Part shown: positions 1 through 64,000 of the stretch, in pieces
How the letters are laid out: the number at the start of each line of letters is the position of its first letter
Numbering within the stretch: the stretch's first letter is position 1
DNA from: Heterodontus francisci
Lineage: Eukaryota
Assembly: GCF_036365525.1 (NCBI RefSeq)
Contig: NC_090390.1
Location: 55,906,153-55,970,152, forward strand
DNA: 64,000 nt
Reading direction: 5' to 3'
Notes under the pieces: generated by a model
What the model saw: the letters and a program-made list of their open reading frames with translations, nothing else
Database searches by the model: none
What the model was told of the DNA's origin: nothing
Program-made: the position numbers and the translations under genes

Positions 1-507
1 ACCACGAGCAGGAGGCAGTGCAGAGAAGAAGGTACCTCATAGCAAGGTTGTAGACAGAGGATGAGCTACCTCCAAATGTCGGAGCAGCAGTGTCACTGAA
101 GACTGCGCCTTTCCCAGTTGGCCTTCACTATGCCTGCCTCGGTGACCTCTCGGCCTTCTCCCACTGGCAGGGCTGAACTGCTGGCTGGAGAGCTTGAGAG
201 GACCACTAAAACCAGTCTTGAGGAGATGGCTGAAGGAGCCGTGAAGTAGGTCTGAAGGAGGCCTTCAGCTGCATTCTGGTGCTGGCAGCCCTTTAAAGGT
301 GGCACCAGCACATCCATTGGAATCAGCTCCCGCCTCCAACCACTGAACAGGGTCAGCTCCAAACCACCCCTCCCCCACCACCCCCACCCCGCTTGCCAGC
401 TGTTAATTGGCCTACCGGTACGAGATTTCAGTGAGATCGGGATTCGGAGCACCACCTGCTTGCAGTCCCACCTTCCCATCCTCTCTGATTCATGCAAAAT
501 CCTGGCC
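1..507 (+). mobile_element. Internally deleted PIF/Harbinger element, right part (left end outside window)
   Basis: 1-115 encodes a decayed transposase N-terminal motif (RQRMSYLQMSEQQC*RLRL) like that at ~34500. It ends in the TIR-like AAAATCCTGGCC at 496-507, followed by ATA GTTTT. Confidence 0.65.
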
Positions 508-837
508 ATAGTTTTTAATCCCAGTTGCATGGCCAGTGAGAGATGAACAATGGCGATAATGCCCTTTCCTAATGGAGGAGAAAAAATGTGAGAGTAAACC
601 ATGCAAGGTTGTCTCGAGTCACTTCCTACGCTCTGTTGCAGAGTAACATCACCCATGGCCTGAAAACTGTTCTCAGCCAGGGATGGTGCATAGTGCAGAG
701 AGACTTGCAGAGAGAAAGGGTGAAAAAATTTTTTTTAGAGATGGGGAGATGATTTGTTGTGCATATCATAGCATAGGCTGTCAATCCTGGGGAATGTTAT
801 CCTACATCAGCATTAAACACTCCCAGATCAGGTAGGC

Positions 838-1245
838 TTGTATTTGTATAGCTCCTTTCATGACCAAAGGATGTTCCAAAGCACTTTACCACCAATGAAG
901 TATTTTTGAAGTGTAGTCACTGTGGTGCTGCAGGAAATGTGGTGGCCAATTTGTACACAACAAGCTCCCACAAACAGCAATGTGATACCGACCAGATAAT
1001 CCATTTTAGTGATGTTGGTCGAGGAATAAATATTGTCCAAGACACTGGAGATAACTCCCCTGCTGTTCTTTGAAATAGTGCCAAAGGATCTTTTATATCC
1101 ACCTGAGAGAGCAGAGGGGACCTTGGTTTAATGTCTCATCTGAAATACAGCACCTCTGACAGTGCAGCAGCCCCTCAGTACTGCACTGGACTGTTAGCCT
1201 TGATTTGAACCCACAAACTTCTGACTCAGAAGCCAGAATGTTACC
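838..1245 (-). mobile_element. Deu-domain tRNA-derived SINE (SacSINE1/AmnSINE-like)
   Basis: The minus strand shows a tRNA-like head remnant (GGGTTCAAATC), a Deu-like core (TACTGAGGGGCTGCTGCACTGTCAGAGGTGC...AGATGAGACATTAAACC) and an L2-type tail (AAAGTGCTTTGG...GCTATACAAATACAAG). Confidence 0.75.
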
Positions 1246-1315
1246 ATGGCTGGCAAAATGTGATGCAAAATGAGGCTCCCTCTGACCCTGTTACATTTTT
1301 GATTCCAAACACAGC

Positions 1316-1380
1316 AAGGCATTAACCTGGGCCTCTGGATTACTAGTCCATTGACATTACCACTCTGCCACCATCTCCCT
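1316..1380 (-). mobile_element. tRNA-like 5' head of a retroelement (fragment)
   Basis: The minus strand reads GGGAGATGGTGGCAGAGTGGTAATGTCAATGGACTAGTAATCCAGAGGCCCAGG, which is A-box-like. The rest is truncated. Confidence 0.45.
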
Positions 1381-1649
1381 GTACTTGAAATTGGTTTGAG
1401 GCTTATGACACAGGTGTTGAGTGGCCAGTACGACAGCTCAGTTGACTTCAAGCCCATTGTGGATGGAAGTTGATAATCCACCAATGAACGTTGTTGTCAG
1501 TAAACAAATGCAGACTGGGATGCATTTACCTAAGAATAGAAATAGAATACATTCAAGGACCCTGAGCAAAAAGAGATCAGAACAGCGGATGCCCAAGAGC
1601 TTGTATTTTAGGGTTTGCTTTAGTGTGGATATGTGCCAGAGGAGTGGAG

Positions 1650-2720
1650 AGTTGCCAATATAAATGCTATTTCCAAAAATGGAGGCAAAGTTAACTCGAG
1701 CAATTTCAGGGCAGTTAGTTTAATATCTGCAGTGGAGAAAATGTTGGAATCTTTAATTAAATATGTATTTACTAAATAGCTAGATGAAGAAATGGTAACT
1801 AGAAACAGCTAACATGGATTTCAGAATGGAAACAAACCTGATAGAGTTCTTTGAGGAAGTGAGAGATATGGCAGATAGGAGAACTGCAGTAGATGTAAAT
1901 GGACTTTCACAAGGTGGCACACTCGAGAAGATTAAGCAACATGAAATTAGGGTGAGGGTAGCAAATTGGACTAAAACTTCTTACAATGGGGGAAACAGAG
2001 CAGAAGAGTTAAGGGCAGTTTCACAGAGGTGTTTGAATTTGGCAGCAGTGCCTCACAAGTTTCTGTTCTGAGGTCTCTTCTGTTCACTGTGTACATGAAG
2101 GATTTGGAGATAGGACTAGAGGGACTGCTGCCCAAATTGACTGATGTTACTAAAATTGGAGGCATAGTAAATCATTCTGAAGACCAAAGAAAGCTGCAAG
2201 AAGGTATTGCTAAGATGGTGAAATAGACAAGATGCCCGATGGAATTCACTGTCAGTAAATATTGGGTGGTACATCTTGGTAATATTAATACATTGAATGG
2301 GGGATAGCGGAGTGATGTGGCAGAGTAGTAGGATTTGGGGGTTCAGTTTCAGAAGACATTAAGAGCAGCACTTCATGTGGAAAATGCAATATAAAAGCAA
2401 ACAGAATACTGGATTTTATGGCATAAAGTATGGCATATAAAATTCAAGATGATATGGTGAATCTATATAAAACCATAGACAGAGCACAATAGAGTACTGT
2501 GTGCAGTTTTTGGGCTCCACACTAAAGGCAATAGAGATGATACAGCATAGGTTCAGTAGAATACTGTCTGATATGAGGTATTACAAATGTGAGGACTTAG
2601 AAAACTGTGACCGGTTTCTTTGGTACAGAGGAGATTCATGGGTGCTTGGATAGTGATATTTAAAATTATGAAGGGATGGGAAAGACTAACTAGAAACTGA
2701 TAGTTTCCATTGGCGGGCTT
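1650..2720 (+). mobile_element. Old decayed CR1 LINE (RT and 3' region)
   Basis: ORF fragments TNLIEFFEEV...TAVDV and LFTVYMKDL...KLTDVTKIGG are degenerate CR1 RT motifs. There are many stops and indels. Confidence 0.8.
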
Positions 2721-2736
2721 AGAAGAAAGAGACATA

Positions 2737-3451
2737 GGGTTGGATTTTACGATGGGCGGATGGGAGCTGGCCATTGACGTAAAAGTCGGTGGCGAACCCG
2801 CATCCACCCAGCCCGGGGGTCCGACCCGCATTTTATGGGTCCCCAGGCTTTAATTATTTCAAGAGCTGCTGGCCAATCATCGGGCCGGCAACTTTTAGTC
2901 CCAGTAGCGCCAAGGGGAGCAGTGGCCACTCCTGGGACTGCAGCTCAGCTGAGGACATGGAGCCAGGACCGAGGTAAGCTTGGTTTGCCTCGCTGGGCAG
3001 ATCAGTTGCGGCCCGGCGAGGCAAGGGTGGTCGTTAGCGGGGGGAAGAGGTGGGGGGGCGTCTCGGGTCCTGGTGGTGGTTGGGGAAGTGGCTCCCACCC
3101 GCCCCCTGGTGCGCTGAGAGGCCGCCAAGTATCACTGGGCAGCCTTTCACGTCTACCGGACGCCCGTTTGCCATGGGTAAAATACCGGTGGAGGCGGGCA
3201 AAGGCACTTAAGTAGCCGTTAAGTGACCACCTAAGGGCCTTTATTGGCCTGGGGCAGGCGGCTTGTTTCTGGCCGCCCCACCCCCCTCCCTCCCCCCCCC
3301 ACCGCGGCCCACATAAAGTGGGGCAGAGGCAGGAGTGGGTCGGGAAGGCCTCCAAGAGCTTCCTGCTCAATTTTACGCCACCCATCACCACCCCCCCCCC
3401 CTCCCCCCACTGCCACCATCTGGCTTACTGGGGTGGCGTAAATGTTCGGCC
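2737..3451. mobile_element. Harbinger-type non-autonomous element (MITE)
   Basis: Imperfect TIRs GGGTTGGATTTTACG / CGTAAATGTTCGGCC, flanked by ATA on both sides. The interior is GC- and CpG-rich and non-coding. Confidence 0.75.
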
Positions 3452-3966
3452 ATAGATAAAAGATTAAATGTAAAAGATTTATGCTGCTAAATTTGGCTCT
3501 GTAGCATTTCTTTTTGCAGTGTTGCAGGTGTTGTTTTGGGTGCACAATGGTGTCTACACCATGTGCATTTGCTTCTGTGCAGATTGCACTGAATGCCAAT
3601 TTGGTGAGTACCTTAGTGCCGGAAATATGCAGAATAGGCAGATTGTGACGTCAGTCAGCATGTAATACTGATTTGACGCCAGAAGTGTCATTTTCGACCT
3701 CACCATTCCAGCTGATGCCCTCTCTTTAACATGCACAGCTGAACATGCATTCAGCGGCAGGAAGATCTCTCCACCAACATTATTTAAAGGGATCATCAAC
3801 TACTTTCAGGTTATTAGCTGATTGATTTCTATTGGTTGCTGTTGCTGAGTTTGCAGAACCGCTGTGAGATTTCTACTGCTACTTAATATGAGTGAAGTCT
3901 ACAGGGTGTGGTGTTGCACATGGCAAAGGCCTTGATTCTCACATCAAGGTTTCTGCTTAGAAATGT

Positions 3967-5208
3967 CATGGGTGATATAGCTACCATTCCCCTTGGCCTC
4001 CATCACGACAGGGAGATTGAGCAGAGGCAACACAGAGGAGGACAAGCTGCTCATAAAGGAAGGAGGAGGTGGAGGACGTCTCTCAACAGGAGACCATATC
4101 CATCCAGGGTATTCAGGGAGCTATTTCCTTACCTCAACCTCAGCGAGGAACAGTGTGTGCAACATCTCCATTTAACAAAGGAGGTGCACATTGAAAAATG
4201 CCACCTGTTGCAGGCAGACTTGCAGCCTCAGAACAGGGCGAGGACAGTGTTGCCAGTGACTGTAAAGGTGGCCATGAACTTCTTTGCGTTGGAGTCCCTC
4301 CAGGCTGAATTAGGCGACATCTCTCATATCTTGAAGTTTGCCTTCCACAGTTCTATAAGGCAGGTCACTGACACTATACTAGGAGAGGGGAATACATTGT
4401 ATTCTCTCTGAACAGAGAGAAGCAGATGGCGCAAGCCCATGGCTTCACCAGGATAGCAGCTTTGCCCATGGTGCAGGGTGCCATTGACTACGCATATGCT
4501 TGTGGCAACGCATCAAATGCAGAGATGTACTGCAACCACAAAGGGTTCTACTCCCTGAATGTACAGTTGCTGTGCAACCATACTCAGCAAATCATGAAGG
4601 TCAATGTGCAGTATCCTGCCAGCAGCCATGATGCCTTTATTCTGTGGCAGTCTGCTGTACCATCAGTAGTAGAGCCACCACACCAAACCTGAGGGTGGCT
4701 ACTGCGTGACAAGGACTATCCATTGACCATCTGGCTTATGACACCAATATGCAACCCAAGGACAGATGGGCAGCATGCGTATTAATGAGAGCCCTGTTGC
4801 CATACAGAATGTCATTGAGCAAACAACTGGGCTGCTTTAGCTATACTTCTGCTGCCTGGATCACTCTGGAGGAGCCCTGCAGTATTCATCAGCGCATGTG
4901 TCATGGCTTGTCATCATCTGCTGTATCCTGCACAACCTCGCCACCATGACAGCACAGCCCTTGCCACCAGTGATAAGGCGAGCAGCTGAGGAGTAGGAAG
5001 GGAGGAGGAAGCCAACGCATCCCCTTTCCATATAATAAAAGCAAAATACTGCGGATGCTGGAAATCTGAAATAAAAACAAGAAATACTGGAAATACTCAG
5101 CAGGTCTGGCAGCATCTGTGGAGAGAGAAGCAGAGTTAACGTTTCGGGTCAGTGACCCTTCTTCGGAACTGCCCCTTTCCAGCCGGGCTGTTTGGGGTCA
5201 AGTCATCT
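3967..5208 (+). pseudogene. HARBI1-like Harbinger DDE transposase, disrupted (last codons at 8091-8111)
   Basis: Motifs RRPYPSRVFRE..YLNLSEEQC, LPVTVKVA.NFFA, GFTRIAALPMVQGAID, YCNHKGFYSLNVQLLC, PASSHDAFIL, LRDKDYPL, with stops and frameshifts. Confidence 0.9.
5031..5171 (-). mobile_element. Penelope-like element 3'/pLTR fragment with hammerhead-like core
   Basis: 10-bp TSD CCCCTTTCCA (5021-5030, 5172-5181). The same sequence recurs at 5762, 27109, 33220 and 50619. Confidence 0.7.
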
Positions 5209-5499
5209 TGTGAAGGAATAAGGCCACAATAAGGGGTTACAAGGTGAAAGGAGTTATTTTCCTATGCAAAAGGGATTAAACATTTTTTTAAAGGGTTCAT
5301 CTTCCTAAAAGGTTAAAAATAAGTTCATCTCTATAATACTATAGACATGAGCCTCTGAGTAAAAGAGCTTGTCTCATCTTAGAACCATAGAGGCAGCTTC
5401 TGGTAAGAAGTCACTCCCAAATGTCACAAAGCTCACCACATGCTAAAACATTGATAACACAGTTTTCCAAACTGTCACACATGCTACCACAGTGTAACG

Positions 5500-7074
5500 A
5501 TCTCAATCATCAGTAAAGTGATGGAAGGTGTCATCACCAATACCATCCAGTGGCACTTGCTTAGCAATAACCTGCTCGGTGACGCTCAGTTTGGGTTCCA
5601 TCAGGGTTACTCAGCTCCTGACCTCATCACAGCCTTGGTTAAAACATGGACAAAAGAGCTGAACTCAAGAGGTGAGGTGAGAGTGACTGACCTTGACATC
5701 AAGACAGCATTTGACCAACTATGGCATCAAGGAACCCTCACAAAACTGAAGTCAATGGGAAACAAAAACAAGAAATGCTGGAATCACTCAGCAGGTCTGG
5801 CAGCATCTGTGGAAAGAGAAGCAGAGTTAACGTTTCGGGTCAGTGACCCTTCTTCGGAACTGACAAATATTAGAAAAGTCACAGATTATAAGCAAGTGAG
5901 GTGGGGGTGGGGCAAGAGATAACAAAGGAAAAGGTGCAGATTGGACCAGGCCACATAGCTGACCAAAAGGTCACGGAGCAAAGGCAAACAATATGTTAAT
6001 GGTGTGTTGAAGTCAATGGGAATCGGGGGAAAACTCTCCACTGGTTGGAGTCATACCTAGCACAAAGGAAGATGGTTGTGGTTGTTGGAGGTCAATCATC
6101 TCAGCTCCAGGACATCACTGCAAGAGTTCCTCAGGGTAGTGGTCTAGGCCCAACCATCTTCAGCTGCTTCGTCAATGACTTTCCTTCAATCATAAGGTCA
6201 GAAGTGGGGATGTTCGCTGATGATTGCACAATGTTCAGCACCATTCGTGACGCCTCAGATACTGAAGCAGTCTGTGTAGAAATGCAGCAAGACCTGGACA
6301 ATATCCAGGCTTGGGCTGATAAGTGGCAAGTAACATTCGCGCCACACAAGTGCCAGGCAATGACTATCTCCAACAAGAGAGAACCTAACCATCTCCCCTT
6401 GACATTCAATGGCATTACCATTGCTGAATCCCAACTGAAGTAGCCATATAAATACCGTGGCTACAAGAGCAGGTCAGAGGCTAGGAATCCTGTGACGAGT
6501 AACTCATCTCCTGACTCCCTGACTCCCTTTCCACCTTTCCACCATCTACAAGGCACAAGTCAGGAGTGTGTTGGAATACTCTCCACTTGCCTGGATGGGT
6601 TCAGCTCCAACACTCAAGAAGCTCGACACCATCCAGAACAAAGCGGCCCACTTGATTGGCACCCCATCCACAAAGATTCACTTCCTCCACCACCGACGCA
6701 CAGTGGCAGCAGTGTGTACCATCTACAAGATGAACTGCAGCAACACACCAAGGCTCCTTAGACAGCACTTTCCAAACCCGCAACCTCTACCAACTAGAAG
6801 GACAAGGGCAGCAAATACATGGGAACACCACCACCTGCAAGTTCCCCTCCAAGTCACACACCATCCTGACTTGGAACTATATCGCCATTCCTTCACTGTC
6901 GCTGGGTCAAAATCCTGGAACTCCCTTCCTAACAGCACTGTGGGTGTACCGAACTCGCATGGACTGCAGCAGTTCAAGGAGGCAGCTCATCACCACCTTC
7001 TCAAGAGCAATTAGGGATGGGCAATAAATGCTGGCCTAGCTAGCGATGCCCACATCCCATGACTGAATAAAAAA
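5500..7074 (+). mobile_element. 5'-truncated CR1-group LINE (RT and 3' end), a family distinct from the other CR1s here
   Basis: RT motifs AQFGF..GYSAPDL, DIKTAFD, VPQGSGLGP, MFADD, WADKWQVTF. It ends with CCCACATCCCATGACTGAATAAAAAA. Confidence 0.88.
5762..6007 (-). mobile_element. Penelope-like 3' fragment inserted into the LINE
   Basis: 15-bp TSD TGAAGTCAATGGGAA (5747-5761, 6008-6022). It contains the same core as 5031-5171. Confidence 0.75.
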
Positions 7075-8774
7075 GGATGGTTTTATGCTGATAACCTAAA
7101 ACCACAGTCAACTGAATTTTTGACAAAGCTAACCAAACCCAAAAACTGAATGTGAAGCTTGAAACACAGTTAGATACTAATGAAAATTGATCATCACGAA
7201 GCTTGCAACTTCATTTTCTTAGAAATCAATGAGGCTCAGACTTCACCTAGAAATTAATAGTTATACACCCTTTCTTAGGAATCAAAGAGGATGGACCTTA
7301 CCTAAAAATAAAGCGGGGTTAGGGGGGATGGGGGGGGGTGCTACCTTACTTGCAGTTGAGGTAACACCCCCATACCTAAGAAATTAGTTATTCAAATTGA
7401 AAAACAGTATAAATATTGGAAACACAGATTGGATTTTTATATTTGTTGGACTCGCTCAAACATCTCACATGGTAGAGGTATGACTATTGGAGTGAGGTGA
7501 TGATAATTCTCCCCTTAACTGGGGCAGAGGTATCTCGCTAACTCTGTAGACTTCTACTCGGAGATTTAAGGTATATGTTATTTTAATATTTTATTTAAAT
7601 ATTTTACTGTAACATGATTTGGATTTAAAAATTGGATTCTGTACTAGAAACAAGATTGTACTTTCCTTTCCTCAAACTATTAATGTTGTAATTTACTATC
7701 TCACCAACTGTGAATTGCATGTTCGGTTCTATAATAAACTTTTATATAGTTTAGAAATTATATTGTCTCACATAGTCTTCTGTGTCACTAATTTGTGACC
7801 CCATCCCCGTACACTCTTTGTTGGGGAGGTACATTACTGAAGAGAGATTCCTGGACCCTCATAATGTCCAGGTTATTATAATCTGGCTGACACTTGTTAA
7901 AAAGGCTATCTGAAGAATGGTAATATTCTCAGCTGGTTCTTTTCCTTTAGAGAGAGTTAGATTAGTCCTTAGATCCATTCAAGTGTCTTAAGGTTCTGAC
8001 TTTCTCAACCTTAAGCTGAGAGTGATCATCTAAGAAGTATGCCTGATCCGGGATAACGCCAAAAAGGGGCTAGAATTATAAACCACAACAATCTGACTAC
8101 AGTACCAGTGAACCCCAATTCCACATTCAACAGCAATCCCACATCTCACCTTCCTTCTGTCACTGACCATCACAGCGTCCTCTTGACAAAATGCTAAAAA
8201 AGGCACCACAAAACAACCATTCAAAACCAACTTTATCAAACAAACAATCCAATATTCCACACAAAAGTGAACTAATGATTCTTATGCATTTCCTTAGTGC
8301 CTGTCTTCCCTGTGCCTTTGTCTGTCCTAGTGTTCCTATGCAGTGCTACCCCTATGACTGCAGCATGGCTTGTGGAAGGCTGCTGACTTTTAGTAGGAAA
8401 GACTGCAAGTAGACTCGGAGGATGTCCTAGAACAACTCTGGCCTTAGAAGGCCTGGTTTTGGACTGCACCACCTGGGCATGGGCAGCAGCAGTCTGGGCT
8501 GGCTGGCAGACTGGCAACAGCATGGGCATGGGTGCAGTGGCAGTGGTGGGAGAATGAATATTGTCACCCTGAGGGTGGACTGCAGGTTCGTGTGCCATGG
8601 TGGTGCCTCAGCAATCCTGGTAATCTTTTGGAGGACAGATTGCTGGACTGCTGCGAGACTCTGCAATCCTCTTTGAGCACTGGTATCATAAACCATGATG
8701 GCAGCAGAATGAGCCTGTGTGGCAGCAATTTGCACTTACATAGCAACAAGCTGAGATTTCATGACCTCAGTCTG

Positions 8775-8829
8775 AGACATCCGGTGATTGTGAAAAACAC
8801 TATATAAATGCAAGTCTTTCTTTTTTTTT
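8775..8829 (+). mobile_element. Short L2/Deu-SINE-type 3' tail insertion
   Basis: GTGAAAAACACTATATAAATGCAAGTCTTTCTTTTT matches the tail type of the SINE at 838-1245. Confidence 0.55.
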
Positions 8830-9463
8830 GGTTACTCACCACATGCCGATTCCACCTCTGTGCTACCCTCTGAAGTACATGCGGTGTCAATGTCTGAGCT
8901 AAGGGCTGCAGGCGTGAGATCGAGTGAAGGTGTTTCATCATCATCAGTCTCTTCTACCTCTTGCCCGTCACACTTCTGTACTATTGCCTGGCCAGGTAGC
9001 AGTTCTTGGTATCTGAAAGGAGAAAAGTACAAGGGTAGTATTGCAGTGAGTGGAGGGGGGAAAGCAAGTGGTGCATGCTTACACCATCTGCAGCATGTAA
9101 ATTAGAAGGGAGTGTGGGATAAGAAGGAACTGGGATATGAGAAGAAGGTTTAGATAGGAACATACTGACATATTTGATCCTTTCAAACCCACTGCTGACC
9201 ACAGCCTCAGTCATGCCCAATCCAATGATAGCATGCACCATCTCCTCCATCGAAGTGAGGATACGCAGCCTTGCCTGTCTCCCGCCTGTTAGGTGTTTCT
9301 GCCTTCAGTTGTGCACCACCTTGTCCGGCAGGAGAGAGGAAAGTGTGTCAGTGAGTGTGCAATATCTTTGGGTGGTGTGGCTGTCATGGTTGAACAGCTG
9401 GCAGTGTGTACAAGCTGTGAGAAGTGGGTGTGAGGTTTGCAGCAATGCTAAGTGTGTGAAGGT

Positions 9464-9709
9464 TGTCATGTGTTCTCTTAAGCAACACAATGAGGTACGT
9501 GGATTCTAGTTCCTTGAAGATCTCTAGAAGGTTTATTAACAGCTAAACTATTATATACAATACAGCGAAAACTATATACAGAACCTTTGTCCAGGGTGTT
9601 ACAGTGCAGAGTGACTATGGCTTCTAGTCACATGACTACATCCTGGTATTTAGCTTATTAGCATACTGAGTTCTTAAAGGGACATCACACTTAAAGGGAT
9701 CATACAACA
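9464..9709 (-). repeat. Gypsy 3' LTR
   Basis: Direct repeat of 13907-14159 with TG..CA ends, adjacent to the PPT. Confidence 0.9.
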
Positions 9710-12700
9710 TCCCCTTTCTTTCCAAAGATAAGTCTCATATGCTATAAGTAAAAACACATAAAATTGGCTAATAGCATGATTAGTTATACAAGCCTAGAGA
9801 TTACAAAATTTACAAGTATAAGGATAGGGATGTGAAATTTACGATTGCAGAAGTTTAAGAGTCCATATATCGTTACGGTGGCTTGACAACTATTCCACAT
9901 CTTGATACGGTATAACCTTCTGGGGATGTGGATTTGACCTTTGGCTGTTCTTGGCTTGCAGACGTCTTGTCACTGTGTTGTTTGTCATCCTGTCGTTCTG
10001 TCATATGCTTATGGTTGGAGTGTGTTCTTTCGAGTCTGCTGTGTGCAATTGCGCACTTTTCTTAATTGGCTTTGGTTCCTCCTCAACACTGCTCCATTAG
10101 ATGTTGTAACCTCGTAAGACCTAGGCTCACTGCATACTTTGGATACCTCTGCAAGTAACTATGTTCTCATTGTAGGGTGTATGATCCTGACCTTTTGTCC
10201 TACATGTAGCTGAGGTAGTTCTGCCCCTGGATGGCAGTCATGCACCATCTTCATTCTCCCTTGCTTCTCGAGCAGTATCTCCTACATCTCAGAGACTTTA
10301 GACAGATGATGGCTTGGCAGAATCATTCTCACTTGTCTGTCAAACATGATCTCTACTGGTGACGATAAGCCCATATGGCCTTGGTGAAGTTGTGGAAAGA
10401 TGTTCTGTCGGAGACCTTTGGGCACAAGCGTTTGTTTGCCTTTGAAGGTTACACCTCTCGAGATACCAAGTTCATCTCTATAAGGCCAAAAGCATCTGCG
10501 GGTTTCTGGCTCCACTTTTATCATATCAAGCCATCCTTCTATGATGACTGTCTACATGCCTTCAGTTGTATATCATTGGCTTTTTCTGATTGCAGTTGGT
10601 CACATTTGTGCCGACCAAAATGCAATAAATTGATATTGAGCACATCTTCCACCTCGATGTCCGTGCTGTCTACATGTAGATCCAGTGGAACTTCTTCATT
10701 CTTGCTCAGGTTTGGCAATCTGCTCAGTGCATCTGAGGTGACCATTTTGGTATCCGGTTTGTAGCAGATGTCGAAGTAGTACTCCTGTACCTTCACTAAA
10801 AGTCGCTGTAGTCGAGGTGGTGCGCTTGTCAATGGTTTGCACCAGATCATCTCCAGTGGTTTGTGGTCATTTCCACAGTGAACTCCTTGCCGAACAGGTA
10901 GGTGTGGAACCTTGTGATCCCAAACACCAGAACAAGTGTTTCACGCTCTATGTTTGAGTTATTGGATTGTTCTGAGAATAAACCTTTGGATCTGAATGCA
11001 ATTGGTTTACCATCCTGCAGGATGCACGCTCCTAGCCCTTTCTGTGAGGAGTTGACTTCCAGGATTGTCTTCTTCCTTGGATCTTAGTACTGCAGGGTAC
11101 AGGTTTGTGCTGACAATGCTTGTTTGAGAGACTCAAACATATACTGATGGTCCACCTGCCATACAAATGGTATGTCTTTCTTTAAGAGCTCTCTCAGTGA
11201 AGATGCTTTGTCAGAAAAATTTAGAAAGTATGGTGCCAAGAAGTTGAAACATCCAAGGCATCTCTGTAGATCTTCCTTGTCTTGTGGGGTAGGCATATGC
11301 CTTACATCTTCGACTTTGCCTGGGTCAGGACGGATTCCACAATCAGAATAGATGGAGCCCAAGAAATTGATCTGACTTACATTCACCTGGCATTTCTTGC
11401 TGTGAAAAACGAGCCCTTCATGACAAGCTACTGCCATTAGTGAATGAAGATTTCGATCATGCTCTTCTTTAGTTTTGCCCATTACTGCAATATCATCGGC
11501 ATTGCATATACATCCAGACTCGTTTGCCGAAACAGATCTAGACTGACAGATAAGCCGAAGGGTAATCTCTGGAAGCAATATCTTCCAAATGATGTTCTGA
11601 AGGTGGTCCTGAGATTCCTTAGCTAGATCCATGTTTAGCATCCAACTTGGAGAAGAATTTGGCTCTTATGAATTTGGGATTCAATTCCTCTAATGTTGGA
11701 ATCTTGTGGGGGCATCTCTTTAGGGAGAGGTTTAGATGCCTCGGATCTAGACATACCCTGATTTCTCCGTCCTTCTTTACTATGCACATAATTCAGCTGC
11801 ACCAGTCTGGGTGATGATGCACACGATGAATGATGTCATTGCATTCCATGTCATCCAACTCATGCTAAGTTTTTTTTGTATGTGCACGCTGCACTTTCTG
11901 GGAGGGTCTACCTGACAGAATTGCATCCTCTCTGAGGTGAAGTATGGCATCACCTCTGAAGTCTCCGATGGACTTTGTGTATCGGCTTGTGTTTATGCCA
12001 GTCTCTGGTGCTTTCATTGCTCCAGTTGTCATGTTGCTGCGCCTGTCTTCTGTTTGTTTGTGTCCTTTTGTGACTTCTGGTTGTGTATTTGGAGCCAAAT
12101 TTCTTGCATAGACAGGTCCAGTGTCCTTTTGCACTGCACGCCTTGCACAAATCTTGAAATGCAGGACAACCTCTCAGTGAGTGGGACAAACCACACAGCT
12201 TGCTTGCTTTTTGTGACCTGGTTACCATGCCAATTCTGTCGGCTGCACCTAGTGCATGCAGATGCTGTTGTCCAGCTACAATGGTTTCATATTTCTTGCC
12301 ATCTTCTAGCAGCGCAACAATGCTGTGACATTTCTTTATCCCCAAGAGGTCTTTTTGAAATACTTCAATAGGTGTTGAGACAATCTCCAGCTCCATTATT
12401 CGCTCCGACAACTCAGTTTCTGAAAAATGGCATTTGTTGCCCTTACTACAGCATCTACTGATGAACTGGTCTATTGATTCCTGTGGCTGTTGCTTGTAGG
12501 ACATCAATTCCAGGCAATGAATTCTAAAATTCACTCTTACCTGAAACCGATCTTCGAGCGCTTTCCATTTCTTTGTGGGATCTTTCTGGTCCTGTTCAGA
12601 TAAGCCAGAGGGATTGATTCTGTATAACCCCTCATTTCCAACTGCTATCAGTATTTTCACAGCCTGCTTCTCTGGTTCTGCAACTGCTTGGTCTATGAAG

Positions 12701-12799
12701 CATAACTGTATTCTTTGTTTAAAAAGTTTGAACTCAGATAGGATATCAATGGCCTTCTAGTTCATGCTGGGAAATTTGATAGCCATCCTTCTACTGTTC

Positions 12800-13146
12800 G
12801 GCGCAGTGGTTAGCACCGCAGCCTCACAGCTCCAGCGACCCGGGTTCAATTCTGGGTACTGCCTGTGTGGAGTTTGCAAGTTCTCCCTGTGTCTGCGTGG
12901 GTTTCCTCCGGGTGCTCCGGTTTCCTCCCACATGCCAAAGACTTGCAGGTTGATAGGTAAATTGGCCATTAGCAATTGCTCCTAGTATAGGTAGGTGGTA
13001 GGGAAAATATAGGGACAGGTGGGGATGTGGTAGGAATATGGGATTAGTGTAGGATTAGTATAAATGGGTGGTTGATGGTCAGCACAGACTCGGTGGGCCG
13101 AAGGGCCTGTTTCAGTGCTGTATCTCTAAACTAAACTAAACTAAAC
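12800..13146 (+). mobile_element. HE1-like V-SINE inserted in the Gypsy
   Basis: tRNA-like head (GGCGCAGTGGTTAGCAC...GGGTTCAATTC), V-domain (GTCTGCGTGGGTTTCCTCCGGGTGCTCCGGTTTCCTCCCAC) and CR1-type tail GGGCCGAAGGGCCTGT...(CTAAA)n. Near-identical to 40540-40890. Confidence 0.9.
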
Positions 13147-13906
13147 TTTTGCTTTCTGCTCTATATTTAACTTTGTTCAGCTCTGTGTGTGCCTTCAGCA
13201 CTGTGGTTTCGATTTATGGCTTAAAACCTGTTTTAAAACTTGTTCTATTAACACTGCAATGTTCCTCCTTTAAAAAATTCTTTTTTTCAGGCTAACTGCT
13301 TTGACGGAGTGCAACAGGTGCTTGACAGTGTTCACTTATTTTTTCTCTTTCAGCACTTCACTTGTATGTGTACACAGTTGTTCGATAGGCAGTTCAAGGG
13401 TTTTCCCCTTTGTTTTTTTTTTGCTAGAGTTTATTTATCTTCTTCACGCTTGACTGGTTTGATGATTTCTTCAGCTTGACTGCTTTAATGGAGACTCTGC
13501 TGTGTTCAGGGTTTCCCATGCTTTTTCTCACTATCGTACTTTTTTTTTTAGTTTGCGTGCTTTTTAGGGTACCCTTTTTTTTCTCTCATTCGCACAGAGC
13601 CTTTAGAAAACGATCTTTTTTTTAAACTCTACAAAGACATTTTTTTTAACCGCGATTTCTCGTTCATCAGCACAATGACTCACCTGATCGCTTGATTTTC
13701 TGCCATGCTACCGTTCTATGGAGCTTTTCTCAGCCTTCTAAGGTATGTAGCTTTCTTTCGCTGTTTTCAGGTACTTGTTTTAAAGCTTCTTCACTTGTTC
13801 CTTCAAATTTTCTCTTCTGTTTTTTGTACTGCTTTTAAAATTTTGTTTGCTGTTTTACCGGTGGTCTTCAAACTTACATCTTGTCTTTTCACCACCACTG
13901 CCACCA

Positions 13907-14159
13907 TATCATGTGTTTCTTTGTGTTATCTTAAGCAATGCAATGAGGTACATGAATTTCAGTTCCTTGAAGTTCTCTAGAAGATTTATTAGCAGCTAAA
14001 CTAGTATACAATACAGAGAAAACTATATACAGAAACTTTGTCCACAGTGTTCCAGTGCAGAGTGACTATGGCTTTTAGTCACATGACTACATCCTGGTAC
14101 TTAGCTCATTAGCATACTGAGGCTTAAAGGGACATCACTCTTAAAGCAATCATGCAACA
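13907..14159 (-). repeat. Gypsy 5' LTR
   Basis: Direct repeat of 9464-9709, adjacent to the PBS. Confidence 0.9.
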
Positions 14160-14455
14160 AAGGTGAGGTGAAACTGGGGATGTGAGGTATGATTCATGAT
14201 TGATGGAGTGTGTTGGTAGGTGAGTGATGGCGGCGTGGTACATTGAACAGTGTGTGAGGTTAATGGTGCAGTTGGTTGGATGTGGCATTTGAAGATGCCT
14301 TCACTAACTTTTACCATTCATGTGAGGTCATTGAACTTCTTTTGCCACTGCAGCCAGGTCCTCGGGGCTACACTCCTGGCATTGACCTGCAAAGCTATCT
14401 GCTCCCACTGCCTTCTCAGTGTTTGTCTGCCCCCTGTGAATAAATGACATCTCTC

Positions 14456-14880
14456 ATAGAAGCATAGAATCACAGAAGATTTACAGCACAGAAGAAGACC
14501 AGTCAGTTCATCACGTCTGTGCCAGCTGAAAAAGAGCAATACAACCTAATCCCACTATCCAGCTCTTCAATAATCCAATAGGTTAAAGTACTACAAGTGC
14601 ACATTTAAGTATTTTTTAAATATGATGAGGGTTTCTTCCTCTACCACTTTTTCAGGCAGTGAGTGTCAGACTTACACCACGCCTAGTGTGAAAAAAACTT
14701 CTTTTCAACTCCCCTCTAATCCTTCTGTCAATTATTTTAAAGCTATGCCCCTGGTACATTGATCTCTCTGCTAAGGAAAAAAGATCCATCCTATCCACTA
14801 GGCCCCTCATAATTTTGTACACCTCAATTAAGACTGCCCTCAGCCTCCTCTGTTCCAAAGAAAAGAAACCAGCTTTATAA
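14456..14880 (-). mobile_element. CR1 LINE 3' fragment
   Basis: FSLEQRRLRAVLIEVYKIMRG motif. The tail (ATAGAA-like on +) is at 14456. Confidence 0.85.
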
Positions 14881-14949
14881 ACCAACTGTAAATCTATATT
14901 GATCTATGTTTGAAAAAAATAAATTAATGATTTTTCTCTTGATTTTTAG

Positions 14950-15061
14950 GAGTTCCCCTCATGACTTATTAGACTCCGAGTTTGGCATATCTGACATTCA
15001 CAGTTACAACTTCAGAGTTATAAATATTTCAAAGGACATTGAAGGACTATTTCTTGCCCAG
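14950..15061 (+). other. Candidate spliced exon, unassigned
   Basis: Polypyrimidine tract plus AG (tttttctcttgatttttag) and a CAG|GT end. Only one frame is open: SSPHDLLDSEFGISDIHSYNFRVINISKDIEGLFLAQ. It lies in non-repeat sequence. Confidence 0.3.
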
Positions 15062-17761
15062 GTTTCTTCCTTGTTGAATTCTGCTGAATTCTGACAAATT
15101 TTGCAGAGGCTGTCATTTATTTCAGTACTTATAGGTTGCATTTCCTCCAGTGGCTATGAATAGATTTCCATTTGTATCAACACTTGTTGTAGTGTAAATC
15201 CAGAATCAGAGCCCAACCCGAATTAAGTGAAGTGAAACTCCCTAGAGGATAAGATCTCTTTCTGTTTCACCTTCGAGTCATTCTTGGCATTAACTCTGGA
15301 TTTATTCAGCAAAGCATTTTTATCAGTGCAGACCAAAACTTCTCTGCACCACTCCTACAGTTGTAGTATACGTGGAACCACAAATTTAAACCACATTGAG
15401 ACATTTCTATGGTTCTAATTTTTCTATGGTTCTACCAGTAGTTACCATATAAATACAATATTAATGATCCATATTTAAAATCTTAGGACTGTGACCTATC
15501 ATAGCATACCTCTGATTATCATGGTTGAAATTATAGTAAATCAATGAGAAAATCTTTTGATAACTGCACAAGTAATGATCAGGTGATCACTCTTTGTTTC
15601 CTGGAAATTTGTGGAGGTCACAAACATCCATGGTTGTATTTCAAATCAACAGGTTCTTCTCTTATTTGCATTCATCTAATATTAAACCTTTGTCTTTCTT
15701 ATCCAGAAATTGTTTTAAATGCTCACATATGGTCATCTTAAACATCCATTATACAGCTTTGATGTGGAATGGGGCACGGGTAAAGAAATGATCGCTGACA
15801 GAGTTAATCAAGATAATAATATTAAAAAGCACAAGGTCACAAGACTAAATTGTTGTGGCTCAGGTTATACTGCAGAAACCTAGGCAGCAGTTAACACTGT
15901 CACGGTTTGACAATATGTTAAACTGGAGAGTCAGTTCTATAACGAACACTATTGCATTATTGAAATCAAATGCTTTCTTCAGGCAGCTTTTCATAAAAAG
16001 AAGTTTTAAACGGCAGGGCGGTTTTCACTGACATTCCATGATGCAAACAGGAAGAAGAGGGTAATTCTAAAGGTAACACAATAAGATTCTGTAACAGTCA
16101 CAGGAGTATCGGTTACTATAGGCTGATCTGTAGAGCTGAGGGGCTTAAGATGAGGATTACTGCCTATTTACTCAATGTCATGCAGAGGAGATTCCAATCA
16201 CTGCAGGCCCTATTTAATCCAGGGAAGAGTGTGCATTACTCAGAGAGATCAGTGAAAAAGGCAATGGACACTTTTAAATAGGCTGTCACAGAAAAAAGTA
16301 CAAAGCTTTCCGACAAGGTTTTATTTTATGGATTGCTTGAAAATATCCCAATCGTTGCCCTAAATTAGCTATTAACCTTAATTATTAAAGTATTACATTG
16401 AGATTAAATATCTAACTTTTTTATTGACCAAACCTGTAAGCACATTCGTCCAATCCAATTTAATATAATCCAATTTATTTTAAGTCTACCTATACCTTAA
16501 GACTTTGACATTTATGTCATGACAATGCTAAAAGAAACTTTAAATCCTCAGCCATTGGCTCAATAATTATTCCAACACCAAAACTGTAATCCCATCTCCT
16601 TATGACTTAAACCTATAACTTAAACCTTGACCCTATTTCAGAATCTGAAGCTTTAGCCCTCAATTTAACTTGAACTTAACGCCAAATTAGATCCAAACAG
16701 TGTACTTCATAACCACAGTCCACAAAAAATTAGTTCACCGCAGTGTTGAAAACCCTTTCCGTGGAAAGTAAAACAGTGAAACAACAAGGACAAGGACAAC
16801 AATAAACCATATCAAAACATTATTCCTAGCACCAATCAGGCCAACATTGGCACTGCAGATGACACTTCTAGTGAGATGTCTATTCTTAAAAATTTGCATA
16901 AATTCAATGGCTCAACAAATGGTTGTAAGGAACTGATGGATTTAAGATTTGGAATATTGAAGGAAAAGCTGTACACGTGTTGTACATTTATTTCTTATAA
17001 TATAATTAGCTGTTCTGATGAAGCTGGGAAATAGTAAGTAGAAACGCCAAGGCCGGTGAAGCACAAACATAGAATGTTAGGGCCTTTTGAAATTGTACAG
17101 TACTTGGTGCAAAGGGATCAGGGCCAGACTGGAACCTAGGGAATGGGGAGGGCAGTGGCTAGAAAACAGCAGCAGGTGTTGCACCCTTCCTTGCAATATG
17201 AATATACAGTGAACCCCCAATACTAGTACCATTCATTGTAAAATTAAAGTAGTAATGCTTTGTTCATATAGCCACCAACTCGAGGCTTCTAGTTATAAAA
17301 TAGATTTTCTTTTTAAGAATTATTGCTATAATGTTTGCGATGACAGCAGTATTGGGACCTCAATCTATTTTCAAATTGGTGGAGACTTTGTATTCATCAT
17401 TATCTCTGGCCTTGATTTATTCCCTCAGGAGTGGCAAAGCCAAGAAGCAGTGACATTTGTGACCAAACCGCAATGGTGAAATTTGAAGGTGGGAAGTCAT
17501 AGGCCTAAAAGCCAGCAAGGGGTGAGGCCTGCAGCCAAGGAACAGCACCTGAAGCTGGGGAAGATAGAAGCAGCCAATAACGATAGAACTATCCATTGAA
17601 CAAAAAGGCTACATCAAGAATAAACAACCTAACAGGAGATCCAGTGAATAGTAATCATCCAGTGATTAAAGGTGATTTGATAGATTGCCAGTCTATCAAT
17701 GCCCCAAGGAGAGAATCAACATGCAACATCCAGAGAGACATATAACAAGTGTACTTTAAAA

Positions 17762-19120
17762 GTGTACTTTCATTGATCTCACCAAAGCCTTTGACCTCGT
17801 CAGCAGACATGGTCTCTTCAGACCACTAGCAAAGATCGGATGTCCACCAAAGCTACTAAGTATCATCACATCATTCCATGACAATATGAAAGGCACAATT
17901 CAACACAGCAGCGCCTCATCAGACCCCTTTCCTATCCTGAGTGACGTGAAACAGGGCAGTGTTCTCGCACTTACACTGTTTGGGATCTTCTTCTCCCTGC
18001 TGCTCTCACATGTGTTCAAGTCTTCAGAAGAAGGAATTTTCCTCCACACAAGATCAGATGACAGGTTGTTCAACCTTGCCCGTCTAAGAACGAAGACCAA
18101 AGTACGGAAAGTCCTTATCAGGGAACTCCTCTTTGCTGACGATGCTGCATGAACATCCCACACAGAAGAGTGTCTGCAGAGACTCATCGACAGGATTGCG
18201 GCTGCCTGCAACGAATTTGGCCTAACCATCAGCCTCAAGAAAACAAATATCATGGGACAGGATGTCAGAAATGCTCCATCCATCAATATCGGTGACCACA
18301 CTCTGGAAGTGGTTCAAGAGTTCACCTACCTAGGCTCAACTATCACCAGTAACCTGTCTCTCGATGCAGAAATCAACAAGCACATGGGAAAGGCTTCCAC
18401 TGCTATGTCCAGACTGGCCAACAGAGTGTGGGAAAATGGCGCACTGACACAGAACACAAAAGTCCGAGTGTATCAAGCCTGTGTCCTCAGTACCTTGCTC
18501 TACGGCAACAAGGCCTGGACAACATATGTCAGCCAAGAGCGATGTCTCAATTCATTCCATCTTCGCTGCCTCCGGAGAATACTTGGCATCAGGTGGCAGG
18601 ACCGTATCTCCAACGCAGAAGTCCTCGAGGCGGCCAACATCCCCAGCATATACACCCTACTGAGCCAGCGGCGCTTGAGATGGCTTGACCATGTGAGCCA
18701 CATGGAAGATGGCAGGATCCCCAAGGACACATTTTACAGCGAGCTCGTCACTGGTATCAGACCCACCGGCCGTCCATGTCTCCGTTTTAAAGACGTCTGC
18801 AAACGCCTGTGACATTGATCACAAGTCATGGAAGTCAGTTGCCAGTGATCGCCAGAGCTGGCGGACAGCCATAAAGGCAGGGCTGAAGTGTGGCGAGTCG
18901 AAGAGACTTAGCAGTTGGCAGGAAAAAAGACAGAAGCGCAAAGGGAGAGCCAACTGTGTAACAGCCCCGACAACCAATTTTATCTGCAGCGCCTGTGGAA
19001 GAGTCTGTCACTCTAGAATTGGCCTTTATAGCCACTCCAGGCGCTGCTTCACAAACCACTGACCACCTCCAGGTGCTTACCCATTGTCTCTCGAGACAAG
19101 GAGGCCAAAGAAGAAAGAAA
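17762..19120 (+). mobile_element. RTE-clade LINE, 5'-truncated
   Basis: FIDLTKAFD, VKQG.VLA..LF, ELLFADDAA, FTYLGS, VYQACVLSTLLYG, RRLRW..HV and a C-terminal C2H2-like CSACGRVCHSRIGLYSHSR. TSD ACTTTAAAA (17753-17761, 19121-19129). Confidence 0.92.
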
Positions 19121-19814
19121 ACTTTAAAATTCATTTTGCTGTGATATGTAAATAAAAGGAAATGAGATAACTGTGCATCATAGATACAGTTGACTTAGAT
19201 TATGAATATACATATACAATTAGATCAGTGAAGGTGTGAAAAAAGGAACTCCAAAGAAGTATTTTGTGTGATGAAGGTTAATGGCCTCCTCAATGTTATG
19301 TTTCAGCTGGATGTGGATCTATGTGAAATTCAGTCTCACTCAAAATAGAGAAAAAACGTTCTCTATCTCTAAAGATGTAAGCTTAGTTGAATCTGTATGA
19401 TGGATCCCTGATTTATCCACTAGTAAAATATAGAATGTACAATACTAGGGATGAAATTGTACAGTATCTTGAATTCTACCTTAGGGTAAAGACGTCATCG
19501 AATTGCTGAGTGCAGAAACGTATCAAAAAAGAAGCAACAAAGAATTTCATTTAAATCTCTTGAGCTGCTTCACAGAAGCACAATCAAACAAAAATTCCCA
19601 CTGATCCAAAGAAGGAGATGTTAGGAAGGATGACTAAATGCTGGATCAAAGAGGTAGGTTTTAAGCAGAGTCTTAAAGGAGAAAAGAGAGGTAGAGAGGT
19701 TTAGGGGGCGAATCCCAGAGCTTACGGCCTAGACTGCTGAAGGCATGTCCGTCAATGATGGGACAAAAGAAACGGGAGATGCAGAAGAGGCCACAATTGG
19801 AATAATGCAGAGTT

Positions 19815-22800
19815 AGAACATAGAACATAGAACATAGAACAGTACAGCACGGTACAGGCCCTTTGGCCCACGATGTTGTGCCGAACCTTTAACCTACTCT
19901 AAGACCTAAGTAACTACCTACCCTTCATTCTACTATCATCCATGGACCTATCCAAGAGTCGCTTAAATGCCCCTAATGTATCTGCTTCTACTACCACGGC
20001 TGGCAGCGCATTCCAAGCACCCACCACTCTCTGTGTAAAGAACCTACCTCTGACATCTCCCCGAAACTTGCCTCTAATCACCCTAAGACTATGCCCCCTG
20101 GTGATAGCCCTTTCCACCCTGGGAAAAAGTCTCTGACTATCCACTCTATCTATGCCTCTCATCATCTTGTACCCCTCTATCAAGTCACCTCTCATCCTTC
20201 TTTGCTCCAATGAGAAAAGCCCTAGCTCCCTCAATCTTTCTTCATAGGACATGCCCTCCAGTCCAGGCAGCATCCTGGTAAATCTCCTCTGCACCCTCTC
20301 TAAAGCTTCCACATCCTTCCTACAATGAGGTGACCAGAACTGAACACAATATTCCAAGTGTGGTCGAACCAGGGCCTTATAGAGCTGCAGCATAACCTCG
20401 CGGCTCTTAAACTCAATCCCCCTGTTAATGAAAGCCAACACACCATACGCCTTCTTAACAACCCTATCAACTTGGGTGGCAACTTTGAGTGATCTATGGA
20501 CATGGACCCCAAGATCCCTCTGTTCCTCCACACTACCAAGAATCCTGTCTTTAAGCCTGTATTCCGCATTCAAATTCGACCTTCCAAAATGAATCACTTC
20601 ACACTTTTCCAGGTTGAACTCCATCTGCCACTTCTCAGCCCAGCTCTGCATCCTGTCAATGTCCCGTTGCAACCTACAACAACCTTCCACACTATCCTCA
20701 ACTCCAGCAACCTTCGTGTCGTCGGCAAACTTGCTAACCCAGCCTTCCACTTCCTCATCCAAGTCATTTATAAAAATCACAAAGAGCAGAGGTCCCAGAA
20801 CAGATCCTTGTGGAACACCACTGGTCACCGAGCTCCATGCTGAATACTTTCCATCTACTACCACCCTCTGTCTTCTATGGGCCAGCCAATTCTGTATCCA
20901 GACAGCCAACTTTCCCTGTATCCCATGCCTCCTTACTTTTCTGAATGAGCCTACCATGGGGAACCTTATCAAACGCCTTGCTAAAATCCATATACACCAC
21001 ATCCACTGTTCTTCCTTCATCTATGTGTTTTGTCACATCTTCAAAGAATTCAATAAGGCTTGTGAGGCATGACCTACCCCTCACAAAGCCATGCTGACTG
21101 TCTCTAATCAAACCATGCTTTTCCAAGTAATCATAAATTCTGTCTCTCAGAATCCTCTCCAATAATTTGCCCACTACCGACGTAAGACTGACTGGTCTAT
21201 AATTCCCAGGGTTATCCCTTTTCCATTTCTTGAACAAGGGAACAACATTTGCCACCCTCCAATCATCTGGTACTACTCCAGTGGACAGTGAAGACACAAA
21301 GATCATCGCCAAAGGCACGGCAATCTCTTCCCTCACTTCCCGTAATATCCTTGGGTATATCCCGTCTGGTCCCGGGGACTTATCTGTCCTCATATCATTC
21401 AAAATTTCCAGCACATCCTCCCTCTTAACCTCAACCTGTTCAAGCATATCAGCCTGTTCCACGCTGTCCTCACAAATGACCAGGTTCCTCTCACTAGTGA
21501 ATACTGAAGCAAAGTATTCATTTAGGACCTCCCCTACCTCCTCCGACTCCAGGCACAAGTTCCCTCCACTATCCCTGATCGGCCCTACCTTCACTCTGGC
21601 CATCCTCTTGTTCCTCACATAAGTGTAGAACGCCTTGGGATTTTCCTTAATCCTACCCGCCAAGAATTTTTCATGTCCCCTTCCAGCTCTCCTAAGTCCA
21701 TTCTTCAGTTCCTTCCTGGCTACCTTGTAACCCTCTAGAGCCCTGTCTAATCCTTGCTTCCTCAACCTTAAGTAAGCTTCCTTCTTCCTCTTGACTAGCT
21801 GTTCCACATCTCTTGTCATCCAAGGTTCCTTCACCCTACCATGCCTTCCCTGCCTCATCGGGACAAACCTATCCAGCAGTCGCAGCAAGTGCTCCCTAAA
21901 CAACTTCCACATTTCTGTCGTGCATTTCCCTGAGGACATCTGTTCCCAATTTATGCTCCCCAGTTCCTGCCTAATAGCATTGTAATTCCCCCTCCCCCAA
22001 TTAAATATTTTCCCATCCCGTCTGCTCCTGTCCCTCTCCATGACTATAGTAAAGGTCAGGGAGTTGTGATCACTATCACCGAAATGCTCTCCCACCGAGA
22101 GATCTGCCACCTGGCCTGGTTCGTTGCCAAGCACCAAGTCCAACATAGTCTCCCCTCTAGTCGGCCTATCTACATATTGAGTCAGAAAACCTTCCTGGAC
22201 ACACCTGACAAAAACTGCTCCATCCAAACTATTTGCACTAAGGAGGTTCCAATCAATAGTAGAGAAGTTGAAGTCACCCATGACAACAACCCTGTTACTT
22301 CTGCACCTTTCCAAAATCTGCCTCCCAATCTGTTCCTCCATGTCTCTGCTGCTATTGGGGGGTCTATAGAAAACTCCCAACAAAGTGACTGCTCCTTTCC
22401 TGTTTCTGACTTCCACCCATACTGACTCAGTCGACAAACCCTCCTCGACGACCTCCCTTTCTGCAGCTGTGATACTATCCCTGATTAACAATGCCACTCC
22501 CCCACCTCTTTTACCTCCCTCCCTATTCCTTTTGAAACATCTAAACCCTGGAACATCCAACATCTATTCCTGCCCTTGTGATATCCACGTCTCCGTAATG
22601 GCCACACCATCGTAGCTCCAAGTACTGATTCATGCTCTAAGTTCATCACCCTTATTCCTGACACTTCTTGCCTTAAAATAGACACACTTCAACCCATCAT
22701 ACTGGCTGCAACTTTGCCCTGTCAACTGTCTAACCTTCCTCACAGACTCTCTGCACTCTGTATCTGCCTGTTCAACAGCTACCCCATCCACTGATCCGTG

Positions 22801-22837
22801 GCTCCGGTTCCCATTCCCCTGCCAAACTAGTTTAAAC
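19815..22837 (-). mobile_element. Young CR1 LINE, truncated at the ORF1 stop
   Basis: (TTCTATG)n tail at 19815. The 5' end is at GGTTTAAACTAG, typical of a CR1 ORF1 end. ORF2 is full length. Confidence 0.95.
19914..22690 (-). pseudogene. CR1 ORF2 (APE endonuclease + reverse transcriptase) with few frameshifts
   Basis: ORFs 20875-22563 (GGGVALL, YRPP, MGDFN, SDHN, YMDFSKAFD) and 19914-21020 (PQGSVLGP, FADD) join by one frameshift near 20935. There is another disruption upstream of 22563. Confidence 0.92.
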
Positions 22838-23863
22838 CTCAGAGGATTGCAGGAATGGAGAGGTTACAGCGTCTGGGAAGGTTGTGACCATGAAATGATT
22901 TGAACACAAGGATGAGAATTTTAAATTGGAGGTTTTGGAAACTGGGAGCCAAAGTAAGTCAACGAGCACAGGGGTGATGGGTGAACAAGATTTGGAGTAG
23001 GTTAGGATACAGGCAGCAGAGATTTGTATTAGCTGGAGGTTATTGGAAACCAACCAGAAAAAATATTTTAATAGTTGAGTCTGGTGGTGACAAAAGCATG
23101 GATGAGGATTTTGTCAGCAAATGGCCTGAGGCAGGCAATGCTGTGGAGCTGGAAATAGGCATCTTTGTGATGAAGAAGATATGGAGTCAGAAGTTTCACT
23201 TGGGGTCACATAGGATGGAAAGATTGTTGGCTTCAGCCTGAGATAGTGACTGCAGAGGGAGATGGAAACGCTGTTAAGGGTACAGAAATTGTTGTGAGGG
23301 CCAAAGATGATGGCTTTGTTATTTCCAATATTTAATTCGAGCAAATTGTATCTCAGCCAAGTCTCAATGCCAAACAAACAGACTGGTCACCCAGATCCAG
23401 TAGAAGGGGTTGGGGGAAGGTTGAGAGAGCATAATTGTGTAATCTAACACCATCTCTTTGAATGTTGTTGCTGAGAAGGTGGTAATGTGCCTTCTCTATG
23501 AACCATTGCAGTTCTTCTGGTGATTGTAATCTAACAATGGTACCTGCCAGTTTGACAGTTTCAATAGGTAAATGTAAATAAGTCCCAAATTATGTATTAA
23601 TGCCCGTTATGCCATTTCCAAGTACCCCAACTGGGATAGCACTACTTCATCTATCATATCGCTAGGTGTTGATGGAAGTGCTTTTAAAGAGCGCTGCCTG
23701 AAGACAGTAATAAGAATTTACACTGTTATTAAATGTTTCTTCTTGTCACATAGCTGCTGAAATACCTTTGTGCCAGCTGTTAGGTCACTATCATTTTTAC
23801 CCATGCTCATTAATTGTAGCACCATGTTTCCCAAGAGAATTCCCCTGTATTTGTGTTTTTCAG

Positions 23864-23960
23864 CTGAAGGTGATCAAATGGATTTGCACAGCAGATTGCA
23901 CCAGAAGTCCTCTGAGCCCACACACCAGTACCCTCACACCCATATTTCCAGAGATCAGAG
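23864..23960 (+). other. Candidate spliced exon, unassigned
   Basis: Acceptor tgtatttgtgtttttcag and donor AG|GTACAT. 97 nt, two open frames (LKVIKWICTADCTRSPLSPHTSTLTPIFPEIR or EGDQMDLHSRLHQK...). Confidence 0.3.
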
Positions 23961-24166
23961 GTACATTGCTTGCACATGCTGCAATACACAAGGGTGGCTG
24001 TGACAAAGTAATGTTGCATGCTGAAAAGTGATCTGCAACCAAAGACAGACATAGGAACATAACAGACAGTGGATCTGAAGGTCAATACAGGCCTCAAAGC
24101 CACCGCCTGCAAGTCATTCCAAAATGCAACAGGTAGCATCAATCACATTAGTCAAACTGCTTTACA

Positions 24167-26131
24167 TGTCAGGCAAACCCCCACCTGCCAAAACTGAGGC
24201 ACACATTATTTCGCTACATGAACATTAAAACTTTAAAAATTGCAATCTCTGACTGGAAAGACATTTCCATGGTAATGGACAATGTTGAAACAATGGGGAT
24301 CCAACAGTGTTCCTCCAATATACAGCAGTGGTCAGACCAGTTTTAGTCACATGACTGACTGGCTGTGACAGAGAAATTTGAACCTCCAACCAAGGATATG
24401 ATGAGCCTGTTCCATATAAGGAACTAGTCACATGATTAACCTGCGGGGCAACCTGGGAGTTGTTTTTTGGTATTTGAACTCCTAAACAAAGGAATTGCCA
24501 GGCAGAACGCCGTGTGCTCCTGGAACTAAAGCAAGAACATCTCCTGCCTGTGTGTCTGCTCATCTCTCAGGGAACTGAAATCATTGAAGACACGTGAAAC
24601 TCAAAAAGAGAAAGGCTTGCCACGTGAACAAAATTTGAAGAATATTACTGGGCCCCCATGAAACACAAGAATATAACTTCAACCAACAACTACAGTGAGC
24701 TCGAGAAACAGTAAGAAGATATTGCCTCAAACTGTTCTACTTGTCTTTTCTTCTGCTCTTTTCTATCCCTATTTTGCATGTTTAAATAGCACATGCACGC
24801 TAGAGTAAGGGCGTCGTATATCCATAGGAGTGAACCTAGTCGAAGGGTCACTGGAAAATGCAGTTAAGTCTGCACAAATACCTGCAGGTAGGAGTGTCCC
24901 AGAGAACAAAGGGGAGAGTAACAGAGACTCCTCCCCCACAGTTAGGGGAAAAGGGAACCACCCATCCCCTGAAGCCAAAGGTCTTTGCATGAATCAGGGA
25001 GTTCAGGATGGACACACTCCCCTACTAACTCTCCTGGAGAAAAACAGGGGAAATGAAAGCAGCCCTGCACCCCACCCAAAACAGACCATCTTAATGAGCT
25101 TCAAGACTGGTGAATAAATGGAAATGAATAAGAGAAATGCATGGTTTTCTTTCTGTATCTTATATTTCTCTCAAATTCTGTAATGAAATGTGCCATTTTC
25201 TTCAAATCATATTTCATTCTCCTGGGTGTGGAGGTGTCAGGCAAACCCCCACCTGCCAAGACTGAGGCACACATTATTTCGCCACATGAACATTAAAACT
25301 TTAAAAATTGCAATCTCTGACTGGAAAGACATTTCCATGGTAATGGACAATGTTGAAACAATGGGGACCCAGCAGTGTTCCTCCAATACACAGAAGTGGT
25401 CAGACCAGTTTTAGTCACATGGCTGACCGGCTGTGACAGAGAAATTTGAACCTCCAACCAAGGATATGAAGAGACTGTTCCATATAAGGAACTAGTCACA
25501 TGACTAACCTGCAGGGCAACTTGGGAGTTTTTTTAAAATTTGAACTCCCAAACAAGGCAATTGCTAGGCAGAACGCCGTGTGCTCCTGGAACTGAAGCAA
25601 GAACATCTCCTGCCTGTCTGTCTGCCTGCCTGCTCATCTCTCAGGGAACTGAAACCATTGAAGACACGTGAAACTCAAAGAGAGGAAGGTTTGCCGCATG
25701 AACAAAGTTTGAAGAGGATTACTGGGCCCCAACGAAACGCAAGACTATAACTTCAATCAAGGACTACAGCGAGCTTGAGAAACAAAAACAAGATATTGCC
25801 TCAAAATGTTCTACTTATCTTTTCTTCTGTTCTTTTCTCTCCTTATTTTGCATGTTTAAATCACGTGTGCATGCTAACGTGAGCGTGTGGTATATCCATA
25901 GGCGTGAACCGTATTAGAGTTAAGTTAAAGGTTTAATAAATTTCATCTTTCTGCTTTAAACCAAAGAAAGCCTGTTTGTGCTCATTTATTTGCCTTATAA
26001 TTGGAAAGTTGTGAACAAGGATTCACAAAGGGAGAGCTCAAAACACTGTGTTTAAAATTAAACCCTGTTACAGTAAGACCAGGTGAAGGCAGCAAGAGAC
26101 CCCTAGACACATTGCTCACCTGGTTGTAACA
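24167..26131 (+). mobile_element. LTR retroelement with nearly all internal sequence deleted
   Basis: A direct repeat TGTCAGGCAAACCCCCACC starts at 24167 and at 25235. The second copy is complete (to GTAACA 26131, with AATAAA) and preceded by purine-rich GGGTGTGGAGG. The first copy breaks at ~24837. No clear TSD. Confidence 0.8.
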
Positions 26132-26237
26132 ACGTACATAATTAAAGTGATGGATTCTGTTATAAATTAGACTTAGCTGTATATACCATCCAGTGTTCAA
26201 TGGCATCAGTTGCTGTTGTAAGCAGTCTGGGCATCTT

Positions 26238-26420
26238 GGGGAAAAATGCAACTTGGGCAGACGCACAAAATGGGTGTTGTCAAATCTACTGCCAATTATA
26301 CACTCAGTTTGATATTCCGTTGTGTTGAAGTCAATGGAACTGTATATAGGATGGGACATAAAATGGGCAATATCGCATCTACCCATTTAGTATTCCTTTC
26401 TAAGTCGAATTTCAACCCCC
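26238..26420. mobile_element. Old palindromic MITE
   Basis: Imperfect inverted arms (GGGGAAAAATGCAACTTGG / TAAGTCGAATTTCAACCCC) around a central TTGAAGTCAATGGAA. Confidence 0.5.
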
Positions 26421-26785
26421 CCTCCCCCTCCCCCTTAAGTTTATGGGAGTTGATTCACACTGTCCTACATCTAATTGGACAATAGTGCAATTCTGGAAGG
26501 TAACAACAGTATCCCTTTGCAATATGAACCATATATTTGCATCTTTGGAACAGAATTCTTTTTCAATCTCTCCGAAGTTAATACTAGATGAAGCAAAGTT
26601 GGTTTGAATTGTAAACTGCTTTTTTCCACAATATACAGAGTTCCTTAATTAAATCAGTATATCTTACATTCACATAATGGTACAAAATGAAGAATAAATG
26701 ATGTACTTCCACCAATGGGGTCATCTCACTTAATTTAGCAGAATAATCCATCAGTATCAGTCTTAGAGCCCAAAGCAGACCCATT

Positions 26786-29494
26786 GGGCTGGATTTTATT
26801 CCAGCGACAGGGGTCCCAGCAGCAGGCTGGAAGGCGGGGGGAGATACCCACCTTGGCTCTCCTTCGAACCCTCGTTGCTATTTCACAGCTGGCAGGCAAT
26901 TAACTGCCCGCTGGCGGGGATGCCATCCCTTTAAAGGATGAGCTCTCGCCTCCAGACCTGCCAGAGAATCAGAAGGCCAGCAGCTCTGCAGTACCAGCAG
27001 TGCCACTGAGGAGGCCCTATTTTAAACGCCCAGCACCTGCTTCCTGACAACTGTCAAAGAAATACTTACCTGACTGCTGAAGAGTGTTCAGATTGACTGC
27101 TGTCAATCTGGCAACAAAGCAGAAAGTGCTGCAGAAATCCAGCAGGTCAGGCAGCATCTGTGGAGAGAGAAGCAGAGTTAACTTGTCCAGTTTCACAGAC
27201 CTGAAAGTTAACTCTGCTTCTCTCTCCACAGGTGCTGCCTGACCTGCCGCGTTTCCTCAGCACTTTCTGCTTTGCTGCCACATACTTACCCTGCTGCGTC
27301 CCAGCATCCTGTGAAGTTGTGATCCTCTTCTTCCACTCAAGTCTCGCATTACTTCTTGTAGGCGTGCTGCACCTGGGTGAATAATCTTAAATTTGCACAT
27401 TCCAGGACATGAGACGTAAATGGACCATAAAAGGTATTACAGGGGTTTACAGAGAACACACTGACACAAATGGGAATGCACGGGTGTCACAGCAATGTAA
27501 ATACGTCTTTCACTAATTGTTCCTCACCAACATGTGTGCCTTTTCTCTGTATGAATGATGTGTGCCAGTATGTAGCGCCAATGTCACATCCCTTGGCACC
27601 ATGGCCCTTCAGGAGAGCCAACATATGCAATAACATCATTGCCATGCCCCATTACTCATGAGTGTCTCCATGAATGCAACGACATGGACATTGGCTCAAT
27701 CAGCTGCTGCCTCTAATGGTTTACACTGGGATGCTGCAGATGTGGACTGGTGCACAGCAGGTGAGCGAGGGTGATGTGTGGCACACAGAGCTCATGTCAG
27801 TTCCTAAAGAGCAGACAGTCTTTGTTTGATAAGCCATTGCCGTACATCCCTAGCTCACTGCTAGCTCTGCATGCAGAGCCTGGGTGCCATCTGCCCTCCC
27901 ACGTGCCTTTCATGTTGTAGGTCCTCAGCGGCCTCATAGTCCTGCTGACATCTCTCCTCATTATGCCAGGCCTGGCACCAATTGGGTGCGCAGTTGTGCA
28001 GAGCAGCAAAGAAAGGAGCTGGCCTTTTCCGCCCGAAGTACAGGGCATCGCCTTATCCATCCATGCAATGGAAGTGCTCTTTCAGCATGCCGATTTCCTG
28101 CTCAATGGTGGCTCTTGTAGCTCAGTGGCTAGCATTGTATCTCTCCTCTGCAGCAGTGGTGAGGTCTCTCAGTGATGTCAGGAGCCATGTCTGCAAGGGA
28201 TAGCCCTTGTCTCCAAGAAGCCACCCCTCCATCTGAGCCAGTTCAGTGAACAGTGGTAGCAGCTGGGATTGGCGCAGGTTCCAGGTGTCATGGCAGCTGC
28301 CTAAGAAGCGGTCACAGATTTGCATGAAGCATCTGCGGTGATCACATACCAACTGCACCTAGATTGAGAGGATTCCTTTAATGGTGACGTCTGCAGGTGG
28401 TAGCCTGGCGGGAAGCCTGATGGCCACATGAGTGCAGTCTATGAACATTACAACCTATGGTTCTCTGGCAATGGTGCCGAAACCGATGGCCCTCTGGGCC
28501 TGGATGTGAGAGTCCGTCCTGAAGCGGACATACTCACTGGCCCTCTGGTGCAGGGCATCGGTGACCTCCCTGATGAAGCAATGCACTGCTGACTGTGACC
28601 CCACAAAGGTCTCTGGTAGGCCCCCGAAAAGCTGCATAGGCGTCAAGCTTGAGAACCACTGCCACTATGAGGACCAAAGGCATAGGATGTCCACTGAAGC
28701 CCATGGGTGCAGGTCATCTTTGAGCAGGGCAAAGAGACGTGTCACCACCCTCTCTACATGTGCAATCGCCTCTGACACTGGTGCTCTGACATCCAACGGC
28801 ATGTCATGTGGGGCCTGTAGATGCACGGCAAACATAGTGGCGAGCTCCCCTTGGGGGCTGCAGCTCACGACCCGGGGCCTCTACGTGGATCGCACTTGCC
28901 CCCAACATCCATATAACCTTAATGCTCCTACCATTTCTGGCACCCTCCCCACACACAGGGTGACTGGAGTGCCACTGCTCCTTCACAAACATTAATAAAT
29001 GCAGAGTGTACACTGTTTACAGAGAGAAGGCACACATTACCTCCATTCATGCCTGCAGAGCTTTCCCTCCACTAATCCCAGATCCCCTCCTTCCTCCCTT
29101 CCAGTATGCAGAGTGGGAACACTGTAATGCCCCCCTCCCTCCTCCCTTTAAGAATGCACAGTGAGACCCCTGAAAAGGAACTTGCCTTCTCCACAAAGCC
29201 TTCTGCCTCTGTGGACCCGCCGGCTTTTCAAATCGTGAAGGGACGGCACGTGACAGCCACCCGATCAGTGAAAAATCCAGAGGTGTCCATGGAGAGGCCA
29301 TGGTCTGTATAGTCTGCAGAGGTAATTACCGTTTAACATCTGGTAATTGGGGTGTCGCCCCAATGCTGTGGTGGGGTGCCGCACCGAATCGGTAATTTGC
29401 GGTGGGACTTTCTCAACGTCGCAGGTCAAGGCGGGCCTCTGCCTGCAGAATTTTACCGGCCCCCGCAGTGTCGAGGGCTGGTAAAATTTAGCCC
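26786..29494 (-). mobile_element. PIF/Harbinger element, internally deleted, with transposase pseudogene on - (~27900-29000)
   Basis: TIRs GGGCTGGATTTTA / TAAAATTTAGCCC and TSD ATT on both sides. Motifs QSAVHCFIREVTDAL, QLVCDH...GSCHD and WLLGDKGYPLQTWLLT. Confidence 0.9.
27109..27280. repeat. ~170-bp hairpin made of two inverted Penelope-like ends
   Basis: The arm TGGCAACAAAGCAGAAAGTGCTG...GCAGAGTTAACTT is mirrored by AAGTTAACTCTGC...CAGCACTTTCTGCTTTGCTGCCA, with a loop of about 20 nt. Confidence 0.85.
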
Positions 29495-30283
29495 ATTGTT
29501 TTTAAAATCCCAGCATTGAAAGATACTGTTTTTGCAATGAAAGATTTTAAAGCCTTTGTTCAGTGGGTTTTTCATGTTCTTCTGTTCAGAAAGGAAAGCG
29601 TGATGTTTGCGTTCCCACAGATTATAGTACAGATGGACAAGGATTATAAAATTCTTTTGCAGTTGTTACGGTTGAAATAAATAGGCACATATAAACCTGG
29701 AAATTATGCTGCGCACTATTATCATACAAATGCTTGTGGTACTCATATCAAATTTGTCTGCTATTTTATCGGAGGTATTAATCCATTTAAAATAAAATCA
29801 GGGTGCAATATTATTAACAAATATGAGAATATGGTTTCAAGGCTAAAATTAAGTAAGTACACAACTGCATTATCTAAGTTCCCAGAAACAAAATCTTGTG
29901 GTTGTGTTTTTGGCAAAGCAGAAATATAAGGAAAAGAAACAGGTGCATAAAGAGAGAACTGTTGAGTGCATTGTGAATAGGGGACATGGGAACCAAAATT
30001 GCTCATCCATTCCAGCAGAATCCGTATAGGTCCCAGACTTACACATACGGACATTACTCATCCACGCAATGTTTGTTGTGGCCTGCTTAGGGGCTGAGTC
30101 TCTGTCCTCCCCAAATAAGGCTCCTGATGTAGAACGGGTTAGGTCTTCAACGAGGACTCAATGCCGCAAGTTCCCTCTTTCTCAGCCTCAAAGGAGCCCT
30201 TTAATTTGAAGGCTGGTATAGCAAGTGTAATAAGTCATTCTACTTTCCGGACGGCAAAGGCAAGGCCACACCAGGCAAACACA

Positions 30284-31853
30284 GCCCTGGTCCGGATGGG
30301 ATCTATCCCAGGTTACTGAGGGAAGCGAGAGAGGAAATAGCTGGGGCCTTAACAGATATCTTTGCAGCATCCTTAAACACGAGTGAGGTCCCGGAGGACT
30401 GGAGAATTGCTAATGTTGTCCCCTTGTTTAAGAAGGGTAGCAGGGAAAATCCAGGTAATTATAGACCGGTGAGCCTGACGTCAGTGGTAGGGAAGCTGCT
30501 GGAGAAGATACTGAGGGATAGGATCTATTCCCATTTGGAAGAAAATGGGCTTATCAGTGATAGGCAACATAGTTTTGTGCAGGGAAGGTCATGTCTTACC
30601 AACTTAATAGAATTCTTTGAGGAAGTGACAAAGTTGATTGATGAGGGAAGGGCTGTAGATGTCATATACATGGACTTCAGTAAGGCGTTTGATAAGGTTC
30701 CCCATGGTAGGCTGATGGAGAAAGTGAAGTCGCATGGGGTCCAGGGTGTACTAGCTAGATGGATAAAGAACTGGCTGGGCAACAGGAGACAGAGAGTAGC
30801 AGTGGAAGGGAGTTTCTCAAAATGGAGACATGTGACCAGTGGTGTTCCACAGGGATCCGTGCTGGGACCACTGTTGTTTGTGATATACATAAATGATTTG
30901 GAGGAAAGCATAGGTGGTCTGATTAGCAAGTTTGCAGACGACACTAAGATTGGTGGAGTAGCAGATAGTGAAGGGGACTATCAGAGAATACAGCAGAATA
31001 TAGATAGATTGGAGAGTTGGGCAGAGAAATGGCAGATGGAGTTCAATCAGGGCAAATGCGAGGTGATGCATTTTGGAAGATCCAATTCAAGAGTGATCTA
31101 TACAGTAAATGGAAAAGTCCTGGGGAAAATTGATGTACGGAGAGATTTGGGTGTTCAGGTCCATTGTTCGCTGAAGGTGGCAACGCAGGTCAATAGAGTA
31201 GTCAAGAAGGCATACGGCATACTTTCCTTCATCGGACGGGGTATTGAGTACAAGAGTTGACAGGTCATGCTACAGTTGTATAAGACTTTGGTTCGGCCAC
31301 ATTTGGAATACTGCGTGCAGTTCTGGTCGCCACATTACCAAAAGGATGTAGATGCTTTGGAGAGGGTGCAGAGGAGGTTCACCAGGATGTTGCCTGGTAT
31401 GGAGGGCGCTAGCTATGAAGAGAGGTTGAGTAGATTAGGATTATTTTCATTAGAAAGATGGAGGTTGAGGGGGGACCTGATTGAGGTGTACAAAATCATG
31501 AGAGGTATAGACAGGGTGGATAGCAAGAAGCTTTATCCCAGAGTGGGGGATTCAATTACTAGGGGTCACGAGTTCAAATTGAGAGGGGAAAAGTTTAGGG
31601 GGGATATGCGTGGAAAGTTCTTTACACAGAGGGTGGTGGGTACCTGGAACGCGTTGCCAGTGGAGGTGGTAGACGCGGGCACGATAGCGTCTTTTAAGAT
31701 GTATCTAGACAGATACATGAATGGGCAGGAAGCATAGAGATACAGACCGTTATAAAATAGGCGACATGTTTAGATAGTGGATCTGGATCGGCGCAGGCTT
31801 GGAGGGCCGAAGGGCCTGTTCCTGTGCTGTAATTTTCTTTGTTCTTTGTTCTT
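30284..31853 (+). mobile_element. Young CR1 LINE, 5'-truncated
   Basis: RT ORFs 30424-31260 and 31267-31737 are separated by one in-frame stop. (TTCTTTG)n tail. Near-identical to 42556-44554. Confidence 0.95.
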
Positions 31854-32012
31854 TGGATCATGAAACCAATCCCAAAATCACAGGGAAGGAATATCATAGA
31901 AAATGTTTTAATTGGTTGCTCTGACATACGGGCTGCTAAGACCAAAATTTGTAGCCTTCTTGGTCGGGGGGGGCGGTGGCGGTGGTGGGGGTGGGGGGGG
32001 GGCAGCCGGGGA

Positions 32013-32476
32013 TGTAGCATGATAGGATAGAGCCTGACATTTCAATCACACCCCCAGTCAAGACAGCTTCCTTTGGTGTTTATGACAAATTCAGCAGGGG
32101 GTACCACACCTTCCTCCTGGAGACTTCTTCCGCTGACCTCTTAATTTTGGTGGGATCAGCATACCATGGAGTTTGTTGTTGGATAACCTTAAGAAGGGAC
32201 CACCTTAAGAAAGGATCACCTGAAGAGCTGTAAGTGAACAACACCAGAGCAAGTGGTCACTTGCTCCTCTGCACCCATGTCACACATGACCATGACCAGG
32301 CAGTTGTGGGTTGAGCCCAACAGTGTGAGATATGTTTAGGTGTGCTTGTGCAATAGCTGTTTGCATATATATGTTCTAGTTTAAAGTATAATAAAAACCA
32401 CCTTTACTTTGGATATTACTTGTACTCTGGTGAGTCTTACAATAGATCACAGACCAAGGGAACATGTAATATTACA
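32013..32476 (+). mobile_element. Possible solo LTR
   Basis: TGTAG...TTACA ends and AATAAA near 32390. No convincing TSD. Confidence 0.3.
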
Positions 32477-33219
32477 GAGTTCAACAGTGGACATGATCTT
32501 GCTGTAATTGCTGGGATCATGCCCCCATGATTTTCTGAGCCATGATATGGCATGGATCAACACCCTTAGCCATCGTTACATAATGTATGAATTACCTCCT
32601 GGCCAACAAGCAGCAGCAGCAATGGCATACTGTGGAGGGAGCTGCAGGTGGACACTAGCGAGGTGAACAACAGAGAGATGGATAGCAGAGAGGGGAGCAA
32701 CCAAGAGGGGAGAAAATAAGGGGTCTACGTTGCAGGAGGCTCTACTCACAGGGTGTACAGGGTTCAGCAGTGCTTCCAGACGCTCACATTGACATGTCAG
32801 GTGGTCGCAGACATCCGCAATCTTTGAGTAGAAGAATTGTTTTTTGCTGGACCTGGTGGCTCCACATTGTTTATCACTGTGAAAGTCATCACTGTCCTCA
32901 ATTTCTTTGACACTGACTCCTTCGAAAGCACCATCAGAGACATAGTGAGAGTTTCCTGGGTGGCTGCACATAAATGTGTAAGGCAAGAGATGGATGGGAT
33001 GTTTGCCAGGGCATCAACTTATGTCAACTTCCCCTGTGGTGACATTAGCCGGAATGAGCAGGCACTTGGAGTTGCATCTGTGGCTGGTTTCCCAGAGGTC
33101 AAGGTTCCATTGTTGCAATCCAAGGACGACAAGATCAACTAGGAGTTTTCATCAACCACAAGGGATTTCATTCCACTAAGGTTTAGATGGTGTGGAACCA
33201 CAAGATGAGGATTATGCAA

Positions 33220-33544
33220 TCAAAACAGAAAATGCTTGAAATGCTCAACAGGTCTGGCAGCATCTGTGGAGAGAGAAGCAGAGTTAATAGGCAGGATTTT
33301 CTGTTTGGTGTCGGCCTCTGATCAATGGCCTTAATTGGCCTTTTAATTGTGTTAACAAGCTACCCGTTGCTTGCGGGTGGGTAGCTGTTCCATGCCCAAC
33401 CCAGCCTCCAGGAAAATGGCCAGAAGTCAGGACAATGGCAGGAACCAGCAAAAAGCCAGTGTCAGGGTATTCCATACCTGGCTGCCTTTGTTCCCACCCC
33501 AGTATCGGCACTAAAGCCCCGCCCAGCGTTTCAGGTCTGTGAAC
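33220..33544 (-). mobile_element. Penelope-like 3' fragment interrupted by a small Harbinger MITE (33289-33524)
   Basis: ...GCAGAGTTAAT | AGGCAGGATTTTC...AAAGCCCCGCCC | AGCGTTTCAGGTC: the Penelope core is split at GTTAA^CGTTTC. Confidence 0.7.
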
Positions 33545-34239
33545 ATTAGGCTATATTTTACCAAGTTGCCAACATCGTGATCCATGGCGGGGGTCCAGAA
33601 GATGGGTCCAGAAGAGGCCCACTACAGAGCTCGAAGCCGAGAAGGCTGGCCTGATCCCCCCGACGGTTGTGAGGCCCTGTGGTGGCTCCCCACACCCCCC
33701 CACCCCCCCCCCCACCCCCCCCACCCCCACCACTTGGTGATGGGTCCCGGATTTGAATATGTAAATAGCCACTTACCATACATTACTATGCAAGCTGCTG
33801 CGATTCAGCCATTAGGTCATGATCTTCAAATGGACGTGTGGCTCTCACGTGCTTTCACTTTCACGTCCGAGAAAAGCTGGCAGCACCAAAGTGTTAGTCC
33901 TCGGAGCCTGTGAAGGTGAGAGGGTGTGAGTTGTGAAGGGGGTCTCAACTCTGCATTCGTGAAGGAAGGAACCCCGTACCCTTGTTCCACAAAGGGGACC
34001 ACTCTGCCATGAACGTTTGTTGTGGGAAAAGGGGGCTGACCCTGCAGTCAGCCAACAATTTTTGGGGGACGGGGGAACAATGGCAGTCCATGACTCCTTC
34101 ATGTGGGCTGGGGGCCACAAATGGGAGCTGGTTTAAGGTCATGTTGCTGATGGTCCGATCCAGGCAACTGCAATAATGTGACTGTGGTCATGCGGCCCCA
34201 CTCTTATTTAAAGCAAAGGCAGGCAATGTCATGCCATGC

Positions 34240-35510
34240 CATATAGATGATGCCGGAATGCAGCTGAAGCACCAATTCACATCACTCTCTGCTCTGATAG
34301 GTGCCATTGACCTACTGAAGCAACCGAGTTCACCTGCAGCATTCAGATGGGGCTGGTCCACCCTGCCTTTCTGGATCCACATGCCGTGAGGAGCCATATC
34401 TGCCAGAGATGGAACCAAGAGACAGGTGCAGCCCATGTGAAAGCTCCCAGATGCGAGCAGCAGCAGCCACCAAGGTGTATTCGAGCCCAAAGAAGACAGC
34501 AGATTTATAGGACCCACATGACTTATCTGCAGATGTCAGAGCACCAGTGTCAGAGGTGACTGTGGATGTCCAGACAGGCAGTGACGCATCTCTGTGCACT
34601 GCTGAATGATGACCTGCAGCTAAAGAGCTTTGGTGGACACCCTATGCCTCTGGCCCTCAAAGTGACCACGGCAATAAACTTCTTTGCCTCCGCATCATTC
34701 CAGGGATCCACCGGAGACCTGTGTGGGGTTTCAGTCAGTAGTGCACCGTTATACCAGGGAGGTCACCAATGTCTTGTACAGGAGGGCTGATGACTATGTT
34801 TTCTTCAGGACAGACCCTGAGAGTCAGGCCCCTGAGGATTTGGGGCCATTGTGGGATTCCCACTGGTGCAAGAAGTCATCAACTGCACACATGTGGTCTT
34901 CAAGTCTCCAGCTGGACAACCAGCTGCATATCCATAGAAAGGGCTTCTACTCACTCAACGTGCAGCTAGTATGCAACCACAGGAAATACTTCCTGCAAGT
35001 GTGTGCCCGCTTTCCAGGCAGCTGCCATGACTCCTTCATCCTGCACCAGTCCCAGGTGCCACTGCTGTTCACTGCACCGGCTCAGATCCAGGAGTGGATT
35101 CTTGGGGACAAAGGCTACCCCTTGCATACATGGCTCCTGACGCCAGTGAGAAACCCCACCAGCGATGCAGAGGAGAGATACAACGCCTGCCACGGCTCGA
35201 CATGAGCTACCATTGAACAGGCCATCAGCATGCTGAAGATGCTCTTCCGCTGCCTGGATAGATCAGGTGGGGCCCTACAGTGTGCAGCAGAAAGGGTTGT
35301 GCACCTTGTTGCTGTATGCTGTGCTCTACACAACTTTGCAATACAGAGAGGGGAGGCCTTGTAGGATGATGAGAAACAGGAGCAGGAGACATCCTCGAAC
35401 GATGAAGATGCATGGGAGGACAGACAGCATCAATGCAGCGCATACATGGTGAGCAGCAAACAACAGATGCATGACAATGCCTGATCACTGAGTGCTTCCA
35501 CAATGCCTGA
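34240..35510 (+). pseudogene. HARBI1-like Harbinger transposase of HB
   Basis: YRTHMTYLQMSEHQC, PLALKVTTAINFFASASFQG, RKGFYSLNVQLVCNH, RFPGSCHDSFIL, WILGDKGYPL, RYNACH, IEQAISMLK..FRCLD, CCALHN, with several stops and frameshifts. Confidence 0.92.
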
Positions 35511-35829
35511 AGTGCACCATATGCTTGCCCCATCACATACCGCTGTTCTTCATCTGCTCTTCAGTCTTCTGCATCTGTCACATCTGTGTCTCCACCATTA
35601 CTGGCAGCAGCTGACTGAGCCATTGCCGATGTGACTGCACCTGTGCATTGCCACATCACGCATACTGGCATGGCAATGATGTTATTCCATACATTGGCAG
35701 TTCTGTCAGGTCAATGATGTAATGGGAGGACACATAATCAGTGCATTGTGGCATGCGTCATTCACACAGTAAAAGGAGACATGTTAGAAAAGTACATTTA
35801 GTGATAAGGAATTAATACATAGCTGTGTC

Positions 35830-37569
35830 ACCCGTGAAAATCCATATGTGTCGTGGTGTCTTTTTGAAACGTTTGTGAGTGCTCCTTTGCGGTGTGACTT
35901 CTGCGCTAGCAGCTTGACTGGAGGCAGGCTGTTGATCAGGACGGCCTTTGGCTTTGGATGACTTGGGCAGTCGTCGTCTGGGTGCATGAGGCCTGGAGGG
36001 CCCCAGCTGCCTGAGGGCCTCCTGCTCCAGTGCAGGGCTGTTCTCAGACATTGTAGCTGCTGGAGCTAGACTCACTGGCAGAGGGGCTGAGGAGCCAGTG
36101 TCCACATTGGAATCACCCTGAGGGGGGACCCCCAACTGTCTCTCCTCCTCCCTCTCAAGGCTCGAGCGAACCTCGCTGCTCTCCTGAGAAGGACCAGAGA
36201 CAATCTCCAGGCCCCGGTCCCTCTCTCGCCTTGCTACTGCGGCGTTCTGCTCACGACCAAGGCGAGGGTTTTTAGGTCAGCGTGCATCTGTGGAATGTGC
36301 CTGTCTGTGAGGGCTGCCATCCTCTCCATGGAGGAAGCCATGAGCTCATATGCCTGGGATGTGTCAGCTATCATGGCCTGGATGGACTCCTCCATCGTCC
36401 ACTCAAGGTTGCACATGGCCTGTGGCATCTCCGTCAGATGTTGCCTTAACTCTCCCTGCAACTCCAGCATGACCTAGGCTGTCAACACCAGAGGATCATC
36501 ATCAGCCTAGGGCTCAGCATGGGCCTGGCCACCCACAACCCTCCGACTGTCAGAGATGTTGCCTTTCTCAGCCTCAGCCAGCTGCTTGGGCATGTGTGTG
36601 TGGTGCTCTCACCAGCTTGTGACCCAGACTCTAAAGCCGAACGGATTCCCACCAATGAGACTGTATCTGTGCTGGTTGAAGGTGCATGAGTGACATGAGA
36701 CGATGCGTCCTCTGAGGATGTCACTTCCTCAGAGGTGCTAGAAGTCTCCAGGGCCTCCAATGACGACTCTGAGCGTCGCCCTGCAAGGTACAATTTGAAG
36801 AGCACAGTTTTAGGTTTTATGGTGCACATGTCATGAATATGACAGCATTGTATCCAAAAATAAAATGTTATAAGTAATCATTGTGTTTGTGAAAGAGCTG
36901 TATGTTCACCTGGGACCCCCAAAGCTCCGCATCTGAAAGGGCCTCCTCCTCAGCCTGTGTTAGCAGTCTAATGTCTGGCACCCTTCCACCGGTCCTGGAG
37001 GCCTCCCTCGCATTGTGAGCCCTCTTCGCCTGGAAGAGCAAGGATGCAGATGTTGAAAATTGCCAAACAACAACATGATGCACGTCACAACAGGCGCACT
37101 AAAACAAAAAGTAGGGGAATCTTAGTCTGTAGTACGGACTCAACCTGTCATGTCGGTGCTATGCTCTGAGGTGCAAATGAGGGTGAGTTCTTTCACGCAT
37201 GCAGCCACTCATGTAACATCAATCCTTCCTGCCCGACCTCCCTGTCATTGACATGGCAGTGGCACCCATGTGCCACGCTGTGTAGGGACATCCAGGTCAA
37301 ACAGAGCCCTACAGCAAAGTGCAACTTACCTTTGCCGAGCGCATGAGATCATTCATCCTCTTGCGGCACTGGACCCAGTCTCAGTGGGTGACTCCAGGGC
37401 AGTTTACCTCCTCTGCAATCTCCGTCAAGTCTTGCTTGGTGAGACGGGAGGGCTTCTTCTTACCATCACTGAGGAAAAGGACCTCCCGCCTTTCCTTTGC
37501 AGCCTGGAGGAGAGTGAGCAGTGAGACATTGTTGAACCGTGGGGCCACCCTTCCTCATACCTCTGCCAT
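35830..37569 (-). pseudogene. Three-exon Myb/SANT-like partner gene of HB
   Basis: Exon 1 is 37569-37330 (MAEV*GRVAPRFNNVSL...WVQCRKRMNDLMRSAK|GTAAGT), exon 2 is 37029-36910 (AKRAHNARE...TGG), and exon 3 starts at 36780. All junctions are GT-AG. Confidence 0.85.
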
Positions 37570-39254
37570 TTCCGGTGCCTTGCAGGGGTAGTTCCTTCAC
37601 AGATGGGGCTCTTCACACTTCACTGCTGACTGGTCAGCTCCAACAGCAAAGGTTTAAATGTGAAAGAGGCTGTATGCAGGGCTGACTGCCATTTCAACAT
37701 GGTGGCAGCACCTGCTGACTTGTCAGCTGACACCATTCACAGCATTGTACAGCCCATCCTCTCCACGTGATTGCAGGGGGGGGTTGGCAGGATGACCCGG
37801 GCATGCTAATGAGCTGCCGCACGTGAGATCACGGCAGCTCTTTGGCATGCGGCTGAGCTCGCTGCCGTGATCGGCAGTGGATTGTTAAAATCCAGCCCAT
37901 TGTGTCACTCACATTAGACCGAAGTAACTGTCACATCCCATGTCCCTGGACAGGCCTTCTCCCCACCACTCACACAAAGTGTTCCTCTAACCCAACATCC
38001 ACACATTGCCCATCCTCCAACTGGTCCCGTTAATTCATGTCTTCACATTCATCACTAAGCAAATGAAAAGGTGAACTCCCACACAACATGCAAGAATGGG
38101 TAACAAGGGGAAGTAGTATAAATGAATACATTTTATGTGTCATAATAGCAAAGCAATACCTAACAGCCTAACATTTTCTCCAACATCCATGTACATACCC
38201 TCCGTGAATGACAATTATTTTCTTTTAGTCTACCTACAGCTTCTACATGGAGCGATCAATGTGCCTTCAGCAGAGGTAGAGATAGGTAAAGCATAGTAAT
38301 GCCATGTATAAGGTATCTGTCATCCTATTAAAGAGGGCAAACATTCTGGCTTCCAAAGTTTGCACAGCCACAGTCACGGCCTGCATGGACTCATTCAGTA
38401 GCTGTGCTTGAAGTTCTACAGAGGCAGACAATCTCTCCATGGCACACATTCTCACAGTGACCTGTGACACCAATCCTGTTGGAGCTGGTGTCCTCCATCC
38501 TCTCCACTACTGTGGAGAGTGTGTCTAGCATGTCTGCCAGTACCTCATAAAAATGCTGTTTCCCTGTGGAATTCTCCTTTTTGATGGCCCCCAGAGCTTA
38601 GCATCTGTATCTAGCTGAGCAAAACTCAGAGAGGATTCTGCTGCCAACGTGGACTCTCCACAGCAGTCCCTGCCATCAGTGTCTGCCCATGCTTACTTGT
38701 GAACTGTGAACTCTCAGTCTAACTGGACTCTCACTGAAGTATGAGTGTTTGCACTGCTGCATAGCTGTACTTCCTGTGAAAGGGCAACCTCAGATGGAAT
38801 GATCATTGCTTCCTCCCCTGTACACAGCTGCACAATCTGTGGCAGCCCACCTCCTGTCCTCTCCCTCTTCCTTGGGTTTTGAACTTTCTTCCCCTACAAC
38901 AGGGGAAAGAAAAGACCTATGAGTGCCTGTAAGGCACAAGTTTATCCAATGGAAGCAGAGCATTCAGTGAGGGTGACCATCAGACAAATGCATCACATTG
39001 CATAAGGATTGAACTGAGTGGCATAGTTGGATGGATAAATGAGGAGGTGAAGAAGTGTACAGAAATTGAACAATGAGTACTCTTGAAACTTAAGAGAACA
39101 ATGATGTAATGAAGTACGCTTGACAAGACAGAGTGAGGGGTACGGGGAGTTGTACATCACAGGATGTAGGTGAATCAGCAACTGTGCTCATCGTTCCTTA
39201 CCTCATTCAGTCATTAAAGTGCATTGGGCACTGTATCCAAGAATAGGACACAAT

Positions 39255-39985
39255 GGGCTGAATTTTCCCTTGAGTGTCAGGATCCTGACGTTGGGACTAT
39301 ATGTGGGTCCCGAGCCCACATATGGCCTCAGCGGCCTGTCAGTGCAACTTTACCTGAGGCGGCCTCCTAATTGGCCGGCTTTGCATTTGCTGTCCAATTA
39401 AGGACGGCAGGTGGACCAGGAAAGCGGCAGTCCTAATAGGACAGCCCGCAGCAATGTCTTGACAGCAGCCCCACTGGGGAAGGTGAGCGCTGCTGGACAA
39501 GAGGGAAACCTAGAGGGTGCCTCAAAATGGAGGCACCCACAAAAGCTTCCCTCTTCAGTGGTGAAAAAAATTACAAAATGCTGTGAGGGTCCTCAGGGTG
39601 GAGGGTTTACTCCTCAAGCAGAGTGTTATCAGCTGCTTCTGGACCTCTGTGAGCATTGCAGCCCCCTGATGCTGACAATTACTTCAGCTGTCCATGACCT
39701 GCCTTCCTCCTGGTGAGAGGTCGCCTCCGCAGCATTGCCAGCTCCCGATACAGAGGGGAGCTCATGTAGCGCTGAGAAAGTTGCAAGTCCTTGATTGGGG
39801 CCTTGATTGGCTTCATTGCCTGCCTGTATCTATGGAGCGGGCTGCCGATTCTGATGGCAGTCTGTCCCAGGAAAGTTGCCTGAAGTCAGAACGGCATCAG
39901 GGACCCCTCCCTATGGAGTTTCCCGCTATTTTCCTGGCCCCCTCATCTCCAAACCTGCCTCTAAAGGGCTGGGAAAATTCAGCCC
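39255..39985. mobile_element. Harbinger MITE inserted in the HA Myb exon
   Basis: Perfect 15-bp TIR GGGCTGAATTTTCCC / GGGAAAATTCAGCCC and TSD AAT. Confidence 0.92.
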
Positions 39986-40539
39986 AATGTTCCTGCTGCT
40001 CTCCTCCTCTGCAACCTCCAATCACACCTTCTTGGTGAGAGCAACAGGTTTCATTCTCCCGGTGCTGGAGAAGATAATCTCTCTCCTACTTCTCACTGCA
40101 CCCAACAATACATCAAGCAATGCATCATTAAATTAAGGTGTAGCTCTTGACTGTCCTGAATCCATCATGAAACTTCTTCCTGTCTTTGGACAAATTCTAA
40201 CTCCTCCAAATGCCATCTTTGAATAGACCCTTTAAATAGTCGAGTTGAGATCTTGTCATGCAGGCATGTACTAAGCCCAGTAACATGCTTTGGAGCCGTG
40301 AAACCCATAAGTAAAATTATAAATAGATTGCCATATTGTTGAAATTGGGCATTCCGAGATGCCAAAACTCCTCCTGGATCTGGTGCCCAGTATCGCACCC
40401 CAGCTTGTTGAAGCACAGGTATGTACTTGTAAGTAGCACTTGGCCTCTGTGTTGAACCAGCTTCACCTTTTAAGCACTGGTATAATGTACTATTTTGCTG
40501 AGTTTTATATTGCAAAGGGTTATGCTGCTGTACTACTTA

Positions 40540-40890
40540 GGGCGGCACAGTGGCGCAGTGGTTAGCACCGCAGCCTCACAGCTCCAGTGACCCGGGTTCA
40601 ATTCTGGGTACTGCCTGTGTGGAGTTTGCAAGTTCTCCCTGTGTCTGCGTGGGTTTCCTCCGGGTGCTCCGGTTTCCTCCCACAAGCCAAAAGACTTGCA
40701 GGCTGGTAGGTAAATTGGCCATTATAAATTGCCCCTAGTATAGGTAGGTGGTAGGGAAATATAGGGACAGGTGGGGATGTGGTAGGAATATGGGATTAGT
40801 GTAGGATTAGTATAAATGGGTGGTTGATGGTCGGCACAGACTTGGTGGGCCGAAGGGCCTGTTTCAGTGCTGTATCTCTAAACTAAACTT
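40540..40890 (+). mobile_element. HE1-like V-SINE, full length
   Basis: GGGCGGCACAGTGGCGCAGTGGTTAGC head, V-domain and CR1-type tail with CTAAA repeats. Confidence 0.92.
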
Positions 40891-41424
40891 AACATATTTG
40901 TTACAGTGCATGTGTCTTTCTAAAAACCTAGACATAAAGTACAGTTCAAGCTTAACCCATGGATAACATAACTCTCCATGTATATTGTCAGCTTTAGTTC
41001 ATTTCTATATTCAGTTAACGTCAACAGAGCAAAATTGCTTCTAATTTGAGTATTACATTTTGAACGTGTCTTAAGTACATACTTAGTCCAACAGCATTAA
41101 TGAGATAAAGATTGATCATTTCAGGATTCAAAATCAGTCCCCAACCTTGTCCGACCATTTATCTTCGACCAACTCTGCTAATTTGTGGCCATGATCAAAG
41201 TTGTAAGCAACTCTGTTCTAGCAGTATTAACATTTAACATAATTTATAGCTTTCAATATACAAGCTTTTTTCATATCACATACACAGCACACACTTTACT
41301 TGGAGTTTCTTCTCTCGAAGCCAAAGGCTGAAATTCCACAATCTCACTCCATTGCACTTGCAACTTAAAGCCACTGTCCCTCCATGTGGCAAAAAAGCTC
41401 CTCTCACCTCCAGTTAGCTCAGCA

Positions 41425-42430
41425 GCATGGGGGAACACATATTGGCTCAATGCAGGAAGCAAAGGATTATGGTCAACAGGCGTTTTTGTGACTGGACAGC
41501 TGTTTCCAGTGGGGTTCCACAGGGCTCAGTACTGGATCCCTTGCTGTTCATGGTATATATCAAATGTTTAGACTTAAATGTAGGGGTACGATTAAGAATT
41601 TTGCAGATGATACAAAAATTGGCCTTGTGGTTGATCGTGAGGAAGAGAGCCATAGACTGCGGAAAGCTATCAAAGGACTGCTTAGGTGACAGCAAAGTGG
41701 CAAATGGAATTCAATCCAGAGAAGTGTGAGCTAATGCATTTCGGGGGACAAACAGGGCAAGAGAATACACAATAAATGATAGGATTCTGAAAAGAGGAAC
41801 AGAGGGACCTTGGAGTGTATGTTCACAGATCCCTGAAGGTAGCAGGAGAGGTAGATAAGGTAGGTCAAGCAAGCATACAGGATACTTCCCTTTACTGGCA
41901 AAGGGTTAGAGTATAAGAGCAGGGAGTTATACTAGAACTGTGTAAAACATTAGTTAGACTGCAGCTAGAGTACTATGTACATCTCTGCTCACCGTATTAC
42001 AGGAAGGATGTAATCGTGCCAGAAAGGGTACAGAGATTTACAAAGATATTGCCAAGAGTGGAGAATTTTAACTGAGGAAAAATTGGATAGACTGGAGTTG
42101 TTTTCTTTGGAACAGAGAAGGTGGGGGAGATGTAATTGAGCTGTATGAAATTCTGAGAGGCCTGAATAGAGTTGTTAGGAAGGACCAATTTCCATTAGCA
42201 GAGAAGTCAATAACCAGGGGGCATTGATTTATAGTAATTGGTAGAAGAATAGAGAGGAGCTAAGGAGAATTTTTTTTCACCCAGAGGGTGGTGGTCTCTG
42301 CAACTCTCTGCCTGAAAGAGTGGTAGAGGCAGAAACCCTCATCTACAGGGCTACAGACCAAGAGCTGGAAGGTGGGATTGGACTGGAAAGCTCTTTTTCA
42401 GCCAGCACAATCTTCCTATGTTTCTTCTAT
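41425..42430 (+). mobile_element. Decayed CR1 LINE 3' part
   Basis: VSSGVPQGSVLDPLLF, FADD and WQMEFNPEKC remnants, and a TTCTATGT-type tail at ~42420. Confidence 0.85.
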
Positions 42431-42555
42431 GTTTCTACTAACTCTGTTACTGATATCACTGTAACTTCACGTCAGTAGAGTTAATACTATTTTACACAAA
42501 ATTAAAACTTCACTCTTTATGTTGGAAATGTCACTTTGGCATTTAACATGACAAT

Positions 42556-44554
42556 TGTGAAACTAGCTAAGAGGAAAAAGGAAGCATTATTAAGGTCTAG
42601 GAGGCTGAAGAAAGACGAAGCTTTGGAAGAATATCGGGAATGTAGGACCAATCTGAAACGAGGAATTAAGAGGGCTAAAAGGGGTCATGAAATATCTTTA
42701 GCAAACAGGGTTAAGGAAAATCCCAAAGCCTTTTATTCATATATAAGGAGCAAGAGGGTAACTAGAGAAAGGATTGGCCCACTCAAGGACAAAGGAGGAA
42801 AATTATGCGTGGAGTCAGAGAAAATGGGTGAGATTCTAAATGAGTACTTTGTATCGGTATTCACCGAGGAGAGGGACATGACGGATGTTGAGGTTAGGGA
42901 CAGATGTTTGATTACTCTAGGTCAAGTCAGCATAAGGAGGGAGGAAGTGTTGGGTATTCTAAAAGGCATTACGGTGGACAAGTCCCCAGGTCCGGATGGG
43001 TTCTATCCCAGGTTACTGAGGGAAGCGAGAGAGGAAATAGCTGGGGCCTTAACAGATATCTTTGCAGCATCCTTAAACACGGGTGAGGTCCCGGAGGACT
43101 GGAGAATTGCTAATGTTGTCCCCTTGTTTAAGAAGGGTAGCAGGGATAATCCAGGTAATTATAGACCGGTGAGCCTGACGTCAGTGGTAGGGAAGCTGCT
43201 GGAGAAAATACTGAGGGATAGGATCTATTCCCATTTGGAAGAAATGATCAGTGATAGGCAACATGGTTTTGTGCAGGGAAGGTCATGTCTTACCAACTTA
43301 ATAGAATTCTTTGAGGAAGTGACAAAGTTGATTGATGAGGGAAGGGCTGTAGATGTCATCTACATGGACTTCAGTAAGGCGTTTGATAAGGTTCCCCATG
43401 GTAGGTTGATGGAGAAAGTGAAGTCGCATGGGGTCCAGGGTGTACTAGCTAGATGGATAAAGAACTGGCTGGGCAACAGGAGACAGAGAGTAGCAGTGGA
43501 AGGGAGTTTCTCAAAATGGAGACGTGTGACCAGTGGTGTTCCACAGGGATCCGTGCTGCGACCACTGTTGTTTGTGATATACATAAATGATTTGGAGGAA
43601 AGTATAGGTGGTCTGATTAGCAAGTTTCCAGACGACACTAAGATTGGTGGAGTAGCAGATAGTGAAGGGACTGTCAGAGAATACAGCAGAATATAGATAG
43701 ATTGGAGAGTTGGGCAGAGAAATGGCAGATGGAGTTCAATCAGGGCAAATGCGAGGTGATGCATTTTGGAAGATCCAATTCAAGAGTGAACTATACAATA
43801 AATGGAAATGTCCTGGGGAAAATTGATGTACAGAGAGATTTGGGTGTTCAGATCCATTGTTCCCTGAAGGTGGCAATGCAGGTCAATAGAGTGGTCAAGA
43901 AGGCATACGGCATGCTTTCCTTCATCGGACGGGATATTGAGTACAAGAGTTGGCAGGTCATGTTACAGTTGTATAAGACTTTGGTTCGGCCACATTTGGA
44001 ATACTGCGTGCAGTTCTGGTCGCCACATTAACAAAAGGATGTAGATGCTTTGGAGAGGGTGCAGAGGAGGTTCACCAGGATGTTGCCTGGTATGGAGGGC
44101 ACTAGCTATGAGGAGTGGTTGAGTAGATTAGCATTATTTTCATTAGAAAGACGGAGGTTGAGGGGGGACCTGATTGAGGTGTACAAAATCATGAGAGGTA
44201 CAGACAGGGTGGATAGCAAGAAGCTTTTTCCCAGAGTGGGGGATTCAATTACTAGGGGTCACGAGTTCAAAGTGAGAGGGGAAAAGTTTAGGGGGGATAT
44301 GCGTGGAAAGTTCTTTACGCAGAGGGTGGTGGGTGCCTGGAACGCGTTGCCAGCGGAGGTGGTAGACGCGGGCACGATAGCGTCTTTTAAGATGTATCTA
44401 GACAGATACATGAATGGGCAGGAAGCAAAGAGATGCAGACCCTTAGAAAATAGGCGGCTGGTTTAGATAGAGGATCTGGATCGGCGCAGGCTTGGAGGGC
44501 CGAAGGGCCTGTTCCTGTGCTGTAATTTTCTTTGTTCTTTGTTCTTTGTTCTTT
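42556..44554 (+). mobile_element. Young CR1 LINE, 5'-truncated
   Basis: RT ORFs 42536-43696, 43702-44031 and 44050-44466, and a (TTCTTTG)n tail. Confidence 0.95.
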
Positions 44555-44574
44555 ATATTTCCACTAACTGTTTA

Positions 44575-45160
44575 GAGCCTAATTTTCATTCAGCTATAGA
44601 TGCGGGACCAGAGGCAGGCAGGCCTGTAATCTCCCACTACCAGACGGCATTTTGTGGAATTTTTCCAGTCAGCATCACTGAAGCTGAAACACGAACGAGG
44701 GATGGAGGCGGCTTCCAGCAGCAAACCTGGGGCCAGCGCTCCATTCAGCTCGGAAACACCCCTCCCACCCTACCCCCGGGATCCGCCATAGCCATAGGGC
44801 CACAGCTGTGGCCGCTGGCTGTCCAGTGGAGGGGTGGCCACATTGATTTTGAAAATTTGTAAAAGCTCTTCAGAGGGCACCTCCATCTTGAGGTACCCTC
44901 TCTTTCTCCTACCTACTTCAGCAGCTCCCACCTTTGACAGTGGTGTTGACGATCTCTCAGTGCTGGAAGGCCTCCTATTAGCCCTCCAGCCTCGGGAGCC
45001 CACCCACTATTCTTAATTGGACAGGGCTCCCAGAGGCGGCCACTTAATTGGCCGGGGTCTTGAAAATCGCCCTCTGAGTCCTGGCACTGGCACATATGGG
45101 TTCCCGACACACATTTCCTCCTGATGGCAAGATCGAGAACCACAAATAAAAATCCAGCCC
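44575..45160. mobile_element. Harbinger MITE
   Basis: Right TIR AAAAATCCAGCCC, degenerate left TIR GAGCCTAATTTTC and a GC-rich interior. Confidence 0.65.
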
Positions 45161-45287
45161 CAGGTGTTTGGTTCAGTGGCAAATGTTTCTGTGCAGTGAC
45201 ATCCTACGATTGAAAGGCTGGTTCTTTCCTCAGAGCTGTTCCCATTTTGCTACTGTAACTTTATCAGAAGTGCAGCAATATCCCTGG

Positions 45288-45427
45288 GGGTCATTATAAT
45301 CTCACCCACCCAATGGGAAACTGAGGGAATTGCATCGGCCACTTTCCAGTAAGGTCAATGAGATAAAACAGGTGGCCAATCAGAGTCCGTCAGTTCCCCA
45401 CTGGATGGGTTAGATTAAAATTGACCA
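45288..45427. mobile_element. Palindromic MITE (~140-bp hairpin)
   Basis: GGTCATTATAATCTCACCCACCCAATGGGAAACTGA is mirrored by TCAGTTCCCCACTGGATGGGTTAGATTAAAATTGACC. Confidence 0.65.
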
Positions 45428-45819
45428 TAATCTAGTCAATCCTGATGTACCTTGACCAGAACAGACTAATCAAATTAAAATTGAGACAGAGTTGGGGGGT
45501 TGGGGTCAATTTTTAGGGCTGGCACAATATCCACCCATACTTAACATAGAATATATCCAAAATCCCGTTCAATATTGCAGTTTTCTTTTCAAGAAAAGGT
45601 CATCATTTGGTGCATCTATTTTTCTACCTTGAGCTCTTACATCCTGTGTCAAAAGTGAAATGGGTGTGCAATATTCAAACATCACCATCGCTAACCTTTA
45701 CAATAAATTGGTGAAAGGTTAACACTACAGCCTGGACAAACAAACCAGCTCTATTACAACGTGTGTCTGTACATTTTTCTTTAATTAAATCCCTATGAAC
45801 TTTTATTTATCTCTTACAG

Positions 45820-45918
45820 CCTCAGTCAAAAATAACCTGCTAGAACTTCACAGATTCAAGCAAAGATGCTTTTTTAAAGTTCTGGAAGTGGCAGACTACT
45901 CACAAGCATCAATTCAAG
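45820..45918 (+). other. Candidate spliced exon, unassigned
   Basis: Acceptor ttttatttatctcttacag and donor AAG|GTCTGT. 99 nt with a single open frame SVKNNLLELHRFKQRCFFKVLEVADYSQASIQ. Confidence 0.25.
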
Positions 45919-46283
45919 GTCTGTTCAGCAAAAAGACAATGCTGCTGTGTCTTGCTGACTGATCACTAACAAATCTTTCATTCATCTCTATTACATGCAG
46001 CTGAGCTGTTTCTGCTCTGGCCAGTGTTACAGAACTTTAATCAAACAAACGTACAAGCTACCTCAGCTACTTAACTGCTGTGGTTGTTGCTCAGAGTAAG
46101 ATAACTAAGTGTAACAAAAGGCCAGAACTTTATCCTTCCCAGGACGAGTACATTTCCTTTCTGTTGTTCTTAACAAAGAGCAGGAGGCACAAATGAGTTG
46201 CTATCTGTGTCACCGTGAAGTGGAGAGCAATTTGTTTCTATTAAACAGGACGGTTTGATTTTTGATTTTTCTGGCTTTTCTAG

Positions 46284-46372
46284 TCTGGAACCTATGCCAA
46301 TCATGGCTTTAATCTGAACTGCCCTTGACCGAAGTTGCCATGTCGAAGAAGAATTCTCCTTTTCTTGTTCAG
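46284..46372 (+). other. Candidate exon with stops in all frames (stop-containing or non-coding)
   Basis: Strong acceptor tttgatttttctggcttttctag and strong donor CAG|GTAATT. Confidence 0.25.
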
Positions 46373-47129
46373 GTAATTGTGAGAATGCAGGGGAAAACCC
46401 TGGGGTATTCGATTAAAAACACAATCCTGTGGTTCTCAGAATTGTACAAAGAATAAACTTGAATGCGACATTGAGTTCTGTCAGACTGCACCTGCTGGTG
46501 ATCCCTCTTCCTCTCCGGTTCACAGTAGGGTCACCGTATGCTTGACTATACCCCAGTGGCAGAGAGAGCTACTATGTTTTCAGCCTACAGTAAGATTAGA
46601 TCTGCACTGTTTGACCTGTCTGATTTATTTTTTGTCTGTGAAGAAATACAAAGTCCATGCCACAATAACTCTAATGGTCCCACCAAATAATTTCTTCAGC
46701 ACTATTCTTTTGTATAGGTTTTGGTGAATCAACATGTTTACTCAATGAAACAAAACATCAGTTGTAATATATGGCTTTGCTACATATTACATTATATAAT
46801 TTACATGCCTATTTTTCTAATACTTGTATTCAGTAAGGCATAAAACATGAAAACAAACAGATTGTACCTTATTTTGAAATAAGAAGTTTCAGAACAACAA
46901 AAGGTCATTTGACCCATCAATCCATTCCTTCTACAGATCATCCCGCAATTTTCTCTATGAACTCAAATTATCTACAATCTAAATTTTAACCACTAGTTAA
47001 TATCTTGAGAGAAAGTTCTATGTAAATAATCATAAATCCCCTAAAATAATCAAGTAAAATCCCAGAATATTGGCCCATCCTCACATCTCCACCATTGAGC
47101 TCTGGCTTTCATTTCCATTCAGATATTTC

Positions 47130-47950
47130 TGTAGCTTCCTTTTGAGGTAGTTAACCAGTACATTATCAGCTGCTTTAAGGGGACTCTGTTCTCAAATCCA
47201 CTACCCTGTAACAAATAAAAGCTTTAATTAATCTCTAGTCTCACTTAAGCTTCTTAATTAACTGCATCCTTCTCTTTCTACACACACAATCACACAACCA
47301 TTTTACATCTACAACTTCGATACATTTAAGAGTTTCACCAATGAAAATAAGCTTCTCCTCATAATGTAGAAACATCGTCAAAGCATCAGTGTCCTTTTTG
47401 AAGATAATCGGGCCTAAATTCAATGGCACCCAATAAGGGGCATGAAATGATCACTGTGCTAAACTATTGCGTAGACCAGGGAGTAAGAAAAATGAGCAAT
47501 GATTGGATACTAGCGTGGAACTCTCCTGCTTTGCATAACCCAACTTCCTCTATGGAGTGATGTCTCATAATCTCTACTCCTCCAGCTGCTTCAAATTTCT
47601 AATATTTCTTACTATTTTTTGCCTTCCTTTTTTGTTAATTTCAATGCAGATTGCTTCTGCTATCTCCCCTTCTGATATTACATCCATCCTGTGTAAAGCT
47701 GTTCCATCATTTCTCATCAATAATCCCAGTTCTCTGCCAGCTATACATTCTATACTTTCTTAGCTTCATCATATTCTGTCATGCCAATCAAGTCAGTATT
47801 TTCACTGGCTATACCTGCTGCTAATTTCAAAAGTTTATTCCTAATGTCCCTTAAATTTGTGCAAAAACATTCGAGGTTACCTTTTGAAACCTTCCTTTCC
47901 CCATTTGATCCTTTGTTATTGAATCCCACTTGAACTGAAGCTTTTCTTCT
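47130..47950 (-). mobile_element. Highly decayed CR1 fragments (endonuclease start and 3' region)
   Basis: LECFCTNLRDIRNK...DLIGMTE resembles the CR1 APE N-terminus. 3'-region remnants lie at 47130-47420. Confidence 0.55.
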
Positions 47951-48039
47951 AATCAATAATGGGAGCATTCTGAATCTCCACAAATAATCTCAATTAGCAA
48001 TACAAATACGACTAGGATGTCCAATTCTTTCTCAGATTC

Positions 48040-48870
48040 TAGCAGTAACTGTTGCTAAAATATCAGACTGCTTATCTGACATTAAGTACAGGATGAGCAG
48101 AAATTTCCTCCAGTTAAATACTGGGAAGCCTTAAAATATTGTTTTCAGTCCCTGCTCCGAACTCCGTTCCCTAGCTACTGACTCCATCCCTCTCCTTAGT
48201 AACAGTCTGAGTTTAAGCCAGTTTGTTCACAATATTGTTGTCACATTTGACCCCTCCATGAGCTTCTGACCTTACACATGCACCGTCACTAATACCTATT
48301 TCCACCTCTGTAACATCGCCCAACTTCGCCCCTGTCTCAGCTCATTGGCTGCTGAAACCCTCATTTATGCCTTCATTTCCTCTAGATCTGACTATTCCAA
48401 TGCTCCTGGCTGGTTTCCCACATTCTACCCTCTGTAAAATTGAGGTTATGCAAAACTCTGCTGCTCGTGTGCTTGTATCAAGTCCTGTTCCCCTATCACC
48501 CTTGTGCCCACTGACCTACATTGGCTCCCAGTCAAGCAATGTCTTGTTTTCAAACCCCTCCATGCCCTCACGTCTCCCTATCTCTGTAATCTCCTCCAGC
48601 TCCACAACCCTCCAAGATATCTGTGCTCCTCTAATTCTGGTCTCTTGACCATCCCTGATATTAATCGCTCTGTCATTGATGGCTGCACCAACAGTTGCCT
48701 AGGCCCTAAGCCCTGTAATTCCCTCCCTAAACCTCTCCACCTCTCTACCTTGCTTTCTTCCTTTAAGACACTCCTTAAAATCTACATCTTTGACCAAGCT
48801 TTTGGTCACCTGATCTAATATCTCCTTTTGTGGCTCGGTATCATATTTTGTTTTATAGTGCTCCTGTGTT
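48040..48870 (+). mobile_element. L2 LINE 3' fragment
   Basis: AETLIYAF..SR.DYSN, MQNSAARVL, DLHWLPVKQ, FKTLLKIYIFDQAF. Confidence 0.88.
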
Positions 48871-50618
48871 GTTGTTGAGAGCAATCAGTTTCTTCAGTCG
48901 ATTTTCCCCATCAATATAAGTGTTAATAGAGTGCCCGATTTTAACTCTGTGCAAGTGGATGGGTTTTGAGTGAGTTAAAGTTCGCACTATATAGTGACAG
49001 AATTACATTATGGCATAGGTGCTATTATGTTATTGTAGCATTGTGCTCAGCTTATGCCTGTTCGAGGTGAGAACTCTTGTGTTCATGATTTGGAACTGAT
49101 TGGACAGCCATGAATTATGCAGACTTTGCTCCCACATTGTCTGCCCGATTCTGGTGTGGCCCAACACCCATGCATTAGGTCTGTCTATCCTGAAAACAAA
49201 CTCAGTTATTGATCACTATGATCTGACTGCCTATTAAATGCTCTGCTCCACATTTCACACTCTGCTTTCTCAACACTACATACATGTTTTGGTTATCAAG
49301 GATAACAGAGTTGTGTTCTATCCTTGCCTACTTCCACTGCTCCCCATTTAACCACTGTCCAAAAATTATCACAATCTTGACCTTTACAAGTGTTGATAGT
49401 GTTTCAGCAGAGGACTAGTCCACTAAATTCTCAATTTCACCAAAACTCCTAAATCTCCTAACTCCTAGACCTTTTATTCCAACTCAACCACTCTTCCCAT
49501 TAACCTTTCCAATTCCTAATACTACAAATAAAGCTCACCATAGTCTTGCCTTTTTCCAGCTCAGTTGTGTCCCTTTCAATTCCCTTTCTTGTTTCACCCC
49601 TCATCCTATTGCCTCTGTACATACCACGGCTTGTGGAGCATGACATACTTCTGAACTGACATGCAGAGTTTGCACCATGTAGATTTTACTTGCAACATGA
49701 CACTCTTTTGCATCATGCATTGAACCTTCTCCACCTCAATTCCGAGGCTTGGCTTTCTGTGCATCATGATGAACAATTGCATCATGATGCTTTGATCTTA
49801 AAAAATGAGTGTCAAAATGTGAATGAGCCTCCAACAGCAAGATTGGCAGCAGATTTCATAGAGACCTACCTCATACTCATTGTCGCACATTTATACTACA
49901 TCTATGATGACACATAAGTCTGTGATGCTGGTCCACAGACTTTTGTTGCGTTACTACCAAAAAGGCCACACATGTGTGTGGAACAGACAGAAAAAGGCAC
50001 ATTACCTAAATGTATGTGCAACAAATTATTTCTTAATGGAAACAAAACATGCTTGTCTATCACAATTCCATTTCAATTGGTCAAATTGAAATTTTAAGTT
50101 TCAATTTTGATTCAAAGGACATCTCCATGAGGGAACAAAATTCAATTTCTACTTGAAATAAATTGAAATATTCTTTATTCTAAAGGTCAGAATGACTATA
50201 ATACAACCAATACCAACCGCAAAGCAAACCAGGAACCATTAACTCAACAAGTGTTGTTGAATTTTGCATTTTGTCTATAGCAAATGTAATGAGATGGAAT
50301 AAATAATAATTACAGTCACTACATTTAAATTACTTTGCCGTTTTTATGGAAGGTACTTTATGGAAGGTTAGACACTGGAATTATTATGTTCCAAATTCTT
50401 AGAAACTGTCAACAACTCAAGAATCATATCTGTTATTTCAATATTGAGAAACAGGCAGAACAAATGCAAAGTGTAGTGCAATTTGAATTTTATGTTTTGA
50501 ATTTCCTCTCAGTGTTGTTTACAATTAAAATAAAAACGACATCTGCATCAGTTTGAAGTATGAACATGAGGACTGGCACCTGAAAGCAGTTCTTTAAACT
50601 CAGTTATGTAAACTAGGT

Positions 50619-50678
50619 ATAAAAACAAGAAATGCTGGAAATACTCAGAAGGTCTGGCAGCATCTGTGGTTGTTATTA
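50619..50678 (-). mobile_element. 60-bp Penelope-like terminal fragment
   Basis: 15-bp TSD TTATGTAAACTAGGT (50604-50618, 50679-50693). The sequence matches 5061-5120. Confidence 0.75.
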
Positions 50679-51479
50679 TTATGTAAACTAGGTGCCTGAC
50701 ATCAATTTTTAAAAACTGTAATCATTTTAAGGGCGCAAATGTGACATTCAAAGCAGCTTTCTCCCACTTTCCCCAGCCTCGAGACATTTTCTGGTTATCA
50801 GATTTCTTGAATGAACAGATCTTAGTTTATAAAAACTGTCCTTTCCTCTCTACACAATACAGACGGGGGTAAGAATATAACTGACTTTATAAACACAGCC
50901 ATTTAAATAAGTATAAAAGTTATTTACAGATTAAATTAAATTAATTAATCACATTAAACAATTATGCTCACAATCCAACTCAATAAAAAAATACAGGTTA
51001 GCATTTACAAGAACATACAGCACATTCGCTTCAATCTATCACAAAGTAAAGGTTACTTATTAAGGCTAGATGGCACTGTTTCTTCTGAATGAACACCACT
51101 GAACATAATAGCTTTCCTGCAGGTACAGTCATGTATTGTGCGGCTAAAACTATGTGATTCCTGGCCATGAATAACGTTAAGAAAATTGAAAATGTAACTT
51201 ATTCTTGTTATCATGAACATGAGCATTAACTTACACAGCAATACTACAACATTGGATTGAGGGAAAATGATGTCATATTTGTAGGACTAAAAAAAAAGCT
51301 ACATTTGTTGAACCAGAAAATGACCACTTTTTACACTAAAATGCCATTTTATTTTTACCTCGGAGAAAGACTGCTGTGTTTTACCCCAAGGCTATCTGAA
51401 GAAGGTGTCTGAACAAGTGGGTTCCCCAGGTTATTTGACTATGGGACAAGGGGATGTCATGCCAAAGCCTCATCTTGTC

Positions 51480-51710
51480 TTCATCAAACATTTACCTGCA
51501 AAATTTCCAACAGAAGTCAGTGAAGAGTGATCAGGAGAAGGAACCTGGTAAATCTTTGTAGTTGCCAGCTGCAGAAAACTGCAGCCTAATGTTGTGCCCT
51601 CAGTACTGTCCCAACTGAGATCAGCTAACACAACAAAAGTTGAACTTGTGATTTCCCTGGACTGTATGACACAGCAACACACCAGGTAGTGTATCTATCC
51701 ACTCAGCCAT
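51480..51710 (-). mobile_element. Old tRNA-derived SINE, family uncertain
   Basis: Head ATGGCTGAGTGGATAG and core TTAGCTGATCTCAG. A related + copy at ~56260-56381 is cut by the Gypsy LTR. Confidence 0.45.
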
Positions 51711-52046
51711 TAAGGTTGATGTAATTTCCATATTTTGAACAACTTTATAAATCATCTTGACATTAAAAAAATCTAGGTTATTGCAGCAACCCATAAATTG
51801 AATGCCAAGCTGCATGGAATCCAGATTCAAAAGTAGCAAAACCAATAATGGAGCAGGCTCATGTGTATGATTCCATTGGATGGGAGGCAGGTGTTCCAAG
51901 CACGTCTGATGGAATTGATCCACGGCCCAAACAGATTTCATGGCTGGGCCTTACTTCCACACCATCAGCGAGCTGCTCGCACCTCCCAATCAACAGGGCT
52001 GAAAATTCAACAGTTTCAGCGCAGAGCTCAATGGTGTAGGTAAGTT

Positions 52047-53370
52047 AAGAACATAAGAACTAAGAGCAGGAGTAGGCAATTCAGCCCCTCGAGCCTGCTC
52101 CACCATTCAATACGATCATGGCTGATCTCAGCTCGGCCTCAACTCCACTTTCCTGCCCATTCTCCATAATCCTTCAACCCATTACTAATTAAAAATCTGT
52201 CTATCTCCTCCTTAAACTTACTCAATGTTCCGGCATCCACCGCACTCTGGGGTAGTGAATTCTACAGACTCACGACCCTTTGAGAGAAGTAATTTCTCCT
52301 CATCTCTGGTTTAAATCTGCTACCCCTTATCCTAAAACTATGACCTCTCATTCTAGATTGCCCCACCAGAGGAAACATACTCTCTACGTCTACTTTGTCA
52401 ATCCCCTTATCATCCCATATACCTCAATTAGATCCCCTCTCATTCTTCTAAACTCTAGAGAGTAAAGGCCTAAACTGCTCCATCTCTCTTCATAAGACAA
52501 ACCTCTCATCTCTGGAATCAATCTAGTGAACTTCCTCTGAACTGCCTCCAATGCAACTACATCCCTCCTCAAGTAAGGGGACCAAAACTGCATGCAATAC
52601 TCCAGGTGCGGTCTCACTAATGCCTTGTACAGTTGCAGCAACACTTCCCTACTTACATACTCTATTCCTTCAGCAGCAAATGCCAAAATTCCATTTGCCT
52701 TCCTTATTACCTGCTGCACCTGCAAACTAGTTTTCTGCGATTCATGCACGAGGACACCCAGATCCATCTGCACCGAAGCACTCTGAAGTTTTTCTCCATT
52801 TAGATAATAATTTGCCTTTCTAATCTTCTGATCAAAATGGATAGCCTCACACTTATGCATGTTAATCTCCATCTGCCAAATTTTGACCCATTCACCTAAC
52901 CATTTGTAAATGTTTGATTTCTTTATTGCAACTTACTATCCCACCTATTTTAGTGTCATCTGCAAATTTGGCTATAGTACCTTCTATCCCTGCATCCAAG
53001 ACATTAATATAAATTGTAAATAATTGGGACCCGAGGACCGAACCCTGTGGCACCGCACTAGTTACATCTTGCCAACCAGAAAAGGACCCATTTATCCTGA
53101 CTCTCTGTTTTCTGTTGGTTAACCAATCCTCTATCAAAGCTAATAAATTGCCCCTAACCCCATGTGATCTTACCTTGTGTATTAACCTTTTGTGCGGCAC
53201 CTTATCAAATGCCTTCTGGAAGTCCAGATATACTACATCTACAGGATCCCCATTATCCACTTTGCTTGGTACATCTTCGAAGAACTCCAGCAAATTAGTC
53301 AAACACGATTTACCCTTCATAAAACCATGCTGACTCTGATGGATTGCGTATTGACTTTCTAAATGACTTG
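52047..53370 (-). mobile_element. CR1 LINE, 5'-truncated
   Basis: SQHGFMKGKSCLTNLLEFFE, YLDFQKAFD, FADD and RPHLEYC motifs, with a (TTCTTATG)-type tail at 52047. Confidence 0.93.
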
Positions 53371-55333
53371 AACCCACAAATTGCTTACTCAGAGTGAGAG
53401 TGAGACTGAGCAAAGGCTGATCTCCTGCCAGTGTCTGAGTAACTTCAGACCTGACGTGTGGTGAGTGGAACATGCTCGGGAGGAACAGGTGACTTTGGGC
53501 CTATGGTTCCCAAAGCTCTCCACCACTGGGGGTTTTCCTCACCTCTTGTCTGGGTCTGTTGTAGACACATTGATAGAGATTGATCACTGTGATTGGTCAA
53601 CAACTCCATTATCATTGTATCATGTGACTCCCAGGATGGTAGATGGCATCTATTCACACAGGCAGTTCCTACTCTTAAAATATGTAAGGTATGGGAGAGA
53701 GAAGGTAAACCAAGAGGAGGGCTGACAAGTGTGAGGCATAGTGTGGGGGTCATTTTTGTGAGTCAGGAGGAGCAGAAATCATCTTAAATGTATAAATTAA
53801 CTGTTTTTGAATGGCTTGCACTGGCCCCTTTATGGACTGCTGATTGGGTTTCTCAGCGCAGATACCAATGGGCGGTGTGTGCTTGGTAGCTGGTCATTGG
53901 TCCCCAGAATTTGCACTGGGGTCCTATTGATGTCATAGGGCCACAATTTGCATGAGCCAATGAGGTACCCATCTGTTTTAAGCAGCATCTGAACCATCCA
54001 TTTCAAGGACCCCACTAAGATGGTGGATACTCAGACGTCAGAAGGAACATGGTGGTACATTCTGTATCTCACTCATGCCTGAAAATGAGAATGAAAATTA
54101 GCTCCAGTGTAGGGAAGAAATCAACAAAAATCATATATACCCCTGCCGTCCTGACAGAAACTGGACAGATAGGGACTAACTCACTGATGTCATCCACCAA
54201 ACACACAGGCTATGATTTTAACTGCTTGTATGAATAGACGAGAAAGACATCTGTCAGGAACTGTCAAGTTTATTCCTTAAATATGCAGATTGGGCATCTG
54301 AAGATGCCATTGGAGCCCAACTGCTATTTTAAGCAAGGGCCTAAGTGGAGAAGCATATCCTGGGTCTCTCACAGTGCCAAGTTCAGGACAGTTTCCTGCC
54401 AGCCTTGGCCTTGGCCCTTTTCCATCCAATTCCCACGCTGAGTTCAATTTGGAGCTACAGAGTTTTCTTTTTATAAAGATCATTTATAAAAAAAACTTCA
54501 CAGTGTCTATAAAGTTACCCCATCACTCATTGCAAGTCATGTGAATTCTCAGCAAATACCATCTTTTACGTAACCAATAATATACCTGTATCTGACATAT
54601 CATGAGATCAACCACCCTTATGTTTTCTTTTGTTGCGATGGATAGCATTTGTTTACCTGTAAATAATATCTGATGATTTAACTGAGCAGCCTAATTTCAT
54701 CACTTCTTTGTTCCTTCATGGCAGTCTTCTATTGGTTCCATGTGTAGATTTGGAATTTATAGCATGATGCCCCTTCCCCTTCCAAAATGCAAGTCTCATG
54801 ACTTCTAAACTAGGCAGTTATGTATGCCCTCTTATTTTATGGGTCCTCCAAGTCCTGCTTTTCTAAATAATATTTCTACAAAAGGTAACTTGGATTTTGT
54901 CAAAGAATAAGTCTGATTGAAGCTTTGTTGAACAATGTGAAGGGACACATGGGGAGTTTTATCTGTGATGCATCAGTGCTCTTCGAATGGTTGAAGGCGC
55001 TTGGGCTGATGTGATTCAGAGTGGTTGCCATTTCTCCTGTGAATAAGAGGGAAGGGACTGTGCTAACATTTCACCAATTTTTCCAAACAGCAGATTGCTT
55101 TGGAGAAACCTGGTTAAAAATGTCCAAAACATGCACCTCATTAAATAAACATCACTAAAAAAAAAATCAGCACATCAAAAGAGTAGCAGAAGCTGAATAA
55201 CAATGCTAATTATCCTAGTGCGACAATGAGATTTCTCTGCTGGTGCTAGAGATCTTTCGAAACTGGTGCCTACCCCATCCGTATGATCCACTTGATCTTA
55301 TAAGATCTGAAATTTATGTAACATTAATACACA

Positions 55334-56152
55334 AGGGTGAATTTTACAGACCCCCCGAAGTCAGGGGTCGTGGTGGGGGGTCCGGACAATGCCTCTAGGA
55401 GAGGCTCGCCATGGGCCTTGTAAGCTGAAAGGCCCGACACCTTATTACTGGCATTGGCAAGGCCTCTCGGCAGCCCACGCGCCATTCGGCGGCAAGATCA
55501 AAATTTAAATATGTAAATTTATTAAAAGTAAAGAATTAAATACTTACCCGCTCCTGCTGTCGATCCCGGTGCAATATTCATGCCGGTGGCTGGCATTCCC
55601 GTGTCTTCAGATCTCCATCCAGTGATAAGATGTGGGACACTGGTGGGGAGGGGTTAGCAGGTAAGTATTTCAGTGCAGGGGCCAGGGAGCGGGGTCAAAC
55701 TAATGTAATTGGTTCAGGGGATGGTGGGAAGGGGTAAAGATTAAAGAGTATGAACTTTGCGGGGGGAAGGTCAGGGGGTAGGGGAAGTGTTTTGTGGGGG
55801 GAGAGGTCAAGTAGTTAATTACATGGTTATTGGGGCGGGGGGGGCGGGTGGAAGAGAGCTAAATTAAATGTTTTCAAAATTTTTTCAAACATCTCTCTTT
55901 AAAAATTTAAATGAAATAGAAGGGCTTTAAAAATGGCGTCAACGCCTGCGCAGTGCCACCTGATGCCATTGCCAAGGACAGACGGCCTGCCCCCTGCACA
56001 TCATCGGGGAGGAAAGGTGGTCCGCCCAGGCAATTTAAATGAGCCGTGGCGTCTAATATTGTGGCGGCTCCATGAAGTTCAGCCCGCACCTGCGGGCTGC
56101 TATTGTTTACAGCCGCTGCCAATCACGGTGGTGGCAACATAAATTCCAGCCC
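55334..56152. mobile_element. Harbinger MITE (~820 bp)
   Basis: TIR-like ends AGGGTGAATTTTAC / ATAAATTCCAGCCC and TSD ACA. Homologous to 61580-62229. Confidence 0.8.
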
Positions 56153-58173
56153 ACAGTTGTTTGTGAGGAACCAAATAAAGTTTTATTTAAAGTTTATATA
56201 AAAATGCTCTGTTGATGTTGTATTGGGAAAAGTCACTACCCTATATAGCACCATACCATGAAGGCAAGGGTAGATTCCATGTCGTTGCTGATTTAGCTAA
56301 TCTTAGCTGGGCAGTAATTGGGGGACTTAAATCAGCCTCAGTAACTTTGGGCTAGGGAATGCAAAACTTAACCAGTGTATCTGTTGTGATAGTGGAAGGA
56401 AGCAAAGCTATTTGAATACATCTTTATGCATATGTACGTGTCATGACCGGAAGTGATGGTTCACCCACGTGGTGCTGCCATGATGTCCAGCTATGAACAC
56501 AAGTAAGAATGGTCTCTCAATAAAGCACCAAGTACAACATCTATGCTGACTCTTCGACTGAGTTTATATTGATCTAAGTACAGATAATACAATATGGTGG
56601 CAGTGATGGGAACAGCAGCCTAACACGAAGTGGGAAACAAGCGCCACGATCCGATTATCGTTCTTACAACGTGAGTAACAAAAAATTAGAAGCGAGCTGA
56701 ACGTACTCTGGCTCTTTGCTCCGACCAGGCAGAGTAAATGCAGCAGCATTAGCTAATGAGTACAGCGATAATGTTTTTGGGCACGGGTTTTTACTGACAC
56801 CACCACCACACCTGCACACCAGTAACTAGCCCCTCTGCCAGAGGCCCTCCTGTCTCTGTAACCTTTAGGTCCACACTGCAGCTGCACAGCTCAGGATGCA
56901 GCTCCAGTCCAGCTCCGTGGCCATTGCAATCAGCTACCACTTCATGATAAAGACTCACTCTTTAGGGTGAGCAGTGACAGAGACACAGATCAGTTGCCTA
57001 GAAATGAATTGGAAGGTCTCTGATATCTCAGGAGAGTTTAAGCTGTTCAGACAAAGAATGGAATTTCGCCTTCTAGATAATGAGGTTGCAGATGCAGAAA
57101 AGCAAGCAATCAAAATTTAAATTGCAATAGGCAATGAAGGGTTTCATAGGATAAACACCTCCAGTCTATTCGAAACCAATCTGAAATATCCTGCGAAGCT
57201 CTGGTCGACGCTGGAAGACCAACTTAAAGTGGAGATAAATTTCAGAATTCATCGTTTAGAGCTTATGAGGTATGAGATTATTGACATGTTTGTCAGTAGG
57301 TGCAGAGACAAGGAAAGAAATACGACTTCAAAGATGCAGAGCTCTCTGAGCATATCATGGAATTAGTCATCGTGTCCACACCAATAGAAGCATTCCAGAA
57401 GGATTTGCGCAACAAGACGAAGGGACAAAGCATAGATAGCGTGTTACAAGATGGATGGAAGTATGAAGCTGTTGTAGCAGGGAGACAATGCTTACAAGCT
57501 CTGGACTCTGGAACAACCATTGGTGCCATATTGACAGCACCTAAGCAGAAGAAGATGTGTACTGTGGGTTCTTCCATCAGACATATAAGTGCCCAGGTAA
57601 TAGAGACAGATGCAAGGCCTGCAGATTTAAACAGCACTGGGCTAAGTTATGCAGAAAGTCCATTCATAAGAACAAAGGGAGAAGCCAGAGCAGAGCTTCA
57701 GCTGTATACACACGCCACCAAAAAGTACAGGCAGACAGGACTCATCTCAGCATCGCCAGAAATATCATCCCGTCAACGAAATAAGCAAACACCAGACCAG
57801 AGGAGAAGAGACAGATGGAGATAATACACCACAGACTATGAGCAACTATTTCACACAGGTTGACCCTGTAGCAAAGACAGAAGCCTTCGCACACTGGAGA
57901 TCATATGTCCAAGCAAGACTGGAAAGCATCGTCTGTGCACAAAAATTAACACAAGAGCAAGTGGCAATACACTTCCACTGTAGACCCTAAAGGACATGGA
58001 CAGGGAGAAATGGATGTCAATAATCCAGCCTACCAGTGTGAAGCTCACTGCCTACAATGGCCGCCAATACACTGACCTTGAAGTGTAGATACAAAGGTTC
58101 CCCCTGGTCAGGACAAACATTTTATATCATGGATGTTTCAGGAACCGCAGGGCAGGGTTGCCAGCATGCAACA

Positions 58174-58203
58174 ACTTACCTGGCAGGGGAAGAAACCATG
58201 ATC
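58174..58203 (+). ncRNA. U1 snRNA 5' fragment (nt ~3-31), not a complete gene
   Basis: ACTTACCTGGCAGGGGAAGAAACCATGATC versus vertebrate U1 ACTTACCTGGCAGGGGAGATACCATGATC: one insertion and one substitution. Similarity stops abruptly. Confidence 0.85.
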
Positions 58204-58242
58204 TGTGGGATTTGATCCTGTTCCAGGTAGGTTTTGAGTAAA

Positions 58243-59775
58243 ATGGCTGCAACTAATTCTAGAGATTCAGGCAAGGGAGTGCGTGACACCGTTCGGGTGG
58301 GGGTGAAGGATAATGAAGGAGGTGCAGCTGTTGACCACATCTTCTTCATGGAGATAATCCTTATTGATTGCTGTGGATTCCAAACTGCAGACATCTTCTG
58401 CCTGCAGGACTTCCCCAGCAGTGGATATTTCGATGTGACGTTCAAGAATGTGGCAGGATGCATTAAGTATTAGGTTCATGAAGGTGTTCGAGGAGAGGGG
58501 AAACCAGGCATCGCTGTCAATCCTCTCAGTGGAGCCACTCTTCACGCTGCTGTCACAATGCGACTGGGTGGTGATAATCCACCTCTACAACCCCCATGTC
58601 CCTGTCATGGATGTACTCACATTCCTTGCCAGGTACATCGAGGGGGCCGGCAGCAGTACTGATGTCAAGGACCCATTTGGGATTTGGACCAGCAAGCGGC
58701 AGGTCAAGGTGACCTTGAAAATCGATGCCAGTGGAGCTATCATCCATCCTCCCTCGAGCTTCACTATCGGGGGATGTCGAGGCTTCTTGGTCTATGCAGG
58801 GCAGCCCAGAGTTTGTCGTACCTGTGGCAAATCTGGTCACGTGGCGGCCAACTGCAGCACAGTCGTCTGCAAGAACTGCAAGCAGGAAGGTGATCAGACA
58901 AAGGACTGTAAACAGAGTAAGTGCTGCAACCTGTGCGGTGGGGCAGGCCACCTCTACAGAACCTGCCCCAAATGCTGCCTCAGTTATGCATAGGTGACAA
59001 GGTCCAAGGAAAGGCCGGGAGAAGCAACGGTGAACGTATCTGGTGCTGGGAAGGAGTCAAGAAATCCTCCCCATAGCCAGGAAAGTCCATCTGAGAAGGA
59101 GAAGAAACCAGCGACCCAACACCTACCCTGTGCCCGGGATCTCCTCCTCTATAGACAGAATCAATGGAGGAGGAGGCAGCAGATGGACAAACTGGTCAGT
59201 TGGCAAGTGGTAAAAAGGAAAACCACAAAGAAGAAGCCTCCAAAAAGGAAACAGGTCACCACCCAAACCAGTGGCAAGAGGAGACTACCGTCTGATACAG
59301 ACTACAGCAGTTCCTCCTCATTGGACGAGGAAAGGCCAGAAAGACAGCACCTGCAAAAGATGTAGCAGAACTCAAAAGAGCTGGAAGAGAAAGCCCACGA
59401 GCTCCAGGGCACTGGAAGCTGTGATGGGCCCAGCGCACCCCAACCTCAAAGCGCCGAACCCAGCACACTGCAGCTCCGGGAGACTGAGAACAGTGAAGCA
59501 TCTGGCACACTCCAGCTCCAGGAAGCCAGGAGCAGTGATGTCTTCAAGGAGGGACAGAAATGAAAGACACCACCAGCAGCGGACAGCCCAAGCCTTGCTG
59601 CCTACAAAACCCCCCCGATGTCACCCCTGTGGATCAAACCCCCATGAGTCACCAGGAGGGATTTCTGAGCCCAACGACTGTGAAACAGCTTGTGTACACT
59701 ATGGGTATGCAGGAATACACCCAAGGACTGGGACTAGCAAGAACAACTGGTGTGGTGAGCAACACCCAATTTTAA
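58243..59775 (+). pseudogene. Tx1 ORF1 (ZCCHC3-like, zinc-knuckle RNA-binding protein), disrupted
   Basis: IFCLQDFPSSGYFDVTF, DPFGIWT.KRQV, YAGQPRVCRTCGKSGHVAANC, CKNCKQEG, CNLCGGAGHLYRTC, with frameshifts and stops. Confidence 0.88.
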
Positions 59776-59776
59776 A

Positions 59777-61580
59777 ACGGGTATAAAGATTGTTTTGATT
59801 AATGTGCGTAGCGTTAAATCCACTACACGATGTGTTTCGACTTTGAACTACCTCGCCAAGGTTTAAGCTGACGTACTGTTTCTGCAGGAGTGTAGAATTC
59901 CACACCTCAGCACCTACAGGCAATGGTCGCGATGGTGGTCCCATGGGCCATCGATCTGGTCAGGGGGTAATGATTGCCGTTCCTCCGGCCTGGGTATTCT
60001 GCTGCGGGGAGGCAACTTCACCATCTCCGAAGTTAAGGAGGTGCTGGGCGGTCGCCTCCTCATAGCAGATGTAATGTACAACAATGCTTCACTCCAGTTA
60101 ATCAATTTATACGCCCAGGTCCAATACAGCGAGTGACTCACTGTCCTCCAGTAGCTCCCACTGCTGCTGGCAACATCCAGGCTGGTCATTGTTGGCGGTG
60201 AGTTCAACTGCATCATTAACGCAGCTGGACAATCCGGCAATGACGACAGCAAACTGGACGCTACGTCCAGATTCCTAATGGAAACAGTAAAAGATGCCAA
60301 ACTTCAGCACGACATCTTCATCAAACCTGCAGACGGAGCACAGCATAGATACACCTGGTCAAGACCAGACGGGTCTGCCCATTCCAGGATTGACTTCCTG
60401 TTTGGGTCCCGTGCTTTCATGGCAAGATCCACCAATGTCAAGCCGGTGTTCTTCTCTGACCACTACCTCTTACTGTCACTTACAGGACAACTAGCGGGTT
60501 GGAAGGGGGACATGGAAGCTGCATGTTACACTGCTAACCCCAGAGAACATGGAGGAACTCAAAAGGGATTACAAAGGTTGGAGAACCGTGAAACCCTTCT
60601 TTGAGTCTCTGGTGCACTGGTGGGAAACGATCAAGGTGAACATCAAGAGGTTCTTTATCCTCAAAGGTGTTCAGAGGGCGAGAGAGAGTGACAGAGGGAA
60701 ATGTCCCGACTCCAGAAAAGAATGCAAAATCTACTCCGACTGCGGTTTATGGGGGTCGAGGTCGAGGAGGATTTCCAAGAGGTGAAGAGCCAGCAGGCCT
60801 CACTCTTTGCCACGGAGGCCTCCAAGATCATCTTCCGGTCCAGAGTCCGCTCCGTTGAGCAGGATGAGATGTGCTCGTGTTTCTTCTTCCAAAAGGTTCA
60901 CACAGAGAGCTCTGTGATCAGCAGCCTGAAGGAAGAGGATGGCTCGGTAACGTCTTCGCAGTCCGACATACAAAGGATCAGCAAATCCTTTTATGCTGGG
61001 CTGTACGAAGTGAAGCCCATGGACAGAAAGGCCTCCCAGTCCTTCCTGTCATCTATCACGGAAGTCTTAGATGACAGCATGCGGGAGAGTCTGGACAAAT
61101 CGCTAACTCTGGACGAGCTGACAAAGGCCGTCAGGTCCTTGGAGACGAGTAAAACTCCCGGAAGTGACGGCTTACCGGTTGAGTTGTATTCGGCTCTGTG
61201 GGATTGGATCAGCCCAGACTTGCTGGAAGTATACAAGAGTATGCTCCTGGCCGGCAGCATGTCAGAATCCATGAGGAAAGGCATCATCACCCTCATCGAC
61301 AAGCGGAAGGGGGAGAGGGCAGAAATCAGAAATTGCCGGCCAATCTCACTGCTTAATGGAGACTGCAAGTTCTGTCCAAAGTCATCGCCAGTCGGGTCAA
61401 GTGTGCTCTGGAGTTGGTAATTCATCCTGACCAGACCTGTACTGTACCCGGCAGGAAGCTCTCTGTTAGTCTCGCGCTACCCAGGGATACGATCACCTAT
61501 GTATGGGACAGGAGTGTGGACACCCGCCTCATCAGTTGGATCAGAAGGCTTTTGACAGGATATTGCACACATACATGATG
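59777..61580 (+). pseudogene. Tx1 ORF2 (APE endonuclease and start of RT), disrupted and truncated
   Basis: INVRS, LFLQEC, INLYA, VGGEFN, SRIDF, FSDH, KTPGSDGLPVELY, RPISLLN, KAFDR. Confidence 0.9.
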
Positions 61581-62229
61581 GCGGCAATTTAAATATTTAA
61601 ATAAATTAAAATAAGTGAATTAATTAATCTCATGTTGCCTCCTGATGTCCCGCCGCGATCTTCAGCCAGGAGGCCAGCACTGCTGCGCGTTCGGATCCCC
61701 GTCCAGGGAAACAAGGTGAAACACTTGTTGGGGGGGGGCGGTAGGTTTATCAGAGCAGGAGGGGGGGTAACAGGGTCAAATTAGCATCATGGGGGTAGGG
61801 GATAGAGGGAAGGTTGGTAGTTGAAAGTTTCTGCAGCTTGGGGGGCTGGGGATGGTCAGATTGTAAAGGTAAGTGTATTGGTGGGGGAAAGGGCAAATAA
61901 TTAATTTAATTTTTATAGGGGTGGGAGAGGGGCAAAAGAGATATATTTATTTATTTTAATTCCATTTCCCTTTAGATATTTAAATTTCCCTGTAGGGCTG
62001 ACAGCTCTTTAAAAATAGTGTCAGTGCCTATGCACAGGCAGCTGACACCATTGCCGGAAAAGGACAGCCCGTCCCCTCCACGTGATCGGGGATGAGAGGG
62101 CGGGGGGAGTGCGGCCTGCCCTGGCTATTTAAATGAGCTGCCACATGGAAGATTGTGGCAGCTCTGTGACATGCAGCCTTTTTTTTTCACCCACCGTCGA
62201 ATCGGCGGCGGGCACATAAAATTCAGCCG
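61580..62229. mobile_element. Harbinger MITE lacking its left end
   Basis: Colinear with 55488-56152, right TIR ATAAAATTCAGCCG. The Gypsy pol resumes right after it. Confidence 0.78.
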
Positions 62230-64000
62230 CCTGTTTCTCTGGCAAGATTACCATCAACATCAACATTAAAACAGGCACTCTCAGCCAAATCATGCCTACT
62301 ACGACCCACAGAAAGTGATAACACTGGAGTTAGATGCCTCACAGAAAAGCCTTGTGGTGTGCCTCCTGCAGGACGGCAAACCAATAGCATTTGGATCGAA
62401 GAGTCTATTGTCTGCCAAGGCAAACTACTCAAACATTGAACATGAGACTCTAGCATTCATTTTTGGAATCACCAGATTCCACACATATCTGTTTGGTAAG
62501 GAATTCACAGTTGAAACGGAACACAAACCTCTAGAAATGATTTGGAGGAAGCCGTTTACCCATGCTCCGCCTCACTTCCAGAGATTGCTATGAAGATCCA
62601 AGGTTACAGTTGCGATGCCAGGTACGAACCTGACAATCAGATGGTTCTGTCAGATGCACTGAGCAGACTGCTTAACCCCGGAAAGACACGGGATATACTG
62701 CTTGACTTCCAGGTCAACGAGGTAGCGCGGACATAAAGGATTTCTACAGCATCGACCTGATGTGTTTTGGTCACAGCAAATGAGAGGTACTCCAGAGAGG
62801 GACTTCCCTAGTCCCCTATGGCAGATCGCCAGAAACCATCAAGGAGATACCTGCAGACCTGAGGATATACTGGCCATATTGGGATCAGATTGGCATATTG
62901 AACGGAGTGCTTTTCAAAGGCTACCAGACATTGCTTCCAGCGACGCTGTGCTCAGGCCTACTTCGTCAGCTTCACCAGGCCATATGGGGATTGAAAAGAC
63001 AAGACGTCTTGCTTGTGGATCAGTGTTCTGGCCTGGCATTAGCAAAGATATCAACCTGGTCATAAAGGATTGCGTTGCTTGCCAAGAACACCAAGCCAAA
63101 CAACAGAAGAAGCCACCCCAGCTACACAATATCCCATCCTCTCCATGAACCAAGCTAGTGATGGACCTGCTTGCTGTCGACAAAGAGGACGACTTACTCT
63201 TAACTGATTACCATTCCAAGCATCCGATCATTCAAAGGCTCAGGAATGCGTCAGGTGCAACAGTGACCAGTACTGTTAGCGCCATTTTCAGCCTTTTCGG
63301 TGCCCCAATGGAAGTTGTATCAGACAATAGTCCACAGTACAAAGGAAAATGCTTCTAAGACATGTGCAAGAAACGGTCTGTCAATCACAGCATCTCCCCG
63401 GTAGTCTCAATCCAATGGATTGGCTGAGCACATGGTCAGAATGATGAAATCTCTGATCAGGAAATGCATAGAAACTGGACAAGACGTCCAGCTTGCGATG
63501 TGACATCTTCATGCAAATCTGTTGGATTCCAAATCGCTGTCCCCAGCTGAAATCAGTTCGGTTGGCCAGTGAGGACCACTCTCCCAAGCCATCACCTCAC
63601 AAAGTCATCTTCGATCACAGACCAAATGCAACAAAGACAGAACAGGATGAAGGGCACTCATGATAAACATGCCATTGCAGAACTACCTTCACTCCATGTC
63701 AGTCAGAAGGTAAGAGCGTTTATCCCCTCAAAAGTGTTGAAAGTTTGCAGGGAACCATGATCCTATGAGGTGACGTGACAACAGTGAATAGAACTACACT
63801 AAGAAGAAGTAAGTCTCACCTCAGAGAACTCTATGTCAGCCAGGCATGGGACAATCCAACAGCATTGCCTACGCACAAACGCGTTCGCATTGCCAATGAA
63901 GGAGCAACAAGTATCAAACCGAGCACACCAAAACCTGAAGACAGCCATTCCAAACCCATACCTCAGGCCAAGAAAACCAGGAGAGGAAGGGGTCTGAGGC

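Follow-up and report, generated by a model that had tools for sequence, protein, structure and literature searches.

The window analysed here, a 64,000-nucleotide stretch of Heterodontus francisci DNA on contig C20 of the 6.0-Gb genome that we searched, contains a Tx1-type retrotransposon that begins with the 5' end of U1 snRNA and lies outside any U1 gene. We asked how such a head came to be there, since a preliminary description had left two possibilities: a chimera freshly made at a U1 gene, or a head adopted permanently by the family. Compared with the genome's own U1, the head corresponds to U1 nt 3-31 with 28 of 29 positions identical and one inserted base, and its first 16 bases match U1 exactly. 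In a lenient-gap alignment, a weak control, the head scored 50 against 39-47 for shuffled sequences, none of 20 reaching 50. An Rfam scan of 54000-64000 missed the 30-nt head and returned 8 weak unrelated matches. The decisive evidence that the head is real is that the same head is present on all 38 close copies examined. The comparison with the upstream sequence of the genome's U1 genes revealed no U1 promoter 5' of the head, and the ORF1 ATG at 58243 follows the head end by 39 bp. In these respects the preliminary description was accurate. The features are collected in Table 1.

Table 1. Features of the Tx1 copy and its host element in the window
Feature	Position	Strand	Basis
U1-derived head with one inserted base and one mismatch	58174..58203	+	common to 38/38 close copies
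Remainder of the short 5' UTR	58204..58242	+	comparison with long-UTR subfamilies
Ten bases complementary to head nt 3-12, 5'-splice-donor-like	58223..58232	+	predicted fold
ORF1 with stops and frameshifts; two ZCCHC3-type RNA-binding domains, CCHC knuckles	58243..59766	+	Pfam, tblastn
Broken ORF2 with AP endonuclease and the beginning of reverse transcriptase	59777..61581	+	tblastn, domains of relatives
Gypsy RNase H and integrase zinc-binding pieces (host element, context only)	62270..63145	+	Pfam

The window copy is decayed. With an intact relative as the tblastn query, ORF1 was placed at 58243-59766, and residues 2-601 of the 1135 residues of ORF2 at 59780-61575. The ORF2 start codon is mutated, and the 3' half and the tail are absent. 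The copy ends at about 61581 and is therefore without a 3' end or a target-site duplication (TSD). Both RNA-binding domain models built on the vertebrate gene ZCCHC3 match ORF1, at 58243-58990. The surroundings had been described as a Gypsy element; Pfam supports this downstream only (RNase H at 62270-62590, integrase zinc finger at 62726-63145), and the stretch just upstream of the head, which we take to be the end of a Gypsy protease, gave no retroelement Pfam match. A different repeat, 66% like window positions 55502-56084, occupies 61582-62250 in place of the Tx1 3' half and the Gypsy reverse transcriptase. Pieces of another LINE reverse transcriptase, presumably CR1-like, lie on the minus strand at 52390-53500.

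The head proved to be a family trait. A search with the first 327 bases of the element yielded 2,353 candidates, 40 of which were scored. All 30 loci that were cut out begin with the U1 head and have unrelated flanks. Of 39 close copies fetched at full length, 38 were usable (L059, oriented on its second copy, was dropped); their flanks share almost nothing with each other. The head starts at U1 nt 1-11 in all 38, and at nt 1-3 in 20 of them. The U1 match ends at nt 32 in 33 of the 38; the family head extends to nt 32 rather than nt 31. The UTR core of the window type was found at 483 sites at up to 2 mismatches. Exact U1 nt 1-19 occurs at 155 sites genome-wide, 100 of which were listed; among the 70 dispersed sites that we read, 69 head a Tx1 element of the window lineage and one is a U1 pseudogene. 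The suggestion of a permanently adopted head thus holds for the window subfamily. A U1 promoter lay upstream of none of 99 copies examined, and neither U1, U2 nor U5 followed any of 84 tails. Because the head is family-wide and neither a U1 promoter nor U1, U2 or U5 sequence flanks these copies, we regard the broken copy in the window as an ordinary member of its family, dispersed like the others.

Full copies measure 5.2-5.3 kb. They show the features of the Tx1 clade: an ORF1 with CCHC zinc knuckles, an ORF2 with AP endonuclease and reverse transcriptase (both by Pfam), an A tail and a TSD. The ORF2 score was 320 bits with Xenopus TX1 ORF2 and, from a different database, 286 with human L1 ORF2. 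Its best matches were unnamed or amphibian proteins (45-48%), and no sequence named Keno was among its 78 matches. Tails of the young type number 6,751 genome-wide, about 98% of them off target. Dispersed copies often stand 2-45 bp behind an A tail of the same lineage, head to tail, as was seen at eight loci (L047, L059, L060, L133, L140, L170, L236 and L252). Part of the young element was present in contigs of 12 of the 15 runs listed, from 6 studies; nearly all of these runs could only be guessed to be RNA, and the matches do not speak to expression.

Insertions in U1 genes were found directly. There are 36 promoter-bearing U1 loci, 34 intact and two interrupted in place. At the first (L203), the promoter and U1 nt 1-54 are followed by a tandem of two full-length copies whose ORF1 and ORF2 are open, and then by U1 nt 40-164. 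At the second (L205), the promoter and U1 nt 1-55 are followed by a 250-bp 3' fragment of the element and again by U1 nt 40-164. An A run before the middle of U1 was present at four sites, and U1 resumes at nt 40 in all four. The insertion point therefore lies between nt 39 and 40, with nt 40-54 as the TSD, and not near nt 31 as first proposed. The family tail joined to U1 nt 41-52 gave 200 matches, of which 100 were listed and 15 read; most of the 200 are apparently duplicates of two old events. In all, we distinguished 12 insertion events in U1 genes, at nt 38-41, two of them in genes with intact promoters. By their tails, four resemble the window subfamily (L223, L366, L370 and L377), four are young, one is nearer the young type, one is intermediate (L369), and two are divergent or too short to place (L367 and L368). 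By chance, about 0.0001 young insertions would be expected in a 4-base interval of 36 U1 genes, against four seen; this estimate used the 6,751 young-type tails, and one of the four insertions has lost its promoter side. One further insertion, in a decayed U1, lies at about nt 75, and the position rule is therefore not absolute. None of the 36 promoter-bearing loci carries a window-type copy today; thus, the master of the window subfamily was not seen.

Raw insertion counts are inflated by array and segmental duplication. On contig C41, many intact U1 genes (L184-L202 and L212-L221) are followed, 170-350 bp downstream, by an old Tx1 fragment that they share through duplication. On contigs C28, C35, C39, C50, C334, C712 and other unplaced contigs, a unit of a Tx1 tail and a decayed U1 3' half (L371-L376, L379 and L380) has been amplified to well over a hundred near-identical copies. 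A copy at C13:28021015, examined for 3' transduction of a whole U1-Tx1-U1 transcript, is 5'-truncated and has no clear TSD.

The same lineage inserts in U2 and U5 genes. The U2 arrays consist of 577-bp units, with 1,267 promoter-plus-U2 matches. An A run before U2 gave 1,544 matches. As each site in the fetched arrays accounts for 11 matches, this corresponds to about 140 sites. In the fetched stretches, 28 of 32 tails are directly followed by U2; these belong to the young subfamily, and U2 resumes at nt 39 (15 tails), 36 (5), 33 (5), 49 (2) or 58 (1). In the five array stretches, U2 nt 33-58 follows the tail in 26 of 26 cases, no tail lies in the spacer between U2 genes, and 10 distinct truncation junctions are present. 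No match was obtained for window-type tails at the U2 site. Two copies lie in the U5 cluster. Their tails differ and they occupy different U5 variants; U5 resumes at nt 37 after each, and one of them is a window-type copy. Exact-pattern searches of the few U4 and U6 genes, which have low power, found no tails in either. In every case read, the insertion runs in the sense of the host snRNA gene, with a TSD of about 15 bp. In the assembly, about one U2 gene in ten is interrupted, as are 2 of the 36 promoter-bearing U1 genes. The idea of a U1-targeting family therefore stands as far as insertion in U1 genes goes, two with intact promoters, and falls short in that U2 and U5 genes are also used and most copies are dispersed. 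Both possibilities of the preliminary description, insertion in U1 genes and a permanent head, are supported, at different levels.

Taken together, we consider it probable that this lineage inserts some 37-41 bases behind the starts of U1, U2 and U5 genes, where it is likely read from the host promoter, and that its head likely consists of the first bases of the host gene. The junctions of additional heads bear on this reading. In the youngest subfamily, U2 nt 1-53 stands first and a decaying U1 head comes after it, as seen in 28 of the 30 loci read, the other two being U2 genes. In all 13 full-length array copies, the U2 head merges with the host U2 without duplication; when the same U2-headed element sits in a U1 gene, the U2 head is retained behind U1 nt 54. 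Extra U1 heads on single copies end at nt 48, 48, 51, 51, 51, 55 and 56, a U2 head at nt 47, a U4 head at nt 55 and a U5 head at about nt 44; the U2 head of the youngest subfamily ends at nt 53. The 5' junctions of insertions within genes lie at U2 nt 38-59, mostly 50-59, and at U1 nt 54-55. Extra heads thus end where in-gene 5' junctions would lie, nearly all at nt 44-56. The exception is L151, with a U1 extension to nt 20 followed by 21 unrelated bases. Two dispersed tandems (L367 and L370/L390) have U1 nt 40-54 between their two copies and a single outer TSD, as expected of daughters of tandem copies inside a U1 gene, and we read them as such.

The U4 nt 1-55 head on a young element lies within a 14-bp TSD (L385/L389, C334:1767194, minus strand) and has a CR1-like flank; 26 similar 57-nt U4 matches on unplaced contigs, one of which was read, may be amplified copies of this locus. 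The inserted base of the window head recurs in the U1 nt 1-51 extension at L167, which hints at an origin of this variant in a form of the U1 gene that the genome no longer has. Seven U1 fragments (L080, L090, L173, L177, L179, L182 and L208) are fused to one and the same start, presumably that of a SINE, with U1 ending at nt 71, about 107 or about 157. These are likely template-switch chimeras of another element.

Heads could also arise by template jumping or RNA joining onto free snRNA, with insertion into snRNA genes a separate habit and transcription driven by other upstream promoters. The accessible part of PMC4494074 (Kojima 2015) reads 26 U1-like 5' extensions on SINEU-2 in this way, and the U1-SINE fusions indicate that template switching onto U1 RNA appears to occur in the shark genome too. 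The nt 20 junction of L151 is in keeping with such an origin, as are L120, where U1 nt 1-48 runs into a 5'-truncated ORF1 at a junction that no surviving U1 gene shows, and the existence of a U4 head when the low-power search saw no insertion in U4 genes. However, free snRNA would not by itself explain why Tx1 heads cluster at the in-gene junctions while the SINE fusions end elsewhere, and the dispersed tandems, with U1 nt 40-54 as spacer, must stem from copies within a U1 gene. A full-length snRNA head or a U6 head was seen at none of the loci read, which were not a systematic sample for either. We therefore regard an origin of the heads from free snRNA as unlikely.

With heads borrowed from the host promoter, as we favour, the choice of site can be considered separately. 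Compared across 33 flanking positions, the U1 and U2 sites show an identity of 0.21 and the U2 and U5 sites one of 0.42, which are the extremes among the three; a pyrimidine run lies just downstream of each. The U1, U2 and U5 sites are alike in position, not in sequence. A clear TSD, with a median of 15 bp, was present in 41 of 118 copies examined, and the likeness of these 41 off-target sites to the U1, U2 and U5 sites is at chance level (p 0.16-0.46). Their sole common feature is a pyrimidine-purine step at the nick, in 28 of the 41. A shared sequence motif was not found among the 41 off-target and the snRNA sites.

A choice by sequence, in which the endonuclease reads a common motif or the RNA head leads the element to the gene that it matches, would be compatible with host-promoter heads. 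The specificity of Keno is ascribed to its endonuclease in the accessible part of PMC4494074. The 0.42 identity of the U2 and U5 sites and the common pyrimidine run would suit a motif, and the seamless U2 junctions suggest that homology is used at the 5' end. The presence of U1-headed tails at the U1 site and their absence from the U2 site fits homology between head and target better than pure position; fast turnover of the U2 arrays could also account for the missing tails. Against this, the U1 and U2 sites are barely alike, off-target sites resemble none of the three, the U2-headed subfamily is found at the U1 site four times, and a window-type copy sits in a U5 gene. We judge a sequence-read site quite improbable. 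The original proposal, in which the family is confined to U1 and inserts near nt 31 and the window copy is a newly made off-target chimera, has next to no likelihood left: the U1 match visible in the window does end at nt 31, but no tail of the lineage stands before U1 nt 4-34 (the pattern search found one site, a U1 pseudogene), and the head is inherited, composite and present at no fewer than the 483 sites of the UTR core.

The succession of heads was examined in ORF1 trees. The first used 121 of 141 rows, 20 being too short, and the second 44 of the 121, without L168, L141 and L120. The trees are ladder-like, from long-UTR U1 heads through short-UTR U1 heads, which include the window copy, to U2 heads. 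In the 44-row tree, rooted on the most divergent copy, U2-headed copies nest inside the short-U1-headed ones, and an AU test rejects a monophyletic short-U1 group (p 5e-6). Median pairwise identity is 0.957 among U2-headed, 0.889 among short-UTR U1-headed and 0.81 among long-UTR U1-headed copies; given the highest within-group identity, U2-headed copies are the youngest. As judged from the long-UTR ancestors, the UTR remainder of the window copy is likely a remnant of an older U1-derived layer, joined by deletion to the segment before their ATG.

The preliminary description had also pointed to a U1 5' end able to pair with 5' splice sites. In the predicted fold of the window 5' UTR, head nt 3-12 pair with 58223-58232 (z -3.5, 1 of 200 shuffles), and the predicted hairpin closes over the whole 70-nt UTR. 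It is predicted in 63 of 66 short-UTR, 2 of 17 long-UTR and none of 30 U2-headed copies, which are not independent of one another. We rejected the hairpin as an ancient conserved feature, as it is confined almost wholly to short-UTR copies. The model suggests that the U1 5' end is masked rather than free in the short-UTR subfamily, which weakens the case for splice-site pairing. Splicing from a donor-like site at 58226/58227 to an acceptor-like site before the poly(A) signal was likewise discarded: no spliced retrocopy was found at 2 mismatches, a threshold at which old copies could be missed. In the subfamilies read, the 3' UTR (for example in L041, L043 and L225) contains a pyrimidine run ending in AG, resembling a 3' splice site, about 10 nt before the poly(A) signal.

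We propose the following cycle. In-gene copies would act as the principal sources of new insertions, since they have the Pol II snRNA promoter upstream and would be transcribed from it. Their transcript would begin with host snRNA nt 1 to about 54. Reinsertion into the same gene type would renew the head, whereas another gene type would add a new one. Insertion off target would leave headed, promoterless copies such as that in the window. A head would become fixed when a chimera founds a subfamily, and would then erode by deletion and mutation, as the nt 1-32 head of the window type may have done. The element would find its site by gaining access to the snRNA transcription machinery, or by touching it, shortly after the start of the gene, and a loosely specific endonuclease would nick the nearest pyrimidine-purine step. 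On the arrangement of the sequences, the borrowing of the promoter is the step in which we place most confidence and appears quite probable; for the positional choice of site we would put the chances about even. A more far-reaching version remains tentative, and we lean slightly against it: the lineage would lack an own promoter, the Pol II snRNA genes would together form one target class reached by tethering about 40 nt behind their starts whatever the sequence there, masters would exist only within genes, and the 5' UTR would record the promoters used, namely U1, U1 again and U2, with U4 and U5 as side branches.

Several elements with related habits are known. Keno, of the Tx1 clade, has an AP endonuclease and is specific for the U2 snRNA gene, and Utopia uses U2 nt 39, stated to be identical to the site of Keno (accessible parts of PMC4494074 and PMC4640811 for Keno, PMC4640811 for Utopia). 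The shark lineage resembles Keno in its AP endonuclease and reverse transcriptase, in its tandem insertions and in its commonest U2 junction, nt 39 (15 of 28). Unlike Keno, it is not U2-specific, as it also uses U1 (nt 38-41) and U5 (nt 37), and the roughly 140 U2 sites stand beside 6,751 young-type tails. It also differs from Keno in using several U2 positions (33, 36, 39, 49 and 58), in the off-target location of about 98% of young copies, and in carrying snRNA heads on dispersed copies.

Among crocodilian Tx1-Mar families, the accessible part of PMC4494074 describes U1-headed Tx1-2_Crp, Tx1-2B_Crp and Tx1-4_AMi and U2-headed Tx1-11_Crp, and reports that they cluster with Keno. According to the same part, they prefer Mariner-N4 or LTR elements, insertion into U1 genes is not reported, and U5 is among the Tx1 targets in a figure legend. 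It favours template switching and leaves open how SINEU and snRNA-headed elements are transcribed. The shark lineage is likewise an autonomous Tx1 with a fixed snRNA-derived 5' head; it differs from the crocodilian families in its in-gene copies, its U4 and U5 heads and the succession of heads within one genome. Like SINEU-1, -2 and -3 (PMC4494074, accessible part), it has stacked U1 and U2 pieces at the 5' end and clustered 3' ends of the extensions, whereas SINEU elements are short and non-coding and the shark element is an autonomous 5.2-5.3 kb LINE with two ORFs. It shares a fixed insertion place in snRNA genes with Dada-U1 (PMC3706591) and Utopia (PMC4640811), as far as the accessible parts of these papers tell. 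Utopia has a restriction-like endonuclease and Dada-U1 is a DNA transposon with a DDE transposase, unlike the AP endonuclease and reverse transcriptase here; each has one target gene, and Dada-U1 makes a 6-bp TSD at another U1 site. The accessible part of PMC4640811 lists only Keno, Utopia, Dada-U1 and Dada-U6 as snRNA-targeting elements. In the literature searched, mostly open-access and without Repbase, we found neither a LINE inserting in U1 genes nor a family using several snRNA genes. This search includes the accessible parts of PMC3706591 and PMC8869645, and the supplements of PMC4494074 may list U1- or U5-targeting Tx1 elements. U1-headed Tx1s and U2 targeting are already published.

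Ty3 and TRE5 insert at Pol III genes in a position-specific manner. R2 is co-transcribed with rDNA (PMC4494074, accessible part). The shark lineage would resemble all three if its site is set by the distance from the start site and its RNA comes from the host promoter. It is unlike Ty3 and TRE5 in that the hosts are Pol II snRNA genes, and a tethering factor is purely hypothetical here.

The genome retains the intermediates: copies still intact stand behind U1 and U2 promoters, daughters bear parts of the target, and the heads form a dated series. As these are present in one genome, the question of transcription is testable by 5' end mapping. That one element uses three dissimilar sites, all equally far from the start site, challenges the view that sequence reading by the endonuclease determines the targets of Tx1 elements. 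If our reading is true, this lineage would be a natural insertion system aimed at multicopy snRNA genes. Should the more far-reaching version hold, it would be a Pol II counterpart of Ty3-type promoter targeting, the specificity of Keno would be partly positional, and the transcription of SINEU and snRNA-headed Tx1 elements would be explained.
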